A stretch of 64,000 nucleotides of DNA from Styela clava (lineage: Eukaryota), in NCBI RefSeq assembly GCF_964204865.1, contig NC_135257.1:11346001-11410000 (forward strand), given 5' to 3'. This document shows, one piece after another, positions 1-64,000 of this stretch. Each line of letters starts with the position of its first letter. Positions within the stretch are counted from its first letter, which is position 1. The translations under genes were made by a program, and so were the position numbers. The notes below the pieces were generated by a model. It had not been told where the DNA came from. It searched no databases and saw only the letters and a list, made by a program, of their open reading frames with translations.

Positions 1-510
1 AATTAATTTTAATTTGCGTGTAGTATAATTTCTACCTGTAAGTAATACGGTAAAATTTATTTATCCACACATTATATACTAATCAGACTGTACAGGCAGG
101 GGCAAGAGTACAAATTGCACTTGTCACTAAATAATGATCGATTATTAAATATTGAAAATCATACAGAAACAACTTTATAAATACCGGAGATTGAGTGAAG
201 AGTTTCAATATTGGAAGGGAGTAATGTATCAAAAAGTTTGGGAACTATTAAACTAGGCAAATACAACACATAGACTTGCAGGCATGTAGACTTAGGCATA
301 CAGATAACATGATTTTAATTGGAAAAGTCTTAAGTATTTCTGGAACATAGATACATTTAGATCTATGATTCAGATATGTTCAAATAACACATTTTCCATC
401 TTTGTCAAAGCTGAATCAGTTAGAACATACTAAGATTCATAATGTGACATGTGTCATAAAATAAATATGTAGAGATCAAGCATCAATTTATTTTTGTTTA
501 TTACACCAAT

Positions 511-837
511 CAGGGTTTCCCAAACTTTCTGTTCATTGGTACCTTTAGGACAATTTAAGATTCGCTTGTGTATATATGATACGGCGGGCCATGTTTGGAC
601 AAAATTAGTCATGTGAACTGCGAAAGTAGAGTTGTTAGTTACTGTAGTTGTAGTTACAGCCTTTACTTTGATGAAAATATGACCTCCTAAGGAGTTCTTG
701 AATTCATGTCTTTAAATTATTAACATCAGGCGATAAAACAATATTTTAGGGCAAATAAGAAGTTATGGAAAGAATATCATTACACCTACCGGTAATATAA
801 TTTTCCCCATTGAAAAATCACAGTTTGAGAACCCCTA
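511..837. mobile_element. Degenerate hAT (Charlie-like) MITE
   Basis: Termini CAGGGTTTCCCAAAC ... GTTTGAGAACCCCTA; no TSD preserved. Confidence 0.5.
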
Positions 838-913
838 AGGTGCTAAAATGACGTCACATAAAGGGAAGAAAATGATGAAGCTATTTAATTGAGCAAGATC
901 ACATAAAATCTAC

Positions 914-3900
914 CTGGGATGGTACAGATCCTGGGATCAAAGCTTTTTGACTAGAATGTAATCCACCCATAGAGCTCAACATACTCATGTTGGGCCGTCC
1001 ACTGTATAAACCAGGCCCTGATATGACATGAGAGGAAGGAACAGAACCTGTAAAAAAATCATAAAAATAAAGTTTAAAGCTGTTTAAAGCTACTGTATAT
1101 GACTGTCCATCCATCTATGAATATCTATATCATATTTGCTTATATCATATCACAATTTATCAAGGACGACAAGATAAAAAAACAGTTCAAGGAAGTCAGA
1201 AACTACAAGGAAATAATTTAAATTGATAATAAACTATTCAACGAATAATTGCTGAAAATTTTCTATTTGCAAAAATTTACGATTGATATAAATGATAAAA
1301 CATCACAAATTTCCATTCCTTTAATAAATGGCTTTAAAATATTGAAACTTTTTTGACTGTGAAAGTTTGAAACGCGGTTGATAATTTACTATATCATCCA
1401 TATATATTCCACTCCGCTATCTATAAAACTCAACTGTTTTGAATATTTTTTACAGTCACTCCACAAAGATCTAAAGTTTCAAATGATCCTCACGTAGAAT
1501 CTAACAATTGGAACAAACAATATCTTAACTACTCAATAATTAATTTTTCTTTCATGTCTCGCCTTATCCTGAAATACCATATACCATTTAGTTTATTTTT
1601 ACATTCCGTGAGTGTGTATTTTCAAGATGATGAAATAATGAACTACTGATCGCCGATTCGAAATCACTCAATAATATATAAATGAAAGATAAAATTTGTA
1701 GAAAATGAAAATCTGCCAAACAAAAATTTTATTCAGATTACCGGTAGTTTAGGAACAAGAAATAATATTTTTCAGGACTTTAATATAAAAATTCATTATG
1801 GTATTTTATTAACAAATTTATTCTCTTTGGCATCAGAGAACCATCAAAATCGAAGCTGAGCTATCTACTATTGATAGTGAATGAATTTTTTGTTGGATAT
1901 GTGTAGGGGTGGGCAAAATCGAATATTTTTTTCGAATCGAATAATTCGAATATTTTTAACGAATACCGAATAGTCGAATAACGAATATTTTTTATACAAA
2001 ACAGGAGGTCCAGAACTTCGGTCGATACTCCCTTTGGAAATTAATAAAGACATTAAAGAATCGGCTACAAAGCGTTTTTTATGCTGGTTTAATTTCCCGA
2101 GTTAAATGTTCCCGCATGCCCGAGTGAAATGTTTACATTTTCGAAACATTACTTGGTCAAGAATGAAAGGGATCACTAAAGAATTATTTGAAAGTACATC
2201 AGAAGAACTATATCCTGTCTTTTCTTTTCTGGTCATAGCTTGTTCGTTTATGGTTTCATGCGAAAGTAGCCTAATTTCAACTTTTAATTTCCGTTGAACA
2301 AATTTGTGTTTGGTTCATGCATGAAACGGATGATCACGTGCCGCCAATCATACGGAGTTTAAAATCTGGGATATTTATTTTAAATACCTCATCTGATTTG
2401 ACGTTTATAAATTTAGGGAACGGTGTCGGTACTTTTTTTTGCAAAATAGGGAATTGAAATGACCGACTGGAACGCGAAGAAAACAAATAACACCACAACG
2501 CAAGGACGATTTTTTCTAATTTGTCGCTTTTGTCTGTTAGCGAGCGTTGTAGGTGAATTCTCGCGCAATTCACGATCAGTTCAGAGATGTTCTGTGTCCA
2601 AGTGAAGCCGCGGAGATCACGTGGTACCCGATATTCGAATAGTAAAATGCCATTCGAATAATTTAATATTCGATTCGCTATTTGTTATTCGAATATTTTG
2701 CCTAGCCCTAGATATTACCTGATCCTGTACCAGAATAAGACTGTGGCATCAATGATCCAACAGACGATTCAGCTCTGTCTCTTTCACCTCTTCCAGCTGC
2801 TCCAATATCCCAGAGTAATGACAATCTTTGACCCGAGGTTCTAAACAAAAACAGGTTGCCGTAGTAATGATATCAAGATATCATTATGGATATTACAAGA
2901 GAGCATTGGTCAAATATAGGGATACGAAGGCCAAAATGATATACTGTAGTATGGTGTGCAATCTAACACGGTAGACTACTGCCACAAGGTGCGTAATTTC
3001 TTATTTTGATGACGTCATTGCACACAAAAAATGAATTCCACAGAGACCACAAAAAATTGTTGAAATAAAGAAAAGTGATGACCTTCCAGCAAAAAATACA
3101 ATCTGTACCCACTGAAAATTTGGAAAGCAATTGGTCTAATAGTTAATGATGAAAGCGATTTTTTCATAATAACAAGAATAAGAAAAAGAGGTCTAATAAC
3201 AACAACATATTAACAGAACATCCATATGTACACTTTGTAGCAAATAAATTCAGATATTTTTGTTTCCACAGATAAGCCAATATATATATATACATCTGGT
3301 AGATTTAGCAAATAAAATGTCATAAACAAAAATTTATATGTTGACTACCGTTAATTAAAATTCTGTTCAGTGAACATACAAACTATACCTTCTCCTTTGT
3401 GGCATATGGCCTGATGATACTCCAAGACTTGGTGTGCCTCCCAAATGGCCTCTATGTTGTTGTAAATCTTCTCCTGGTACATGGTGATGAGAATGATAAT
3501 CACGGGAACCACGAGGACTAGAAGCGGAATTGTGTAAACCCAGAGATGAAAAAGATGGATGCATTGTTGGTATTGACTGATGTTGTGTTAAATACGGAGA
3601 ATGGCTTACTGAACCTGTTGTCGGCACACTTCCTCCATGCTGACCAGAATATCTATAAAAACAAAGCAATCGTGAATGACTGAATCTGAATTTTTCCAAT
3701 GCATTATTCAAGACAAAAAGCATACAATTTCTGTGTTTTTTTCAAATGAAGAGCTCAAAAAAGATTACATGATTACAAAATCTATGAGAGATAAAATGAT
3801 GAAAATATCCATCCGAGAAAGAATTTTCGTTCCGACATAATTATGGCTAAATTTTTTCGTTTCGTCTATGTATTGCTTCAAGCAGAACTTCTGTATCACA

Positions 3901-4222
3901 ATTTATTTATATATAATGAATATACATTATTCCAATGTTAAGGTATTAAAATATATGTTACAATAAAGAGAAAAGTTGATGTTTATGGAAAAATCAATTT
4001 TTAAAGACAGAACTACATCTCTATAATTATTATAATTTTTTTAAATATTATATTTCTATTATTATGATTCCATAATCAAAATTATCTGTCAAGAAAAAAT
4101 AAACTTTGCATTAGAAAAATAAGAAGTACCCAGTTATTAATACACAGGCTACATTATATGGATAGATAAGATTACCTTGGCAATGAAGATCCAGGATCGC
4201 CATATGGTCCAGAAGGTTTCAT
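914..4222 (-). CDS. 5' coding exons of a gene continuing beyond the window start; S/G/H/P-rich N-terminus with weak resemblance to the NCoR/SMRT N-terminus
   Basis: Four GT-AG exons join in phase: 4222-4176 (MKPSGPYGDPGSSLP), 3652-3389, 2840-2719, 1047-914. Translation: ...RYSGQHGG...HMPQRRRTSGQRLSLLWDIG...GSVPSQ. No folded domain in the window, so identity is uncertain. Confidence 0.7.
1904..2710. mobile_element. Non-autonomous hAT element (TAGGG termini) in an intron
   Basis: TIRs TAGGGGTGGGCAAAA / TTTTGCCTAGCCCTA with many subterminal CGAATA/TATTCG repeats. Flanks GATATGTG / GATATTAC (5/8 match). Related fragments at about 7293-7400 and 12020-12090. Confidence 0.75.
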
Positions 4223-7200
4223 TATGACAATCCCACTTTTTAAAAAAGTTTCTTCAACAAAGAAATGTAATGCTCAGTATTACTAAATTACTACATTTTG
4301 AATGTTAAGTATATGCCTGAAAAATATTACAGTCATACTTAAAAAGCAAAAACTCATTGATAATAGCTCTATATTTTTGGAAATCCTGTTGGTATCACAT
4401 GAACTTGAGACATCAAAAAGTAAGGTCCACATTGCAACTTTTTACATTACTGCATCAAGTATGGTAGTAGCAAAGTATGATCAGCATTGTATCGTGGAAA
4501 ACTATCTGGTCAAAACAAACCGAAGAATTTACCAAATTCAAGACTACTATCAGACTATAGTCATGACAAGAAAATGTAACAAGATTCTGATATTTGGAAA
4601 AGAGATCTTCACTAAGCAACAGCAATTAAAAACAAAATTTGGACAATACAATTATAATATTTGAATGACTGAATGAGGCTCGTGACTCATTTGTACATGC
4701 TGCAGTGCTGTATCTGTGCATTGGTGTAAGGAAGCATTCATATGAGTATTTACAGTAGAAATGGAAAAAATTAAAAATAAGTTAAAAGAAAAAAATTCAC
4801 AAAAAATGCACGATCTTATACTACAAATCAATATGATAAATTGAAATTGTTAAGAGATCATGCAATCAGAGTTTTGAGCCAGGCACTACCAGAAATCAAC
4901 ATACAGACATACCGGTACAGACATCTGGACATAGGCATTATAGCACTAATGCATTAGTTGTGATTTAATTGCTGATACATTAACCAAGACTGTATGCTGG
5001 TTTGAGCATGGCTCAAATCTGAGGGTTGAAAATGCGTTATTTAAACTAAAACAGATTCAATAAAAACTCTGTGATAAAAAAATGGCGTCTAGCACAGTGA
5101 ATGCAGTAACTGCTTAAATAACACTAAATAAAAATGTGATGTAAAATTTTTGTTGTTTTAAAGAAGTGTGTCTGGCGCAGAACAGCCTGGCAGCGAAATT
5201 AAATTATTGCAGTATTGACAGACAGCGTTTAGTTAAAATCAAATATTTGCATGGCGAGTTCCAATCAGTAACAGCATTTATTTTGGCGCCATACCGGTAC
5301 CAGTACGGTATTTTGTTTGGATTCGTATCTTGGTTGGCGACATTTAGGAAACTAGTGTTCTACAGTCAGACAGTGCAGTCGGATAGGATTGTATCATTTG
5401 TATGTATGTTTATTCGCCTCAAAAATGTAACCGTGTAATGTAACAGTGTAACTGTGTAAAATGTAATTCATATACTTATCCCGACAGTATTGTAGAACCA
5501 AAACAAAACTGAAGCCAGAATGCAAGATAGACCTAACCACTGACTGAACCACGTCAATACCGGTATTTCCAACCGCACTTTGCAACGCCCCAATATCTTA
5601 ATCCGAATTCACAACCCGCCCTGGTACGGTACCGGTACTAGGCCCAACAAAGCTGCGAACAGCAAATCGACTACCGTACCGGTATTCCAGATATTCACAT
5701 TGGTAAACAAACACTAAACAGTAGACACAAAACACCCACCCAAAGCATTACAGAGAATGTCTTATTATGCGAACTTCAAGGGATTATATTCACTTTGCTG
5801 GTATCAAACAAAATAGCCCACATGAGGGCGGTGCGTATTTGATCCCCACTTTGGTTACAAAATGTACTTCTGGGTGGTACTCAGGTCGGATACTCAACTT
5901 CGCTTCAATGGCCGTTTCTATTTTCGGGTTAACATTTATCGTTTTTCAAGCTCCATAATGCCCTAATGCTCAGCTCCAAGCTGTGCGAGAAGAACAAATG
6001 ACATTGTAGGGTTGTTGCGGAGACATTTTACAGCGTCAAATTGGCGCATCACTGTAAAATCTTCGAAAAAATGACCAAAAATGGTTCTACGTCGTGTATG
6101 TGATTAAATTTAACGCATTAGATAATTTTTTATTTTTAATTGCGTTATATATTTAGATAGCATATAGTTTAAAATTAAAAATCCACCTTCGGCTTCATTC
6201 TAGCCCTAATAACAGCTGACTTATTCGATTCGGGCCATCAACGCGACGAAAATTTCCCATAAGACTCCATTGTTTAGCGTTTTCCAAATATGGCACAAGA
6301 TGGCGTTCATGAACTAGTTTAACATTAGGCGAGTTGGATGCAGGTCGTTGGTCCATACCACGGTAGTCACTTTGGTCCAAATTAGGGATGTCCATATCCG
6401 AATACTAAACTATTCTAGAATACAACTGAATAAAAGTTTCGAATATCGTTCAAACTAAATTAATAGAACCAATGCAAAGCTGCACCAGTGGCCAAATCAC
6501 TTTATTTTCCATCATAGTTGAGTAGAAGAAAACAAGACATGATACAAAGTCTGTCTAATTGAGCTTATTCACATTGCTGTTAGTAATCATTATCACCCTG
6601 CAAATAACTTATTTTTAATAGTTTCATAAAAACAAAACCCTTACAAAAATGTGAGAATATCTCCCGACCCCTTTCAAAATTTTCGGGAGATCGAAAAAGC
6701 CGCTAATCAGTGTTCACTATTAGCGCACTTTTTTGCGAAAATTGCGAAGCACTTTTGCAACTTTTTTTAGGGACTGCGAAATAGCACTTTTTTCCGATTT
6801 TGAAGAGAAATAGCACTTTTTTCCGATTTTGAATGGAATAAAAATTCAAAGTTAACAAATATTTTCGAGTATTAAGTTGACAAATAAGTAACATACTGGT
6901 ACTTTTGTAACTCAATTCTGCATATCATAACGATATTTACCGGAATTCTAACCTATGAGATGCAGACATAGGAGATAAAGCTTTTGCATTAACGGCAAAA
7001 TTCTTGTTTATAATATGATAATTTCCCGCAAAAAACGCTCCCGGGGCGTTTCTTTGAACGAGAGTGGTCATGTGACTATCAATGATATCGATGAATTCAA
7101 AATGGCTATAAAAAGTGTTAGTAACCTGTTATAGTCACTTTGGATGAATTGTGACCAAACTGCACTATTTTAAATCAGACGAAACTTTTAGCAACATGTC

Positions 7201-7998
7201 ACAGATTTGCAAAATCAACAAATTCACAAAATACCATTAAGTGCCATTTTATTGTAATCACAATGTTGAAAGGACGTCATTGATATGCGAGGAGGGGTGG
7301 GCAAAATTCAATATTTTTTTAAATCGAATATTTTTAAGGAGTACCGAATAAACGTGGTGGAAACATTAAAAAATCGGCAACAAAGCCTTTTTACTGGTTA
7401 ATTCCGTTGTAATCGCTAATTGTTCTTGTCACCGATCGTTTGGCGGCGATATCCAGGTTTTGGGTAATCTATATTCCCGCCCTCTCCTTTTTACAAATAT
7501 GAATTCTTGTGGGTCGGCGGACATCGAAGTTTTAGATTTCGGGTTTACCCGTTCGTTCACATCGGCAACAGCTGTTGAAGACATTGAGGACTCAAATTAA
7601 CATTTGCGCTGGCTTTAATATTACCTATCAAGATTTGTAAATTTACCGTCCCAATTTTATGCGAATGGTAATATTATTGTCCATACCGTGATGCAGATAT
7701 TTATTAAGACGATAAATAACTTTCTCATGTATTTCTATGGTGATAAACTTCGCAAATCTGAAATTGTGCCAATCCTGAATGTTGATTTGAAATAGTGATT
7801 GAATAATTCGGCTATAAAGGCATTTCTGCGTGGTCATAAGACGAGATGACGTTATGAACAGCACTTCTTTTACAGGATATTTTACGTATGCGACTTAATG
7901 CTAAAAAGATTGGGCTCGAGTGCTTTTTTTTCGAGTGCTCGAGTGCCTAATAGACGTCAGGCGCTAATTGTAACTAATTCCCTCAAGTTTCAACGTGT

Positions 7999-8127
7999 TT
8001 TCAACAAAACAATACCCCGGCGATAATTATAGCTAAAATGTTACCGAGCAATTCACAATTTTATTTATGGAATTTGCAAATTCACCAGTTTCTTGACGAT
8101 TTTGATGTTGTCACGCCCTAATTATTA
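7999..8127. repeat. Dispersed repeat (second copy 11741-11872) ending in a hAT-like terminus (..GCCCTA)
   Basis: TTTCAACAAAACAATACCCCG...CTTGACGATTTTGATG..GTCA.GCCCTAATTATTA in both copies. Confidence 0.7.
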
Positions 8128-8571
8128 GTGCAAAAATACTCCCGCTCTTCCGCGGCGGTTTGACGGGTTCTTTGTTCCATTCTTCAGAAAGTTCTGACAC
8201 GGGGATATAGAATACTGAATCCGGAGGGCAGGGTTGTCCAAAACGAATCGAATATTCGAATGTATTCGAATATCAAAGTATTCGAATACCTTTTCGGCTG
8301 ATTTTCGAATAATTCCGAATAGTAGCCACTTTTTGCTGTAAACGTGGTGTTTCGTTTTACGGGAATCTTCAAATGACTTTTTACGCTGTCTCACGTATTG
8401 CAATGACGATGAAATAGAATCGGCAATTTGATTGTTTATACTCTGTGCGACCGTACGTCTCATAGTGTTGCGACACATTTGCACGTTTACGTGGGTGGAC
8501 ATTGTCGACATTCGTCTACGAGACTTTTAATTTACAAATTCATTTTCATTACGTCGAAAAATTGACAATTA

Positions 8572-9398
8572 CCGTATTCCCGGCCTAATTTTTTTTTTTT
8601 TTGGGGGAGGCGTCTAATTGAGAAAGTGTTTATTTTATTTCTAAGTGGCCTGCTTAATATTCGCATGAGTCTTCTCAAGCATGATTTGTGTAACCTTATA
8701 TTTGGGTCTTAGGGTAAGCCAATCATGATATTTATTCGCAGGCCGGTTATCGTTACTTTAAAGAGAAACACGGCCACCGAGATAAAGTGATTTGTGACCC
8801 TTTCGTTTTGCCGATTCAGCAGAACACGACAGGGACAGGAAAACACAGCTGTGAAATAACCCGTGGACGTACAGTGTAGTACTTATCACATTTGTAACCT
8901 TATATTTGGGTCTTAGGGTCTGCCAATCATGATATTTAATCGCAGGCCGGTTATCGTTACTTTAAAGAGAAACACGGCCACCGAGATAAAGTGATTTGAG
9001 ACCCTTTCGTTTTGCCGATTCAGCAGAACACGACAGGGACAGGAAAACACAGCTGTGAAATAACCCGTGGACGTACAGTGTAGTACTTATCACATTTCAA
9101 AATTATTTCAACATTCGGGTTGATAGGTTGTCCAAAATGATTGCCGCTTTTCAACCCAAATTTACCGCTCAATTGTTAAATATAGTTAATTCTTTGAGTA
9201 TGATTCTACCAAACTAACATGATCTGGTTCTGAACATATAAAATTATTAGCGCATATTAGCATAGCTGAACAACAGGGACACAATTTTTCTACCCGTCCT
9301 ATTGTTATTGGAGGCCTATATAGAAAAATCCCTTTTTTGAGTGCTAAAAATAGACATCGTCCTATATGCCATGTGGACTTATTAGCCGAGAAATATGG
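8572..9398. mobile_element. TA-flanked MITE (Tc2/pogo-like CCGTA termini) nested in the hAT element
   Basis: TA|CCGTATTCCCGGCCTAAT ... ATTAGCCGAGAAATATGG|TA imperfect TIRs. Confidence 0.6.
8689..9096. repeat. Near-perfect 204-bp tandem duplication
   Basis: Unit TGTAACCTTATATTTGGGTCTTAGGG...TACTTATCACATT at 8689 and 8893 with only a few substitutions. Confidence 0.95.
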
Positions 9399-9429
9399 TA
9401 TTTATGGCCGTAATTGTTACGATATCCAA

Positions 9430-10590
9430 TAAATTGTCACAAGTTGGATTGGAACAACAATTCGATTTATTAGAAAATAATTTCTGGCAAATAATTTTGA
9501 TAACGATAGTTAAAAGTATCGTACCAGGATGATTTTTGTGGCGCAAAATAATCCAATCCATGACTGGTTACCAGCATTTAAAAATGTCATGCTGTATTAA
9601 TTTAATTCTGTTCAACGTAACTCATGGTTGTATCGACTATCTGTGGACATAAAATGTGTGGTAAACTGACCGATATTATTAAATATTGATTCCTATTTTC
9701 ATATTGATGAAGTAATGAAGGTATTAATACCAAATACCACGGGTATTTGTGGACATGAAATATGTGGTAAACTGCCCAATTATAATTAATTTCGGATTCG
9801 TATTTACAAAATAATAAAAATAAAACTATTATAATTCTAAAACGCAACGGCGATCTGTGGCCTTAAAATGTGTGGTAAACTGCCCGATTTACCAACATTT
9901 GAGTTATGATAATAGAATTAAATTAACACGATAAGGCATTTTAATTAGTGGTATCGGTCATGGATTCGAATATTTTGCGCAGCACAAAATCATCCTAGTA
10001 AAAAGTCCATACTTTTAAATACAAACCAATGGCAACCATTATCCAAATTAGTTCTCAAAATGCGGGATAAAGTATAAATTATTTTTCCGACTTGTGACGA
10101 TAATAGTACGAAAAGTACGAAGTACGAAAATAAGAATCAAAAACTAATTATATTCGGCACAATATCACGGCAATCTGTGGGCATAAATTGTGTGGCAAAC
10201 TCGCGATAAATATTTATTTGTGATTCCTATTTCCGTATTTACAAAATACAACGGCGATCTGTGGACTTAGAATGTGCGGTAAACTACCCGATTATAAATA
10301 GTTTTTGATTCCTATTTTCATATTTATAAATTAATAAAAGTATTATTACTCAAACATACAACGGCGACCTGCGGACTTGAAATGTGTGGTAAAGTTCCCG
10401 AATATAATTAATTTTTGATTCGTATTTTTGTACTCACGAAAAAATTGTCACAAGTCGGAAAAATAACTCTTACTTTATCCCGCTTTTTGACAAATAATTT
10501 GGATAATGGTTGGTATTTAAAAGTATGGGCGTTTTACTATGATGATTTTGTGTTGAGCGCAAATATTCAAATCCATCACCGATACCACTA
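9430..10590. repeat. Composite array: ~150-bp unit in alternating orientation separated by triplets of a ~100-110-bp tandem unit
   Basis: Unit A at ~9430-9580 (+), ~9940-10100 (-), ~10440-10590 (+). Unit B (..GATCTGTGGAC.T.AAATGTGTGGTAAACT..) at ~9638, 9745, 9845, 10167, 10250, 10360. Confidence 0.8.
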
Positions 10591-10989
10591 AATATATATT
10601 ACAATAATCTGCAAATATGAAATTCCTGGTAATATAGCTAGGTTGTAACTTGTAGATAGCAGTTATTCCATTGCTTATTGTATGGAAATTCCTACATAAA
10701 TTTAGATAAGCTTCAATTAGTGGTTTTTATTTTCGAAGTATTCGAAATTTCATATTCGAAAAAAATAATTTCGAATGTATTCAAAATAGTGAACTATTCG
10801 GTATTGGCCATCCCTGCCGGAGGGTTGAATCCCTGTCCACTTACTGGTGATTTTTCGTTTTGAAATGCGTGAAACATTCTCTATTTTAAATTAAATGACG
10901 TTTCGCGAGCTAGAGTTCTCCCCGAAAATGATGTGTTCCAGACGTTAGTTAGACGATATAGAAAACATTAGATTAATAATTTTCGTGAC

Positions 10990-11362
10990 GCCCCGTTTTC
11001 GAAAATACAAAGTTATATCGCCTAAAAATGCGTTATGATACATTTGGAATGAAACATTATTTACGGTGAATTCAGATCACATTTTACTCTCCATGACACC
11101 CGGTATCTGAAAATACAGTTGTATCTCGAAAAATGTGTTTTGTTACATTTAAAATAAAACATTTTTGCGATTAATTTAAATCATATTTTACTTTTCAGGA
11201 AACCCGTTTTCGAAAATACAAGGATATATCGCAAAATGTGTTTTGTTACATTTAAAATGAAACATTTTTGCAATTAATTTAGATCAAATTTTACCTTTCA
11301 CGGCAACCCGTTTCCGAAAATACAAAGTTATATCACAAAACATGCGTTTTGTTACATTTATT
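10990..11362. repeat. ~105-bp minisatellite, about 3.5 copies
   Basis: CCCGTTTTCGAAAATACAAAGTTATATCGC...TGTTACATTT repeats at ~10993, 11099, 11203, 11307. Confidence 0.85.
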
Positions 11363-13958
11363 TTGCATTCCCAATAAAATACATATTTTCCCTAATTAAG
11401 GTCGTCGATGAATCTGTTCCTGTCGTTCAAGCTCGACACACGTTTGGACGAGTGTGGGGCGGTTTTTTGATCGATGATAAATTAAAAAGTTGCCACACGT
11501 TATTTGTATAACGATAATAACTGAAAATTAAGATTTTATAATAGAAGTGAATTTGTCTCAAGATGGTATTTTACAATTCCTGCCCACAGAAAATAAACAC
11601 GCTGACAGGCTTGGTTATAATTGATATTCGTTTAATTTATTTTACACTATTAATAAACGCGCCACACCAATTGCGACCATATAAATTGCAGTCGCATCGG
11701 TATGGACTGTATGTTTTTGGCGCTCTCAAATTAATAATAATTTTCAACAAAACAATACCCCGACGGTCATTAAAGCTGAATTCGTTACCGAATAATTCGC
11801 AATTTTATTTACGGTATTTGCAATTTCAAGATCTCACTTGACGATTTTGATGATGTCATGCCCTAATTATTACTGCTTAAATGCCTCAAAATACAGCAAA
11901 TGTAAGCATTTTCGACGATAACAGGCGCAACAATTCGTAAACGAGCCGTTATAATGAAATTCGCGATTGATTTTACCTCTCTCTTGTTTAACATCCCGCC
12001 GGCCATGTATGGTCGAATAAAATGTTCACATATTCGAAACATGACTTGGCCAAGGATGGAAGGGATCACTAAAGAGCTAATAGAAAGTACATACGCGAGG
12101 GTATGATATTAATATCGAGAATATTTGAGCATATCACAGGACGGAAATATTTTGCACCCGGCTGTTTGTTGGCAGAACAACGATACGCTAAAGTTAATTG
12201 ATCGAATACAGGGAAGTATTTATTTATCATCTCACTTGCGAACATCGAGGTTTTGGCGGGATTGTACGATCATGTTGTCTTTCTTAAATAATAACTTTTT
12301 CAATAAATGTTCATTTTACTTTTGCGTCTTCATTATATGTCTGGTTTTCATTTATTTTAAATTCGAAATTGTCCGAAATACTCCAACAGGTATATAGGTA
12401 CAATAATAATAGTACTTACCAAAGTACATACCAGGGAAGTTTAATACACACGATGTGTAAAGGGCGTCGTAACTCCCGTTTATTAATTATAAATTTTTTT
12501 ACATTCTGCTTAAAAAACAACGGCAGTCATCTCACGTAACTCTCGCGACCAAATCTTTTTTGTTTTGTATGGCATCGTCTTGGCGACGAATTTATTGCCG
12601 ACTGAAATTTAATTGTGTTTTAGGTTAGTTATTTTCTGTTTGTTGGTTTCTAAACTTTACAAACTTGGGTAGCAATTACTATTAATGTGAGATTTGTGCA
12701 TATGAATGATTGAATATCGCGACTGGATGTCCGATATCTGAGAATGCGTAATTCTCTTTCAACATTAATTTTCAGGATATCAGCGTTCATGTGTTCGAAT
12801 AAAAATTATTTATCAAATGGATTGGTATTTCGAGACACTCTCAAAATTATTTGGGATCCATTATCATATCATTCGTTTATTTTTTATATTCATGTTTTTC
12901 TCAAGAATCACCCTCGTTATATTTAGTGTACCTTCGCAAAAGAAAACTCTTTGATGTCATCGTTCCTATTAGTGTTATTGAAATATATGGAAACCTCGCA
13001 AGTGGCGTTGTGATGCGAATATTTGATACTAGGTCAGCAGCATTACAAAGAGTGCTATTTATGAATGCTGAAAGTACATGACATTACTAAACATTTTGCC
13101 AATATATGATGTTTTCTGCCCGATTTAAACTAACTCGCACGCAAACCAAGGCATGTGGACATTTAAAAATTACTTGTCTTTGGGTAAGCTCTGAAATAGT
13201 ATAATATAAATGTAAATGAGAAATTAGGTCACGCTAGCTCACGAAACAGGAGGATTTTCAAAGTGATCTTGTGTAATATTTTGGAGAAAAAAGTTTGAAA
13301 GGAAAGTAGGTCAACCTATCTCCTAAAACAGGGGAGTATCCTGCATAATATTTCGGAGGGAACGTAGGTTAACCTATCTTTTAAAACAGCGGGTGGCGAC
13401 TTTCAAAGCGGTTCAAAATCACAAATTAATAATTATCAGATTAGGTTTAGGGATAAATCGAAAAGTTGAATTTCCAGCGCACCTAACCCTAATTAGTTGA
13501 TTGCTATTTATATTGGGGGGGGGGATTATTTTGCACCGGATTTGTACAAACGATCCACCCTGTAATTAATATGGTTTCCAGCCGGCCTCGTGTCTGTTAG
13601 ATGGAAGGAGTAACAAATGTGCAAGTCTTTGCTGTTTACGCGAGTAAGCAACTGACACCGTGATACATTGCATGAAAGTAGGTAGGCAGGTGTTAGCAGA
13701 TGTCATTTCGTTGCCGATGAATTCGCTTGTTTTAATTAAACATGAATTCGCTTAAAGGGATTCCGTTAAAGAAAAGGCTTCTCTTTAATTCATAATATTA
13801 ACCGGAGGATTAATAATAAGGATTAATAATTCATAATATTAATAGGAGGATTAATAATTCATAATATTAACCGCAGGCCAATTTTGTCTGCATCGCTGAT
13901 TGTTTTCTTTGGCGTGAATTGTTTATTTGGGAGTGAACATCATTATTACTTATCGAAC

Positions 13959-14288
13959 TTGTTACTTATCGATCTTGATCGGTAAGTATGTTGATAGGAA
14001 TTTGTCTTTTTTTTTGTCTGTCTGTTAGACGTATATATTTACGGTTAGACACTTTCGTATGTTACGCGATATCTCACGAAAGCAACGTTAAATCTGCTCC
14101 TAATTTTGCATGTACATTCATCATATCATATCCACCAGAAGCCTATTGATTTTGGATGAATTATGTCGTATATTTGGCTCGGTAATAATTAAATAGTGAT
14201 GGGACAAGCGGTGTCGCTATTGAGTCAGAGCAGAGGATACACGCCGCTAGATCGATAAGTCGGCGGTCTCTGATCGCTATCTCGTTTT
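13959..14288 (+). mobile_element. Helentron-associated non-autonomous element (DINE-1/HINE-like)
   Basis: 5' subTIR ACTTATCGATC (13964-13974); adjacent partial inverted copy GATCGGTAAGT (13977-13987); short GTCT repeat; 3' subTIR GATCGATAAGT (14250-14260); stem-loop GCGGTC-TCT-GATCGC; T-rich flanks. Confidence 0.7.
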
Positions 14289-15696
14289 TCCAGTTAAGAA
14301 TGGATGAGAAAGTAGTTCGCCATTATTCATGTTCCAACTTCAGTGACTATGATATAGTTTCCAATGGATATAAATCATAATGTGAGCCGTAGACATGAAA
14401 TTTCGGCAATATACAGCATCAAATAGCGTTTTATGTTTTCTGTCGCGTGCTCATAAATCAAAGTTTATGTGGCCCGCAGCTTCATTATCTGTGGCCCGCA
14501 GCTTCATTATCTGTGGCCCGCTTCGCATTCGGAGTGAAATCAAAAATCGCATTTAATGTTGTTTCATCGTAAAATTAACCAGAAAAATCTTTTGACATAT
14601 TGTAATATCACCAACGCCATTGAATTGACTAGTGTTATGGCTAGCTGAGGCAACTAGTGCGTCTCGAGCATCGACATCGTATCTTCGCAGAGCGATTGTT
14701 TGTTCGGCGAGTTGAGACTCATGCGACCGTCGGCTCACATTCATGAATATATATATAAGTGTTACTGTCACGTCTCAAGGTTTTAATTAATATGTTTGAA
14801 AATACGCGTTCAACATCAAAAAAATTGATAAACGCCAACAAAGGCGCATTTATTTCATCGTCGTATTTATGTGGATCCGGGTTTTCAATATTGAAAACTA
14901 CAAAAACGATATATCGAAGTAGGCTGGATGTAAGAAACACGTTACGTGTATCACTGTCGACCGTATCTCAAAATTGGAAACAGTTAATGGCCAGTGAACA
15001 AATGAAGATTTCGCATTAAATAGCATAACCTACGTTTTTGAATAAACTGGCAACATATATTTTTCAACGCGTGTAATTTATTACATAGGCTTTGGCTCAT
15101 TTGTATAAAAGTGGACCGTCAGCATGACGTTATTATTTAATTCGTAAACGCTTTTACGTTAGTGTTTCTCTCCCTAAATCACAAATTTCTCCCAAATTTA
15201 TGCCACGATAACCATGATAATTACATTATTTTTGTATTCGCACAGAATTGTGAATCCGGTGAGAGTTATTATACATTCATCAGCGGCGAGATGCTGAAGA
15301 CAACCAAGGAGTGAATTCTCCACGCATTTCTCGACGAACTTCTTCGATGGAAAAGTGACAATATAAAATACTAAAAATGAAACGGTAAACAATATAAGTT
15401 TTGTTGTAGGAGGCTCGGGACAGATTAAAAATGCTTCTCTATGCATTGGGGATCGCAAAATTTCGTGTGCCTACGGCACACATTATCTTTGGTCACTAAA
15501 ATCGAAACAGACCATTGTGCGTTGGATTTATCTTTTTATCCATCACTTTAATTAAATTGCCGTCTAACAGTTTCGTGTTAACATTATACAAGGTTGGAAA
15601 AGCAACTTTTTCCGGGTTGTGATGATATATAAGATGATTAATCTGAAGTATATTCAATCAAATTTCATTGCACTAACATTTATTTTACTTCGTCAG

Positions 15697-16110
15697 ATTG
15701 TATACCAAATTTACCGATTGTTACAAACGGTTATCTTTAAAATAATCGGAGTGGCAGGCTGGCAGCATTACGTTAGAGCGGAGTCAGTGTTGCAGTTACA
15801 GCGCTAACATAAATTTTACTTTGTGAGATTTTATATCAGATTTACCGATTTTTACAAACGGTTAGTCTTTGAAATAATCGGAGTGGCGGCATTGCGTTAG
15901 AGCGGAGTCAGTGTTGCAGTTAGGCTACAGCTCAGATTTATCGGATTCGCAAAATGGCGAAAATACGGATCAAAACAAGATATAATCGGGCAGTTTACCA
16001 CACCTTTTTGATGTTTATGTCCGCGGGTTACCGTGATATTTTGAAGTGGCGAAGCTTTAATTTTGTTGACGCAACCGCAGGTAAAATTGAAGAGAATTGA
16101 ATTAATAAAG
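15697..16110. repeat. ~130-bp tandem duplication followed by a dispersed repeat also present at ~62765-62925
   Basis: ATTTACCGATT.TTACAAACGGTTA...GTTAGAGCGGAGTCAGTGTTGCAGTTA twice; CAGCTCAGATTT..ATCAAAACAA.ATATAATCGGGCA shared with 62765+. Confidence 0.7.
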
Positions 16111-16496
16111 CAAGACATTTTGAATATACCCGTATCGGTCATGGATTGATTACTTTCCACAACAGAAAAATCATTATTTGTTGAAAAAGTCGGCTCTTTT
16201 AATAATTTTTTTTCTTTTAATGGCGACTGTAATTATCACGGCGTCTGTTCCGCGTGTATTTCGATGCGATGTAGCCTACATGTATTTTTGATTTACTAAT
16301 AAACCTTATATATATTTTCATTGTACGAAATTAAATTGTACTCTACGGGATTTTATATTAGATTTTGAGATTTTCTTACGGCGATAACGATTTCACAAGA
16401 TTGCAAAAATATGTATCAGAACTAAATACGATTAGGTACCGCAGATTATATCATATTTTTTATGTCTACAGGTTGTCGCGGTATTTTAGAGGAGTA

Positions 16497-17468
16497 GGGG
16501 AAGGTGGGGTACGTTGGGACATGGGGCACAGTGGAAAATCAGCTATCACACTGATACTAATTCCGCAATCCTGTCCGCGGCTCGATGTTCCAATCCGCCC
16601 TTCGGTGAGTTACAACGTCCCCGCGAACGGACAACGGACGGGTAGAGCGGCGCAAGCTATGGGGTGAAATTGGTTTTGGGAGGTTGAAAAAAAAATTTCA
16701 TCGTTCCAGTTTTTTCTTTTTTTTAGTTTAGCCTTTCCAACGAGACAAACCATCGTCTGATATTCTTTAGCGTCAGTCCACTGTAAAATATTCCGAACGT
16801 TAGCGATTGGCTGTGCCTTCCGAATTTTGCCGTGGGATGGTCTGAAAGTATTTGTTTCCTATGAGGAACAATGGACCGGGGTTCAGTGGGACATGCTCTA
16901 CAGGGCACAATTCGACAGTGTTTGATACAATAAGTGCTTAGAGACCTAGAGATGCGTTATATTTTATGTAATATAATGGTTTCTTTCGACCCATGGCCCA
17001 ATATGGAATATATTCGAGAATCAATAATATTTCCAGATTTAGATTCGAGGAAGGAAATAATCAAATTTTTTTGCAAAATTTTTTGTCAAAATATCTGAAC
17101 TATTTCAGTTGAACATTGATTTTAAAAATATTAAATCTTCAAATTCGAAGTCTCCCCGTACTTTAGACGATTATGCTGATTAATTGCTTATTTTTAAGGG
17201 CATACTTCGTTGAATTTTGACAGACTGACCCATTGTGCCCCAGGGTCTGTCCGATTGTGCCCCACAAGTGGGGTACAGTGGGACACTTGACGTTTTTCAA
17301 AGCATTTTGGTAGTAAGATGTGTGTCGCAAGGGAATTTCTTTGTTGCTGAATAAAAACTACATTTACCCCTCTATGCATTAGTCCCGCAAACTTAAGAGA
17401 ATATGCAGAATTAACGGCTCAAAATATGCAAAAGAAAAAAAGTGTCCCAACCTTCCCCACTTTCCCTC
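16497..17468. mobile_element. TA-flanked MITE (Tc1/mariner-pogo-like, G-rich TIR)
   Basis: TA|GGGGAAGGTGGGGTACGTTGGGACA ... TGTCCCAACCTTCCCCACTTTCCCTC|TA, plus internal copies of GGGT.CAGTGGGACA. Confidence 0.75.
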
Positions 17469-18066
17469 TACTGTTTTTATTTTGACAGAAGAAGACGCAA
17501 CCGCGAGTTATGTTGGGCTGAATTAAATTAATATATAAGCACATTTTAGGTTCTTGTAGTTGTAATGGATTAAGTATTTTACGCGACAGAAAAATCATTT
17601 TACGCTGAGAAGGCCGCTCTTTAAACGAGCTCGTAATCGCGGCGACTGTTTCCGACGGGGATGCGAATTTCTCATTTTTAACCAATATGTGATAATTGAT
17701 GTGATTCTGAATGTACTCAACTAATAGCCTATTGGACGATAACGACAATAATAAAAGCAGCGTGAAAAGTTAACAACAACGAATGAAGTGAAATGCAACA
17801 AAAGCATTCCACGTCCTGGCATTCCAAATTTAGTTTTCATCAAAATCCCTGTGCTTTGTGAACTTATACTGTGTAAGTGTAAACAGTATTTTTTATGGAA
17901 TCTATCATCAAATATCCGTTACATCTGACGTTCGACTGTTCACGTTATCCTCAGCTTCGATCAGTTTTCCATGATAAACTTCACGCAGACCAGCATGATC
18001 TGATGCCAAAGTGACTATAGTCAATTTGTCTGATGCGAACTGATTCATATCGTATCGGTACTGTAT

Positions 18067-18297
18067 GGTGGCCCATCGTTGTCACGTGTAAAATTTGAAA
18101 AAAAAAAATGATAAAATAAAATGAAAAAGCGAAAATAAAAAAATAGATGTGAAAAAACATAAAAATAATTGAAAAAAAGAAATAAAAAAAAATTGAAATT
18201 AAAAAAAAAAAATTGAAAAAAAAAACAAAAAAAATTGAAATTAAAAAAAAAAAATTGAATAAAAAGAAAATAAAAAGGTTGACAACGATGGTCCGCC
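18067..18297. repeat. A-rich low-complexity tract bracketed by an 18-bp inverted repeat
   Basis: GGTGGCCCATCGTTGTCA ... TGACAACGATGGTCCGCC (16/18); a third copy GTGGCCCATCGTTGTGAC follows at ~18300. Confidence 0.7.
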
Positions 18298-18875
18298 TCG
18301 TGGCCCATCGTTGTGACGCGTTTTTATTTTTGAAAAATTTGATGCTGCTTGGGACCAACGTTGTCAGGCTTAATCCTACACGCACAAATGTGTTTCCTTG
18401 GTTTCTAACTCACTACTGATTTTCATGAGCAATATCCAATAAATTCAACATGAAAATGTTCTATAAATTCTCCATACTACAAGTTCAACCACAAGCAATA
18501 TATTTATAATAATGATAAGAGAATATAGAATTGGATACGAAAATTTGTTTTCACGTGTAGAAGGTAATTTAATTGGAAAATGCTGCTTAACTGCGTAGTT
18601 GTCTGGACACTCGTGCGATGCCGGTACGGTACCGTCTGACCGTACCGGTACCCATGCAATCACTCATGAAAGAATGGGAGATACGGATAGTCTCGTAGAA
18701 TATAGTCTACTGAAACACTCTCTGCGCCTGCCCCATACCGTACAGCCGTAACGTACCGATCCAGACAAATGATAAATCGCCCGTGCTAGATTTGGGATTA
18801 GGTTTCATGTTTAGGTAGATATAATTCCCCATGATAAACTTGTATATGGTACATGACTTTGTGAATATAGCGGTA

Positions 18876-19396
18876 ATGGACCTTTCCCCGACCTCTGACC
18901 CCCGGAAATTCTTCCTATACTTTACCATTGCAAAATTTTTGGGGCTATTTTAAGAGTGCTTTTGCGAGTTGGTGCCTGTAAAATGGGGTATGTGTTTCTA
19001 ATCATCATTATAATTCATCGCATACAACAATCTGTTTTTTTAAAGTACCGGTAAAGGATTTCAAGCTAGTCTATTACAGCTATTTCTACACTAATTTTTA
19101 TTACTGCAATTAAATTAAAACTCCTGGGAAGACAGAGTGATCATTGAATTATCTGATTTATATTCAAGTTTCCGAAACACAACTAAAAACTCACGAATAG
19201 AGTTTAAAAACGCGAAAACGAGGTAATGTTTACAACCACGCTTGAAAATCTGTCTGAGTAAGAAAAATGTCTGGGCGGATGCGAAAAGTATAAGTATATA
19301 AGTATAAGGGGGCATTGTTACGTCACTTTTTGCAACTTGCTGATTGGCCAATGTCACGAAGTAAACAAGAAAGTCGATACTCGGGGAAAGGTCCAT
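18876..19396. mobile_element. Unclassified ~520-bp MITE; second copy at 44634-45133
   Basis: Perfect 16-bp TIR ATGGACCTTTCCCCGA / TCGGGGAAAGGTCCAT; high identity to 44634-45133. Confidence 0.85.
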
Positions 19397-19886
19397 GGCG
19401 CCATAAAACCATGGCATGAGACGCCGCGGTTCGTTCGTGGCAGAAACCGCCATGAAGTGGTAAGAACTGCTCGGGCGCACGATGCTCCACACCGCCCACC
19501 CCCAACAAGGATTGATAGTTCGCTAGTTGCAGGCAGCCTGGTTTTGTGGTAATTGTCTTTGACAGTTTAAGTAATTTAAGCAGTACCGGTACCGGTATGT
19601 CACTACTAGGCTCTCGCCAGGTGCAGCACGACTGTGCTGTACGGAATCGTACCGGTATCATTAATTTATTGAATTCAATGAAACTAATTATTTTGGCGAA
19701 TGATTGTTTAGTACCGGTACCGGTACCGTACGGGGGTACGGGGGTACCAGTCAGACGGTGTACAGTCCCGGTACATGGTACAGCTGTACAGTACAGTGAT
19801 AGGTACCGGTACCGGTACCGTACTGTCAGACTGTACGGGGTGAGCGTGGTCTAACCATTTTCGCATATGTTATTCCTAGGCGCGCG

Positions 19887-20925
19887 CGGCGGTGTGGCTC
19901 ATCGTGCTAAGTGTTAGGAATACGCTCACCATCACACCTCTGATTACTTTGCGTGGGTTGGCAGGTTCGCAGGTATGATTAGGTGTGTGAGGATTGCTGG
20001 ACTCCTCCTGCACAATCATGCGATGTTCTTTTTTTCATTTGTAATTTTTATTCTTTGATTGATACCACCACCACCCTATATGCAAATTAAAACAGCGTTT
20101 ATTGGCGCCTTGGCCGATTATAATATGACAGTATGATGCAATATCGTCCAAATCTCCGTGTATGCTATCAGATTCACAAAATGGATAGGAATTCACCATT
20201 TTTATAGATGGATTTTCGTATGCCTCGGTGAAAATTATTGAAGATGCTGTTATAAATAGTCTGAAGTGTTTATATGTACTATATAGCTTTGGAAATATGG
20301 TATTTTAAATTTTTCACCCATTCAGAAATTGCCTCATTGTCACGATTTGATTCTTGTCTAACATAAAGTAAAATTAAATTTGAGGAAATTATAATTGGCC
20401 CTACGCCCTTCTTATTCTTTCTCTTTTTTTTCACATTTTTTATTCCTATTAAAAAACATTATGATCTGCGAAATTATGTGATGTTCCCGTTTCTTGTTCC
20501 TTGTAATTTTTGTTCTTATTTCTGTACTTTTGGGGAATTGATTTCTGAGGCCTCCTAAACGGGCTTAAAACTCAAAAATTTATTATCCTCTTATTGTAAT
20601 TATGATGCCTGCTTTAGAGTGTCCTGTCCTGGTAGAATCTCTCCTTAGGGGTCGGTTGACCTTTGAATTCTTGTCCATCCTCGTCCGTATATATTTTTAT
20701 GCCTATTGTTGTTTGCTATGCTTACTGTATTATGTACTTGTATCGGAAATAAATCATTATCTATCGCCGCCGTAGGGTGGTTCACGTAACTGCTGGTCGG
20801 TTACGGCTTCCTCCAAGTTCATGCTTCCGAAAAACAAATCACTAATCCCTAACTGACATGGAAATGGTAACCGGACGAGAGGTTGTGGTTCGCCATATGG
20901 ATAAAGATATGTAAATCCTATCCTA
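19887..20925 (+). mobile_element. tRNA-derived SINE split by a ~760-bp insertion (about 20008-20765)
   Basis: Head GGCGGTGTGGCTCATCGTG (A-box-like) ... GGTTCG (B-box-like) to 20007. Body resumes at 20766 (GCCGTAGGGTGGTTCAC...GGTAACCGGACGAGAGG) and matches a copy at ~43044-43215. Confidence 0.6.
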
Positions 20926-21111
20926 GACCCCACCTTACTACGCCAATGTAAAATCTCGTCATAGAGCCATATTACTGTTACAGGTACCGGTAGGTAAATG
21001 CAGAAATGTGTGTCTACTGACAGACATGCCTGAATTCTGAGATTAGTCACAAAAGAGGCCCATACAAAAAGTAGATGGAGGCTGGCACTAGAGAACATAA
21101 AGTCTTTGCAA

Positions 21112-22275
21112 TTCCACAGGTCTCCAATTCCAAAAATAGATTTCACATTAAAATACATCACTTATGACAGTGAGTGCAAACCCCTCCTTTACGGGACAGT
21201 CTGTGCCTCCATATCGGCAAAATTCACAGCGCAATAAACTAAAAGAAAGTGTGATCTAAAGACGCCACCATCGGATCCATTGGAAAAAAAATAAACCGAA
21301 TTACAGAATAAAAAAAAAATATTATATCGTTTAAGCGTGCGCGTAACGTTCAAGTGTCTTAGCAAAAAACTCAATTTCGAATATGTGATGGCCGCGATTG
21401 ATTTAGATTATTTTCGAGACAAGCAGGGCACGATCTGCCATCGTGCCAGACGTCCACGTTTCAGAGATAAATAAGGTTTTTATTTTATTGAACCAAATAT
21501 CGGGATATCTTGGAATCAGAAATATGTGCCCTACTGAATTCATGTAGTCACCGAGAAAAGAGATGTAGCCTACCTACCCTTTGTTGATGTCACCAACATA
21601 AGTAGACAACTCAATACAGACACATAAAATAAAGACTGCCAGGGCTCTCTATCAATCCCTGGCCTTGACATTCCTAATTTGTCTAAATTGTACTCTGGAA
21701 AGCGCAGAAATTACTGACTAACAATTTCAAGTTGCAAAAATGACATTTTATATGAAAAAGGTTGAATTCTAAAATATCCAAATTCACAGTCACAATGAAA
21801 TACTGTTAGTGAATCGACTCTGCAATATTTCATACGTTTTAAGTGACCTGAGAAAATCTCAGATATTGTTTTTATTTCATACACGTTCAGTACGGCACAG
21901 TTCTCTGATTCCAAGAATAGCCCCCACATTAAGAGACATCAATTATAACAGTGAATGCAACCCCCTCTTTTATGAGACAATCTGGGCCTTCATATCGGCA
22001 CAAAAGAGCACACCGGCACCGCACAATAAACTAAAAAGAAGTGCAATCCTCAAAACATCATCATTGGACACCCCGGAAAAAAATAGTTCGATTTATCAAA
22101 GGAAATAAATTTTATCAGAATATCACGCACGTTGCTATTGATTTAAATTATCATTGAGACAAGCATGACGTGATCTGCCTGCCGTAGTGTCAAACACCCT
22201 CATTCAGATACATATATTGTTATTTTTATTGAATCAAATGTCGGAACATCTTGGAATTTAAGCACTGTGTCCTAC
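21112..22275. mobile_element. Two diverged copies of a ~390-420-bp MITE (about 21112-21534 and 21890-22275)
   Basis: Copy 2 TIRs GTACGGCACAGTTCTCTGATTCCAAGA / TCTTGGAATTTAAGCACTGTGTCCTAC; interiors of the two copies align. Confidence 0.65.
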
Positions 22276-22490
22276 ATACATTCAATTTCACAATAAATTG
22301 AATGGCGAAAATCAGAACATGTCCAGTAAAACAAGGTGTATTGCAACCTTAATTTTTACTATTCATTGATTGGCAATCATGCATCCTAAATAAAATGGTG
22401 CATATTTAATAGTTCTAACCTTATCTCTAATTAACAAACCATACTTTTGATATAGTATTGGCATTTGTATAATACAGTAACATTATTGCA

Positions 22491-23777
22491 ATGGACTTGA
22501 AAGATTGTTTCTTACAATTTCCTGATGTGAAGCCTGTGGATCATGCTAAAAATTGTCCAAGATACACAAATATCGTTAATCGGCATAAAGATGATGGAGT
22601 ATCATTGGATGAATTAGATTCTTTACAAATGGAGTTGGAACAACTACTTGCCGCTGCATCACAAAGGATGAGACAATTGAACTCGGAGATTGGCATATTG
22701 TCAGACCTACAAGACAATAAAAAAGACAAAAAAGTTTCCAGAGGCAAAGATACTGAGCATAAGCGCTCTCGAATAGTTGAAGATCGTCCAGTCAAAAAGA
22801 TGAAAACATCAGACTCATCATCTCATATTCATGCTATAAAACCCTTATTTCATTTGAATAGTTCAACGTCATCACCAAGTGGTGCTGGCAGGTCGAAGGC
22901 AAAAGGCTCTCGCATTGAAACAGAAACAAATGACGAATTACCCGTTTTACAAAGGAATGCTGAAGTTCCTAATAAGTTTTGGCAAATGGTTGATACATAC
23001 TGTGGGCCCATACCACAAGAAACAATTTCGCTTTTAGAGAAAATGGAAAAACCAATTTCTGAGGAATATTTTGAAATTCCCCCTCTTGGCAAACATTTCA
23101 GTCAAGTTTGGGCAGAAGAAGATTTGGCAATGGAGGAAAAAGAAGGGGGTAGAATTGGAAAAAATAATAGTAATACTGAGTCATCTATTCAGAGGATAAT
23201 GAAAAAAACAGCAGAAAATTTGAATGATGCAGAACCATGCCCATATGGGTCACTTACCCAGCGATTGGTTTCTGCTTTCGTGCAAGAAAATATAATAGCG
23301 CCACTGGATTCTGGTCTTGCCAATGATGGAAAAGCATTTGAAGCTCTTACGAACAATGACCAAAATGTTGCTTCCAAAAATGGCAAGGCATCTAGTTCTC
23401 CCCATACCACAAAACTGGAGGCCCGAATAAAGGCTGAACTATATGAACAAGGTCTTATTGATCATTTTTCTGAAAATGATAAAGATGAAGATGAAGTTCT
23501 TTTGGAACTGAAACGATGTCAACAAGAATTGAGGGCAATAGGTGATAGAAATAGGACAATTGTTTCACAACTTTTGAAACTTTCCAGAGATGATATGAAA
23601 AAACAAGAATTGAGAAAAAATATTGAAATAACAAACATTGAAGTTACTGAACATTACAGAAAGGTTTTTGCTGCTCGACAGAAAAAAAGAAATTTGATGA
23701 AAAAGGAAAAAGAAAGTGCATTGAAAGCTATAAAAGAACGAGAAAGTTTGGTCAAACAGTTAGAACAATTGAACTGA
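22491..23777 (+). CDS. TADA3: Transcriptional adapter 3 (SAGA/ATAC HAT module subunit), single exon, 428 aa
   Basis: Motifs CPRYT..., SLDELDSLQMELEQLL, PNKFWQMVDTYC, IPPLGKHFSQVWAEEDL, CPYGSLTQRLVSAFVQENII match the recalled human TADA3. Confidence 0.95.
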   Translation: MDLKDCFLQFPDVKPVDHAKNCPRYTNIVNRHKDDGVSLDELDSLQMELEQLLAAASQRMRQLNSEIGILSDLQDNKKDKKVSRGKDTEHKRSRIVEDRPVKKMKTSDSSSHIHAIKPLFHLNSSTSSPSGAGRSKAKGSRIETETNDELPVLQRNAEVPNKFWQMVDTYCGPIPQETISLLEKMEKPISEEYFEIPPLGKHFSQVWAEEDLAMEEKEGGRIGKNNSNTESSIQRIMKKTAENLNDAEPCPYGSLTQRLVSAFVQENIIAPLDSGLANDGKAFEALTNNDQNVASKNGKASSSPHTTKLEARIKAELYEQGLIDHFSENDKDEDEVLLELKRCQQELRAIGDRNRTIVSQLLKLSRDDMKKQELRKNIEITNIEVTEHYRKVFAARQKKRNLMKKEKESALKAIKERESLVKQLEQLN

Positions 23778-24372
23778 TTTATATTCAACGCACAGTTACA
23801 GATTATAAGTTTGGTTTGAATCTAATTGGACTCGTGGTAAACATACCCATGCACACAACCTCTATCGTGTATGGGGATGTTGAAATATCAATACCGGTAA
23901 TTAGAATTCAATTAATCTAAATGGTCTATTTTTACAATAACGTGTTTCATATTTTAAACAATCATGACATTTCCCTGACAATGGTAAATTTTTTGAGTAA
24001 TCTTATATGCATTTTGTTTATCAAAACTAAACATACCATGGTCATTTTGAATAGATGCTGAGTAATTTGGTTTGTCAATTGTTCCTGCAATATCTTGTAT
24101 CACAACTTACGAGTTGTAGTTTAAAACCCTAATTTGAAAAGACATGAGAACTCATTAATATGATATTATGTGATGTGAGTATGTATTATTTTCTATTACT
24201 GTTGTTTCTCTATCTTTGCAAATTACACATTGTTGGAATTTTGAGAAAAATTGACTTTTTTTGGTAAAACAGAAACCTTTTTTTCTTTCCTAATGTTTAT
24301 TCGTTTATCTTTTTTATACAGCAGAAATTTTGGTAAAAGTTAAATTACATTCGTAACTCTAATTTTTCGACT

Positions 24373-27300
24373 ATGGACGAAATATTATTTCCGAGAGGAA
24401 AAGCAAAGCGTGAACCATCGACTTTTAAGAAGAAGGGTGCCAAACGCCAAGCCGCAGTTGATTCTCTGTTTTCAGAAGGAAGCAAGTCATCTACGGGTGG
24501 GCATTTTACAAAAGAAAAGAAAAAACCAAAAGAAAAAGATGAAATAATCAAAAGTCATGGTATTAAAGATGTGGATGGATTGTTACAAGGGATGGATGAA
24601 ATAAATGTGGATTTTTTGCATTGCAAAAGAGTACAAGAGGGAACACTGCTGTTGGGGTGTATTCGTGAGATACAGGAACTGCAACTTGTTGTTGGTATAC
24701 CTCATTGTAATACTGGTCAAGTACAAGCTAATCATATATCTGATATATATACTTCGCAAATACGAAAGCATCTTGAGCAAGATTCTGAGCAGCTTACGCC
24801 TTTATCTGATATGTTTCAAGTTGGGGATATTGTTGTTTGTTCTGTAGTTAATCCAACAGGGATTACGACACTACATCTCACTCTTCAACCATCTGTTGTA
24901 AATAAATATCTCTCCACAATGAGTTTTTTTGTTGGACAGATGATTTCTGGTGCTGTAAAATCAGAAGAAGACCATGGTTATACTATTGATATTGGAAAAA
25001 ATGATGTTAATGCATTTATACCGACTGGGGAAATTGGTGCTCGAAAATTGAAACTTGGTGCTGTCATTCGTTTTGTCATTACAAGTATTCGAGGAGAAGG
25101 AACTATTGTACTTTTGTCTTTAGATGAGAAAAAAATTGAAAAATCACTTTTAAAACTGGATAATGGAGTTTCGCTGGATACGCTGCAACCTGGAATGGTG
25201 GGAATGTTCCATCCAACAAAAAAACTAAAGCCTGGCGTAGTTGGAAAATTCTTGGATTTTAATGCTTCAGTTTGTGCTCTTGATTGTGATATGTCTAAAA
25301 TACGCTTAGAAAAGGATGACTTTGATAAAAATTTTGGGAAGAAGAAAAAACGCAAAACGACTAAAGGAAAGGATCAACCTGAAAAAGAGAGAATTGACAA
25401 ACGGATCAAAGGCTGTATTTTGTATGTGAACCCTATTACAAAACATGTTTCATTGAGTACCAATCACTTTTTGTTCACCAATGATACAAGACTGAAGATG
25501 ATAGAAACTAACATGAATCATTTTCCTCGGGGACACAAATGCTCAGCTAAGGTTACAAAGTGCATCAATGGATTGGGAGCTATGTTAATGATTGGAGAGT
25601 CAAATGGAACTCGCGCTTTTTGCCCTATGAAGTATGTAAGTGATGCGAAGATAACTAATTTTACAGAAGTAATCAGAAAAGGTGATTCTTTCCCAGCACT
25701 GGTTCTGCATAGTTCAAGTCTGGATGGTGCTGTTATTTTGAGTTTGAAGAAAAGTATGGTTGAACGTGAATTTTTAACCTATGACAGCATTACTCCTGGG
25801 ACAGTCATGGATTGTACTATTTCAGGTATTTTCGACAGTGGACTTGTTGTAACATTAGGTACAGATGCCTTTACTCCAGTAAAAGGCTTTGTGCCCAAAA
25901 TCCACATGGCTGACATTATTTTAAACCATCCTGAGAAAAAGTTTTCAAAAGGTGATGTAATATCATGCAAAGTTTTGTACGTCGATAAAGCTGCTGGACG
26001 AATACATCTGACTCACAAGAGAACTCTTTTGAAATCACGACTTCCTACTATCGTTAGTTATGATCAGTTAGAGCCTGGTTGCATTGCTCATGGTTACATT
26101 GCATCTATCAAACCATATGGGGTTTTTGTGAATTTTTATAACAATGTACATGGCATTGTGCGCAACTCTGAATTGTCTGCAGAATTGGTGGAAGATCCTG
26201 AAAAAATATTTTTTGTTGGACAGGTTATGAAGTGCCGGCTTTTGAGTTGTGATTTGGAAGCAGAACGTGCATCATTTTCATTTATTCTGAGACCTAAGCC
26301 AAAAGACAAAAAAGAAGATCATACATCCGTATCTAATATTAGCTTGGTGAATCTAGAGGTGGTGAATAAAATTGAAGGTGGCTTCGAAGTTGTTGTATGT
26401 GATGATGATAAGCAAAGGGACTTGTGGACCAAAGGATTTCTGCCCTTGATGCATTTGTCTGATTTTCCATCACTGGCACATTCATGGTATGAAATTATCA
26501 CTCCACATACTGTTTTAGAGGATTGTTTACCCATTGGTAAAAAGAAACAGCCCATCTTTACCAAGAAAAATTCTTTTGTAGGTAAATTCAAGAGCATGAA
26601 AGAGAACGCTGAAGATAATGCAAATCAAACGCTTACATTTTCTGACCTGAAAGAAGATTTGATAACACCTGGTTTTGTACATCATATCGCCGAGTATGGA
26701 GTGTTTGTTCAAGTTTACGGTGGTCTTTTAGGCTTGTGTCCAAAATCAAAGATGGCTGATCGCTACCTCCTTACATCTGATGGATATTACCAAGAAGGGC
26801 AGTCGGTGGTTGCTAAAATAGTTGAAATGGATATGGAAAAAAGAAGGTTTATTGTCAGTTTGAAAGTTTCTGATTGTCCACAAGAACAACTCACAGCGGA
26901 TTACTTGAAAGAGCTAACAGATATAATGCGAAGCTGTTCTTCTTCATGGCCAAAATCAGTGGCAATTGGTAAGCAAATGAAGGTACATTTGACTTCCAAA
27001 CCAAGCGAAAATGGTGTGGCAATGTGTAGCAGTTCACTTTTCCCTGAAAATTATAAGTGTTGTGTGATAGATATAGATACCAATGAAGAGTCAACAGATG
27101 TGAATGCAGCTCTACTTGATGTAAACCCTGTATCAAAATGTATAACATTGTCAGCTAATAGCAAATTACTTGGAAGTACAGTGAAGCATAATAATGGTAC
27201 TGTCTTGAAGGCAACAGTGGCATACATGAATGAAGATGTGTCGACTGTTTTCGATCTGGAGAACGCCTATGCTGGTTTACTTTTAAATAGAACCCATCCC

Positions 27301-29916
27301 AATCATCCCATATTCGAGAACTTGTGGCCTTGGAAGCAACATGACAGCATTACTGTTACAGTATGTAAACCAATAAATCAAGCGAATGTCGTTTCTGCTA
27401 CTCAAACTTCCCACAACAAAAAGCATTTTACTCATGGTGTAAAACGCCAAAGAGAAGAATCGGAATGCTCTGATGTGTCCTTGCAGGGTGATATAAATTT
27501 TGGAAACCTCCAAGTGGGTCAAAAAGTTGAAGGTACCATTCGCTCTGTACGAATGAATACTATTCTTGTCAGGTTTACGGAGTCTGAATTGGAAGGTGGT
27601 TACCGTGGACAACCAGTCACTGGAAGATTGCACATATCAGAGATAGAACATAAACATGAACATGGTGCTTTTTCGAAGATTACAAAATACCGCCCTTGGG
27701 ACAAATTAAAATGTAATGTAATAGGATTTCGTGATGTACGTACACACCGTTATCTTGCAATTACTAATCGAAATGCTAGGAGATGTGTTCCTGAGTTAAG
27801 TTTACTCGATTCTCCAGTTGGCATTGAATTTGAGGATTTGAAGATAGGTCAATGTATTACAGCTTTTTCTCATCAATATGTTCCTTCGAAAGATGAAATT
27901 CATGTTGAAATTACTCCTGCTATAAAAGGATTTCTACCTACCTTACTGCTTTCTGATAATCCAATGAAAATATTGAAATCTTCTCACAAATTCAAGAAGC
28001 CTGTTGTATTGCATTGTATCGTGCACAAACTGATGCACAATACTGTCACGCTCGCTGGAAAAGGTGCTATGATTGATAGAAAAACTCAGAAAGATGTTAC
28101 TGAACTGAATGAAGATTGCATCACAAATGGAAAGATTTGCAAAATTTTTCCAAGTAACATGATTATCAAATTACCTAAAGGTGGTGTTGGAAAAGTACAC
28201 ATCACACAATCTGCAGATGTGTTTGCTACTCGTCCATTTGAAGACTTCGAAGTTAGCCAGGTTGTTCGCTGTAGTATTGTGTCATGTGGAGATAGGAAAT
28301 CACTTGCCCTTTCTTTGAGGAAATCTAGACTCGCACAGGAGTATGACCAAAGTAATATAAAGGATAAAGAGATCTCGGAAGCCAAAGAAATACATTCTGG
28401 CCAAATACTTCGTGGTTTTGTAAAAATCGTCTCAAATTCTGGAGTTTTCGTTAGTTTGTCCCGGACCATCACTGGAAGAGTAGACATGACAAAGATTTCA
28501 AAATATTTCATAAAAGATACAAGTCTGATAGAAGAAGTGTTGAAAGAAGGGACTCTTGTTACATGTAAAGTAATTGAAGTGTCTAAAATGGAGGGAAAAG
28601 TTAGTTTGTCATTGTTAGAAGGGGATACTGGTTTGCCAGATCTTATTCCTGAAGCTCTTGGTCTTCCACAAAGACATGGTAAGCCAAAAGAGCAAAAAAG
28701 AAAAGAAGTTGGTCTGTTGGTTGACAAAATTGAGGGAAGGAAAAGGCGCAAAAAACAAAAAGAAGAAACTGGTGGCACTGAAGAGAAAAGAAAGAAGACT
28801 GATGACATTGATTCTGGACTTGAAGAGGAATCACCAACATTGGATACCCCACCTCGTTACCTAAGTAATGTTTCACAGCATGAAGATAGTGTTGAAGACC
28901 CAGGTTTTAGTTGGGAGTCAATAAATTCTACATCGGCAAAGGAAACAAGTGATTCTATGGATTCCTCAGATGATGACGATAATGCGGAATTGAGTGATGA
29001 AAAAGTTGTCAACAAGAAGAGCAAAAGAGAAATTGAAGCAGAAAAAGATCGTGAAGAAGCAGATCTGCGAACAAAAGAGGAGGAAATGTTAGAGGACAAT
29101 GCTCCACAGACAGCCTTGGATTGGGACAAGCTTGTACTTGCCAGTCCCCAGAATTCAATGCTATGGGTCAGCTACATGGCATTTCATCTTCGTGCCACTG
29201 AAGTTGAAAAGGCAAGAGTAGTTGCTGAAAGAGCATTAAAAGTGATTGATTTTCACGAAGAAAAAGAAAAGTGGAATGTATGGGCAGCTCTTCTTAACCT
29301 CGAAACTAGATTTGGTAGCAGTGAATCACTGACAAAAGTGATAGATACTGCGACCCAGCATAATGACCCTCTGAAAGTTAATTTTCATATGGTTTCTACC
29401 TTTGAAAGGTTGAACAAGTTTGATAATGCAGAAGAGTTGTGCTCAAAAATAGTAAGGAAATTCAAGCGCAATAAATCTGCCTGGATACTTTATATCAGCC
29501 ATCTTATGCAAAGAGGAAAGAGAGAAAAGGCAAATGAAGTTTTCAAAAGATGTTTACAGAGTCTTGAAAAGAATGTTCACCTTGAAATTATTTCAAAGTA
29601 TGCCCAATTGGAATATAAATGCGGAGACACTGAACAAGGCAGAGTTCTATTCGAAAATGCTCTCAGTAATTATCCGAAACGGGCTGATATTTGGTCTGTT
29701 TATATCGATATGTTGATAAAAGTGGACAAGTTGGAAGATGCAAGAGAAGTGTTTGAGCGTGTTACAACTCTAAATTTATCAACTAAAAATATGAGAAGTT
29801 TTTTCAAACGTTACATTGATTTTGAAACCAAATATGGGAGTGATGAATCTGTAGCTGAAGTAAAACAGAAGGCTCTTGACTATATTGAGTCGAAAACAAA
29901 TGATATGGTGGAATAA
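24373..29916 (+). CDS. PDCD11: RRP5 homologue (rRNA biogenesis; S1 repeats plus C-terminal HAT/TPR repeats), single exon, 1847 aa
   Basis: N-terminal FPRG; repeated S1 motifs (EEDHGYTIDIG, YGVFVNFY, YGVFVQVY, SGVFVSL); C-terminal PQNSMLWVSYMAFHL, EEKEKWNVWAALLNLE, YPKRADIWSVYIDM. Confidence 0.95.
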   Translation: MDEILFPRGKAKREPSTFKKKGAKRQAAVDSLFSEGSKSSTGGHFTKEKKKPKEKDEIIKSHGIKDVDGLLQGMDEINVDFLHCKRVQEGTLLLGCIREIQELQLVVGIPHCNTGQVQANHISDIYTSQIRKHLEQDSEQLTPLSDMFQVGDIVVCSVVNPTGITTLHLTLQPSVVNKYLSTMSFFVGQMISGAVKSEEDHGYTIDIGKNDVNAFIPTGEIGARKLKLGAVIRFVITSIRGEGTIVLLSLDEKKIEKSLLKLDNGVSLDTLQPGMVGMFHPTKKLKPGVVGKFLDFNASVCALDCDMSKIRLEKDDFDKNFGKKKKRKTTKGKDQPEKERIDKRIKGCILYVNPITKHVSLSTNHFLFTNDTRLKMIETNMNHFPRGHKCSAKVTKCINGLGAMLMIGESNGTRAFCPMKYVSDAKITNFTEVIRKGDSFPALVLHSSSLDGAVILSLKKSMVEREFLTYDSITPGTVMDCTISGIFDSGLVVTLGTDAFTPVKGFVPKIHMADIILNHPEKKFSKGDVISCKVLYVDKAAGRIHLTHKRTLLKSRLPTIVSYDQLEPGCIAHGYIASIKPYGVFVNFYNNVHGIVRNSELSAELVEDPEKIFFVGQVMKCRLLSCDLEAERASFSFILRPKPKDKKEDHTSVSNISLVNLEVVNKIEGGFEVVVCDDDKQRDLWTKGFLPLMHLSDFPSLAHSWYEIITPHTVLEDCLPIGKKKQPIFTKKNSFVGKFKSMKENAEDNANQTLTFSDLKEDLITPGFVHHIAEYGVFVQVYGGLLGLCPKSKMADRYLLTSDGYYQEGQSVVAKIVEMDMEKRRFIVSLKVSDCPQEQLTADYLKELTDIMRSCSSSWPKSVAIGKQMKVHLTSKPSENGVAMCSSSLFPENYKCCVIDIDTNEESTDVNAALLDVNPVSKCITLSANSKLLGSTVKHNNGTVLKATVAYMNEDVSTVFDLENAYAGLLLNRTHPNHPIFENLWPWKQHDSITVTVCKPINQANVVSATQTSHNKKHFTHGVKRQREESECSDVSLQGDINFGNLQVGQKVEGTIRSVRMNTILVRFTESELEGGYRGQPVTGRLHISEIEHKHEHGAFSKITKYRPWDKLKCNVIGFRDVRTHRYLAITNRNARRCVPELSLLDSPVGIEFEDLKIGQCITAFSHQYVPSKDEIHVEITPAIKGFLPTLLLSDNPMKILKSSHKFKKPVVLHCIVHKLMHNTVTLAGKGAMIDRKTQKDVTELNEDCITNGKICKIFPSNMIIKLPKGGVGKVHITQSADVFATRPFEDFEVSQVVRCSIVSCGDRKSLALSLRKSRLAQEYDQSNIKDKEISEAKEIHSGQILRGFVKIVSNSGVFVSLSRTITGRVDMTKISKYFIKDTSLIEEVLKEGTLVTCKVIEVSKMEGKVSLSLLEGDTGLPDLIPEALGLPQRHGKPKEQKRKEVGLLVDKIEGRKRRKKQKEETGGTEEKRKKTDDIDSGLEEESPTLDTPPRYLSNVSQHEDSVEDPGFSWESINSTSAKETSDSMDSSDDDDNAELSDEKVVNKKSKREIEAEKDREEADLRTKEEEMLEDNAPQTALDWDKLVLASPQNSMLWVSYMAFHLRATEVEKARVVAERALKVIDFHEEKEKWNVWAALLNLETRFGSSESLTKVIDTATQHNDPLKVNFHMVSTFERLNKFDNAEELCSKIVRKFKRNKSAWILYISHLMQRGKREKANEVFKRCLQSLEKNVHLEIISKYAQLEYKCGDTEQGRVLFENALSNYPKRADIWSVYIDMLIKVDKLEDAREVFERVTTLNLSTKNMRSFFKRYIDFETKYGSDESVAEVKQKALDYIESKTNDMVE

Positions 29917-30381
29917 GAAGGAAGGACCAATAAAACGTACAATGCATGATGAATTTTAAATAGAAAATGGATTAGTAATTCTGTATCATTCAATCTGCAT
30001 AGTCGAACAGTATCACCTGTTTCTTATGGTCATTCATTTCATTGTTCTTTTGAAGTTTATCAATCAGTGAAATGGATGGATATTATTTTGCATTGAATAA
30101 CCTATTCTGTTTCTGCTCTCACTACTATTGCTGCATTGCCAGTGATTGTTATATTAATGCGACTGTCTGTCAGTTTATGCAAAATCACTCATTTGATCTG
30201 TAATGTGTTAAGTATGTGTTAAAATTTTTTTGCCTAATTATGGGTTTAAAATCGATCATTTTTCATGTATCTGTTCTTTATCATGCTATGTATCTTTATT
30301 TCAATCTCAAACTGCCAATCACGTTTTTTTCTGTTTTCCAGATCTTATAATAGATTTTATTCATGGTTTTTGTGCTTAGAA

Positions 30382-30615
30382 ATGGATAATCGTGGTGGAG
30401 GAAGCGTTATACAAAGAGAGATTCAACAAGATTGGGCAAATCGGGAATATATTGAAGTAATAACAAGCAGCATAAGAAAAATTGCAGACTTTCTCAACGG
30501 ATTCGATCTGTCTTGTCGTTCACGTCTTGCAACACTGAATGAAAAATTAACAAAACTTGAAAAGCGCATAGAATACATTGAAGCTAGAGTTACGAGGGGG
30601 GAAACTCTCAGCTGA
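30382..30615 (+). CDS. BRK1: BRICK1 / HSPC300 (WAVE regulatory complex subunit), single exon, 77 aa
   Basis: [67 protein letters not shown] is near-identical to the recalled human BRK1; ATG at 30382 follows TGCTTAG|AA. Confidence 0.95.
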
Positions 30616-30650
30616 ATTCTTGAATTGCACAAAACTTAACTTTATAAACT

Positions 30651-33600
30651 ATGTCTGATCCACTTTCTTTTTTTGCTGCTAATTCTGATGATTCCGATTC
30701 TGAAGATGATAATTCTGATAAGGAGGATGCTAGCATACCTGTTACTAAGCCTGCTCAACAAACAGTCAAACCAGGCAACAAAAAATTGCCACCACCTATG
30801 ACAGTACTTGCATCAGCTAAACGGCCAGAGTTTACAATAGACCCACTTCGCCAGGATGTGGACTGGGACAAACTGACAAAGAAAGCACCTGAACTGGTAA
30901 ATCATTTTCATATGTTTGTAAAAATATACCTTACCAGTCTACGGAATGTTCAGAGGCATTGTCTCTTACTTAGGACTTGATACAATGTTTAAATATAAGT
31001 TTCTGACCTATTACTGCTGCCGTTATTTTGTGTAGTGAGGATCTAAGTTACATTATTACTAGTGTAAGTAAGCCTAATTTATAGATATTATGAACTAATG
31101 AGTTGACGACCATCTTCCATTATTTCTCAAATTGTTCAGTACATGATGTTTTGTTTATAGTCAAATATCACATCCTCACTCGTAACACTACATGCACAAT
31201 ATATCTTCAACACAGTATAAATTTGTTGCTGCGACTAGGGTTGCCACTTCCGGATACATTTTTTTTCGAATCGAATCTCGAATCGAAAATTTTCGAATCG
31301 AATCTTTCCGAATCTGGTTCCGGAAATGTTTTTTTTTTTTTTTTTTCATCGCTAAAAAATTACCCAAACTGCGTCACCTCTAATGCTGACATGGCACCCA
31401 AACAATACACTATTACAGCAAAAACAAAACGCCAGTGGAAAATGAAATATAATCTGTTATCTGAAAACAAATTCCAAAATAACATGCAAAACATCACCCC
31501 CCCCCTGTCAGAACCTGTGTGTCAAGTTCGCGAAAAAGGCAAAATTTGAAGAAGATATTGTTTCACTCCAACAATTTCTTATTGCAGTAGAGAAAATTGA
31601 GTTCATTAACATGGGCACTCGTTAGTCGTGATCTCAACTGTGAAACAGTCAGTCCAGCAGAAGAAAAAGCCCTTTCTGAAGCAGCCGAGGTTGCGGGTAC
31701 ACTCAGATACTTCACTGCCATTCTCTTGAGCAAAGGGGCACGGGCTCCATTGTTATCCCACCAGGTCAATGGTGCAGGTGGTGACTCTTTATCATCAACC
31801 TTTCGTTTTAAGTACCAAGCTATTTCCTCTGACACAATATTTGAACTTTCCGAGTCTGAAGAACTGCCAGAGTTCTCTAGGCCTCTCTCAAAAAGTCCAT
31901 GAATTTCACTAGATGAATTCACGGTTTCCATTTGCTCTTGACTATGATCCATTTGTGGCAGGGGTCCATGACGTGATTCATCCTGAGCCGTAGAAGTATC
32001 TGCTTCAGTTTCAACAGCTATCCGCACCTATGAAAAATGTTTCATCAGCATCAGAAATCGAAGTGAGATTAATTTGAAATTAGAACATTCAAAAATTAAA
32101 TTACCGAGACTCGCATCTGTCTGCTGAAAAATTTGCCCTTGTGAAAGGGATTCAACCAGGTGGACTTGTGGTAAATGCTTACTCCTTCGCTTTGTACTGA
32201 AGTTGACATGACATCTGAGAATCTAGTGTGTAACGAACTGAGAATGGTCGAACAGAAGGTCTTTGATGCCGATAGCTGAAGATCATCGACAAGGAGTTCT
32301 TCACACTGACCCACTAAACCTTTTGCAATTGGTAGCAAAGATGACATCGTCACATAATTACTTCCTTCAAGGTGATCAGAGGCTGTCTAAAAATAAGATA
32401 TTTTATTGCAAATTTTTGAACACTGAATTGTAAACCCAAGGACAAATAATCCTAGTCAATATAATTCAGTTCTCATAAACTATCATTATGATGCAGCAAA
32501 CACAGAGTTAGTAACCTTTTGAAATAAAATTCTGAGCTTGATTAGTTACCTTGAATGGTTTCAATATGATAGAAATTTCTCTCAGCAAGCTCCAGTGGTT
32601 GTCCTTTAGTTCAAGACTGACTGCTGTCGCTCGTGGGACAATTGTTGGATCAGCCAGTACCGAACGAATTATCCACTGGTTTTTCACAAGATTTGCTATC
32701 ATAGCAAATGTGGAGTTCCACCTGGTTGAAACGTCTATCGGCATCTCAATGTTTTTTATTTCAGTGTCTGCCGACTGAGCATGGCGTCGCAACGCTGTCA
32801 TGCATTTTGCTGACCTTCTAAAGTGTTGCACTAAGTGCCGCGCAGCACCTGAAATTTAAATTTTTATACATAAATACATCCAGTGAACATATTCTGACAA
32901 AAAGTGTTTCATTTAAATAGCATATGATTTCAAACTATCCATTTGTAGGCATTCCATAGATTTATCAGGCTTTCCCCTTATTTAGCATCACATACAGCCT
33001 CACTTACCTAGTGCCCTTGCTATTTCTGTATTTTTGATGGCATCTTTGATACACAGCTGGAGGGTGTGAGCAGCGCAACGAATGTGATGCCAGCCATGTT
33101 CAGTTTGTAAAATTTTACATGCAGAAACAACATTCGCCCCATTGTCTGTTACTATAGCAAATATGGAGGAAGGGGGGATAGAAAAATCATTCAGTACATA
33201 TAGGATGTAACTTTTCAAGTTTATACCAGTTTGGTCCCCAACTATTTGTGTAGTGGACAATACATAGTTCTGTAGTTCTCCTGCCATGACAAAATGTGCT
33301 GTAACAGTTATATAAGCTTCCATCCGGATGCTTGTCCATGCATCTGTTGTGATAGATATCACATTTTGTTCTTTTAAAATAGACATGAGTTTGCATTTAT
33401 ACTGCGAATATGTAGTTTCAATCTGTTTTCCAAAAAAAGTTCTTCCAGGCATCTCGTATCCCGGCTCAAGATTTGATATTAAATTTCTAAAATGCTCCCC
33501 CTCTACGATATTGATCGGCCTCATGTCCCCTATTATAACATTGACTATTAATTTGTCTATATGATTCTGTCTTTGTCTGCTAATGGACTTTGATTTAAAA

Positions 33601-36600
33601 AAGGTTTCAAGTTTTTTCTGTTTTGTTCCACTTCCACTGCCTTCTGTCACTTGGCTCGCTGTTAAACTGAAAATAAAATGTATAAAATATAAACAGCAGC
33701 TACATAATCTTGTACACATTTAGTAAAATTTTCTGCTGGCTTGACCTGCTTTATTGATTAGACAGTATGAAATATGGTGGACAATTGCCTCTGACATAAA
33801 TTTGCCTGACCTGGCTGGGCATCACAACTGTCAACATCGCAACTAATACAATTCTAACTTTTGTATCAGCTTGAAGTTACACGAGTATAAAATTATTTCT
33901 AATTACTGATTTCTCTATTTATCTTTTCAGTCCTGCCAGTATGTTAGTTTAGCAAACCATTGCTTATTTCATTTCCTAAATGAAACTGTTTTAAGTACCC
34001 GAGTTTAAGAACTATAATTCTGTAGTTACGTAAGCCCATATGGCGTTCTGGCTGTAGAAGAATTAATTAAAAAAAAGGTTTGGCTTACTTTGATGTATGC
34101 ACTGAATCAGTGTTGATGAATGCATGTCTTCTTCTGAGGTGGTTCAAAAGATTGCCGGTAGACTCGCAGTATGACAACTTCTCTTTACAGAAGTTGCAAA
34201 TCACATATGAATATCCCTCCTCTTTTGACGGGCGAGAAAAATGTTCCCAGACTAAGGAATTGGGGCGCTGTCCCTGCCGCCTAGGTGTTATTTTTTTAAA
34301 GCTACTACTGATATTAGACATTCTGAATAATAAAAATGCATTGCAAATAGTCATATAATTAAGTTATACTAGTAAGCTACCGATGCCTGGCCGCACATTT
34401 TGCAGTCCAATGAGTTTAACAGCAGCGCATGGCACCCTGTCAAGTACCACGTCCCGGTTCTCCTACAATTTGCAATGCAAACTTGTAACAATCAGTCCCC
34501 ACTCAGTCTTGAACCACTGAATTGTTGAACCCAACACCGCAGAAGAACACTGAAAAAACTTGTTGTAATATTCCGCTTGACAACACGACAGAACAATACG
34601 GCAATAACACTCGCAAATGGCACACAGAGTTTGTAGACTACCCCACGCTGAGTTTTACTGTTACCGGTAACAAATATTGATAGATTCCAGGATTAAATAA
34701 CTAAATACAGAACAGTTAGTAAATATAACACGCAATAAGTCCCATCCTATCCTAACCTATTGATTCCCAACTAAATAATAACAATAGCAGAAATCTAATA
34801 ACTCACAAAACGCACACTCAACTAAATCCTAAAGGACCGGCAAAGCAGATGACTGCCGATTGCGCCATCACAGCTCGTCTCGCTCACGCACAACAGAGAG
34901 CAATACAAGATACTAACTAAAGAGCAAGGGTCGACGTCGGTCGATTGCAGCAGCCAATAGCGTGCAAGACAAACATATTGCGACATCGCTCAATACTCAC
35001 TCTCAAATACAATAAAGAAATAAACCAATGTTCAGACCTGTTGAAAATTGTTGTCGTAAAATTACGCATCAAAGAAGCCCGGGCGATATGTGAATTCGAC
35101 TTTGCGAACGAGCAAAGAGTTTTGCAGACCACTAGCAGATGTCTCGCTGGTGTGTGTTCCCCACTGCAAAACGAACGCAAAACGAGAGCACTTCGCCGAA
35201 AAAAAGAAGGCAAATCACTCTCTAAAGTATATCTTTCGTCGTTGAAATGAATGCTAATTTCATCAAACAAAGAACTGTATCCCATTATAAAGCGCAAATT
35301 CATTCGAGAGAGATAGCCGGACGAGCGCTTATTTGTTTGCTTTCGAGTGAAATCATATCTGGAAGACAACCGCCGTTAATAAAATCGAGAGTCGGCGTTA
35401 TTTTTTGTAAAGCCACGTTATCGTTTTTCGAATCGCCCGAGTGCGATTCGAATCGATTCGAAAAGGCAACGATTCGAATCGATTCGATTCGGAAATCCAA
35501 ATGTGGCATCCCTAGCTGCGACCAAGTGAATTTTATTTTCATACGATAAATTAACATATAAAAGCATTCATATCATTATGGAATGACAAGTTGGATTTGG
35601 TCAACCATATTGCCATTTTTGATTTTTCAACAAATCTCTGTATCAGGACGTAAGTTTATTTGTTACAGTTTGCAAATGCAATGTATAATATATTTTTCGT
35701 TCTTAGCCTGAAAAAGAATACAAGCCTTGGGAAAACAGACTTCCTACAGTTGAAAAATCTGTGAAGACCAAAGATGGAACAAAGCAATCAACTTTAGCAC
35801 AACAAGTACCTGGAGCTTCTGCTCCTAATGTTGCAGATGGTATGTAACTTTATTTATCTTACCATGAAAGCTTTTACCTCTTTAAAATATTAGAAGACAT
35901 TTGAGTGAATTGGAAATGATGTAATGCTCTTCACTTTTTTATACTTTGCGCCATTGCCAATTGAAAGCATTTGCAAGAGTTTCAAAGGTAACTGTTATAA
36001 CTCTTGACTCCTTAAGCATCTCGTTTTTCACTTTCAATGAACATACCTGAAGCAAGCCCGTATCATAAATGAAATAAATAGTAATATTTCATTATGTTTG
36101 ATTGAAATTACATTTTATAGGTCCAGCTCAAGGTCGCCCACATGAATACATTGATCAGGCAGTTCAGTGGTCTAAAATGTATCAAACAATGGATAAATCA
36201 GGAAATATCAAAAGGGTGAAACCACAGGATATAGGTGGAGAAGATTTAGAAGGATTTCTCTTTACTGATCTGGAGGCAGAAAAGGTGAATACTGCAGAGC
36301 TAATGAATTTCAACTTTGAATTCATACATTTTGCTCTGATCGAGGCTCTGTACAGGCAGCCACTTTTTTTAAAAAGATCCAAAACTTCCTGAACCTGCGA
36401 TGCCATATTAGTTAAGTCTAATGTAACCACTAGGCCAATAGCCCACAAAATTACTCTCTATTTGTAAAATAATGTTTGAAAAAATCAAAATTTAATGTGA
36501 CTACTATTCATTAGGTCGCATATAACGGTAACAAACGGCAGAAAATGGATCAACAACAGCCACCCTCTTTCCGATCCAAGGAAGCAAAAAAGAGAACTAT

Positions 36601-36679
36601 GGGAATGGCTAACAGAGACAAAATGTTTGTTGAAGAAGAGAAAAGGCTCTTAAGGCAGGAATTCGATGCCAATTACTGA
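30651..36679 (+). CDS. C1orf52: UPF0690 / C1orf52 homologue, 4 exons, 235 aa
   Basis: In-phase GT-AG exons 30651-30896, 35707-35839, 36121-36284, 36515-36679. Motifs DPLSFFAA, KKLPPP, RPEF..DPL.Q.VDW....KAPE.PEKEYKPW, IDQAVQWSKMY. AATAAA at 36777. Confidence 0.85.
31236..35514 (-). mobile_element. Full-length hAT DNA transposon (4279 bp) in intron 1 of C1orf52
   Basis: Perfect TSD GCTGCGAC (31228-31235, 35515-35522); TIRs TAGGGTTGCCAC / GTGGCATCCCTA; subterminal TTCGAATCGA arrays; transposase inside. Confidence 0.95.
31563..34321 (-). CDS. hAT transposase (ZBED1/Ac-like): BED finger, DDE core, dimerisation domain; 5 coding exons, 645 aa
   Basis: Exons 34321-34089, 33666-33008, 32848-32550, 32386-32105, 32027-31563 splice in frame with no stops. 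Motifs: BED VWEHF..C..C...TGNLLNHLRRRH, TTDAWTS, VTDNGAN, CAAH, TRWNST, WW, SAASERAFSSAG. Confidence 0.9.
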
Positions 36680-36776
36680 TTCCTACTGAATCGTTGGTTT
36701 TTATGCTTATAAGGCTTTCATAAGGACAGATTAAGATTTATCTACTGGTTTGGGTTTATTCCTCCCCAAAATAATG

Positions 36777-36782
36777 AATAAA
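36777..36782 (+). terminator. Polyadenylation signal at the end of the TADA3-C1orf52 cluster
   Basis: AATAAA about 100 nt after the C1orf52 stop. Confidence 0.6.
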
Positions 36783-38529
36783 AAAAGCTAGTATTATGTT
36801 ATTCAGGGTGGTCCAAACTCTGGCATGCGAGCCCGATGTGGCCAGCCTGCAAACAGTTTTTTTAATTATTTTGATCAGGCAATGGTCATTATTTTTGATG
36901 CTTAGTTATTATGATACAAAAATTGTTTTTCGTCTTATATACCAAACTTTTAGACTATGGTACAGTACAGGATGAGTATTTTAAATGCTTATTTTCAGAT
37001 AGAAATATTCAGGATGCATTTCGTTATTACCTTTTTTTCATTGCTATATAGCTCTTGTTGTGTGTAGTAGGGGACCAAGCTAGCATATCTACACATAGGG
37101 AAAATGGCCAGTTATGCCATTGTACATGAATTGCATGGTCAACAGTGAAATATATACTTCACACAACTGCCAACAAGAATATCCATCAGACTCAACTGAT
37201 TGGAATTAACATTGTTTTCAAACCAGCCTGTTTCTATCTACCGTTTACCTTGCAGTAATTCACTATCAAATACAAATTATGCTTGGGATTGGTAATATCA
37301 GTATTCAGAATAGTTTCATTTTGTAATCGTTTGTAATGGTACTTCAGAATATTGTTGCCATCAATATTTTCATAAATGAATAAATATATTAATATTTGTT
37401 GCGTTTCTTATTGTATTGCACTTGGGATATATAATTGCTCCTATGCGTGTATAATTGCTCCAATTGTTTTGGAAAGTAATACAAAAAATAATTTGTGCTT
37501 GTACTTCTGGTGAGTTTATACCGCAAGTGTGTGATTGAACGCAGCTTGCATAGCAAAAATCGGAGGAACCAAAACTTCAACATACTTCTCCTAAGCTGGT
37601 CACTTTAAGTAAAACAGTTTGTAGCTAGGTTGCATGAATAGATAATGTTCAAAATAGCTACAGATGGTTTACACCATTTATTCAAAAATCATTGTGGGAT
37701 AAATATGTTTCTTTGCTCTGACATTTTTTTATTCAGTAAGGTCTGTAAAGCAGTATCTCAAAACCTAACGGCATGTGAAAATCTTCTTAGGTCGCCTGTT
37801 TTTTCAACAAAAGATTAAAAGTTATCGGTTTCATTTTCTAGGAAGTTTTATTGAAGTGTTTCTTGCTCAGTAATAACTATGTGTGGGTTGAACGATTTCA
37901 AAAACCTTTCAATTAATTTTTGTTGAAATAAACGCTATATAATGATGACTGTTTCATATTAGTCATTTAACTTTGTGGCCATAACAGCACTACATGCTGC
38001 ATATAATAAGAGTATATCATTCGGTCACAAGATTTGTCTAGCTTGAAATAAGGTTGGGGACTAAGGAGTTGAAAGACGATAATGCCTGAAACGGTCTTAA
38101 ATAACCTTTACACCCTTTCATTTCTGACATTGATTCTTTTATTATAAAAATGAAAAGGTAAGCAGCTCACAGTTCAAAATAATTCATGCATTTACAGACA
38201 GACACATGATGGGTAAACATATGTAAATAAAGAAATTACAAAAGTTTAGAACTTGAAATTAGGTAAAAAAAACATGATTTGAAAATATCAGCACAGTGAG
38301 ATTGTAGTTAAAACAAATGCTCTTTTATACAGTGAATAGACCGTTGTCATGAAAACTCTACTCAGAAATGAATGAGAAAATATGACTTTGCTTTGAGCGA
38401 ATACTCTCGAAATATAAACCTTTTCATCTTTACACAACTGTAATAGTTTTGTCTATATAAAATACAGGATTGCACGAATGCACTGCTTGCTGCACTTTGA
38501 TATACCAGTGGAGTCAGGAGATGACAAAA

Positions 38530-41500
38530 CTAAGGATTAGGCTTACCATTGTAACAAGCAGTCTGCTTGCCATGATAAATTTTAACATTGGTTGTGAAAG
38601 GGTCCGATAATATTTGAATAGGTATTTTTTTCAGCGGAATTGAACTTTTGGAATGTAATGTGTAATTAGAGTATTGACTGGTTACTGTCCATGAACTTGA
38701 TTTTATTTTGGGTATAACATCATTGGAAAAAGTTTTTTGACTATTCGGAGTTGATGCAATAAGCAATTCTTCATTCTTTTGGTTTGAGCGCGCAGTATTG
38801 CCATCAAAATCAAGTTTGGACATTTGAGTCTCAATTTCTTCTCTTAGTTTGTCAGATGCTCGAGCTTGGCGAGACGTTACGTCAAATTTTTTGTTTCCTG
38901 ATATGTGAAAATTATTTATGTATCATTTGAAACCAAGCAGTGTAGGCCTCACGATAACAATATGTTGACAACATATGATGCTTTCAATTGCTCAAACGAT
39001 GTTGAATAGAATTGTTATTCCCATCAGTGATCAACAATTTAAAGACCATCTTCTTGTAGATGTAGTTATTATCATTTTTTAAACACTGCTGGATTTAAAA
39101 TACATTCAGACTAGTTAGGTTTTCCTTGTTTGAGATGAATTAAAGTGAGAAACTGTTCAATGAGTGATAATAGAAAAATTTATGCATAAAGGTCCATTCA
39201 ATACCTTTTGAATACTCTTTAGTGCTTTCCTCAGCCTGACTCGAAGTTTTTCGTTTCTTGTGTCTGCTTTTTGGTCTAGACTTCTTAGAATGTCTGAAAA
39301 ATATAACCGGGTGATAGACAATTTTAAACAATGAACAAGACTGTTTCAATATGCAGACAAGCTCCAATAACTGTTGCTCTGAAAATTATTTAATTTTTTT
39401 GTAGTATTACAAGAAGGATGATGCCTAGTCAATCTACCAAACAAGTTTGATTATAGTGAGTTTTGAATAGATACGCAATGCCGATGTATATTGAAAACGA
39501 CTAACACGATTGCCTGTGAAAGAACCTGACTATTCTGTCCTTTAAAATTTTATTCATAACTCAAAGTGTTGCTACTGATGAATTATAATCTGGAAGTAGG
39601 ATAGAATTTACATATTTATCCAGGGGGAGAAGAAAGCTGATAAAACAGCCTAATCATATGAGAAACCACTACTAGTTATCGAGCAGCGATGTTCGTGTTT
39701 AAGTCTAAAAGTAATGGATAATAGCATTAATCAAACAATGATTATAAAAGAAGTTTACGTCGAAATGTCCTGGATATGCCCAATACCAAGAGAATCAATT
39801 ATTAACGACTCCGAACACTGTCACGAGAGTAACCATGGTCTGTACAGCAACGATAACTAAGATAAGGCAAATAGCAAAAATATTACTTTGTAGTGCTTGG
39901 TCTTGAGATTTTACATTTCGATGGTAGAGCATTATCTCTTTCTTGTGCACCATCACATTCGTTAATCAAATCTAATAGCTTCAGACTTGAAAAACTTTCT
40001 GAAGCAACAGAAGGTCGACGAAGCTCAATTTCACCATGATCACTGTCTGTACCATCATCACCATCGGATGGATGACAAAGTTCCGACAAGTCTAACCATG
40101 TATCTGATTTTGGTGGTTCACTTTTCGACCGCAAATCAAAATTCCTTTTTGATTTATTTAGATCATTTTTCTGGAAGTTTGATGAAGTATTTTCTTCACA
40201 GGGAAGCTTTACGACACAGTGGATTCTTTCTTTTCCTTTATGAGAATATACTTCAGATGATTTTTCAGTTTGTGTTTTCTTTTGTTCAACTTTGAATTGC
40301 ACACTGGGTCTTCTTAGTAACTGTAACAAGAAAGTTCAAGTATAATTACAAAGCTATGTTATACATAAACAAGCAATTCAGCACACCTTGAATAACACGA
40401 TGCGCATATATATATTTATGATATTGGAATTGATGAGAGCCCATATTAACTCTATATAAACCTTGAAATATAGATGAATCAAGTTTTGAAAATATGATCA
40501 ATTGCTCATTTACATCATTTTTTTACTGTTCTCACTTCTTAGTATAAAAACAACTAACCAATCAATGGATATCATTTGCTGTACTGTACAATGAATACTG
40601 AGTTTTTGATCATAGGAATGTTATTTTATGTGATGTCAGCAGGCCGCAATGATGTTCTACCAAAATGAAATCCTATGCAGCTGCCAATTATTGTCGGCCA
40701 TAAATATTATATTGAAAGTAGTAAGCAGTCATGTTTTACTTTATAGTGTGTTCAAAAGGGTTAAGTTAGGCATGGTGATGACATGATTAAGGAGATATAT
40801 TAAATTTCGATCGAATTTACGTAGAATGTTGTTCTAGAATTCTGGATATGGATTATTTCAATTTGACTGGTAATTTCAAAAATAAGTAAATGTTTACTAT
40901 ATTCCTTGAACAATTTGTCCTTCTCAATTTTCCAAGCAAAAAAAAATTTTGTGTCTTTTAGAATCTTTTTTGCTAGCATTTGAAAAACAGTGATGGCCCA
41001 TAGGATTTGTCAAACATAATGAATAATTACCTATCATGAACTTGAATATTTTTTTCAAAGTGTTCATAAGAAATCGTTTGACATTGTGATAAAATCACAA
41101 AAAATATCATTTACTCATAGCAGTAACCAAGGGTCGAAAGCAGCTTTATTTCCCAATGAAAACAATGAATGATTTTGGTATCAACATGAATAGATTAATA
41201 AAAACCAATGTGGTAAAAGACAATTAGATTTGTGTTGAGAGGAAACAATTACACTCAATAGAAATGAATACATTTTGTTGAATTTACAAAAACGTCTGTT
41301 GTCTTTGTCACCTTTGTTTATTACTCTATTGTCTCAAACAATAGGTAGAAATAATCACACAACAAATCAAAACACAATGTATAAAATTTGTTGAACATCT
41401 ATTGATTCGCATGGGATAATTTAACAGTCTCGCTCGAAAGAATTTCTATTATAAAAAGTGTGTGTTTATGTCTATAAAAAGAAGTACAGTAATAAATCGA

Positions 41501-44500
41501 TACAGTCTTCCTATTTACTATTGTTGAATATAATGTGAAATGTTGAAACAACTAAATAAAGTCAATGAGTTGACTAAATCAACCGAATTAAATGAAATCG
41601 GCCACAGTTTGATCAAAAATGACAAAATGGGTCAGTTTTGCTTATTTATTGCTCTATATCCAAGTGACAACCTTAGTTCGGGGACTCCTATTATCATGAG
41701 GTGATATAACTTCATTTCCAAGATCTGTCGAAAGTTTTTTCTCATATTCTTTATAAAGATTTGCAATAAAGTCTGGGCTACTACTCCTCTCACTCTCTGG
41801 GCTGAAATACAAAAATACATAAACTGAGTTATACCAACACTGCGAAATGCATCACAAAGAATATTAAAAATAAACTAATAGGAAAAATTACCGTACTTAT
41901 TAATTAGTGAATTCGATACCGAAATTATGTAATAATGAGATTGTATTTCAACAGAAAAACATTATCTAGTAGGCAGTACCATGACTAAGAAAGGGCGTGC
42001 TAATGAAACGTTTTTCCTTATATTACTTGATGATCATATTAATGCCCTCCACCTTAATTTGAGAACTTCATTTGCTTGCAGAAAAGTATAAGTATATAAG
42101 CACGGACCAAGCAAGAAGAAATGATTCACATTAAGTTTGATAAATTTTTTCCAACCTTTTATCGTTTTCCAAATTTTCCTGTGAAATTCTCCTTACAGTG
42201 TCTATATTTTGTGTGACATGGGGCACCTCAGCATTTGCAATAGGGCTATTTCCCATAGTATAATCTAAAAACAGAATTAACATGAAGAATAACACGCACA
42301 TCACAGTTCATATATTATCTAATTTTGTTCTCTACCATCAAAAATGAATGAATTGTTTTATACTTTATTTGTGATAGCAAATCTATGCATTAAATCCTAT
42401 TATAGGAAATTTACAAAACCATCAGTATCAGTAGTTCAGTTTTACACATGCCGAAAATACCCATTGTACAAACAGAATAATAGTAATGGTTATCGAGCAG
42501 CATCACCTATGAAACCATAATAACAGGAATAAGTCAAATCATTTACATAATAAATACAAAGACAAATCTATACTCAGACAATTAGATAAATTATGCAAAT
42601 TTTTCACATGTTAATCAAATTCGAGTGCTTCACCAGTGGTTACGTAGATTAGGAACAATGATAAGGTAGCCAGAACTACACCCGTATAAAAAATATGCTC
42701 GAGTGTATAGCCAAACAATCTAAAATTGAGTAAAAAATTTACCCATGCGATAAATAGAAGTCGTCTCAGAAGAATTATTGACAGAGTTAGCGTAAGAAAC
42801 TGCAGATGAAGGCCGAGATAGTTTCCTGCCTTTCATGCGGTCTGTAAAATCAAATGGTATTCAAACTTCATTTACCTACATGCAGGACTCACAACTAAAA
42901 ATCAAATTTCCCTTTTTTTTAGGTGTAAATTTGAACCTGTTGCTTAAGTACATGAAAAACAGGCTTCTTCAGACTCACTCTGAACATGATCAAAAGTTCA
43001 AGTTTGGGGAATAATTATAAAGAAGATTGCTAAACTGCTTGTTGGCGTAGGGTGGTTCACACAACCACTGGTCAGATATGGCTTCTTCCACCATTAGTCC
43101 AGGCATCTAAATCAAATCCCATACCTGACATGGACTGGTAACCGGACGAGAGGCTTAGGTTTGCCATCTTATCAATTTCTCTCTCTCCCCAGATAAATAT
43201 AAAAACTTATCCTACATGAGGAAATATGTTAGACTACTAACTGTTTCCAAGATTTAATAGTCGATTTCCGGCAGTTTTTGGTCTTTCAAGTCGCCGAAGA
43301 AGTCTATCACTCTGTTCTTGCACAAGGTCTGGTAAAACATGTCCAGCCCTGAATAATTTGATTAAAGAAATATAAAAGCATGTTATTATAAAGAGAAGAA
43401 TTTTAAATTGCGACGTTGAATAGTTAGTCAAAGAGCGACAATCCATAAAATAAAAAGTAAAAATACTGTTTTGAATAGGAAACTAGCATGTATGCCTGAG
43501 CAGGCAACAAGAGACTTATTTGCACTAAGTAAAGAAAATATTTGGCTGGAATAACTCACAGTGATAGCCAAAAATAATAGTAATAATAAACAGAGTTCTT
43601 GAAAATTCAAAATGCCCGAATAAAAAAAAGTGAAATTGAAAACTAGAAGCGCTATAAAATGAAATACTGGAATAGATTTGTGCAGATTATCTCAGCCAAA
43701 GAAAGCTAACATTCTAAGTGTATCAAATCTGTACTTGATCATAGTAATTAAGTCTTGCTATGGCGCCAGCTTGTAAATAATATTCAGAACTTGATATTCC
43801 TTACTTTGATATCATAAAACTCTTGAAAAGTGTGTTATATATAATTTAAAACCAAGTATATTTCAATATGACTCAAATATTACCATCACCAGCGAAAGTC
43901 CACAGACACATTTAAGTGGAAACACTTCATTTTGAAGCACCTCAAGAGTTCTTTCAAAACACTGTATAACAAGATTTCATCCTATCGTTTCAAGAACACT
44001 TATAAGGGTGTAGAGGAGTTAATGATTGAAAGCATTTTGTTTCACAAAGCTTTAAAAAATTCACTCAGTTCAAATACTGAACATGAACACTCTAGGCATA
44101 AGAAATAGATTTTAATACAATTTTAAACCAGAAATTTTGTTATTTAAAAAAGGTATGAATCCATCATTTTCAAACAATGACATGCTTTGAAAATATATAG
44201 ATTTATTGGAAGTGTATCCAAATACCAATAACACAGAAATAATATTACATTCATAATTTGAATTATCATCTCAAATAATTCTGATTAATTCAATTCCCTT
44301 AGCAATAACTCTTAGCTACGCTATCATGAAGCTTTAAAAAACAAATAATAGAGTACATCATATTTTATATTCAATGTTACATTTTGCTATTTTTGCTAAG
44401 CAGGATCTAGGTCAGGGGTTCCCAAGCTTTTTTCAGGACGACCCCAAAGACAACTTTCGAGTGTCCAGGGCGACCCCAACTCAATATATATATTTTTCAT

Positions 44501-47500
44501 GAAACTTTAGAGCTTCTTTCACTGGACTTTTGAGTTTGGTCATGTGGTGGTATTAAGTAAAATGAGCTAAAACCAAACAGTGATATATGATATTATCATA
44601 ATAAGCACCTACATTTGCTATAGCATAAGGGTTAAGAACCTTTCTCCGACCTTTGACCCCCGGGAAATTCTTCCTACACTTTACTATTGCAAAGTTTTTG
44701 AGGCTTATTTTAAGAGTGGTTTCGCGAGTTGGCGCCTGTAAAATGGGGTATGTGTTTCAAACCATCATTATGACTTATCGCATACAACAATCTGTTTTTT
44801 AAAAGAACCGTTAAAGAATTTAGTCGATTACAGTTATTTCTACACTAATTTTTTATTACTGCAATTAAATTAAAACTCCTTAAGAAGACAGAGTGATCAT
44901 TGAATTATCTGATTTATATTTAAATTTCCGAAACACAACTGAAAACTAACGAATAGAGTTCAAAAACGCGAAAAACAAGGTAATGTTTACGACCACGCCT
45001 CAAAATCTGTCTGAGCAAGAAAAGTGTCTGAGCGGATGCGAAGAGGCAGCATTGTTACGTCACTTTTTGCTTCTTGCTGATTGGCCAATGTCATGAAGTA
45101 GACAAGAAAGTCGATGCTCGGGGAAAGGTCCATAGAGCGATGTCCATGGGCCTGTTTTACATAAGCCATGGTACAAATTGCTAAATTTAACATGGTTTGT
45201 CAAATCTTGGATGTTTTGTACATCCATCCTCTACCACATAGGTTCTCAAAGTGCTCCGTACGGAGCCCAAGGGCTCCGCGAGAGAAAACCAGGGGCTCCG
45301 CAAGCTATTCTATTACTTTTCAAAATACTGACTTGGCTAATTCAAAACTTTTCCTAGAAGCAATAACAGCTTTGATAAAATCTGACAACAATATAGCCTC
45401 GAAATATGGCAAAGTGGCGGAATTAAAATGACATTATTTATAAGCAGGAGCGCATCCAGGATTCCTAAGAGGGAGGAGGTTCACAATTGGAATCGGAAAT
45501 TTTTGCGCAACATTCTTTGCGATTAAAAAAAAAACGGATAACGAGATTTCTGTTGCGTAAATAATTCAATTCATGACCGATGCGAGCATTTAAAGTGTCT
45601 TGTCGTAATAATTTAATTGTGCTCATTGTTACTCACGTTCGAGACTACTATTAGGATTACTAAAATGAAAAAATACTATTGTAAAATACCAAACTGCGTG
45701 ATAAACTGCCAACTATAAATAAATTGGAGTCGTATTTTTGCGATCTTGGGATTTGTTAAATTTGATTTGTTCTTTCGCACTCGAGATTATTTTAAAGCAA
45801 GATATCGCCGTTTGAAAAATCACAAGGTCCTGGCAAAATTTATTTTGGTGCATGCGGCTCCGTCGGTAGTTTCAGAATGGAAAAATGATACATCGCGCGC
45901 ATAATTAATTGACTGTGTTTCAATTTCGCAGTTACTACGATGAATAACCGAAGAAAACCCAACATAACACCAAATTTTGTGATTTACAATGTCTATAAAA
46001 GCGTTTTTATTCTGGCGTGGGTCTGCTGAAACAAAACTTATATTGTTATCTCCCATTTTAAATTTTAGTTCTAATATTTTAAAATGCCGTTTTTCAATCA
46101 AGAAATTTGAATTGCGGATTTACCTCTTTATTAACTATTATTTTTAGCATTTCGTCACCGATGATTATAATATGGTAACATGTTTTTCCCATTGAACTCA
46201 TAATTCCCTTTGAGAACGAAAAAGCATTTATCGTCGTCATTGTGGAACAGTACATGTATATGCCGAAGGGAATTTTTGATTTAGGGAGAATAAACACCGG
46301 CGTAAAGATGTTTGAGGTTTAAAAACACGCCATGCTGACGAAAACAATCGGCAGTTGTAACAAAATGCAATCGCGCACGTTATTAGAGGCCTTTTAAGTC
46401 TTCCAAAAATGCCAAGAGGAGAAAAGATTCGACCCCTAATTTACAGCCTTAATATATACAATTTATCTTTGAAATTTAGATTTATTTATGACTTGTATTA
46501 ACCCTATTGAAAGGGTTTAGTATTTAAATTGAGTAAAGTACGTTTAACTTACTCAGGAATATAAATCGGAAATTAACAATTTTAACGTTTATTTTGGGGC
46601 TCCGTGAATAATAGTCAACCTTTTCAAGGGCTCCGCGACACCAAAAGTTTGAGAACCCCTGCTCTACCATACCTCAGCGACCCCATGACCTGTTTGCAAT
46701 CCTACCTACTTATCACTCCGACCCAATTTGGGGTCGCGAACCCTGGTTTGGGAACTCCTGATCTAGGTAATTGAGATCAACTTCATTTCATATATTGTTT
46801 TGAATGGATCCACCTAAAACTTTTATCTTGCATTAAAGCATCATTATTTTTAAAATTAAACAAGGAATTAGTATGTTTTAACAGCATTTAGTTCGGCACC
46901 AATACGGTCTATTTCAAGTTATTGCTGCAACTTCCTCGTAAATATTTAATTTATTCCAAAAATTGTTTTCATTATACTTTTCTTATTTTTCAAAGACTCA
47001 ATCAAAATTATCGATGAATATCAAGTCAAGTCTCTTAGGCGCTTAATGAGTCCTTTAAGTTTTTGAAAGGTGGCTCATGCTCACTGCAAGCAGTCTCCAT
47101 AAAAATTTGTTACTTTTTTTATTATATATTCATTTACACTTGAAGGCATTTATTCATGTAAAAGAAAACTTGATAACTAAGCCAGAATACTTAATTTCAA
47201 TGAAAATACCGGAAAAGTAAACCACTACACATCATTAATCCTATTCAAAAAAATTTATAATTGCATTAATAATAGCTAAAAGTCATACCATGCAAACTGT
47301 GAATTGATTGTTGACAAAGGAGGACAAGTCTCCATTTTTGTGTAACTGAAGACAGGCAATGAATGATTTTTCATCATCTTGATGCTGTTTTGATTGTTGT
47401 TGTTATTGTTGTTGTAATGTGGAATTATCCAATCCTGTGAAATAACAGCATTTAATACAGAACATAAAATTCATTAAAGATAAACAAATTCGGTTATGAT

Positions 47501-49000
47501 TCATATCTATTGAAATCATTAAAATAGTAACTAAGGGATTCTAAATTGCATAACAGAGGTACATACATACACAATTAAAAATGCATGTTTTTACTCAGAG
47601 AAATTGCAGAATTACATTGAAAAACCTAGCATTGTTAGAAGAGCAGTTCATAACAATATAATTATAATTGAACTCTTGAGTGTATAAAATTTACATGCAT
47701 TGCACAATTACTTAGGGTTATATGAAATGTCTGTAATATCAATATAAACTTGGACTCAATTTTTATTTTCAAATATTTTCAGTCTCTAAACAAAGACACT
47801 TCACTATACAGTACTTGTAATATGTGATACGGGTGCATATGCAAATATCCAAGTGTCGAAATATAATTACAATTGCAAGTGTATTGTTACAAATGCAAAT
47901 TGAAATTACTTGAATGCAAATGTATACTACATGAATCATGTTCAGCAGGAAAACATTTCTTATATCAAATCCCACCTATAAACACTGACAGAGAGGCTGC
48001 CAATATACTTCTTGCAAAAATGACTTTTTGTCCAAACTTTCCTATCAATGGAACTGAATGCAATACAAGTTTCACTATAATACAGATGTACATAAACTAA
48101 ACTATTCATATCTGTATAAATAGGTGATTGAAAATTTTCTAAAGTGCCAATGCAAAAATGTGAGATTTGAGAAAATCACCCTCACCATTTTTTAAATCAA
48201 CAAATTAGTAAATATTCAGTTAGGGTTCAGGTCAGGAATGATTTCAGAATTTAAATTTCCACCACAATCTGCATTCCTAGCCCTCACCTAACCCTAACTG
48301 AATAAGGGTCTCATGTAGTTTCGTACCTAACGTACTTCTAGTGGGCGTAGCATAATTTTTTCATGTGTCAATCCTAACCCCCACCCAACTACACCATCCA
48401 AAAATTATGTCTCTACGACGTCACAGTGATGTAATAGAGCCTTTCAAACTATATGAACTGTCATCCAAGACGAGCACCCAAAATCGAACAGCTATTTCAC
48501 TCGTTTTCTCGTTACGATGATCCCAATATGAGAGAGAATGTTGACGTTAGTTATTTATCGTCGGCGGCGATGCCATTTCGGGTGATCGTACGTATATTTT
48601 GCAAGGTCTATGACGTGATTGTGATGTCGTAGTGACATAATTTTTGGACAGTGTAGTCAGATAAGTGTTAGGATTGACATATAAAAAAATTGTTATGCTA
48701 CTCCCACTAGAAGTACGTTAGGTACAAGAATAATTACTATTTCTTTCATTTTGAGCAGTGGCCTTGGTGTTTTTTGACGGATGCTCTGTACAAAAGATCC
48801 AAATTTTCATGGCATAAGCTTCAAAAAATTTAAAATATTTCACCTTAAGTCATGAATGAAGAGATGTAACAACATACATCACATATATCTGTATATTGAA
48901 TAAACTTGATAGTTCTATTGACTATCCATGCCCTATTTACCTGAAAAGTCAAACGGCGAAGATCTTGGAACTTCTGTCGTCCTGTTCGTTGCTGCCTCAT
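38530..49000 (-). CDS. Uncharacterised S/K/N-rich, probably disordered protein; 9 exons, 513 aa
   Basis: In-phase GT-AG exons 49000-48941, 47434-47289, 43348-43242, 42841-42743, 42264-42156, 41801-41672, 40320-39887, 39293-39205, 38897-38530 give one open frame from MRQQRTGRQKFQ to ...CYNGKPNP*. No domain recognised. Confidence 0.75.
43044..43215 (+). mobile_element. 5'-truncated SINE copy (same family as 20766-20925)
   Basis: GGCGTAGGGTGGTTCAC...CTGACATGGACTGGTAACCGGACGAGAGG...TATCCTA. Confidence 0.6.
44634..45133. mobile_element. Second copy of the 18876-19396 MITE, nested in the hAT element
   Basis: AAGAACCTTTCTCCGA ... TCGGGGAAAGGTCCAT; interior aligns with 18876-19396. Confidence 0.85.
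45237..46661. mobile_element. Inner Charlie/Buster-like hAT non-autonomous element
   Basis: TSD CTCTACCA (45229-45236, 46662-46669); TIRs CATAGGTTCTCAAA / TTTGAGAACCCCTG; subterminal GGGCTCCG repeats. Confidence 0.9.
48323..48725. mobile_element. Foldback-type MITE with ~120-bp inverted arms
   Basis: GTACCTAACGTACTTCTAGTGGG.GTAGCATAA... mirrored by ...TTATGCTACTCCCACTAGAAGTACGTTAGGTAC. Confidence 0.8.
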
Positions 49001-49105
49001 CTCAAGAAAAAATCACTACCACGTCTATTCTTATGCTCCCAGATCCAAAATCCCTATCGCACGTCGGTGGACATAAACCCTGTTAAAACTAACAACTGCG
49101 AAGTA

Positions 49106-49178
49106 ATTACATTTTTATAAAGATGATACCACATTACGCATTACATTTTTATAAAGATGATACCACATTACGCATTAC
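49106..49178. repeat. Perfect 34-bp tandem duplication in the divergent promoter region
   Basis: ATTACATTTTTATAAAGATGATACCACATTACGC x2 plus ATTAC. Confidence 0.9.
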
Positions 49179-49352
49179 TGTATAGTGTATATGGTTAAAT
49201 ATTGTACATAACAGAATTGAGAAATAACAATTGTTTGCCAATTTCTAACATTATTATTACTGATATATAGGCTACGGCGCTTATATAGTCTTTAGACGAC
49301 AGACAGACGGAGTGCAAAGCAGACGACTACCCGCTGAAATTGAAAAACAGAA

Positions 49353-49588
49353 TGTTTACAATTTTACGCGCGGTCGCCCATGATTTGGAAATAGGCGATG
49401 ATCTCGAAAAGTAATAACATTTCGGAGTATTGACTACAAATGAATAAAATGATCTAAAAAAAAAGATTAAAAGTTGCTTTTATATATTGTGTTATGGTAT
49501 CGTATCTAATTTACAAGATTTGACAAAATAAAATGAATTGATTGCCACCAAGTGGTTGATATTGTTTGACAATTGTTACCATGGTGAT
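49353..49588. promoter_or_regulatory. Candidate motile-cilia regulatory sites: forkhead-type TGTTTAC (49353) and RFX X-box-like GTTACCATGGTGAT (49575)
   Basis: Motif matches in the 1.3-kb head-to-head interval upstream of CFAP99; function inferred only. Confidence 0.45.
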
Positions 49589-50335
49589 CAATACCTTCTG
49601 CTTATTTAGCAGAGGAAGTTCCTGTGTTATTCCATTATGTATATAAATTATACATTTCCGTACTTGTTTATAAGTGTATAGATGTTTATTGACAATATAG
49701 CCGATAGAATATCGCATCCTGAAATCTATTGAGTAGAAGTAGTTGGTATTGCTGTATTCATCTCAATAATATACCTGGAATTCCAGAGATTGGGTTCCAT
49801 TTCAGCGTTTACAGGTTTAGTGTTTTTTATATATAACCCTGCTCAAACTCATGTAAATCCGGATTAAAATATAGTCCATTTCACAAATATAAAAACATTA
49901 ATTTGTTTAGAATAGCTCAATATCAGAATACAGGAATATGTCCACTATAAAAAGTATTTTATGTTTTGGTTATTTTTTGCATAAAGAATCGATTGTTTGA
50001 TTAGTTTGTTCTTTGTTGTTGTTGAATTATTATAGTAAGCCTTGATCAGGATAGCTTTATCCTTATAGTAAAAGTGTCTATTCAGCTGTTTCATTGTGAG
50101 AAAACAAAGCTTTACATAGTGTAGAAATATTTGTAGGAGTGTAATTCCAAAATTAAGCAATACAGTTCCATCCATTAATTTTGTACATGTAAAACTTACA
50201 TATATGAAACAGCTGAGAATTCATAACTGCTATTTGTTGCTGTGTATGTTCAATCAGACAATGTATTATTTTGAAGATTTCTAATTCTAGAAACTGGTAA
50301 TCTTATAATATTTATGAAAATTTTATCAATCAAAG

Positions 50336-53300
50336 ATGTTGTCTTACAAAGAACTACTAAGAATATGTATTGAAGCACTTAACATATTTAGTCCCGATGA
50401 TCAGAGTGTGGAAGAATTCATCAAAGACTTTCTCAAACGCAGGCCGGTAAGATAATTCAAGATTTAAGTATGGTATTGATTTAACAATGCTTATATACTT
50501 AGTTTTATCTTATCATTCATCCATATCAATGCTTATATTCGAGCATTTTTATACCTCTGGTTTCAAGATGGTTGGACAAAATAGTGTCACAAACTGAATA
50601 ATCTGGGCAGAACATCAGAGTTTTTTATCCTAGTATTCCCAGCTTCATTATTATTGTCTATCCTTTTATATTCGGGAAATTATCGCTCATTGTTATAAAT
50701 GGTTTTCTTCTTTCCAGGGACTGAATGATGATGACCATACTTTCATTGTTGAAGTACTTTCTGGATGTTTTGAATTCCGCAAAGTAATTAAGGTTGTTGT
50801 TGATGGCTTCCATGTTCTTGATGGTAAGAAAATCATATAAATCTTATCTATCAAAAACTTTTTCTGAATAATTCTATTGATTCATGATTGGATGATAACA
50901 TCTTTCCTTTTGTACACTGTGTTTTCTAATATTTTCTAACTTTGATCTATGATATCACTAGGTTTCACTTATTTTATAATATATTAGATTGAAAATAAAT
51001 ACTTTCTGTTTTATATCGCATGATAATTCGAAGATTATGTTTTTCAACACCGATTATGTCACTTGAATATATATATTTTTTTTTCTAATTCTGATTGAAT
51101 TATTTCCAGGGAGAAATAGTTTGGCTTCAGATACAAATTTATTCAATGTTCTCTGTTATCTGATTTTATTTCGGTTGGATGAACTTGGAATGTCACATAT
51201 GAAGAAATTTATACAGTCACAAGATGTCAACAAAATGTATAAGTAAGTAGTTTTCATAAGTATACTTTGATAAAAATTGAAATACCGGTATAATTTTATT
51301 TTACAATTGCAACAGCCAGGGAAAAATATTGTTAGTAGAATTTATTTATTTATTATAATTATCAAGCCCTGAATTCAATTGAAGACTATCAACTAGACCA
51401 GGGGTCCTCAAACTCGGGGTCCCGATTTCTTGTTGGTTCGCGAAAGGGCTAAATGGAGGTTGCGGTAACATCTTTTTTGGCACTAACTTATGTTAAAACA
51501 AAATATTGATAAATTTGTAAGATTTCGAACCAGTACTGAGACCAACCATAAATGAAATACAGCCAAGATTCGACCTTTTGTGTGAGAATATGCAAGCACA
51601 TCAGTCTTATTAAAAGTTGGGTCAAGTTTATTATTTTACCCAATATCTTCGGAAATATTATATTTTACTTTATTTTCATTTTTGTCCCCGGGGGTCACGA
51701 AAAAATTTGAAGAACACTGAACTAGACACTGTGCCCACTATTCACCATACTTTTGAGGGATTTTGCTTCATAAGATATTGCTTCAATGAGAAAAACTTTT
51801 ACAGATAGATATTTAAGTTTAATTTGCGTAGAACACTGTACATACATCGGCTATATTGTAAAATATTTTATTTCATGTTTCTTTTTTAATATTCATTTGT
51901 TCATATGCAGTTTTATATATTTTCTTTTTCATTTTCCAGATTTCTGAGATTTTTTCTCTCTGAGGCAAATTTAGACACTTGGATATACAGTGAATGGTGT
52001 AAGGAATATGATAGTCAATATGTTCAAGAAAAAATTATGCTGCCACTGATAAGGTATGTTTTTTATGCTTCAATATATATTTCGATCTTCAATTATGTGA
52101 AATATGGCTTTTCATAGTGCCAATTATAAATTTGTAAGATTTGACATAGTTAGGGATTTGCATAATGAGAAAGCTAAGATATACGGTATCCGTTATAGGC
52201 TCATGCTGAAAAAAATCTTAATGGCTTTATTGAATTTTAGTTGATACTCATAGTTTTACCCATAAAATAAATTCTGAATTATGTGAACCAAGATGGCGGA
52301 CACCAGAATGTAGTATGTGTACCAGGTTAGGGTTTGGCCATAATTTCAGGTACAAATACTACGAGAGTCACTTGGCTAGTCCCCGAATTCGTAATGGAAC
52401 TAAAATAAGGAAAATTAGAATAAAATTATGGCCTAACCCTAACCTGGTACACATACTACGTTCCAGTGTTCAAGCTATTTAAAATTTATCATTTAAAATT
52501 CACTTTTTCACTCTCTATAAGGTGGAAGCCTCAGTTGGATGAACATGTCGAATATCTCAGAGCTGTTGTTGAAAACAGAATTCCACTGAAAAAAACAGAT
52601 GTTCCATTGACTAATCCTCAACCATTTAATATCACAAAGCCGAAACCTCGAGGTGTACCCATGCCAGATAAAATTCCAAAATTGACTAGACACAAACCAG
52701 TACCAGAGCATCTTTACAGGTATTATTAGAGTGATATTTTTGTAATCCATTTTACATACGATTTTTCTTGATAACAAATTCGGTTCGGGTAATTTGTATT
52801 GAGAGTGTCGCCAAAAGCTTCTATTTGGTTATCTTCTCCGTCAGTTGATTGATTTACTACTTCGGTATATATTGTACTCCGACTGTCTTAAATAGTATTG
52901 TCCATAAGATAACAGCTGGATTAGCCAGAACAGCTAACCTTTCTCCTGTCGTTCACCACTCCTCTCTCTCTAACTTCTTTGTTCCTATAAGTCTATTTAT
53001 ATGGAATTGGGGGTTTCTCAATTTAGAGGATAATTTGTCTATCTTTATTTATTACTTTTCCGAGAAGAAGGTTTTTCTTGACCAATCAAATTCAAGTTTG
53101 TCTCGTTTTTGATAGGAGGAATTTTGGGTGCGGATAATTTCTTGGCATGGTTATTTAGGTCAATTATCTTGTAAAGTTATGAAATGACCTAGTTTTATGT
53201 CTAAAAATAGCAATGATTTGTGAGTATGAATCATTTTATGCTCCTTGAAATTTACAGGTGCTAAGTCGAAAGTCAAGGTTTTAAGATTAATTGTGGTAAT

Positions 53301-56300
53301 ATTCGATGATTTAAAGTGACAAATTGCAAATTTGTTACAAGAGAATACAGGCCCCACTCATTTAGAGGATAAAGTGTATTTTTTATTCGGATATTGTTTC
53401 CTGCTCTGAATAAAACTCTGAACATGCTGTCAATGATAGGGTATTACTAAATACCAAAAGATTACCAAGTTGTTTTATCAATATACTAAACTTGGAATTA
53501 CAGTAAACATATTATAGCTAAACCTATAGGAAAGCCTTCTCACTAATAATGAACCTTCCACCGAAGTATAATAAATCACAAGGATATTTTTCCAATCTGT
53601 TAATTGAGAATCTATTTTCAAATGTGATTCAATTTACCATAATTTAGCACAGCTTATTAGATGCAAAATGGACCCATTATTTTATATTATTATGTTGTTG
53701 TTGGAATTCTTTTTCTCGCTTACGTATGTTGTAATTGAAAAAAAACGCTACTGCTTTCTTGGTTGAAGATTGTTGTTGTCATTAGAAGACTATTACCGGT
53801 ACTATTATTATTTTCCAAAAATTTTAATCACCAGTAAGGTTTACTCAACCAGTAAACATTGTATGAATATTTATGACACTTTTGAATTTTTTGTAATAAA
53901 GTTATTTTCATATATCTAATATAAATTATAACCTAATATACTAATACATAAAGATTAAATTTTTTTATAATATTTGAGATCAAATTTTTCAACTTCCATT
54001 CCTTATTTTAAAAAAAGTACAAAAAAGGATGTACCGTAGATACGGTCAGAACTGGGGAACTGATTCAAAATCACAGTAGGTTCGCCTCCGGAGACACAAT
54101 ATATTCAAACTGTGACTCCAGCTCCGGAACTTCATTTTTTTAAATCGGAGCTGGTCTCCAGCTGCATACCCACGAAGGCTTTCAGCCCAGCCCTGAATAC
54201 AACATGGAGTCATATGTATAATTGTGCATTTCAAATTGCAGGCAACCAAAAGAAATAGAAAATCTTGCAAGAATCCGAGAAGAAAATCGACAAAAAGCTG
54301 AAGAGTTTTTATTGGAAACAGAATCAGATCAATTCAAGTGTGCTAATGCAGAAAAGTCTACAAGAGCTAATGTAAATATTTCCATACAATTTCCATGACA
54401 ATTTCTAAAAATTTTCAAATAGATCTAGGACCTTGATTATATTAAAGCATGGAGGAATTTGAGGATATATTGATGGAAAATATTTGCTAACTAAAAAAGT
54501 TTTTGCCTTCACAATAAACAAGCCTGAATACAAGCCGTCACCGGAATGTGTAGAGTGAGAGGTTGATAAAAAACCAAGCTTTTTAAACTGTGATACCAAT
54601 ATAAGGATTTGGACCAGTTGCATGCCAATCAATCTCACATTATATGAGTTTACAAACACTGTATCCTTCAATTATTCCAGATGGTTATGAACAGGATAAG
54701 AGAAGAAGAAGAAGCAAAATTAAATTTCAATAAACGACATTCACAACCTATTCCAAAGAGCATGGTGGGTAGCATAATATTATTACTCTCATCTTATTCT
54801 GCTCGTATATGTATGTTGCGTATTTTCAGTATTGGTGGAAAAATAAATTACTGATTACTGATGGCCAAATTATTGTCACTTGTTCTGAAATTTTATATCT
54901 ATATTTTTAGACGCAGAATCGACCAATCAAAATGAATGCTGCAGCAATTTTAAGAGAAGGAGCTTTGTTTAGAAAAAAAGAAGGCGAAGAGTTAGTCAAG
55001 TATGTCTAATACTTTAGATTTTCTTTTAAAAATAGAATAAAACTACAGTAAATGTTCAAATCACCAGTGGTTTCTATGTTTGTGGTGCATGATAGCAAAA
55101 CTGTATAGGGTTTTGAGACAACAGGGCGAATGTTAAAATTTAATAAAAAAAATTTATTTTATATTATTACAAAGAAGTAGACGCTCCTTAAACTGGTATC
55201 TGGCAATAGTTTGAAGCAATATTCAACAAAGTATTTCAATGTAAAGTTTGAAGTGAAATAAGAAAATATATATATGTTTTTTCATTTTCTTAAAACCGTA
55301 TTTTCAAGTTCCCTCCTTTTGGTTTGAAGCCTTCTTTAGATAAATGATGTAACAGTAGGTAAATATTCAATTTTCGCCATTTCAATTTTTCCGAAAACAA
55401 GTTTAAAACAGGTAGGTTTTTAAAATGAATATATCATTTTCAACAACTGATTAAAGTGAACGTGTATTAAACAAGTGTGTTAAACCAGACATAAGTGTTG
55501 GATTTTCTATTCAACAGACTAGAAAAGCTTCTTGATGGTGCAAAAGATGCTTCAGAATTTGAATCTTGGCAACAGAAAAAATTAGAAAAAGACAGAAAAC
55601 AAAAGGAAACGGATCTGGAACGTAAAAGAATGCAAGGAAAATTAAGCAGAGAAGAAGCAATCATTGCAAGGCAACGAAAGGCCAAAGAAAATCAAGAAAA
55701 GGTAATGGTTCTTTGTACAATAGAACAAATACTACTACAAAGCTACTTGAATATGTATGTATCTGTTATTTCGGTATCGGTTTGAAAAAATATCTCTCCA
55801 CAATCACCCGGGAATATAGTGTACAATACAGATGCCTTAAGATGAAGTGATTTGGGCTTGCTTACCTTATTGTGTTAGAGCATCACAGCCACAGGTACTT
55901 TGCTGATGGTTCTGAAAAAAAAACCTAAGTTAAATTTTCAGCTCTATGCAGTACCATATGGAATTGAGGTCATGAGTTTAATTTATGGGTATGATGTACT
56001 ATTTAATTTTTTGGTAACTGAATGTATGTTAAAGTAATTTGTCAGAATCAAATCTTGTTATTTTCCATTCTTTTCTTCAATTTATTAAATTTTTATACTG
56101 TTTCCAGGTGACAGAAATGAAGATGGAGACTGCAGAAATGATGCAAGAGTTTCTAACTTTAAGGATGGAAGAAGAAGATCAAATGAGAAGCTTAGTTGAA
56201 GAAATCATGGCTGGACATGAAAATACTAAAATTGTGAAAGAAAGATTGAAGGAATATAAAAGAAAATTAGGTAAATGCATTCACTTCAAATGTGTATGTT

Positions 56301-58234
56301 GCAAGCGTGTGATGACATTGCAGTTAAAGCGTTGGCATCCCAGGTTGAAAATCTTGGGTTCAAATCCCATCCTCGTTGGTCGCCGCCCAGGGAGTGATGC
56401 ATGTAACTAATGTATATTGGTTAGGCATCACCGAAATGATCTTGCCTATTCGTCCTCTTGAAACTTTTACAAACTAACATGAGCGGTTTTTGTTGAAGAA
56501 TGTTTTGTCTTCTTTGTGTCCTTGTGGATTTAGTTATCAATGCGCAGTAGAAATCCATCTTTCGACATACTTCTGATATTCATTTTCTGTTGCCAATTCT
56601 AGTTCAAGATGTAAATGCACAAAGTAGAGAACTAATGAAGCAAGCACTAGAAGATGCAGAGGCAGAAATGAGAAGAAAAATCGAACTCATCCAAGAAATT
56701 CGTGCAATGGAATCTATTCCAATTAACAGGTAATTTATGTTTTTGCTGTGAACAAAGCTGGAACACTTGTGGTTCAACATACGGCACCTTTCCCAACCTC
56801 TTACACCCTAGGTGAGGTCTCAAATTAAGTTGAATAATGGGACTGACCTGTTTGAACCCAAAATATATAACAAACCATATTTGCATTGCAATTATAAGTC
56901 TCATTGGCTGTATTCCTTGAATTTACAGGGATGAAAAAGTCCATCAAAATCACGTTTACATATATATAATACACTTCCTTGAAACGCCTCATGTAAGAAA
57001 ATATCTTTCGATATGAAAAAACATTGCTTTTTCAACGATATAAAATCTATTTTTAAAACAGAAATAAACTTGTTGATCTAACTGCAACTGCCGGTCATGC
57101 TCTGCTATCCGAGATGTCAATTGTTGAATTGAGAGAACGACTAAGTTTGTTGAAAGAAGAGAAAAAGGCTGTTGAAGAACAAAGGAGAGATGCAAATATA
57201 CAAGAAAAACAAGCTAAAAATGACAGATTAATGGAAAATCTTGCTTGCATCTCAGTTCATAGAAGAGAGATGACAAAAGCAGCAGCAATGAAGTAAGTTT
57301 GGTATATCACTGTACCTTAATAAAAAAGTATATACTCCAATTTCTCAGCACCACTCTAATTTTCTAAAATACCATAATGCTATTCAAAAAATCCAGATAT
57401 TTGAAAGTATGGTATGATAAAATCGCCAATATTGATAAACTTCTTCATTTCATCATGCGAGTTCTCATTTTTTGTCTCCATGTACTTTTATTATTAATTC
57501 TGGTATACTCGTGGTCCCAAGGCTTCCCGCACATAAACATAAATTATCATACATTTGAATGAGAGATTTCATTGCAATCGACAGGTAGTCATAAAGTGCA
57601 GAATTGGCCACCATAACTCCACCGCACTTCAGTGTAGAACTCCCAACTATATGGATAATGAAAACTGTGCCACTATTGGGTTGTTTTGACAATAATAGCA
57701 AACTATTTAAAATTACCGAATATGTTTATATATATGCCCTTTGCTTCAGGGCAAAACAACAAAGCGAATTAGCAGACAGACAGAAGAGAGATCTTGAGAG
57801 TGATGAAAATTTACAGAAATTGAAGAAACAGCTTGAGGACAAAAAAGCCGAACGATTGAAGTTGTCAAGGGAACTAGAAGTAAAACCTACACCTTCATCT
57901 GCAACAAGGACGAGGAAATTACTGAAGTAAGTGTGGAAAATTAGATCACAGTTAGTTGTAGGGATGGTTATATGATCCAAATCACCAGGGTAATAAATAC
58001 ACTTGGACATTGACACAATTTTAAACTTGATTGTTGAAGTGATCAAGTTGGTACATGTTGGGTACATTCTCCCGCATTTTTATTTTGCTTTTTAGAGAAC
58101 GAAAACAACAAGAGACAACTCGATGGCGACAACTGGAATCAAGTCAAATGCGACTCGCAAAATTACGAGCGGGTAATCTTAGCTCCGTTCCCACCAGGGA
58201 TAAATCAAACAGAGGAACTGCCATAATCACTTAA
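50336..58234 (+). CDS. CFAP99: Cilia- and flagella-associated protein 99; 14 exons, 661 aa
   Basis: In-phase exons 50336-50446, 50718-50823, 51110-51242, 51940-52053, 52522-52719, 54242-54371, 54681-54764, 54911-54999, 55518-55701, 56108-56270, 56603-56729, 57062-57292, 57750-57926, 58096-58234. FIVEVLSGCFEFRK..VVVDGF, LCYL..FRLDELG, KMYKFLRFF, WIYSEW match the recalled human CFAP99; coiled-coil C-terminal half. AATAAA at 58276. Confidence 0.88.
51399..51719. mobile_element. 321-bp Charlie/Buster-like hAT MITE in CFAP99 intron 3
   Basis: TSD AACTAGAC on both sides; TIRs CAGGGGTCCTCAAA / TTTGAAGAACACTG. Confidence 0.85.
52306..52463. repeat. Hairpin mini-element with TTAGGG-containing arms (related hairpins at 48213-48303 and ~13440-13494)
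   Basis: GAATGTAGTATGTGTACCAGGTTAGGGTTTGGCCATAATTT / AAATTATGGCCTAACCCTAACCTGGTACACATACTACGTTC. Confidence 0.8.
52800..53750 (-). mobile_element. Possible decayed non-LTR retrotransposon fragment in CFAP99 intron 5
   Basis: Minus strand is A-rich and coding-like, with short interrupted peptides reminiscent of L1/Tx1-type ORF2 downstream of RT; no intact diagnostic motif. Confidence 0.25.
56305..56400 (+). mobile_element. Degenerate tRNA-like SINE head
   Basis: B-box GGTTCAAATCC at ~56357 with a weak upstream A-box; no full cloverleaf. Confidence 0.35.
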
Positions 58235-59693
58235 TTTTTTTTTTTTAGTTGCTTATTTTATCCGTAAAAATTATAAATAAAAATTTTGATGTAAAAAGTA
58301 AAATAAATGAGTTTAACTTGTTGCTTTGAAGTATTGTTTAAAATCGTTGATGGTATTATGAATATAAAAAGCCATCTCGATACACTACTTCTCAATATGT
58401 AATAATATATTAAACCCAGTCATTTCGTGTATGTTTATAGCGGCGTATCCAGGATCTCGTTGAGTATGGAAGAGGGATTCTTCAACCCAAAAGTTTTTGA
58501 CATCAATTTTTGTTTTTGAACGTTAGCTGACCGCAGCATATAGGTAACACGCACTACAGCTGTAATATTTGGCGTTTCGAAAGTTATATTATATTTATGC
58601 ATAGCGTGTCATGTTGATGTAACTTAAGTATTGACATACATATATTTTCTGTAATGAAGGAAACTGTCTGTTGGTGAATTCGATACAAAAATCAAACTTC
58701 TGACTCCCATCATTGGCGGTACGCCGATAGTACATGTATTGGTTCAAAAACATGCATATATTGTTGTTTACACAAAATATTGCATCCGTCATTGAGGCCT
58801 GAACTATTGAATTGTTATCCAATTAACGTGGCTATACCATGTAAAATGAAATCCCGAACATTTTTCATTACTAGTAATTTGTCCTTCTGTACCACTCTTA
58901 ATGTCATCATCGGATAGTTGGTGTTCAAGGACAGAATAGTGTTTTTCATACCGTTTAATCACTCCAATGCAAATTTTAAATAACTGAGCAGAGGTGTCGA
59001 GTTACAGCTATAACGTACTTTCAGTTTCGTGAATTCCAGTCACACACTATTCAACTACAGTTCGCGTAGTATTAATTGAAGACTAATGAGTAATCAACGA
59101 GAGCACTAATGTTTTATGTTCACGGCACTTGTATCAGTTAAAATAAAACGAAATTAATTTGGATGACGAAAGTTCTACTTCTAGATATGACGCAGAAATT
59201 ACGTGGTATAATTACGTTGCGTGACTGAGTCAGCATCAGAAAATTTCTTAATCGATCCTCATTCCGACGAGGACGACTCCGTTAATTCAGAATCACATTT
59301 TGTCTTGGGGTGGATTATAGTCTTAAGTACAGCCATTAACTTGTAACTAAGAGAGAGAGAGAATGATATATTTATTATCCCAAAAATAAAGTGTCAACAC
59401 TACCATAAACATAAGTCAATGAGGATAATAATTTAACAGTGATTGTAAATCGTTCGGTGCGGGTCAGTGTGCAAGACCGCTGAAGGTTATCCATAGACTC
59501 CCCTCAGCAATCAATCGATAAGATTATTAGTAAGTGAGCCTGTGCCAAAACTCTGAACTAGCCATTCAGAACACAATTATGTAAGTACCGTAACGTGTGT
59601 GACTGTTTCTGTTGAGTTTTAGCGCTCACTCGAACTTCACCTCACATTCATCGAAAAGTCGGTAAGTTGCCAGTTTTTAGTATTAATTCAACC

Positions 59694-60902
59694 CAGTGGT
59701 TCCCAACCTGGGTGCCGTGGAACATTGATGTGCCGCGAAGAGATTTCATTTTTATATTTAATTCAAGTGGTTCCAATTTCCAATCCCTTGAATTCCACAA
59801 GAACGGCTCCCACGCCTTTTGCTAACAAACAAATGTCAAACAAAGTAACATATTTTTGTGCGAAATTTTTTCCAAATTTGTCCAAAGAATTATTATTTGA
59901 CTAGTACAATTGCCATTATTGCCGATTTATTGAATTACCATTTAAACTCAAAATAACATTCAGGAGTCACGCGATGACTTTGCAGGGTGTTTATTCACTA
60001 TTTAAGAAAATGCCCATTTGAACGCATAGTTCTCCCATGAATATAAAATCAAACGTTGCGTAAGAGGTAGTCCTTGTAAAAAATGTGAAAAAAGCTCACC
60101 AACATTGAATGCCTAGCATTCTAGATGTTCGTTGTATGTGTATTAAAAATACCCGATATTCGACAATTTGTTAAAAATATTCTATCATATCTCGAACACA
60201 GAAACGGTTATTATTCAAATAGTTTCTGCGTTCTTGAAAAGTCGAATAAGCGTTTCGACATAGTAAATGCTACGATCAAATTATGCTCGGGCCTTGCACG
60301 AAATTCATAACGTGAAAAGAATCGTCCATCGGTGAAAATTGTTTATAACAACTTAACCTATTTAGTGTTTTTAGCGATAATAAATAATTGTTGTAATGAA
60401 ATACGGTGTGTTTGCCTCTTTCATTTGTTTCGCTAGTGCCGAGAATTACACCATTGAATAATTTTTGCAATGAGAGAAACATATTAAATTGTAACAAAAA
60501 TGTATTAGGTTGTGCAAAAGTGAGAATACCTTTGATAATAATAAGGTGTAACGTGGATCGGGGAAGGGCGAGAAAAACCCAAGCGTATTCGCGTCACGTA
60601 TTACCCGTACGGACGCGCATCTTTTACAATAATGTGAGGTGCTTCGAAGGTGGGTCTCGTGTACATCATAAGAAAAAAGTTATATTATCGGTAACTATTA
60701 ACCATCTATTTTAAATACAGGGTATGTTGTATTAACAAGAATTGAATTTCCCTTATCTGATCTTCTATGTTTTTTATTATTTTATAGCTAAATGGCTTCA
60801 AGAGTAGGAAATGTTCCCGTTTTGTGTTATAGGTGTGCCGCGAATGTTTAAATAGCTTAATATTGTGCCGCGACATAAAAAAAAAAAGGTCGGGAACCAC
60901 TG
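59694..60902. mobile_element. 1.2-kb non-autonomous hAT element
   Basis: TSD ATTCAACC on both sides; TIRs CAGTGGTTCCCAACC / GGTCGGGAACCACTG; subterminal GTGCCGCG repeats. Confidence 0.9.
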
Positions 60903-62112
60903 ATTCAACCCAAACCCAACGATGTTAGGGTGTTATGGTTAGGAACCGAATGCTATAAGAACATGTTTATAAAATTTAATGCTTTCCAAAGTGGCACCAC
61001 AATTGGTGCCACTTAGGTATGCGATTAAGATTACGATAGCATAGAATAGGATTTATATATTTTCCCGTAACCGATCAGTTGTTATGTGAACCAACGCAGG
61101 GTAATTACTAATCAGTGGTGCGATGGCAAGCGTATTCCCAACGCCTAGCACCATGTGCCACAGCGCCGAGCAAGCGAGATATCGTAGTTGTATTATACAA
61201 TGAGTCGCTTATCAAAATGGCACCTTCGAAAATTATGAAATTACCACGACTGATTCAGTCACCGCTCTCTCATTGTCTCCGATATGAATTCATATTGTTC
61301 GAACACCGCCAATACAATGAAGAATGTATATAGTAATTTAGTATATATATATTCGGATTTTTAAACAAATCGACATTTTAGTCCTTAGAGTGTAATTGCG
61401 TACAAGTAACTTCATATTTAGTTTCCATTGCAAAAAGGTCATGCCTACGTGGGATGACGAATATTTGCAGGTTACATCGTAAGAGAAATATTATTTTAAT
61501 CTGGCTTCTGGTTTCGACTTCCGCAAGGTTAGTCATTTACTTTAGTCCACTGGAGAAGCCAATTGCCTGCCACACGTCATGTTCGCACAGAGTGGTATAT
61601 ACCTGTTCAGATATGTAAGAGGATAATAGAATAAGCCGGGGTCATATAAAGAATAAATCTCATTTAGCCGATGTGTCACTGTCAAACCCTCTGCCTTATG
61701 ACGAATTTGTTGTAAGTGATATTACATGATGCAATTAATAGAAACAATAGTTGTATCATCAGAGAGTGTAGGATACAAATCACATTTAAGAAGTATTAAG
61801 CACTGTGGTGGTGTATAGGGCTCAACGATACGAATTTTTTCGTCTGTCAGAAAAGGTTTCGGTTAATAAAAACATATTCTTGCATATCATTTGCGTAGCC
61901 AGTGACGCTAGGGGTAGCAGTTTTGAGGGTTTCCGTATAACAAGCGAAAACAAAACGTACAACTTGTCCGTATGTTTTCGATTGGATTGTGTAATCCAAG
62001 ATGTTAGATCTATATGGATTTAAAAAAATTAAAAATTGTTAAAATGTTTACCATTGAGGAAACAGCCTGTAGCAAGCAAAATCGTTTGCCCATAATAGGT
62101 TAGTTCCTAGAC

Positions 62113-63184
62113 CAGTGTTTCCCAACCCGAGTTTGCGGTCTCAAATGAGTCCACGGAGCGTTTGAATGAATCCGCAACAAGCCAGAAATTCACTGCGGGC
62201 CGCAAACGTTTTTGCGAAACCTAACTATCAGCCACGTTACTATTTACATAAAACATAAAAAGCAAGTTTAGTCACATAACATTAATCGAGTCAATAATTA
62301 CTTGTTACTGAGTATGGCTGAGCATATATTCGACTATCAGAATAGCAATTTACTATTCGAAAATTTGGTAACAGGTGACGCGAAAGGTCACTTGCGCTTT
62401 ATCAGACAATTGGATTTCACAACTCACTTGCGAATTCCGACAAAAAAAAACGAGAGTGCACAAGCTTCGATAGATTCCTAAGTGGTGTTTCTAGCGAGTT
62501 CGAACAACGAAGAATAATTTTTTTTTTCTGGTAGGTTTTCAAATTTTCTAAATTGAAAAGCGGCAATACAAAATACTAAAAATAAAATGAAGAACACCAT
62601 AAGTTTTGTTTTATGATGGTCTGCGACCGATTAAAAACGCTTTTTCATACATTGAAAACCGCAACATTTCGGGTGCTACCATACCAGGGCATTTCCCCCT
62701 AGGATTATTTTCTTTATTGCCTTCACATTGGTACGTACAGTACTGCCGTTAGTGTTGTGCGAACAGCTCAGATTTGTCGAATTCACAAAAATACGAATCA
62801 AAACAAAATATAATCGGGCATTTTACCACGCATTTTTGTGTTCACAGATTGTCATGATATTTTCTGAGTAGTACTGCTTTTATTCGGTCAACACAACCGC
62901 AGATTAAAATGATCACAATTTAATTTATAATAAAGCAAAGCGATGAATATGCATTTTTGATTTTCTAATATACTTTAAATATATTTTTAATAGATACTAA
63001 ATCAAGTTGTACTTTCTGGAAATTTATAGCAGATAGTAGGATTTTTCTAAGGGCGATAACAAATTCGCAAGATCGCGAAAAATATGTATCAAAACTAATA
63101 ACTTGCAATAAACGCACCTTGCGTTCGCAAAGGTTTTCGCCGGTGAGAAAATAGTCCGCGCCCAAAAAAGGTTGGGAAACGCTT
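62113..63184. mobile_element. 1.07-kb non-autonomous hAT element
   Basis: TSD TCCTAGAC (62105-62112, 63185-63192); TIRs CAGTGTTTCCCAACC / GGTTGGGAAACGCTT. Confidence 0.85.
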
Positions 63185-63199
63185 TCCTAGACTCTAGAT

Positions 63200-63539
63200 C
63201 AGGGTTGTGCAATAGGCGGACGCGGGCCACAACCCGGCCCTCCAAGCCATTTAATGTGACTCTTGTCAACACTCTCCATCAACAATAAAATCCTAATCTG
63301 ACAGTGTCGCCTACGTTTAAAAGGGCGTCCAAATGGGTAAAAAAACACAAAATGTTTTTTGCTCTTGTCGCCACATCAAATCTTTCGCCGTTTTGCCCGG
63401 TCCCTTTGTTATTGTAATTTTAATTCGGTTTATTGTTCAATTCGTTTCAAATTTGTTATGAACTAAATTTTTTGTGTGGCTCATCTAGATGTCTGAAATT
63501 GGTTATATGGCCCACCCACAAAAATGTTGCACACCCCTG
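63200..63539. mobile_element. 340-bp hAT MITE abutting the previous element
   Basis: TIRs CAGGGTTGTGCAA / TTGCACACCCCTG; flanks CTCTAGAT / CT-TAGAT; subterminal GGCCC motifs. Confidence 0.75.
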
Positions 63540-64000
63540 CTTAGATGCAATGGTGCACATCGTTTTTCTATCAAAATAAGATGTCGAAAGTGTACTTTAG
63601 CTCGAAGTTATTCATAATTAAATCAAAGTTCGATACTAGAGGACTCCTGTGTATGAATAAACATAAACTAATTATTTGCTCAATCGACTTTTACACAATT
63701 TGTATGACTTCAATTGAGAAATATTATTATAAAGAGATATGCTATTTAGTGATTTAATTCAGAACTAAAATATTAATTTTAATATTTGAGCGGCAGGTAT
63801 GGATATTTCTGATCAGTCTACTACTTCTAACAAAACGGGTCATCATCCGAGTGAACATGAAATATTTCGTCAGTGGTTGGCAGCAATTGTATTTGCATCT
63901 TTTCTGTTGGTCTGGAGCCTTTACATTCTCATTGTTACACTTATGTACGAGTGGAAAGTGATGAGTGTGAACTTCGAAATCAAACAAAGATCTTTGAAAA

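Follow-up and report, generated by a model that had tools for sequence, protein, structure and literature searches.

A Styela clava operon candidate resolved by spliced-leader joining, with a likely bicistronic last message

Introduction

Operons are routine in ascidians, with ~20% of Ciona genes lying in them. As described for Ciona, these units join unrelated genes head to tail, with a spliced leader (SL) on the downstream cistrons (Satou et al. 2006, PMC1488885; 2008, PMC2760879), upstream 3' UTRs that extend to the acceptor, and a 5'-most gene that is intronless in 60% of cases, which is the rule there (PMC2760879). Four-gene operons make up 36 of the 1,310 Ciona operons reported (Satou et al. 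2008, PMC2760879). The Drosophila dicistronic mRNAs described among the FlyBase "Rule-Benders" (PMC4528330; including Mocs2/CG42503) carry two conserved, non-overlapping ORFs on one processed message, and involve a small protein easily missed by annotation. In the KSHV ORF35-37 message (PMC3561293), a short uORF is reported to repress the first cistron whilst permitting reinitiation at the second. No case of a bicistronic mRNA in ascidians appeared among the top 20 of 218 literature matches, and no literature tying BRK1 to C1orf52 was found.

The locus presented here lies in a 64,000-nucleotide stretch of Styela clava DNA (the window), and resembles the Ciona operons in its unrelated housekeeping genes set head to tail, in the leader on its second and third cistrons, in upstream 3' UTR cover that runs almost to the acceptors, and in an intronless 5'-most gene, differing in that its last cistron is without an acceptor and is apparently not resolved. 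The gene set also differs, because in Ciona TADA3 adjoins MRPS2, whilst PDCD11, BRK1, and C1orf52 lie elsewhere, the four genes being unlinked; furthermore, Ciona TADA3 and RRP5 have introns, whereas the Styela clava copies do not. BRK1 and C1orf52 recall the Drosophila pairs in being two conserved, non-overlapping ORFs on what appears, here from contigs only, to be one processed message. Drosophila, however, is without an SL, while the Styela clava two-ORF message would itself be the final product of an SL-resolved operon. The KSHV message offers a model for a uORF at the BRK1 start, but is viral, not trans-spliced, and, as described, experimentally tested, whereas the Styela clava route is read from sequence alone.

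Materials and Methods

The RNA data were assembled contigs of five runs (X1-X4 and X7; three studies), which were taken as RNA because GT-AG introns are skipped in them and not in the DNA run X11. Assembled contigs do not reveal single molecules, the points at which transcripts begin or end, or rare variants, with short tips being pruned, and leader calls refer to the loose contig ends listed. A run from another organism (X14, 80% likeness) was uninformative: a single contig fell on the RRP5 C-terminus and none on BRK1.

Results and Discussion

TADA3, RRP5, BRK1, and C1orf52 follow one another on the + strand, separated by 595, 465, and 35 nt, as the original prediction had it (Table 1). The identities given to RRP5 and C1orf52 match their RefSeq names, and homologue searches bear out those of BRK1 and TADA3. 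TADA3 is single-copy, giving a single match in the whole genome, and the C-terminal 276 aa of RRP5 give one true match and one 24% match at E 8.5e-4; RRP5 is single-copy and intronless. The flanking ORFs scanned gave no Pfam match that would point to a fifth gene. On the 3' side of C1orf52 an AATAAA lies at 36777, and an X3 contig extends to 37107.

Table 1. Features of the locus, in window coordinates.
Feature	Position	Strand	Basis or remark
Acceptor proposed before TADA3	22471..22477	+	Unsupported: average pyrimidine tract, no leader
TADA3	22491-23777	+	Intronless ORF, 428 aa, Pfam Ada3 (PF10198); likely first cistron
TADA3 3' UTR / spacer	23778..24321	+	RNA contigs; without AATAAA or ATTAAA
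RRP5 trans-splice acceptor	24300..24321	+	Leader-tailed X2 contig, rich pyrimidine tract
RRP5/PDCD11	24373-29916	+	Intronless ORF, 1847 aa, S1 and HAT repeats
RRP5 3' UTR	29917..30341	+	Contigs run past AATAAA 29929 toward BRK1 acceptor
BRK1 trans-splice acceptor	30320..30341	+	Leader in X2 and X7; rich pyrimidine tract
uORF	30363..30389	+	8 codons, overlaps BRK1 start out of frame; putative function, from sequence
BRK1/HSPC300	30382-30615	+	Intronless ORF, 77 aa, without internal Met
BRK1-C1orf52 spacer	30616..30650	+	35 nt, without AG
C1orf52	30651-36679	+	Four exons, 235 aa, DUF4660 (PF15559)
C1orf52 exon 1, coding part	30651..30896	+	RNA contigs, PF15559
hAT transposon, C1orf52 intron 1	31236..35514	-	Terminal inverted repeats; DUF659, hAT dimerisation domain
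C1orf52 exon 2	35707..35839	+	GT-AG joint in X1, X2, X3; not in DNA run X11
C1orf52 exon 3	36121..36284	+	RNA contigs
C1orf52 exon 4 to stop codon	36515..36679	+	RNA contigs

The leader agrees with the "Chordata 1" SL consensus of PMC3795323, and differs from that of Ciona in being the 24-nt form. On C8, SL RNA genes that have a TATA box, a GT donor, and a Sm-like, AU-rich site are arranged in a 1634-bp tandem array; an Rfam search of these loci gave no match, and a literature search found no publication on a Styela spliced leader. The leader is not encoded in the window, where the closest 15-mer differs at 2 positions and sits downstream. A cis-spliced 5' exon was rejected as the origin of the leader letters, with the leader absent from the window and the X2 30-mer described below absent from the genome.

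Both AGs predicted as acceptors for the downstream genes, at 24321 and 30341, proved to be the exact points at which the SL is joined. At 24321 the joint is seen in one run only, with an X2 contig beginning at 24320 and the last 13 letters of its loose end equal to the SL 3' end; the remaining 17 listed letters are unlike the SL, and the full 30-mer is not found in the genome. Among the 3322 AGs scored on the + strand of the window, the pyrimidine tract here falls in the top 2.6%. Contigs covering the TADA3 3' side reach 24276 (X2; 45 nt short of 24321) and 24216 (X3 and X7), and none of those listed for the five RNA runs spans 24321. The claimed lack of AATAAA and ATTAAA between 23778 and 24321 was borne out, but is weak evidence, with 1.4 such hexamers expected from composition.

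The joint at 30341 is found in two studies, with 22 leader letters preceding 30340 in X2, completed by the genomic AG, and an adapter followed by 3 leader letters in X7; X3 has 3 extra letters at the same position, their identity not listed. Contigs break at 30340 in three of the five RNA runs, and the tract ranks in the top 0.4% of the same set of AGs. The AATAAA noted just after the RRP5 stop is indeed present at 29929, yet it is not the end of all RRP5 RNA, because contigs continue to 30293 (X2), 30266 (X3), and 30317 (X7), ending 24-75 nt short of 30341. Neither 24321 nor 30341, where the upstream 3' ends would lie, has an AATAAA within 40 nt, a weak observation, as few are expected by chance, and no poly(A) was seen at the acceptors, contigs not showing poly(A) ends. 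Contigs of X1 (30238-30895; 103 nt upstream) and X4 (30023-30896; 318 nt upstream) cross 30341 unspliced, although a contig is not one molecule, and outrons from an internal promoter could account for them.

The polycistronic reading thus gains SL joining at 24321 and 30341, whilst the trans-splicing also proposed at 22477, before TADA3, finds no support: the loose ends listed include no leader there, and 49.7% of AGs are equally pyrimidine-rich. Contigs of X1 and X7 pass through this site from upstream, and an X3 contig begins at 22482. We consider RRP5 and BRK1 very probably co-transcribed and TADA3 and RRP5 probably so, and a Ciona-type operon of the ordinary kind is a likely description of the four genes together.

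The boundary between BRK1 and C1orf52 is of a different nature. The AG nearest upstream of the spacer, at 30611, lies inside the BRK1 ORF behind a purine-rich tract (7/20 pyrimidines), with 87% of AGs having a tract as good. The AG-free spacer by itself was rejected as a signal, not being significant, with 39% of 35-mers taken from the two 3' UTR gaps also lacking AG. BRK1 and spliced C1orf52 share one contig in all five RNA runs (three studies), headed by the leader in X2, with no break, loose end, or leader listed at 30611-30650 in any run. No SL of C1orf52's own is listed in the five runs either, contigs dropping rare variants; because of this, and of the spacer without an AG, C1orf52 is not counted as an SL-resolved cistron. 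Furthermore, X2, X4, and X7 have no contig cover in 30944-31225, and so give no sign, albeit weakly, of a BRK1 3' UTR entering intron 1. On balance, BRK1 and C1orf52 appear to be mostly kept together as one bicistronic mRNA, and the data suggest that C1orf52, whose release the original prediction left unaddressed, is never separated from BRK1.

The reading we favour, to which we give a probability of roughly 0.55 as a whole explanation, is therefore one operon with SL joining at the RRP5 and BRK1 acceptors and a last message that is likely bicistronic. One promoter upstream of TADA3 would drive the whole unit, and SL joining at 24321 and 30341 would divide its single transcript into three messages, namely TADA3, SL-RRP5, and SL-BRK1-C1orf52. 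As in Ciona, the upstream 3' ends would presumably form at the acceptor AG or close to it, and C1orf52 would be translated as a second cistron. Scanning would be the most likely route, whereby ribosomes initiating at the uORF may bypass the BRK1 start and resume initiation at the AUG of C1orf52, having leaked past a single weak AUG at 30539. If the message is bicistronic, the chances of such a uORF or leaky-scanning route seem evenly balanced. The AUG context of BRK1 is strong, which argues against simple leaky scanning. Depletion of AUGs in BRK1 was rejected as a mark of selection, their scarcity having P = 0.18 given the protein sequence; Met is absent from the 62-aa core in 20 of the 120 listed BRK1 matches, including three paired with C1orf52 relatives, and these matches count as one event because they are kin.

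The three best BRK1 matches each share a contig count and size with a C1orf52 relative (2/2265, 2/2955, and 1/3583), with three such coincidences arising in 0.09% of jittered trials, which suggests that the pair is adjacent in three other data sets. Such matches speak of adjacency and not of a shared mRNA, because P0138 resembles a gene model on genomic DNA. For three of the six closest C1orf52 relatives (P0003, P0004, and P0006) no length-matched BRK1 was found among the 120 of 429 matches listed. No Clavelina C1orf52 is among the matches listed. A metagenome scan gave 3 loci from one other ascidian-like genome; C1orf52 is intronless there, and the flanks covered, 1.55-1.71 kb on the upstream side and 7-10 kb on the downstream side, hold no match to BRK1, RRP5, or TADA3.

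The same leader joints would also arise were RRP5 and BRK1 (or BRK1-C1orf52) close-packed monocistronic genes, each with a promoter in the 3' UTR of the gene upstream and a short, trans-spliced outron. Approximately half of Ciona genes are reported to be trans-spliced, with putative outrons peaking near 100 nt and averaging 438 nt (PMC4691747), sizes that the gaps of 544 and 425 nt fit, and the AATAAA at 29929 and the lack of a listed contig over 24321 are consistent with this arrangement. Continuous contigs nevertheless lead out of the ORFs and across the greater part of both gaps (X2: 22513-24276 and 24320-30293; X7: 24455-30317), which would require the 3' UTRs of the upstream genes to overlap the downstream promoters, and the lack of a canonical poly(A) signal in gap 1 adds a weak objection; we regard this arrangement as unlikely. 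Improbable, too, is an operon resolved throughout, in which C1orf52 receives its own SL at AG 30611 and one precursor yields either the BRK1 or the C1orf52 message. Trans-splicing is expected for every downstream cistron of SL operons as described in PMC1488885, Ciona C1orf52 has an SL transcript of its own (KY21.Chr4.798.v1.SL1-1, supplement row), and a minor leader at 30611 would escape contigs, since short tips are pruned. Against this stand the purine-rich tract and the lack of any listed break or leader at 30611 in five of five runs, compared with the breaks at 30340 in three, and a cut at 30611 would deprive the upstream RNA of the BRK1 stop codon.

The intronless genes might instead be processed pseudogenes, or BRK1 may be an untranslated or expendable ORF within the C1orf52 5' UTR, with three successive intronless ORFs, the absence of BRK1 from a protein collection in which TADA3, RRP5, and C1orf52 are present, and a second BRK1-like locus on C18 all lending themselves to this view. 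All the ORFs are intact with RNA contig cover, however, and a processed pseudogene cluster was rejected, with no ORF decay and no other TADA3 or RRP5 copy to serve as an intron-bearing parent. The window BRK1 is 99%, 87%, and 86% identical to its best matches, shares 80-87% identity with several proteins of amphioxus and vertebrates, and is taken as the conserved copy because that on C18 is only 59% identical. Either version is thus very improbable.

Returning to the operon with a bicistronic tail, a more tentative extension is that the locus is a hybrid, with SL-resolved first cistrons and an obligate bicistronic end, the uORF possibly setting the BRK1:C1orf52 ratio. This arrangement would be conserved in one ascidian branch, and the unit would have arisen, once the lineage had parted from Ciona, through the arrival of intronless, probably retroposed copies of TADA3, RRP5, and BRK1 upstream of an intron-bearing gene. 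Were this so, the locus would provide a worked example for the origin of ascidian operons with single-exon 5' genes. The contrast with Ciona, where the same genes have other neighbours and keep introns that have been lost in Styela clava, makes the question of why ascidian operons start with single-exon genes testable at one locus. The likely bicistronic tail matters more than the four-gene unit alone; if it is true, operon counts based on SL sites overlook cistrons, and a core WAVE-complex subunit, BRK1, can hide in an apparent 5' UTR.

The hAT element within intron 1 of C1orf52 is flanked by an 8-bp target duplication at 31228 and 35515. A spliced antisense contig of the element is present in X1 and X2, and the DNA run X11 contains a joint consistent with an empty hAT site.

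Gene organisation and acceptor sites

Re-derived coordinates uphold the predicted layout of four forward-strand genes in tandem, with intergenic gaps of 595, 465, and 35 nt. GT-AG joints of the C1orf52 introns are seen in RNA runs X1, X2, and X3, and are missing from the DNA run X11. BRK1 of the window is missing from the protein collection, in which the neighbouring genes are present. Both TADA3 and RRP5 (PDCD11) are single-copy and intact in the genome, and are therefore working genes that have lost their introns, with retroposition a plausible origin.

Reading frames of the candidate operon (window positions)
Feature	Position	Strand	Description
TADA3	22491-23777	+	intronless ORF
RRP5	24373-29916	+	intronless ORF
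BRK1	30382-30615	+	intronless ORF
C1orf52	30651-36679	+	three introns
uORF	30363	+	8 codons, out of frame, overlaps BRK1 start
Short ORF	30539	+	3 codons, weak AUG context

Trans-splicing was assessed in five probable RNA runs from three studies (X1-X4 and X7, out of nine such runs listed), all consisting of assembled contigs, with loose-end results covering the rows listed for X1-X3 and for X2, X4, and X7. Three acceptors had been predicted, ending at 22477, 24321, and 30341. At 30341, where the pyrimidine tract ranks in the top 0.4% of 3322 AGs scored, the spliced leader (SL) is joined as expected, with a 22-letter loose end at 30340 in X2 matching, together with the genomic AG, the "Chordata 1" SL consensus (excerpts of PMC3795323), adapter followed by the final three SL letters in X7, and three extra letters (not shown) at the same site in X3. 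The SL is not encoded in the window. The acceptor at 24321 (tract in the top 2.6%) also receives an SL tail, seen in X2, where the final 13 letters of a 69-letter loose end at 24320 match the SL. As the remaining 17 displayed letters do not match the SL, and the displayed 30-mer has no copy in the genome, this end is probably a chimeric fragment. Contigs of X1, X3, and X4 begin at 24341-24343, just 3' of an AG at 24339 that may be a second acceptor. This AG and another at 30379, each preceded by pyrimidines, lie downstream of the main acceptors and ahead of the start codons; were an SL added at 30379, the uORF AUG would be lost and 2 nt would remain before the BRK1 start. The prediction is not supported at 22477, where the tract is average, no SL occurs among the TADA3 loose ends listed, and X1 and X7 contigs come from upstream straight through the site. 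Ciona TADA3 is labelled nonSL in the accessible supplement of PMC10951915/PMC10962819. Upstream of TADA3, repeated sequence at ~21050-22300 matches many RNA- and DNA-run contigs, blurring the 5' end of the unit.

A probable Ciona-type operon

We consider it about 75% probable that TADA3, RRP5, BRK1, and C1orf52 form a Ciona-type operon. In Ciona operons the acceptor AG is the site of poly(A) addition, usually in the absence of an AATAAA (parts of PMC1488885), and here, similarly, upstream RNA contigs run close to the next acceptor. RRP5 contigs extend beyond the AATAAA at 29929 to end at 30293 (X2), 30266 (X3), and 30317 (X7), with single contigs in X1 and X4 spanning 30341 unspliced and continuing into C1orf52, while TADA3 contigs extend to 24276 (X2) and 24216 (X3, X7), and no listed contig of the five RNA runs spans 24321. 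Possible promoters inside the 3' UTRs of upstream genes are still compatible with these data, Ciona outrons often being 100-500 nt (from the portion seen of PMC4691747), and the single promoter of the unit is therefore one that we infer. Of the polycistronic unit originally predicted, RRP5 and BRK1 show operon features (neighbours in the same orientation, SL at the acceptor); C1orf52 is not classed as an SL-resolved cistron. Four-gene operons are known in Ciona (36 of 1,310), as are intronless first genes (60%; both from excerpts of PMC2760879). A search of mostly open-access literature turned up nothing about this locus or about SLs in Styela.

A further X3 contig of 650 nt (window 37245-37500) starts at 37245 and continues beyond the stretch examined; given the minus-strand ORF fragments further on (38530-38922 and 39883-40335, no Pfam match), a convergent gene may have its 3' end here.

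The BRK1-C1orf52 junction

BRK1 and spliced C1orf52 lie within one contig in all five RNA runs, and in X2 this contig is headed by the SL. None of the runs has a listed break between the two genes, versus a break at 30340 in three of the five. As contigs do not represent single molecules, and assembly prunes rare leaders, it is likely, not proven, that both remain on one bicistronic message; the full model of an operon with this tail is slightly better than an even bet. The 35-nt spacer contains no AG, the nearest (30611) lying ahead of the BRK1 stop with a purine-rich tract. AG-free 35-mers are common (39% of those in the two 3' UTR gaps), and by itself the spacer is not significant. The tail resembles a Drosophila dicistronic message (PMC4528330, seen in part), here with two ORFs per contig and putative dual translation; a title cited there ties second-cistron translation to a first cistron without in-frame AUGs.

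Only three AUGs lie between the acceptor at 30341 and the C1orf52 start, namely those of the uORF, BRK1, and the short ORF, a scarcity without statistical significance once the protein sequence is taken into account (P = 0.18). In the preferred route, to which we give about even odds, ribosomes would bypass BRK1 via the uORF and then reinitiate at C1orf52, as described for the KSHV ORF35-37 message (abstract of PMC3561293), in which a short upstream ORF represses the first cistron and allows reinitiation at the second.

Intron 1 of C1orf52 contains a hAT transposon (31228-35522) with an 8-bp target duplication. An antisense contig that is spliced occurs here in both X1 and X2. A joint in the DNA run X11 is consistent with an empty site, and the insertion may therefore be polymorphic.

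Other species

The best three BRK1 matches (99%, 87%, and 86%) each have the same contig count and longest-contig size as a C1orf52 relative (2/2265, 2/2955, and 1/3583), three such matches arising in 0.09% of jittered trials over 26 BRK1 and 22 C1orf52 rows (Logan contigs <10 kb, longer and non-Logan rows being excluded). These pairs, two of which appear closely related, hint indirectly at adjacency in relatives. The protein relative P0138 resembles a model built on genomic DNA, and three of the six closest C1orf52 relatives have no matched BRK1 among the best 120 of 429 BRK1 matches. In a third ascidian-like genome, the 1.7 kb preceding C1orf52 contain no BRK1.

According to the accessible supplements of PMC10951915 and PMC10962819, the four genes are unlinked in Ciona, with TADA3 at Chr4:5.53 Mb adjoining MRPS2, C1orf52 at Chr4:4.99 Mb (own SL, ORF at nt 9), PDCD11 at Chr5:7.47 Mb, and two BRK1-labelled models (Chr5:5.93 Mb and KH.C2.899). 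The spans of TADA3 (4.2 kb) and PDCD11 (11.7 kb) there exceed their mRNAs (1756 and 5025 nt), and both are therefore intron-bearing in Ciona. Styela itself carries a second, divergent BRK1-like sequence (C18:822113-822295; 59% identical over residues 14-74), which starts directly after an acceptor-like AG.

SL copies in the genome

SL RNA-like genes form a tandem array on sequence C8 (4.23-4.58 Mb; unit 1634 bp in the part retrieved), carrying a TATA box, GT donor, and AU-rich Sm-like site, with no match in an Rfam search of these loci. Genome-wide, the complete 24-nt SL exon occurs in 326 exact copies, many as same-strand pairs spaced 5-6.5 kb apart (L003, L004, L008-L010, and L015, the last at C1:13883000-13891200). 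In the single pair that was examined throughout, the copies lie ~160 nt into the identical 754-bp LTRs of a retrotransposon with gag, protease, and RT-RNaseH-integrase. A literature search found nothing on spliced leaders in ascidian LTR retrotransposons by title or abstract opening. The element may have acquired the SL by trans-splicing of its own RNA; alternatively, it may be a mimic or a donor of the SL. In some LTR variants GT directly follows the SL.

What the first reader, a model, noticed from the sequence alone, without database searches (positions are those of the whole stretch)
30382..30896. BRK1 and C1orf52 separated by 35 nt with no splice acceptor or canonical poly(A) signal: candidate true bicistronic mRNA
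Seen: the BRK1 stop ends at 30615 and the C1orf52 ATG is at 30651. The conserved DPLSFFAA N-terminus fixes that start. The spacer ATTCTTGAATTGCACAAAACTTAACTTTATAAACT has no AG and no AATAAA (only TATAAA), and the two ORFs are out of frame. The nearest upstream AG is CTCTCAG (30610-30611), inside the last BRK1 sense codon. Known: tunicate operons are resolved by SL trans-splicing at an AG between cistrons. Inference: either both proteins come from one mRNA by re-initiation or leaky scanning, or alternative acceptors (30341/30379 versus 30611) select which ORF is read. Cutting at 30611 would leave the upstream BRK1 RNA without a stop codon. A full-length BRK1 mRNA would carry downstream exon junctions and look like an NMD substrate.
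Basis: partly seen in the sequence, partly recalled or inferred. Interest (0 to 1): 0.85.

Follow-up and report, generated by a model that had tools for sequence, protein, structure and literature searches.

The report
Sea-squirt BRK1–C1orf52 two-gene transcript unit
In the sea squirt Styela clava the small actin-regulator gene BRK1 ends only 35 bases before the start of C1orf52, with no usable splice site between them. Related species keep the two genes together on the same contigs, two of them spliced RNA contigs, so the pair is a good natural test of how tunicate "operons" are split or translated, although I could obtain no sequencing reads to settle the mechanism.

Summary
BRK1 (30382-30615, 77 aa, intronless) is followed by a 35-nt spacer with no AG and no AATAAA. 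C1orf52 exon 1 (30651-30896) comes next. My four-exon model of C1orf52 is 100% identical to the Styela clava RefSeq protein XP_039271545.2, so the genome and the start codon are fixed.

New evidence is indirect. In three related species the BRK1 and C1orf52 proteins share the same contig counts and longest-contig lengths (2265, 2955, 3583 nt). Two of these pairs carry the fully spliced C1orf52, so they are RNA contigs that very probably hold both ORFs. The exact BRK1 protein is not in the protein collection that holds the S. clava RefSeq C1orf52.

The pair is therefore very probably one conserved transcription unit of the ascidian operon type (single-exon 5' gene). The canonical Ciona junction, with poly(A) added at the acceptor G, cannot work here because it would give BRK1 no stop codon.

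The route to C1orf52 protein stays open. I put SL trans-splicing at CTCTCAG (30611), exclusive with BRK1, at about 0.45. True bicistronic translation is about 0.3. An internal start site is about 0.1.

The parts
29929..29934 (+). AATAAA of the upstream RRP5/PDCD11 gene (stop at 29914-29916). It marks an ordinary 3' end about 405 nt before the BRK1 acceptor.
   Evidence: Read; RRP5 domains.
30318..30341 (+). Strong acceptor-like site (T-rich tract then CAG, ending at 30341). It is the likely SL trans-splice or first acceptor of the unit.
   Evidence: 17 of 20 pyrimidines upstream, the best of all sites scored.
30363..30389 (+). 8-codon upstream ORF (ATG at 30363, TAA at 30387-30389). It overlaps the BRK1 ATG out of frame and is present only if acceptor 30341 is used.
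   Evidence: codons read.
30378..30379 (+). Second acceptor-like AG (GTGCTTAG), 2 nt before the BRK1 ATG.
   Evidence: 14 of 20 pyrimidines upstream.
30382..30615 (+). BRK1 / BRICK1 coding sequence: single exon, 77 aa plus TGA.
   Evidence: E 5e-36 to human BRICK1 (3p8c_E) over its full length; 99% identical to P0003 of a sister species.
30592..30612 (+). Last seven BRK1 codons (ACG AGG GGG GAA ACT CTC AGC), with atypical synonymous codon choice. They contain CTCTCAG, the only AG from which a leader free of ATG runs to the C1orf52 start.
   Evidence: 0.2% tail of 7-codon windows in the neighbouring genes; P 0.018 on resampling the same peptide. An adjacent pyrimidine run of 5 or more occurs at 2.4% of coding AGs.
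30616..30650 (+). 35-nt spacer without AG and without ATG. TATAAA lies at 30643-30648 and TAA at 30645-30647, in frame with the next ATG.
30651..30896 (+). C1orf52 (UPF0690, DUF4660) exon 1, 82 codons, with a GT donor at 30897.
   Evidence: Pfam PF15559 8e-10; identical to XP_039271545.2.
30897..35706 (+). Intron 1 (4.8 kb), holding a hAT-like transposon on the minus strand.
   Evidence: boundaries checked.
35707..35839 (+). C1orf52 exon 2.
36121..36284 (+). C1orf52 exon 3.
36515..36679 (+). C1orf52 exon 4 with stop TGA at 36677-36679. AATAAA follows at 36777-36782.

Best explanation
BRK1 and C1orf52 form one conserved transcription unit of the ascidian operon type in Styela clava: a single-exon 5' gene followed by a four-exon gene.

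Proposed sequence of events:
1. The primary transcript starts in the roughly 400 nt after the RRP5 poly(A) signal.
2. It receives the spliced leader at the strong acceptor at 30341, or at 30379.
3. Its three introns are removed and it is polyadenylated after AATAAA at 36777.

There is no AG and no canonical poly(A) signal between the two ORFs. The usual Ciona resolution, in which the upstream mRNA ends at the G of the downstream acceptor, is therefore impossible without destroying the BRK1 stop codon.

I think the spliced two-ORF RNA itself serves as the BRK1 mRNA. A share of the precursors is instead trans-spliced at CTCTCAG (30611). That gives a C1orf52 mRNA with a 39-nt leader free of ATG, at the price of the BRK1 reading frame. 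Each RNA molecule therefore yields one protein or the other.

Shown: the anatomy, the conservation of the linkage, and (indirectly) RNA contigs that join both ORFs.
Inferred: the acceptor actually used, the 3' end of BRK1 mRNA, and the split of fates.
For: Anatomy and gene identity:
- Anatomy was read and recomputed.
- BRK1 is full length.
- The C1orf52 model equals RefSeq XP_039271545.2.

Linkage in relatives, inferred from equal contig numbers and lengths:
- P0003 (BRK1, 99% identical) and P0160 (spliced 235-aa C1orf52, 86% identical) both sit on 2 contigs, longest 2265 nt.
- P0004 (BRK1) and P0161 (spliced 227-aa C1orf52) both sit on 2 contigs, longest 2955 nt.
- P0005 (BRK1) and P0002 (exon 1 read into the intron) both sit on 1 contig of 3583 nt.

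Agreement with what is known of Ciona:
- Single-exon genes make up 60% of the 5'-most operon genes (PMC2760879).
- Operon upstream genes usually lack AATAAA, and all sampled downstream genes are SL trans-spliced (PMC1488885).
- Mutually exclusive processing was already proposed there.

The 30611 site:
- CTCTC directly before an AG is seen at only 2.4% of coding AGs.
- It is built from rare codons. The last 7 codons fall in the 0.2% tail, and resampling gives P 0.018.
- No ATG lies between 30542 and 30651.
Against:
- The shared-contig inference rests on equal contig counts and lengths, not on the contigs themselves.
- An assembler would also merge overlapping single-gene mRNAs.
- Over 20 nt, the AG at 30611 has only 8 pyrimidines (4 T). 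That is ordinary for coding AGs, against 11-17 at the real acceptors of this locus.
- The G-rich stretch before it is not a pyrimidine tract.
- I could not find the species' SL RNA gene.
Confidence: 0.45

Rival explanations
1. True bicistronic mRNA. No trans-splicing occurs inside the unit, and both proteins are made from the one spliced mRNA. C1orf52 is reached in one of three ways:
- leaky scanning past the BRK1 AUG, which would be favoured if the leader is only SL plus 2 nt after splicing at 30379;
- translation of the 8-codon uORF (30363-30389), which carries ribosomes past the BRK1 AUG and lets them re-initiate further on;
- re-initiation after BRK1 itself.
For: - No AG lies in the spacer, and nothing like a real pyrimidine tract precedes 30611.
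- Only one ATG lies between the two starts (30539). It has a weak context and a 3-codon ORF.
- The C1orf52 AUG has A at -3.
- RNA around the spacer and the leader is less structured than shuffles (z +1.5 and +1.4), which suits scanning.
- Spliced RNA contigs of two relatives appear to hold both ORFs.
- The exact BRK1 protein is absent from the collection that holds the S. clava RefSeq C1orf52. That would fit BRK1 lying in the 5' UTR of the C1orf52 model, though I did not see the annotation itself.
Against: - The BRK1 AUG has a strong context (G at -3, G at +4).
- Re-initiation after 77 codons is usually poor (general knowledge).
- ATG depletion is not significant: 1 observed against 1.9 expected, P 0.33.
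- All sampled downstream genes of Ciona operons are SL trans-spliced.
- The BRK1 stop lies 281 nt before an exon junction, which would mark the mRNA for NMD if tunicates use the junction rule (inference).
Confidence: 0.3
2. Overlapping single-gene mRNAs. BRK1 has its own 3' end, driven by the weak signal TATAAA (30643-30648). Cleavage would fall near the CA at 30661-30662, before the U-rich run that encodes LSFF. C1orf52 mRNA would start at 30612 by trans-splicing. The two mRNAs would overlap by about 50 nt. This variant differs from the best explanation only in the BRK1 3' end.
For: - TATAAA is the only poly(A)-like hexamer between the BRK1 stop and the end of exon 1 apart from AATAGA and AAGAAA, which lie far downstream.
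- The hexamer, a CA and a U-rich run downstream are spaced as in a textbook site.
- Ciona operon upstream genes usually lack AATAAA.
- Such overlapping mRNAs would also assemble into one contig.
Against: - The U-rich run is simply the codons of the conserved peptide PLSFFAA.
- No poly(A) reads were available.
- In Ciona the poly(A) site lies at or 2-6 nt before the acceptor G, not after it.
Confidence: 0.2
3. Independent downstream promoter. C1orf52 mRNA starts with a cap at a transcription start inside the last 50-90 nt of BRK1 or in the spacer. The closeness of the two genes is then only compaction.
For: The leader from any point after 30542 is free of ATG. Compact genomes do hold overlapping transcription units (general knowledge).
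Against: - TATAAA at 30643 lies too close to the ATG to act as a TATA box for this start. The start site would fall after the ATG (inference).
- The linkage is kept in relatives whose C1orf52 exon 1 is only about 50% identical.
- Tight same-strand pairs in Ciona are trans-spliced operons in all sampled cases.
Confidence: 0.1

Closest known systems
Ciona intestinalis operons without intercistronic DNA (Satou et al. 2006, PMC1488885; Satou et al. 2008, PMC2760879)
   Same: Both are same-strand pairs less than 100 nt apart. The 5'-most gene is single-exon. The upstream gene has no AATAAA. Unresolved dicistronic RNAs exist. Processing was proposed to be mutually exclusive.
   Different: In Ciona the upstream mRNA ends exactly at the G of the downstream acceptor, which lies after the upstream stop codon. 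Here no AG lies after the stop. The only candidate AG sits in the last sense codon of BRK1, so the abutting rule would give a BRK1 mRNA without a stop.
Caenorhabditis elegans SL1-type operons (as cited in PMC1488885, its refs 42-43)
   Same: There is no intercistronic space. Formation of the upstream 3' end and downstream trans-splicing compete for the same RNA.
   Different: Those operons carry a canonical AAUAAA in the upstream gene, and the acceptor lies after the stop codon. Neither holds here.
Animal bicistronic mRNAs read by leaky scanning or re-initiation, e.g. MOCS2A/B, SNURF-SNRPN (from my own knowledge)
   Same: Two conserved, unrelated ORFs lie on one spliced mRNA, with a short spacer and few AUGs between the starts.
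   Different: The upstream AUG here has a strong context, and the first ORF is 77 codons long. Translation of the second ORF is not shown, and the host has SL trans-splicing as an alternative route.
NUDCD2/KDM8 overlap in the same genome
   Same: It is in the same species. The downstream cistron must begin inside or right at the end of the upstream coding sequence, and the upstream gene is intronless.
   Different: There the ORFs overlap by about 40 nt; here they are 35 nt apart. I did not re-test that locus.

Membership tests
BRK1 / BRICK1 (HSPC300) subunit of the WAVE complex | Full-length similarity to BRICK1, about 75 aa, coiled coil | tested here: met
   E 5e-36 to 3p8c_E over residues 8-76 of the query and 6-74 of 75; 298 homologues at E <= 1e-10.
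C1orf52 / UPF0690 (Pfam DUF4660) | DUF4660 domain and the conserved N-terminal DPLSFFA motif | tested here: met
   PF15559 at 8e-10, above the cut-off; 100% identity to XP_039271545.2; motif present in tunicate, amphioxus and vertebrate hits.
Ciona-type SL-resolved operon | Same-strand genes less than 100 nt apart | tested here: met
   35 nt between the stop codon and the ATG.
Ciona-type SL-resolved operon | An acceptor AG after the upstream stop codon, at which the upstream mRNA ends and the downstream mRNA begins (abutting cistrons) | tested here: not met
   No AG lies in 30616-30650. The nearest is at 30610-11, before the stop codon. The rule is described in PMC1488885.
Ciona-type SL-resolved operon | The downstream mRNA carries the spliced leader | not testable with these tools
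Ciona-type SL-resolved operon | The host has SL RNA genes and SL trans-splicing | tested here: inconclusive
   The Ciona 16-mer plus GT is not multi-copy in this genome; the one array found is tRNA-gene upstream sequence. A donor plus Sm-site pattern was not enriched. Earlier notes of this scan report SL genes in this genome; I did not check them.
Ciona-type SL-resolved operon | Single-exon 5'-most gene, and no AATAAA in the upstream cistron | tested here: met
   BRK1 is intronless. No AATAAA or ATTAAA lies in 30560-31100. The trait is described.
True bicistronic mRNA (leaky scanning or re-initiation) | Both ORFs on one mature, spliced, polyadenylated mRNA | tested here: inconclusive
   This rests on indirect evidence only: equal contig counts and lengths for BRK1 and spliced C1orf52 in two relatives. 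An assembler could merge overlapping mRNAs.
True bicistronic mRNA (leaky scanning or re-initiation) | Weak first AUG and lack of AUGs between the two starts | tested here: inconclusive
   The first AUG has a strong context (G at -3, G at +4). One intervening ATG has a 3-codon ORF. The depletion is not significant, P 0.33.
C. elegans SL1-type operon | Canonical AAUAAA in the upstream gene, next to the trans-splice site | tested here: not met
   Only TATAAA at 30643-48 is present.

The most novel reading that the evidence does not exclude
Styelid sea squirts keep a class of operon pairs that are never resolved. A spliced, SL-capped mRNA carries two unrelated conserved ORFs (BRK1, then C1orf52). 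The ribosome reaches the second one by a built-in bypass, either a short uORF overlapping the BRK1 AUG or a very short leader. On this reading tunicate operons include true chordate bicistronic mRNAs.
Probability: 0.3. Interest if true: 0.75.

Novelty: new variant of a known kind. Interest (0 to 1): 0.5.

Why it matters
How Ciona-type operons without intercistronic DNA are resolved has been open since 2006. The question is whether trans-splicing itself makes the upstream 3' end, and whether each transcript can give only one of the two mRNAs.

At this locus the sequence alone excludes the abutting solution, because it would strip BRK1 of its stop codon. Whatever happens here must be one of three things:
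- a processing choice that sacrifices one message;
- overlapping messages;
- translation of two ORFs from one mRNA.

The pair is short, conserved across several styelid species, and made of two well-recognisable proteins. A few long reads, SL-anchored 5' ends and one reporter construct would therefore decide the matter. With the NUDCD2/KDM8 case noted earlier in the same genome, it suggests a class of such junctions rather than a one-off.

Tried and rejected
No run ids were available, so read laying could not be used.
The Logan contigs that hold P0002/P0005, P0003/P0160 and P0004/P0161 could not be read.

Searches that led nowhere:
- The metagenome scan with BRK1 gave four contigs, none with C1orf52 downstream. 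L010 has a tunicate-like BRK1 but no C1orf52 within 1.5 kb, so the linkage is probably not shared by all tunicates.
- The hunt for the SL RNA gene failed. The Ciona SL plus GT is not multi-copy here. The C3 array that matched is upstream sequence of tRNA genes. A donor plus Sm-site pattern was not enriched, and the two small repeats I inspected do not look like SL genes.
- No paper links BRK1 with C1orf52 or describes Styela operons.

Tests that gave no signal:
- ATG depletion in BRK1 as a sign of leaky scanning is not significant.
- An IRES-like or re-initiation structure is not supported, because the RNA is less structured than shuffles.
- The second BRK1-like copy (C18) has an intron and is a diverged paralogue, not a retrocopy, so it is no fossil of the mRNA ends.

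Readings I rejected:
- A four-gene operon TADA3-RRP5-BRK1-C1orf52 looks unlikely. RRP5 has AATAAA 13 nt after its stop, and about 405 nt lie before the next acceptor. About 540 nt lie between the TADA3 stop and the RRP5 acceptor.
- A frameshift or read-through fusion of the two ORFs is excluded by TAA at 30645-47 in the C1orf52 frame.

Handling of the joined model: the joined four-exon C1orf52 model was not sent to any search tool. Searches used exon 1 by reference or database proteins. The joined translation was computed only in a local script, to check the frame and to compare it with P0159.
Full report
**What is there**

The window is Styela clava. My four-exon model of the downstream gene covers 30651-30896, 35707-35839, 36121-36284 and 36515-36679 (235 aa). 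It is 235/235 identical to RefSeq XP_039271545.2, "UPF0690 protein C1orf52 homolog [Styela clava]". An earlier follow-up of this scan names the same species.

The upstream ORF, 30382-30615, is a full-length BRK1/BRICK1. It matches the human protein in the WAVE complex structure at E 5e-36, aligned to residue 74 of 75, so its stop codon is where it should be.

Between the two lie 35 nt (30616-30650) with these features:
- no AG;
- no ATG;
- no AATAAA or ATTAAA;
- one TATAAA, at 30643-48.

The C1orf52 ATG is preceded by an in-frame TAA at 30645-47. It is followed at once by the motif DPLSFFA, which tunicate, amphioxus and vertebrate homologues all carry at their N-terminus. The nearest upstream AG is at 30610-11 in CTCTCAG, inside the last BRK1 codon.

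A 35-nt stretch without AG is not rare in this DNA (P 0.16-0.26). Its weight is mechanistic, not statistical.

**Surroundings**

All genes upstream on the same strand are intronless:
- TADA3 (22492-23778);
- RRP5/PDCD11 (24373-29916, 1847 aa);
- BRK1.

RRP5 has AATAAA 13 nt after its stop codon. About 405 nt follow before a strong acceptor-like site that ends at 30341 (17 of 20 pyrimidines). A second such site lies at 30379. In Ciona the median outron is about 458 nt (PMC11155486). I therefore read BRK1 as the first gene of a two-gene unit, not as the third gene of a four-gene operon.

C1orf52 intron 1 (4.8 kb) holds a hAT-like element on the minus strand.

**Evidence from relatives**

The protein collections still give indirect evidence, because BRK1 homologues and C1orf52 homologues share contig statistics.

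| BRK1 homologue | C1orf52 homologue | Contigs | Longest contig |
|---|---|---|---|
| P0003 (99% identical) | P0160 (235 aa, fully spliced, 86% identical to my model) | 2 each | 2265 nt |
| P0004 (87%) | P0161 (227 aa, spliced) | 2 each | 2955 nt |
| P0005 (86%) | P0002 (exon 1 running into the intron) | 1 each | 3583 nt |

Three exact coincidences of this kind cannot be chance. A contig of 2-3 kb that encodes the complete C1orf52 must be spliced RNA, because the introns add 5.3 kb in S. clava, and relatives show the same exon-1 boundary.

Two conclusions follow. The linkage is conserved among relatives whose C1orf52 exon 1 is only about 50% identical. In two species, RNA assemblies run from BRK1 into spliced C1orf52.

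There is a caveat. I did not see the contigs, and an assembler would also join overlapping single-gene mRNAs.

One more hint: the exact BRK1 protein is absent from the collection that does hold the S. clava RefSeq C1orf52. That is what one would expect if the annotation put BRK1 into the 5' UTR of the C1orf52 model, but I did not see the annotation itself.

One metagenome contig (L010) has a tunicate-like BRK1 and no C1orf52 within 1.5 kb downstream. The linkage is therefore probably limited to part of the tunicates.

**Comparison with what is known**

Ciona operons are same-strand pairs less than 100 nt apart:
- 60% have a single-exon 5' gene (PMC2760879).
- The upstream gene usually lacks AATAAA.
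- The upstream mRNA ends exactly at the G of the AG to which the spliced leader is joined (PMC1488885).
- All sampled downstream genes are trans-spliced, and unresolved dicistronic cDNAs exist but are rare.
- The authors already argued that each transcript may give only one of the two mRNAs.

The Styela pair fits this picture in every respect but one: there is no AG after the BRK1 stop. If the Ciona rule were applied at 30611, BRK1 mRNA would read CTC AGA AAA and so on, without a stop codon. The locus therefore cannot use the canonical junction.

**Is 30611 an acceptor?**

The evidence is mixed.

Against:
- Over 20 nt upstream it has 8 pyrimidines (4 T). This is as ordinary as the AGs inside the RRP5 and TADA3 coding sequences, 62% of which score at least as high.
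- The six real or likely acceptors of the locus have 11-17 pyrimidines.

For:
- The five pyrimidines directly before it (CTCTC) are seen at only 11 of 460 coding AGs (2.4%).
- They are built from rare codons (CTC 8% of Leu, AGC 11% of Ser).
- The last seven BRK1 codons are the most atypical synonymous choice in the gene. They fall in the 0.2% tail of 7-codon windows of the neighbouring genes.
- Resampling the same peptide gives P 0.018, and the result is stable for window sizes of 3-12 codons.

This suggests some nucleotide-level constraint on 30592-30612, but it does not prove an acceptor.

**Signs of translation of both ORFs from one mRNA**

- Only one ATG lies between the two starts (30539, weak context, 3-codon ORF). 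This is not fewer than expected, however: 1.9 on synonymous resampling, P 0.33.
- The BRK1 AUG has G at -3 and G at +4, which does not favour leaky scanning.
- If the acceptor at 30341 is used, the leader holds an 8-codon uORF (30363-30389) that overlaps the BRK1 AUG. Ribosomes that read it would pass BRK1 and could re-initiate downstream.
- If 30379 is used, the leader is only the SL plus 2 nt, which could make the first AUG leaky. Both of these ideas are inferences.
- The RNA around the spacer and around the leader folds less well than shuffles (z +1.5 and +1.4). There is therefore no sign of an IRES-like structure and nothing to hinder scanning.

**Verdict**

I am fairly sure (about 0.85) that BRK1 and C1orf52 are one conserved transcription unit of the ascidian operon type, and that RNA spanning both ORFs exists.

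For the route to C1orf52 protein I commit, at about 0.45, to a choice of fates:
- The spliced two-ORF RNA is the BRK1 mRNA.
- A share of the precursors is trans-spliced at 30611 to give the C1orf52 mRNA, destroying the BRK1 frame.

The alternatives are:
- true bicistronic translation, about 0.3;
- an internal capped start, about 0.1;
- a variant in which BRK1 is polyadenylated behind TATAAA, so that the two mRNAs overlap by about 50 nt.

This is a new variant of a known kind. It is not yet a demonstrated bicistronic mRNA, but it is a clean test locus. An earlier follow-up in the same genome (NUDCD2/KDM8) describes a sister case, so the scan has seen this type before on other DNA of this genome.

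**Limits**

- No reads and no contigs of relatives could be inspected.
- The species' spliced leader was not identified.
- The joined C1orf52 model was not sent to any search tool. It was used only in a local script for frame and identity checks.

Noticed in passing
window 22492-29916: TADA3 (about 428 aa) and RRP5/PDCD11 (1847 aa) are each a single uninterrupted ORF on the same strand as BRK1. An intronless 5.5-kb RRP5 is striking for a gene that has many introns in vertebrates.
   Followed up: partly
G000:C18:822113-822295 (L015 1501-1690): A second, diverged BRK1-like gene (59% identical, ends KKAT-stop) with an intron acceptor just before the codons for EDWDNREY. The conserved operon copy is intronless, while the diverged copy keeps an intron.
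   Followed up: partly
window 31228-35522: A hAT-like transposon on the minus strand inside C1orf52 intron 1. It has a C-terminal dimerisation-like ORF at 31563-32027, and CGAATCGAATC-type repeats near both ends (31270-31310 and 35420-35490).
   Followed up: no
G000:C3:24847000-24962000 (L009): A tandem array of more than 100 kb of tRNA genes. A conserved upstream motif, ATTCTATTTGCATAAG, differs from the Ciona spliced leader by one base. This is a trap for anyone searching for SL genes by pattern.
   Followed up: partly
window 30616-30627: The spacer begins ATTCTTGAATTG, which loosely recalls the Ciona spliced leader ATTCTATTTGAATAAG (10 of 16 bases with a 3-base gap). This is probably chance. 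It could not be judged without the Styela SL.
   Followed up: no
L010 1216-1225: In a metagenome contig with a tunicate-like intronless BRK1, the stop codon is TAG followed by CTGA. The string AGCTGA is thus shared with Styela but shifted by one base relative to the frame. There the stop codon itself offers an AG.
   Followed up: no

Follow-up and report, generated by a model that had tools for sequence, protein, structure and literature searches.

A young hAT transposon family in Styela clava: a copy in an intron of a C1orf52-like gene, skipping of a catalytic exon in family transcripts and a captured LTR piece

The transposon described here lies in a stretch of 64,000 nucleotides of Styela clava DNA (NC_135257.1, positions 11,346,001 to 11,410,000), referred to below as the window, and belongs to a young, mobile hAT family with six copies in the assembly; it is not a domesticated ZBED gene. 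It is best explained, with a rough probability of 0.6, as a young Ac-type hAT element that moves by a cut-and-paste mechanism and whose supply of working transposase is limited by skipping of exon 2 in much of the RNA. The element is a new member of a known hAT family and is ordinary in itself; the two new points are the skipping of a catalytic exon in transcripts and the capture of an LTR piece upstream of the start codon.

Structure of the element, its gene and its insertion site

Features are listed by position in the window, strand and description.

30651..30896, plus strand: first coding exon of the host gene (C1orf52-like, DUF4660), from Pfam and transcript contigs
31228..31235, plus strand: left target site duplication (TSD; GCTGCGAC), 8 bp
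31236..31247, unstranded: terminal inverted repeat (TIR) at the element's 3' end, 11/12 match to the opposite end
31265..31314, unstranded: 3'-end subterminal repeats, 6 CGAATC units
32027-31563, minus strand: transposase exon 5, catalytic Glu context SERAFS (E609), hAT dimerisation domain and stop
32386-32105, minus strand: transposase exon 4 (spliced model)
32848-32550, minus strand: transposase exon 3, RW motif; its acceptor is joined straight to exon 1 in the skip form
33666-33008, minus strand: transposase exon 2, 659 nt and not a multiple of 3; D186, D252 and CxxH at 275-278
34321-34089, minus strand: transposase exon 1, start codon and BED zinc finger
34437..35030, minus strand: BEL/Pao LTR piece without termini, in transposase sense, replacing a segment of ~300 bp found in two older relatives
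35429..35491, unstranded: 5'-end subterminal repeats, 8 CGAATC units in both orientations
35503..35514, unstranded: TIR at the element's 5' end, counterpart of the 3'-end TIR
35515..35522, plus strand: right TSD, 8 bp

The element spans 31236-35514 (4,279 bp). A perfect 8-bp TSD, TIRs at both ends and subterminal arrays had been reported in a preliminary description of this DNA, and all three were recovered: the flanking 8-mers (GCTGCGAC) are identical at 8/8 positions, and the ends match in inverted orientation at 11/12 bases (16/20 over 20 bases). The motif CGAATC occurs 31 times in the window on either strand, with 14 of these occurrences inside the two ends (six at 31267-31314 and eight at 35429-35491); exact TTCGAATCGA was found six times in the window, five of them within the element ends. 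The TSD is not a product of chance, since all six family copies carry a perfect 8-bp duplication and all six duplications differ. The CGAATC repeats are likely to be binding sites for the BED finger.

Five minus-strand exons, separated by GT-AG introns of 422, 159, 163 and 77 nt, were joined into a reading frame of 1,938 nt (645 aa and stop) that contains no internal stop. The uninterrupted protein proposed earlier was thus found as a splice model, for which transcript support differs from intron to intron. Each of the motifs said to be retained was located in this frame (TTDAW at 184, VTDNG at 250, CAAH at 275, TRWNS at 339 and SERAFS at 608), and the Pfam domains zf-BED in exon 1 (E 5.8e-11) and Dimer_Tnp_hAT in exon 5 (E 4.5e-18) were scored above the cut-off. 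Both catalytic Asp residues and CxxH in exon 2 stand in register with Hermes of the housefly, a weak match (E about 1e-4 over 115 aa), and RW and E609 line up with homologues in the protein alignment. The spliced protein can be aligned end to end with hAT transposases, the best being P0003 (40% over 637 aa). The in-frame ATG at 34354 does not qualify as the start codon, because its frame is closed in an older relative.

Between the 5' end and the start codon, the sequence at 34437-35030 recurs at dozens of sites in the genome, many of which form pairs 7,190 bp apart. One such pair was identified as the LTRs (99.9% identical) of a BEL/Pao element at locus L059, which encodes the Pfam domains Peptidase_A17, DUF1759 and DUF5641; its 752-bp LTR is 83-85% identical to the window sequence in aligned blocks. 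The piece (about 590 bp) is present in all six copies and ends 116 bp upstream of the transposase ATG in the same sense. At its position the C10 relative (80% identical) carries a different segment of 300 bp, which matches a still older C18 relative (72%); as these two share the older segment, the LTR piece is derived. Unlike an integrated solo LTR, it lacks both termini and a target duplication and has replaced older sequence, so that capture by repair is likely. Its position and sense suggest that it likely belongs to the 5' region or promoter; contigs cannot reveal a start site.

The host is a C1orf52-like gene with Pfam DUF4660 in its exon. The element lies antisense in the host intron at 30897-35706 (4,810 nt), directly after the first coding exon; with the element and one TSD subtracted the intron measures 523 nt, which agrees with the enlargement from ~0.5 kb to 4.8 kb given in the preliminary description. 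The host intron was spliced in transcript contigs of 4/4 runs; the contigs carry no link from element to flank, and host-intron splicing in these runs says nothing on the effect of the insertion. Contig flanks on element-like ends led in one case to a sibling non-autonomous element in the same genome and in the other to 0 matches, and have no bearing on polymorphism either way.

Skipping of exon 2 in transcripts of the family

Transcript contigs came from four runs (three studies), out of nine guessed to be RNA among 20 listed runs. The RNA status of the runs is a guess (none is on record as RNA), they carry no tissue information, and runs labelled organisms B and C were left out of the counts, which make no claim on other species. 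Contigs give presence, not level or absence, since rare forms are dropped; depths were not used for ranking exons.

Exon 1 was joined to exon 3 at the exact donor and acceptor (join 32846-34087) in 4/4 runs from all three studies, and single contigs in X11 and X12 span this join with at least 230 letters on either side. The splices predicted earlier were borne out in part: introns 3 and 4 were removed as modelled in 4/4 runs and intron 2 (exon 2-3 join) in 1/4, but the exon 1-2 join, without which there is no 645-aa protein, was seen in 0/4 runs, in contigs that drop rare forms. Unused predicted splices were the second outcome that the preliminary description had named as overturning it, and to this extent that outcome has come about in part. 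Intron 1 was retained in contigs of X5, X8 and X11. Two public gene models, whose RNA support is unstated, use the exon 2 acceptor: P0046, the model of an older relative, splices exon 1 to exon 2 in the same way, and in P0170 the acceptor is reached from an exon that lies 1.6 kb beyond the element.

Because exon 2 measures 659 nt, its omission shifts the reading frame. The predicted product is a peptide of 87 aa, essentially the BED finger, and its stop is predicted 550 nt upstream of the last junction; retention of intron 1 is predicted to give a BED-only peptide of 78 aa. The skip also opens a C-terminal frame of 360 aa, which begins at a downstream ATG behind several others. The family thus has one mark of a splicing-regulated transposon, an alternative RNA that encodes a truncated protein with the DNA-binding domain (87 aa, predicted). 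A search for short BED-only homologues gave no candidate and no evidence either way.

At sites where the window copy has private alleles (32282, 34269, 31430 and the 3' deletions), the contigs show the majority allele instead; the transcript evidence therefore applies at the level of the family. One run contains five alleles absent from all six copies, and the transcripts may come from copies outside this assembly, with introns out of sight.

By analogy with hAT biochemistry, the protein of the full splice form would use its BED finger to bind the subterminal repeats, cut at the element ends with D186, D252 and E609, and insert with an 8-bp stagger. The frameshifted skip form, limited to the 87-aa peptide, would be a target of decay. 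We infer that this form predominates; as both the skip and intron 1 retention are nonproductive, the full-length mRNA is likely to be minor or restricted to certain cells.

Both nonproductive forms keep exactly the DNA-binding finger, and this would suit an autoregulation like that of the P element, in which transposition is held down by the BED-only peptide, or by the product of the 360-aa C-terminal frame, through occupation of the ends or poisoning of the multimer, and only the germline splices the RNA in full. The P element itself sets a precedent with a truncated repressor made by intron retention (PMC4647562, part of the text), and Tgf2 requires its BED finger to bind the element ends (PMC4890040, part of the text). 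However, the early stop predicts decay of the RNA, the peptide has no dimerisation domain, the larger frame starts behind several other ATGs and the contigs have no tissue resolution; we regard this explanation as tentative and rather unlikely. The same holds for the wider proposal of a still-mobile chordate hAT element with the LTR as promoter, the catalytic-exon skip yielding a BED-only repressor in most cells and full transposase in the germline only, which we consider doubtful.

Alternatively, the skip might be leakage, devoid of regulatory meaning, that arises from damaged copies or from weak splice sites, the full-length mRNA of intact copies lying below contig detection. Three of the six assembly copies are damaged beside exon 2 (by an 8.5-kb insertion or a 170-bp deletion in intron 1, or by an altered intron 2 donor), and exon 2 is the longest exon. 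Yet the skip was seen across three studies, and the skip contigs of X8, X11 and X12 differ mutually and match no assembly copy exactly, the damaged ones included; they carry no alleles of the three damaged copies. The skip is therefore likely to be a trait of the family and not of one damaged copy, and a leak appears improbable as the explanation. Limitation of the working transposase by exon 2 skipping in a young cut-and-paste element remains the preferred reading.

Copies, age and relatives of the family

Six copies with both ends were found in the Styela clava genome (40/348 candidates scored), in agreement with the earlier proposal of a recent element:

Window; C18:14.14 Mb; C6:19.0 Mb; C6:21.5 Mb; C8:2.14 Mb; C19:12.79 Mb

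They are 98.8-99.4% identical, with pairwise differences of 0.56-1.22% and a difference of 0.28-0.65% between each copy and the majority. The reading frame is open in 4/6 copies; one is frameshifted and one has a 2-kb deletion. No further family copy was found by an exact end-pattern search of the genome. Of nine additional exact matches to the 3' end, eight share one flank; they represent a single insertion in another amplified repeat and were rejected as copies.

That six copies lie dispersed, each with intact ends and a TSD of its own, excludes a single domesticated gene and indicates recent movement; it attests past movement only, not movement today. The single fixed ZBED copy which the preliminary description had named as the outcome that would overturn it is thereby ruled out, and a single copy lacking TIRs and TSD is not what the genome contains. 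Domestication as a fixed, ZBED-like host gene, or a loss of mobility that the family has already undergone, is accordingly very improbable: public models are named ZBED1/ZBED6-like, and changes among the copies comprise 13 synonymous and 22 non-synonymous ones (ratio about 0.48, p = 0.04, uncorrected for transition bias), but domestication is contradicted by the dispersed copies and the two broken frames, while a recent halt of movement is compatible with the dispersal. Older relatives differ by 29 synonymous and 17 non-synonymous changes over about 159 codons (simple count). The window copy may be active and autonomous, and it is a reasonable candidate for a transgenesis tool, as first proposed.

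The 3'-end pattern gave 121 genomic matches (control 0), and these represent, judging by sequence likeness, an older non-autonomous family that shares the element's ends. Thirty of the 121 end loci were examined; they are 80-92% alike over the first few hundred bases, and a partner end within 1.5 kb was found at 1/30. Two non-autonomous elements (1.3 and 3.4 kb) were traced to both ends, the 3.4-kb one being without a transposase match.

Assignment to hAT is supported by the 8-bp TSD, short TIRs with subterminal repeats and a 645-aa BED and dimerisation protein with DDE, CxxH and RW; hAT TIRs range from 5 to 27 bp, and TSDs of the Ac group are marked by T at the second and A at the seventh position (PMC4316626, part of the text). 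Among eight paired TSDs (six from the family and two from non-autonomous elements), T2 was present in 7/8 and A7 in 7/8, the window's own TSD being without the T. By its target sites the family fits the Ac group.

Several public proteins of Styela clava are related to the window protein and are named ZBED-like or uncharacterised (P0024, P0170, P0046 and P0001-P0004). P0024, with 98.7% identity over 297 aa, lacks the BED exon, as does P0170, the public model of the C6:19.0 Mb copy; P0001-P0004, ZBED1/ZBED4-like hAT transposases, are 32-45% identical. No close relative outside the family was found: after P0024, P0046 and P0154, the best 150 representatives listed are at most 51% identical, and there is thus no sign of recent horizontal transfer.

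Comparable elements and significance

The Ac-group elements Tol2, Tgf2 (goldfish) and Hermes have in common with the window element an 8-bp TSD, short imperfect TIRs, subterminal repeats and a transposase of 600-800 aa with BED, DDE, RW and dimerisation regions. Over the window protein, identity to the named fish relatives is about 30-34%. In contrast to these three, the window element contains a captured LTR piece, and its activity is putative.

Full and truncated forms are made from one gene by the fungal hAT element Restless and by Tol2 with its long and short mRNAs, and the short form of Restless keeps a zinc finger. The window family differs in that a whole catalytic exon is skipped and not a single intron retained. 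Restless is mentioned in PMC3441728 and PMC4763223 (parts of both texts); Tol2 of medaka is about 4.7 kb long and has introns and a main isoform of 649 aa (PMC8151067, part of the text); and the Drosophila P element, like the window family, has one gene for a full transposase and a truncated form (PMC4647562, part of the text). The splice pattern and the LTR capture have precedents in other elements. No description of the element itself or of exon skipping in an ascidian hAT was found among the papers listed in the open literature, most subscription papers being beyond reach; the accessible part of the Styela clava genome paper mentions transposon expansion and names no hAT family (PMC7540406).

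Animal genomes often contain young intact hAT elements. In this genome the family could cross-mobilise about 120 related non-autonomous ends. The LTR capture, with its direction set by two older relatives, bears on a possible promoter swap before the recent burst. If the skip is regulated, it would show a DNA transposon under splicing control in an invertebrate chordate, and transposase cDNA prepared from bulk RNA would likely represent the inactive form. Should the doubtful germline switch prove true, a sea squirt would possess a splicing switch like that of the P element, and styelid ascidians a native transposase.

Transposase 5′ region and further end-like sequences

The following features of the window were noted:

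34322-34430 (-): stretch immediately upstream of the transposase start, containing four ATGs plus an acceptor-like tract
1904-2711 and ~8230-10790: end-like sequences with TTCGAA arrays

Positions 34322-34430 were read through without splicing in the aligned contigs. The end-like sequence at 1904-2711 was found without a clean duplication, and both it and that at ~8230-10790 are probably older non-autonomous elements of hAT type.

Mobile elements at other loci

Two sibling hAT copies in the genome (G000) carry insertions, and a BEL/Pao locus (L059) has an LTR matching the piece captured upstream of the transposase:

C6:21508379-21516898 (L031/L032): 8.5-kb element, in intron 1 of one hAT copy
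C19:12794984-12795625 (L033): 0.64-kb insertion, in exon 5 of the deleted hAT copy
C18:4574845-4582790 (L059): BEL/Pao retrotransposon

The 8.5-kb element is flanked by a 9-bp duplication and has long inverted ends (196/200 match) and an interior of tandem repeats; it is Mutator- or Foldback-like. The 0.64-kb insertion, with an 8-bp duplication and short inverted ends, is likely another hAT MITE. L059 has LTRs 99.9% identical, a 5-bp duplication and a single long frame; resembling LTR pairs were found at several genomic loci, and LTR-like contigs were present in runs X11 and X12.

BRK1 and the C1orf52-like gene

Upstream of and at this gene pair, the window contains:

22473-23774 (+): long open frame, 434 codons, upstream of BRK1
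24337-29913 (+): long open frame, 1,859 codons, upstream of BRK1
30342-30896: BRK1 (HSPC300; PDB match, E 5e-36) and the C1orf52-like start

One contig carries a foreign 22-nt leader, attached at an acceptor-like site near 30341, which resembles a trans-spliced leader; a check of this identity gave no confirmation. The C1orf52-like start lies 35 nt downstream of the BRK1 gene end, and both genes were covered by one contig in three of the four runs, although such a contig is not proof of a single transcript. The arrangement fits an operon candidate.
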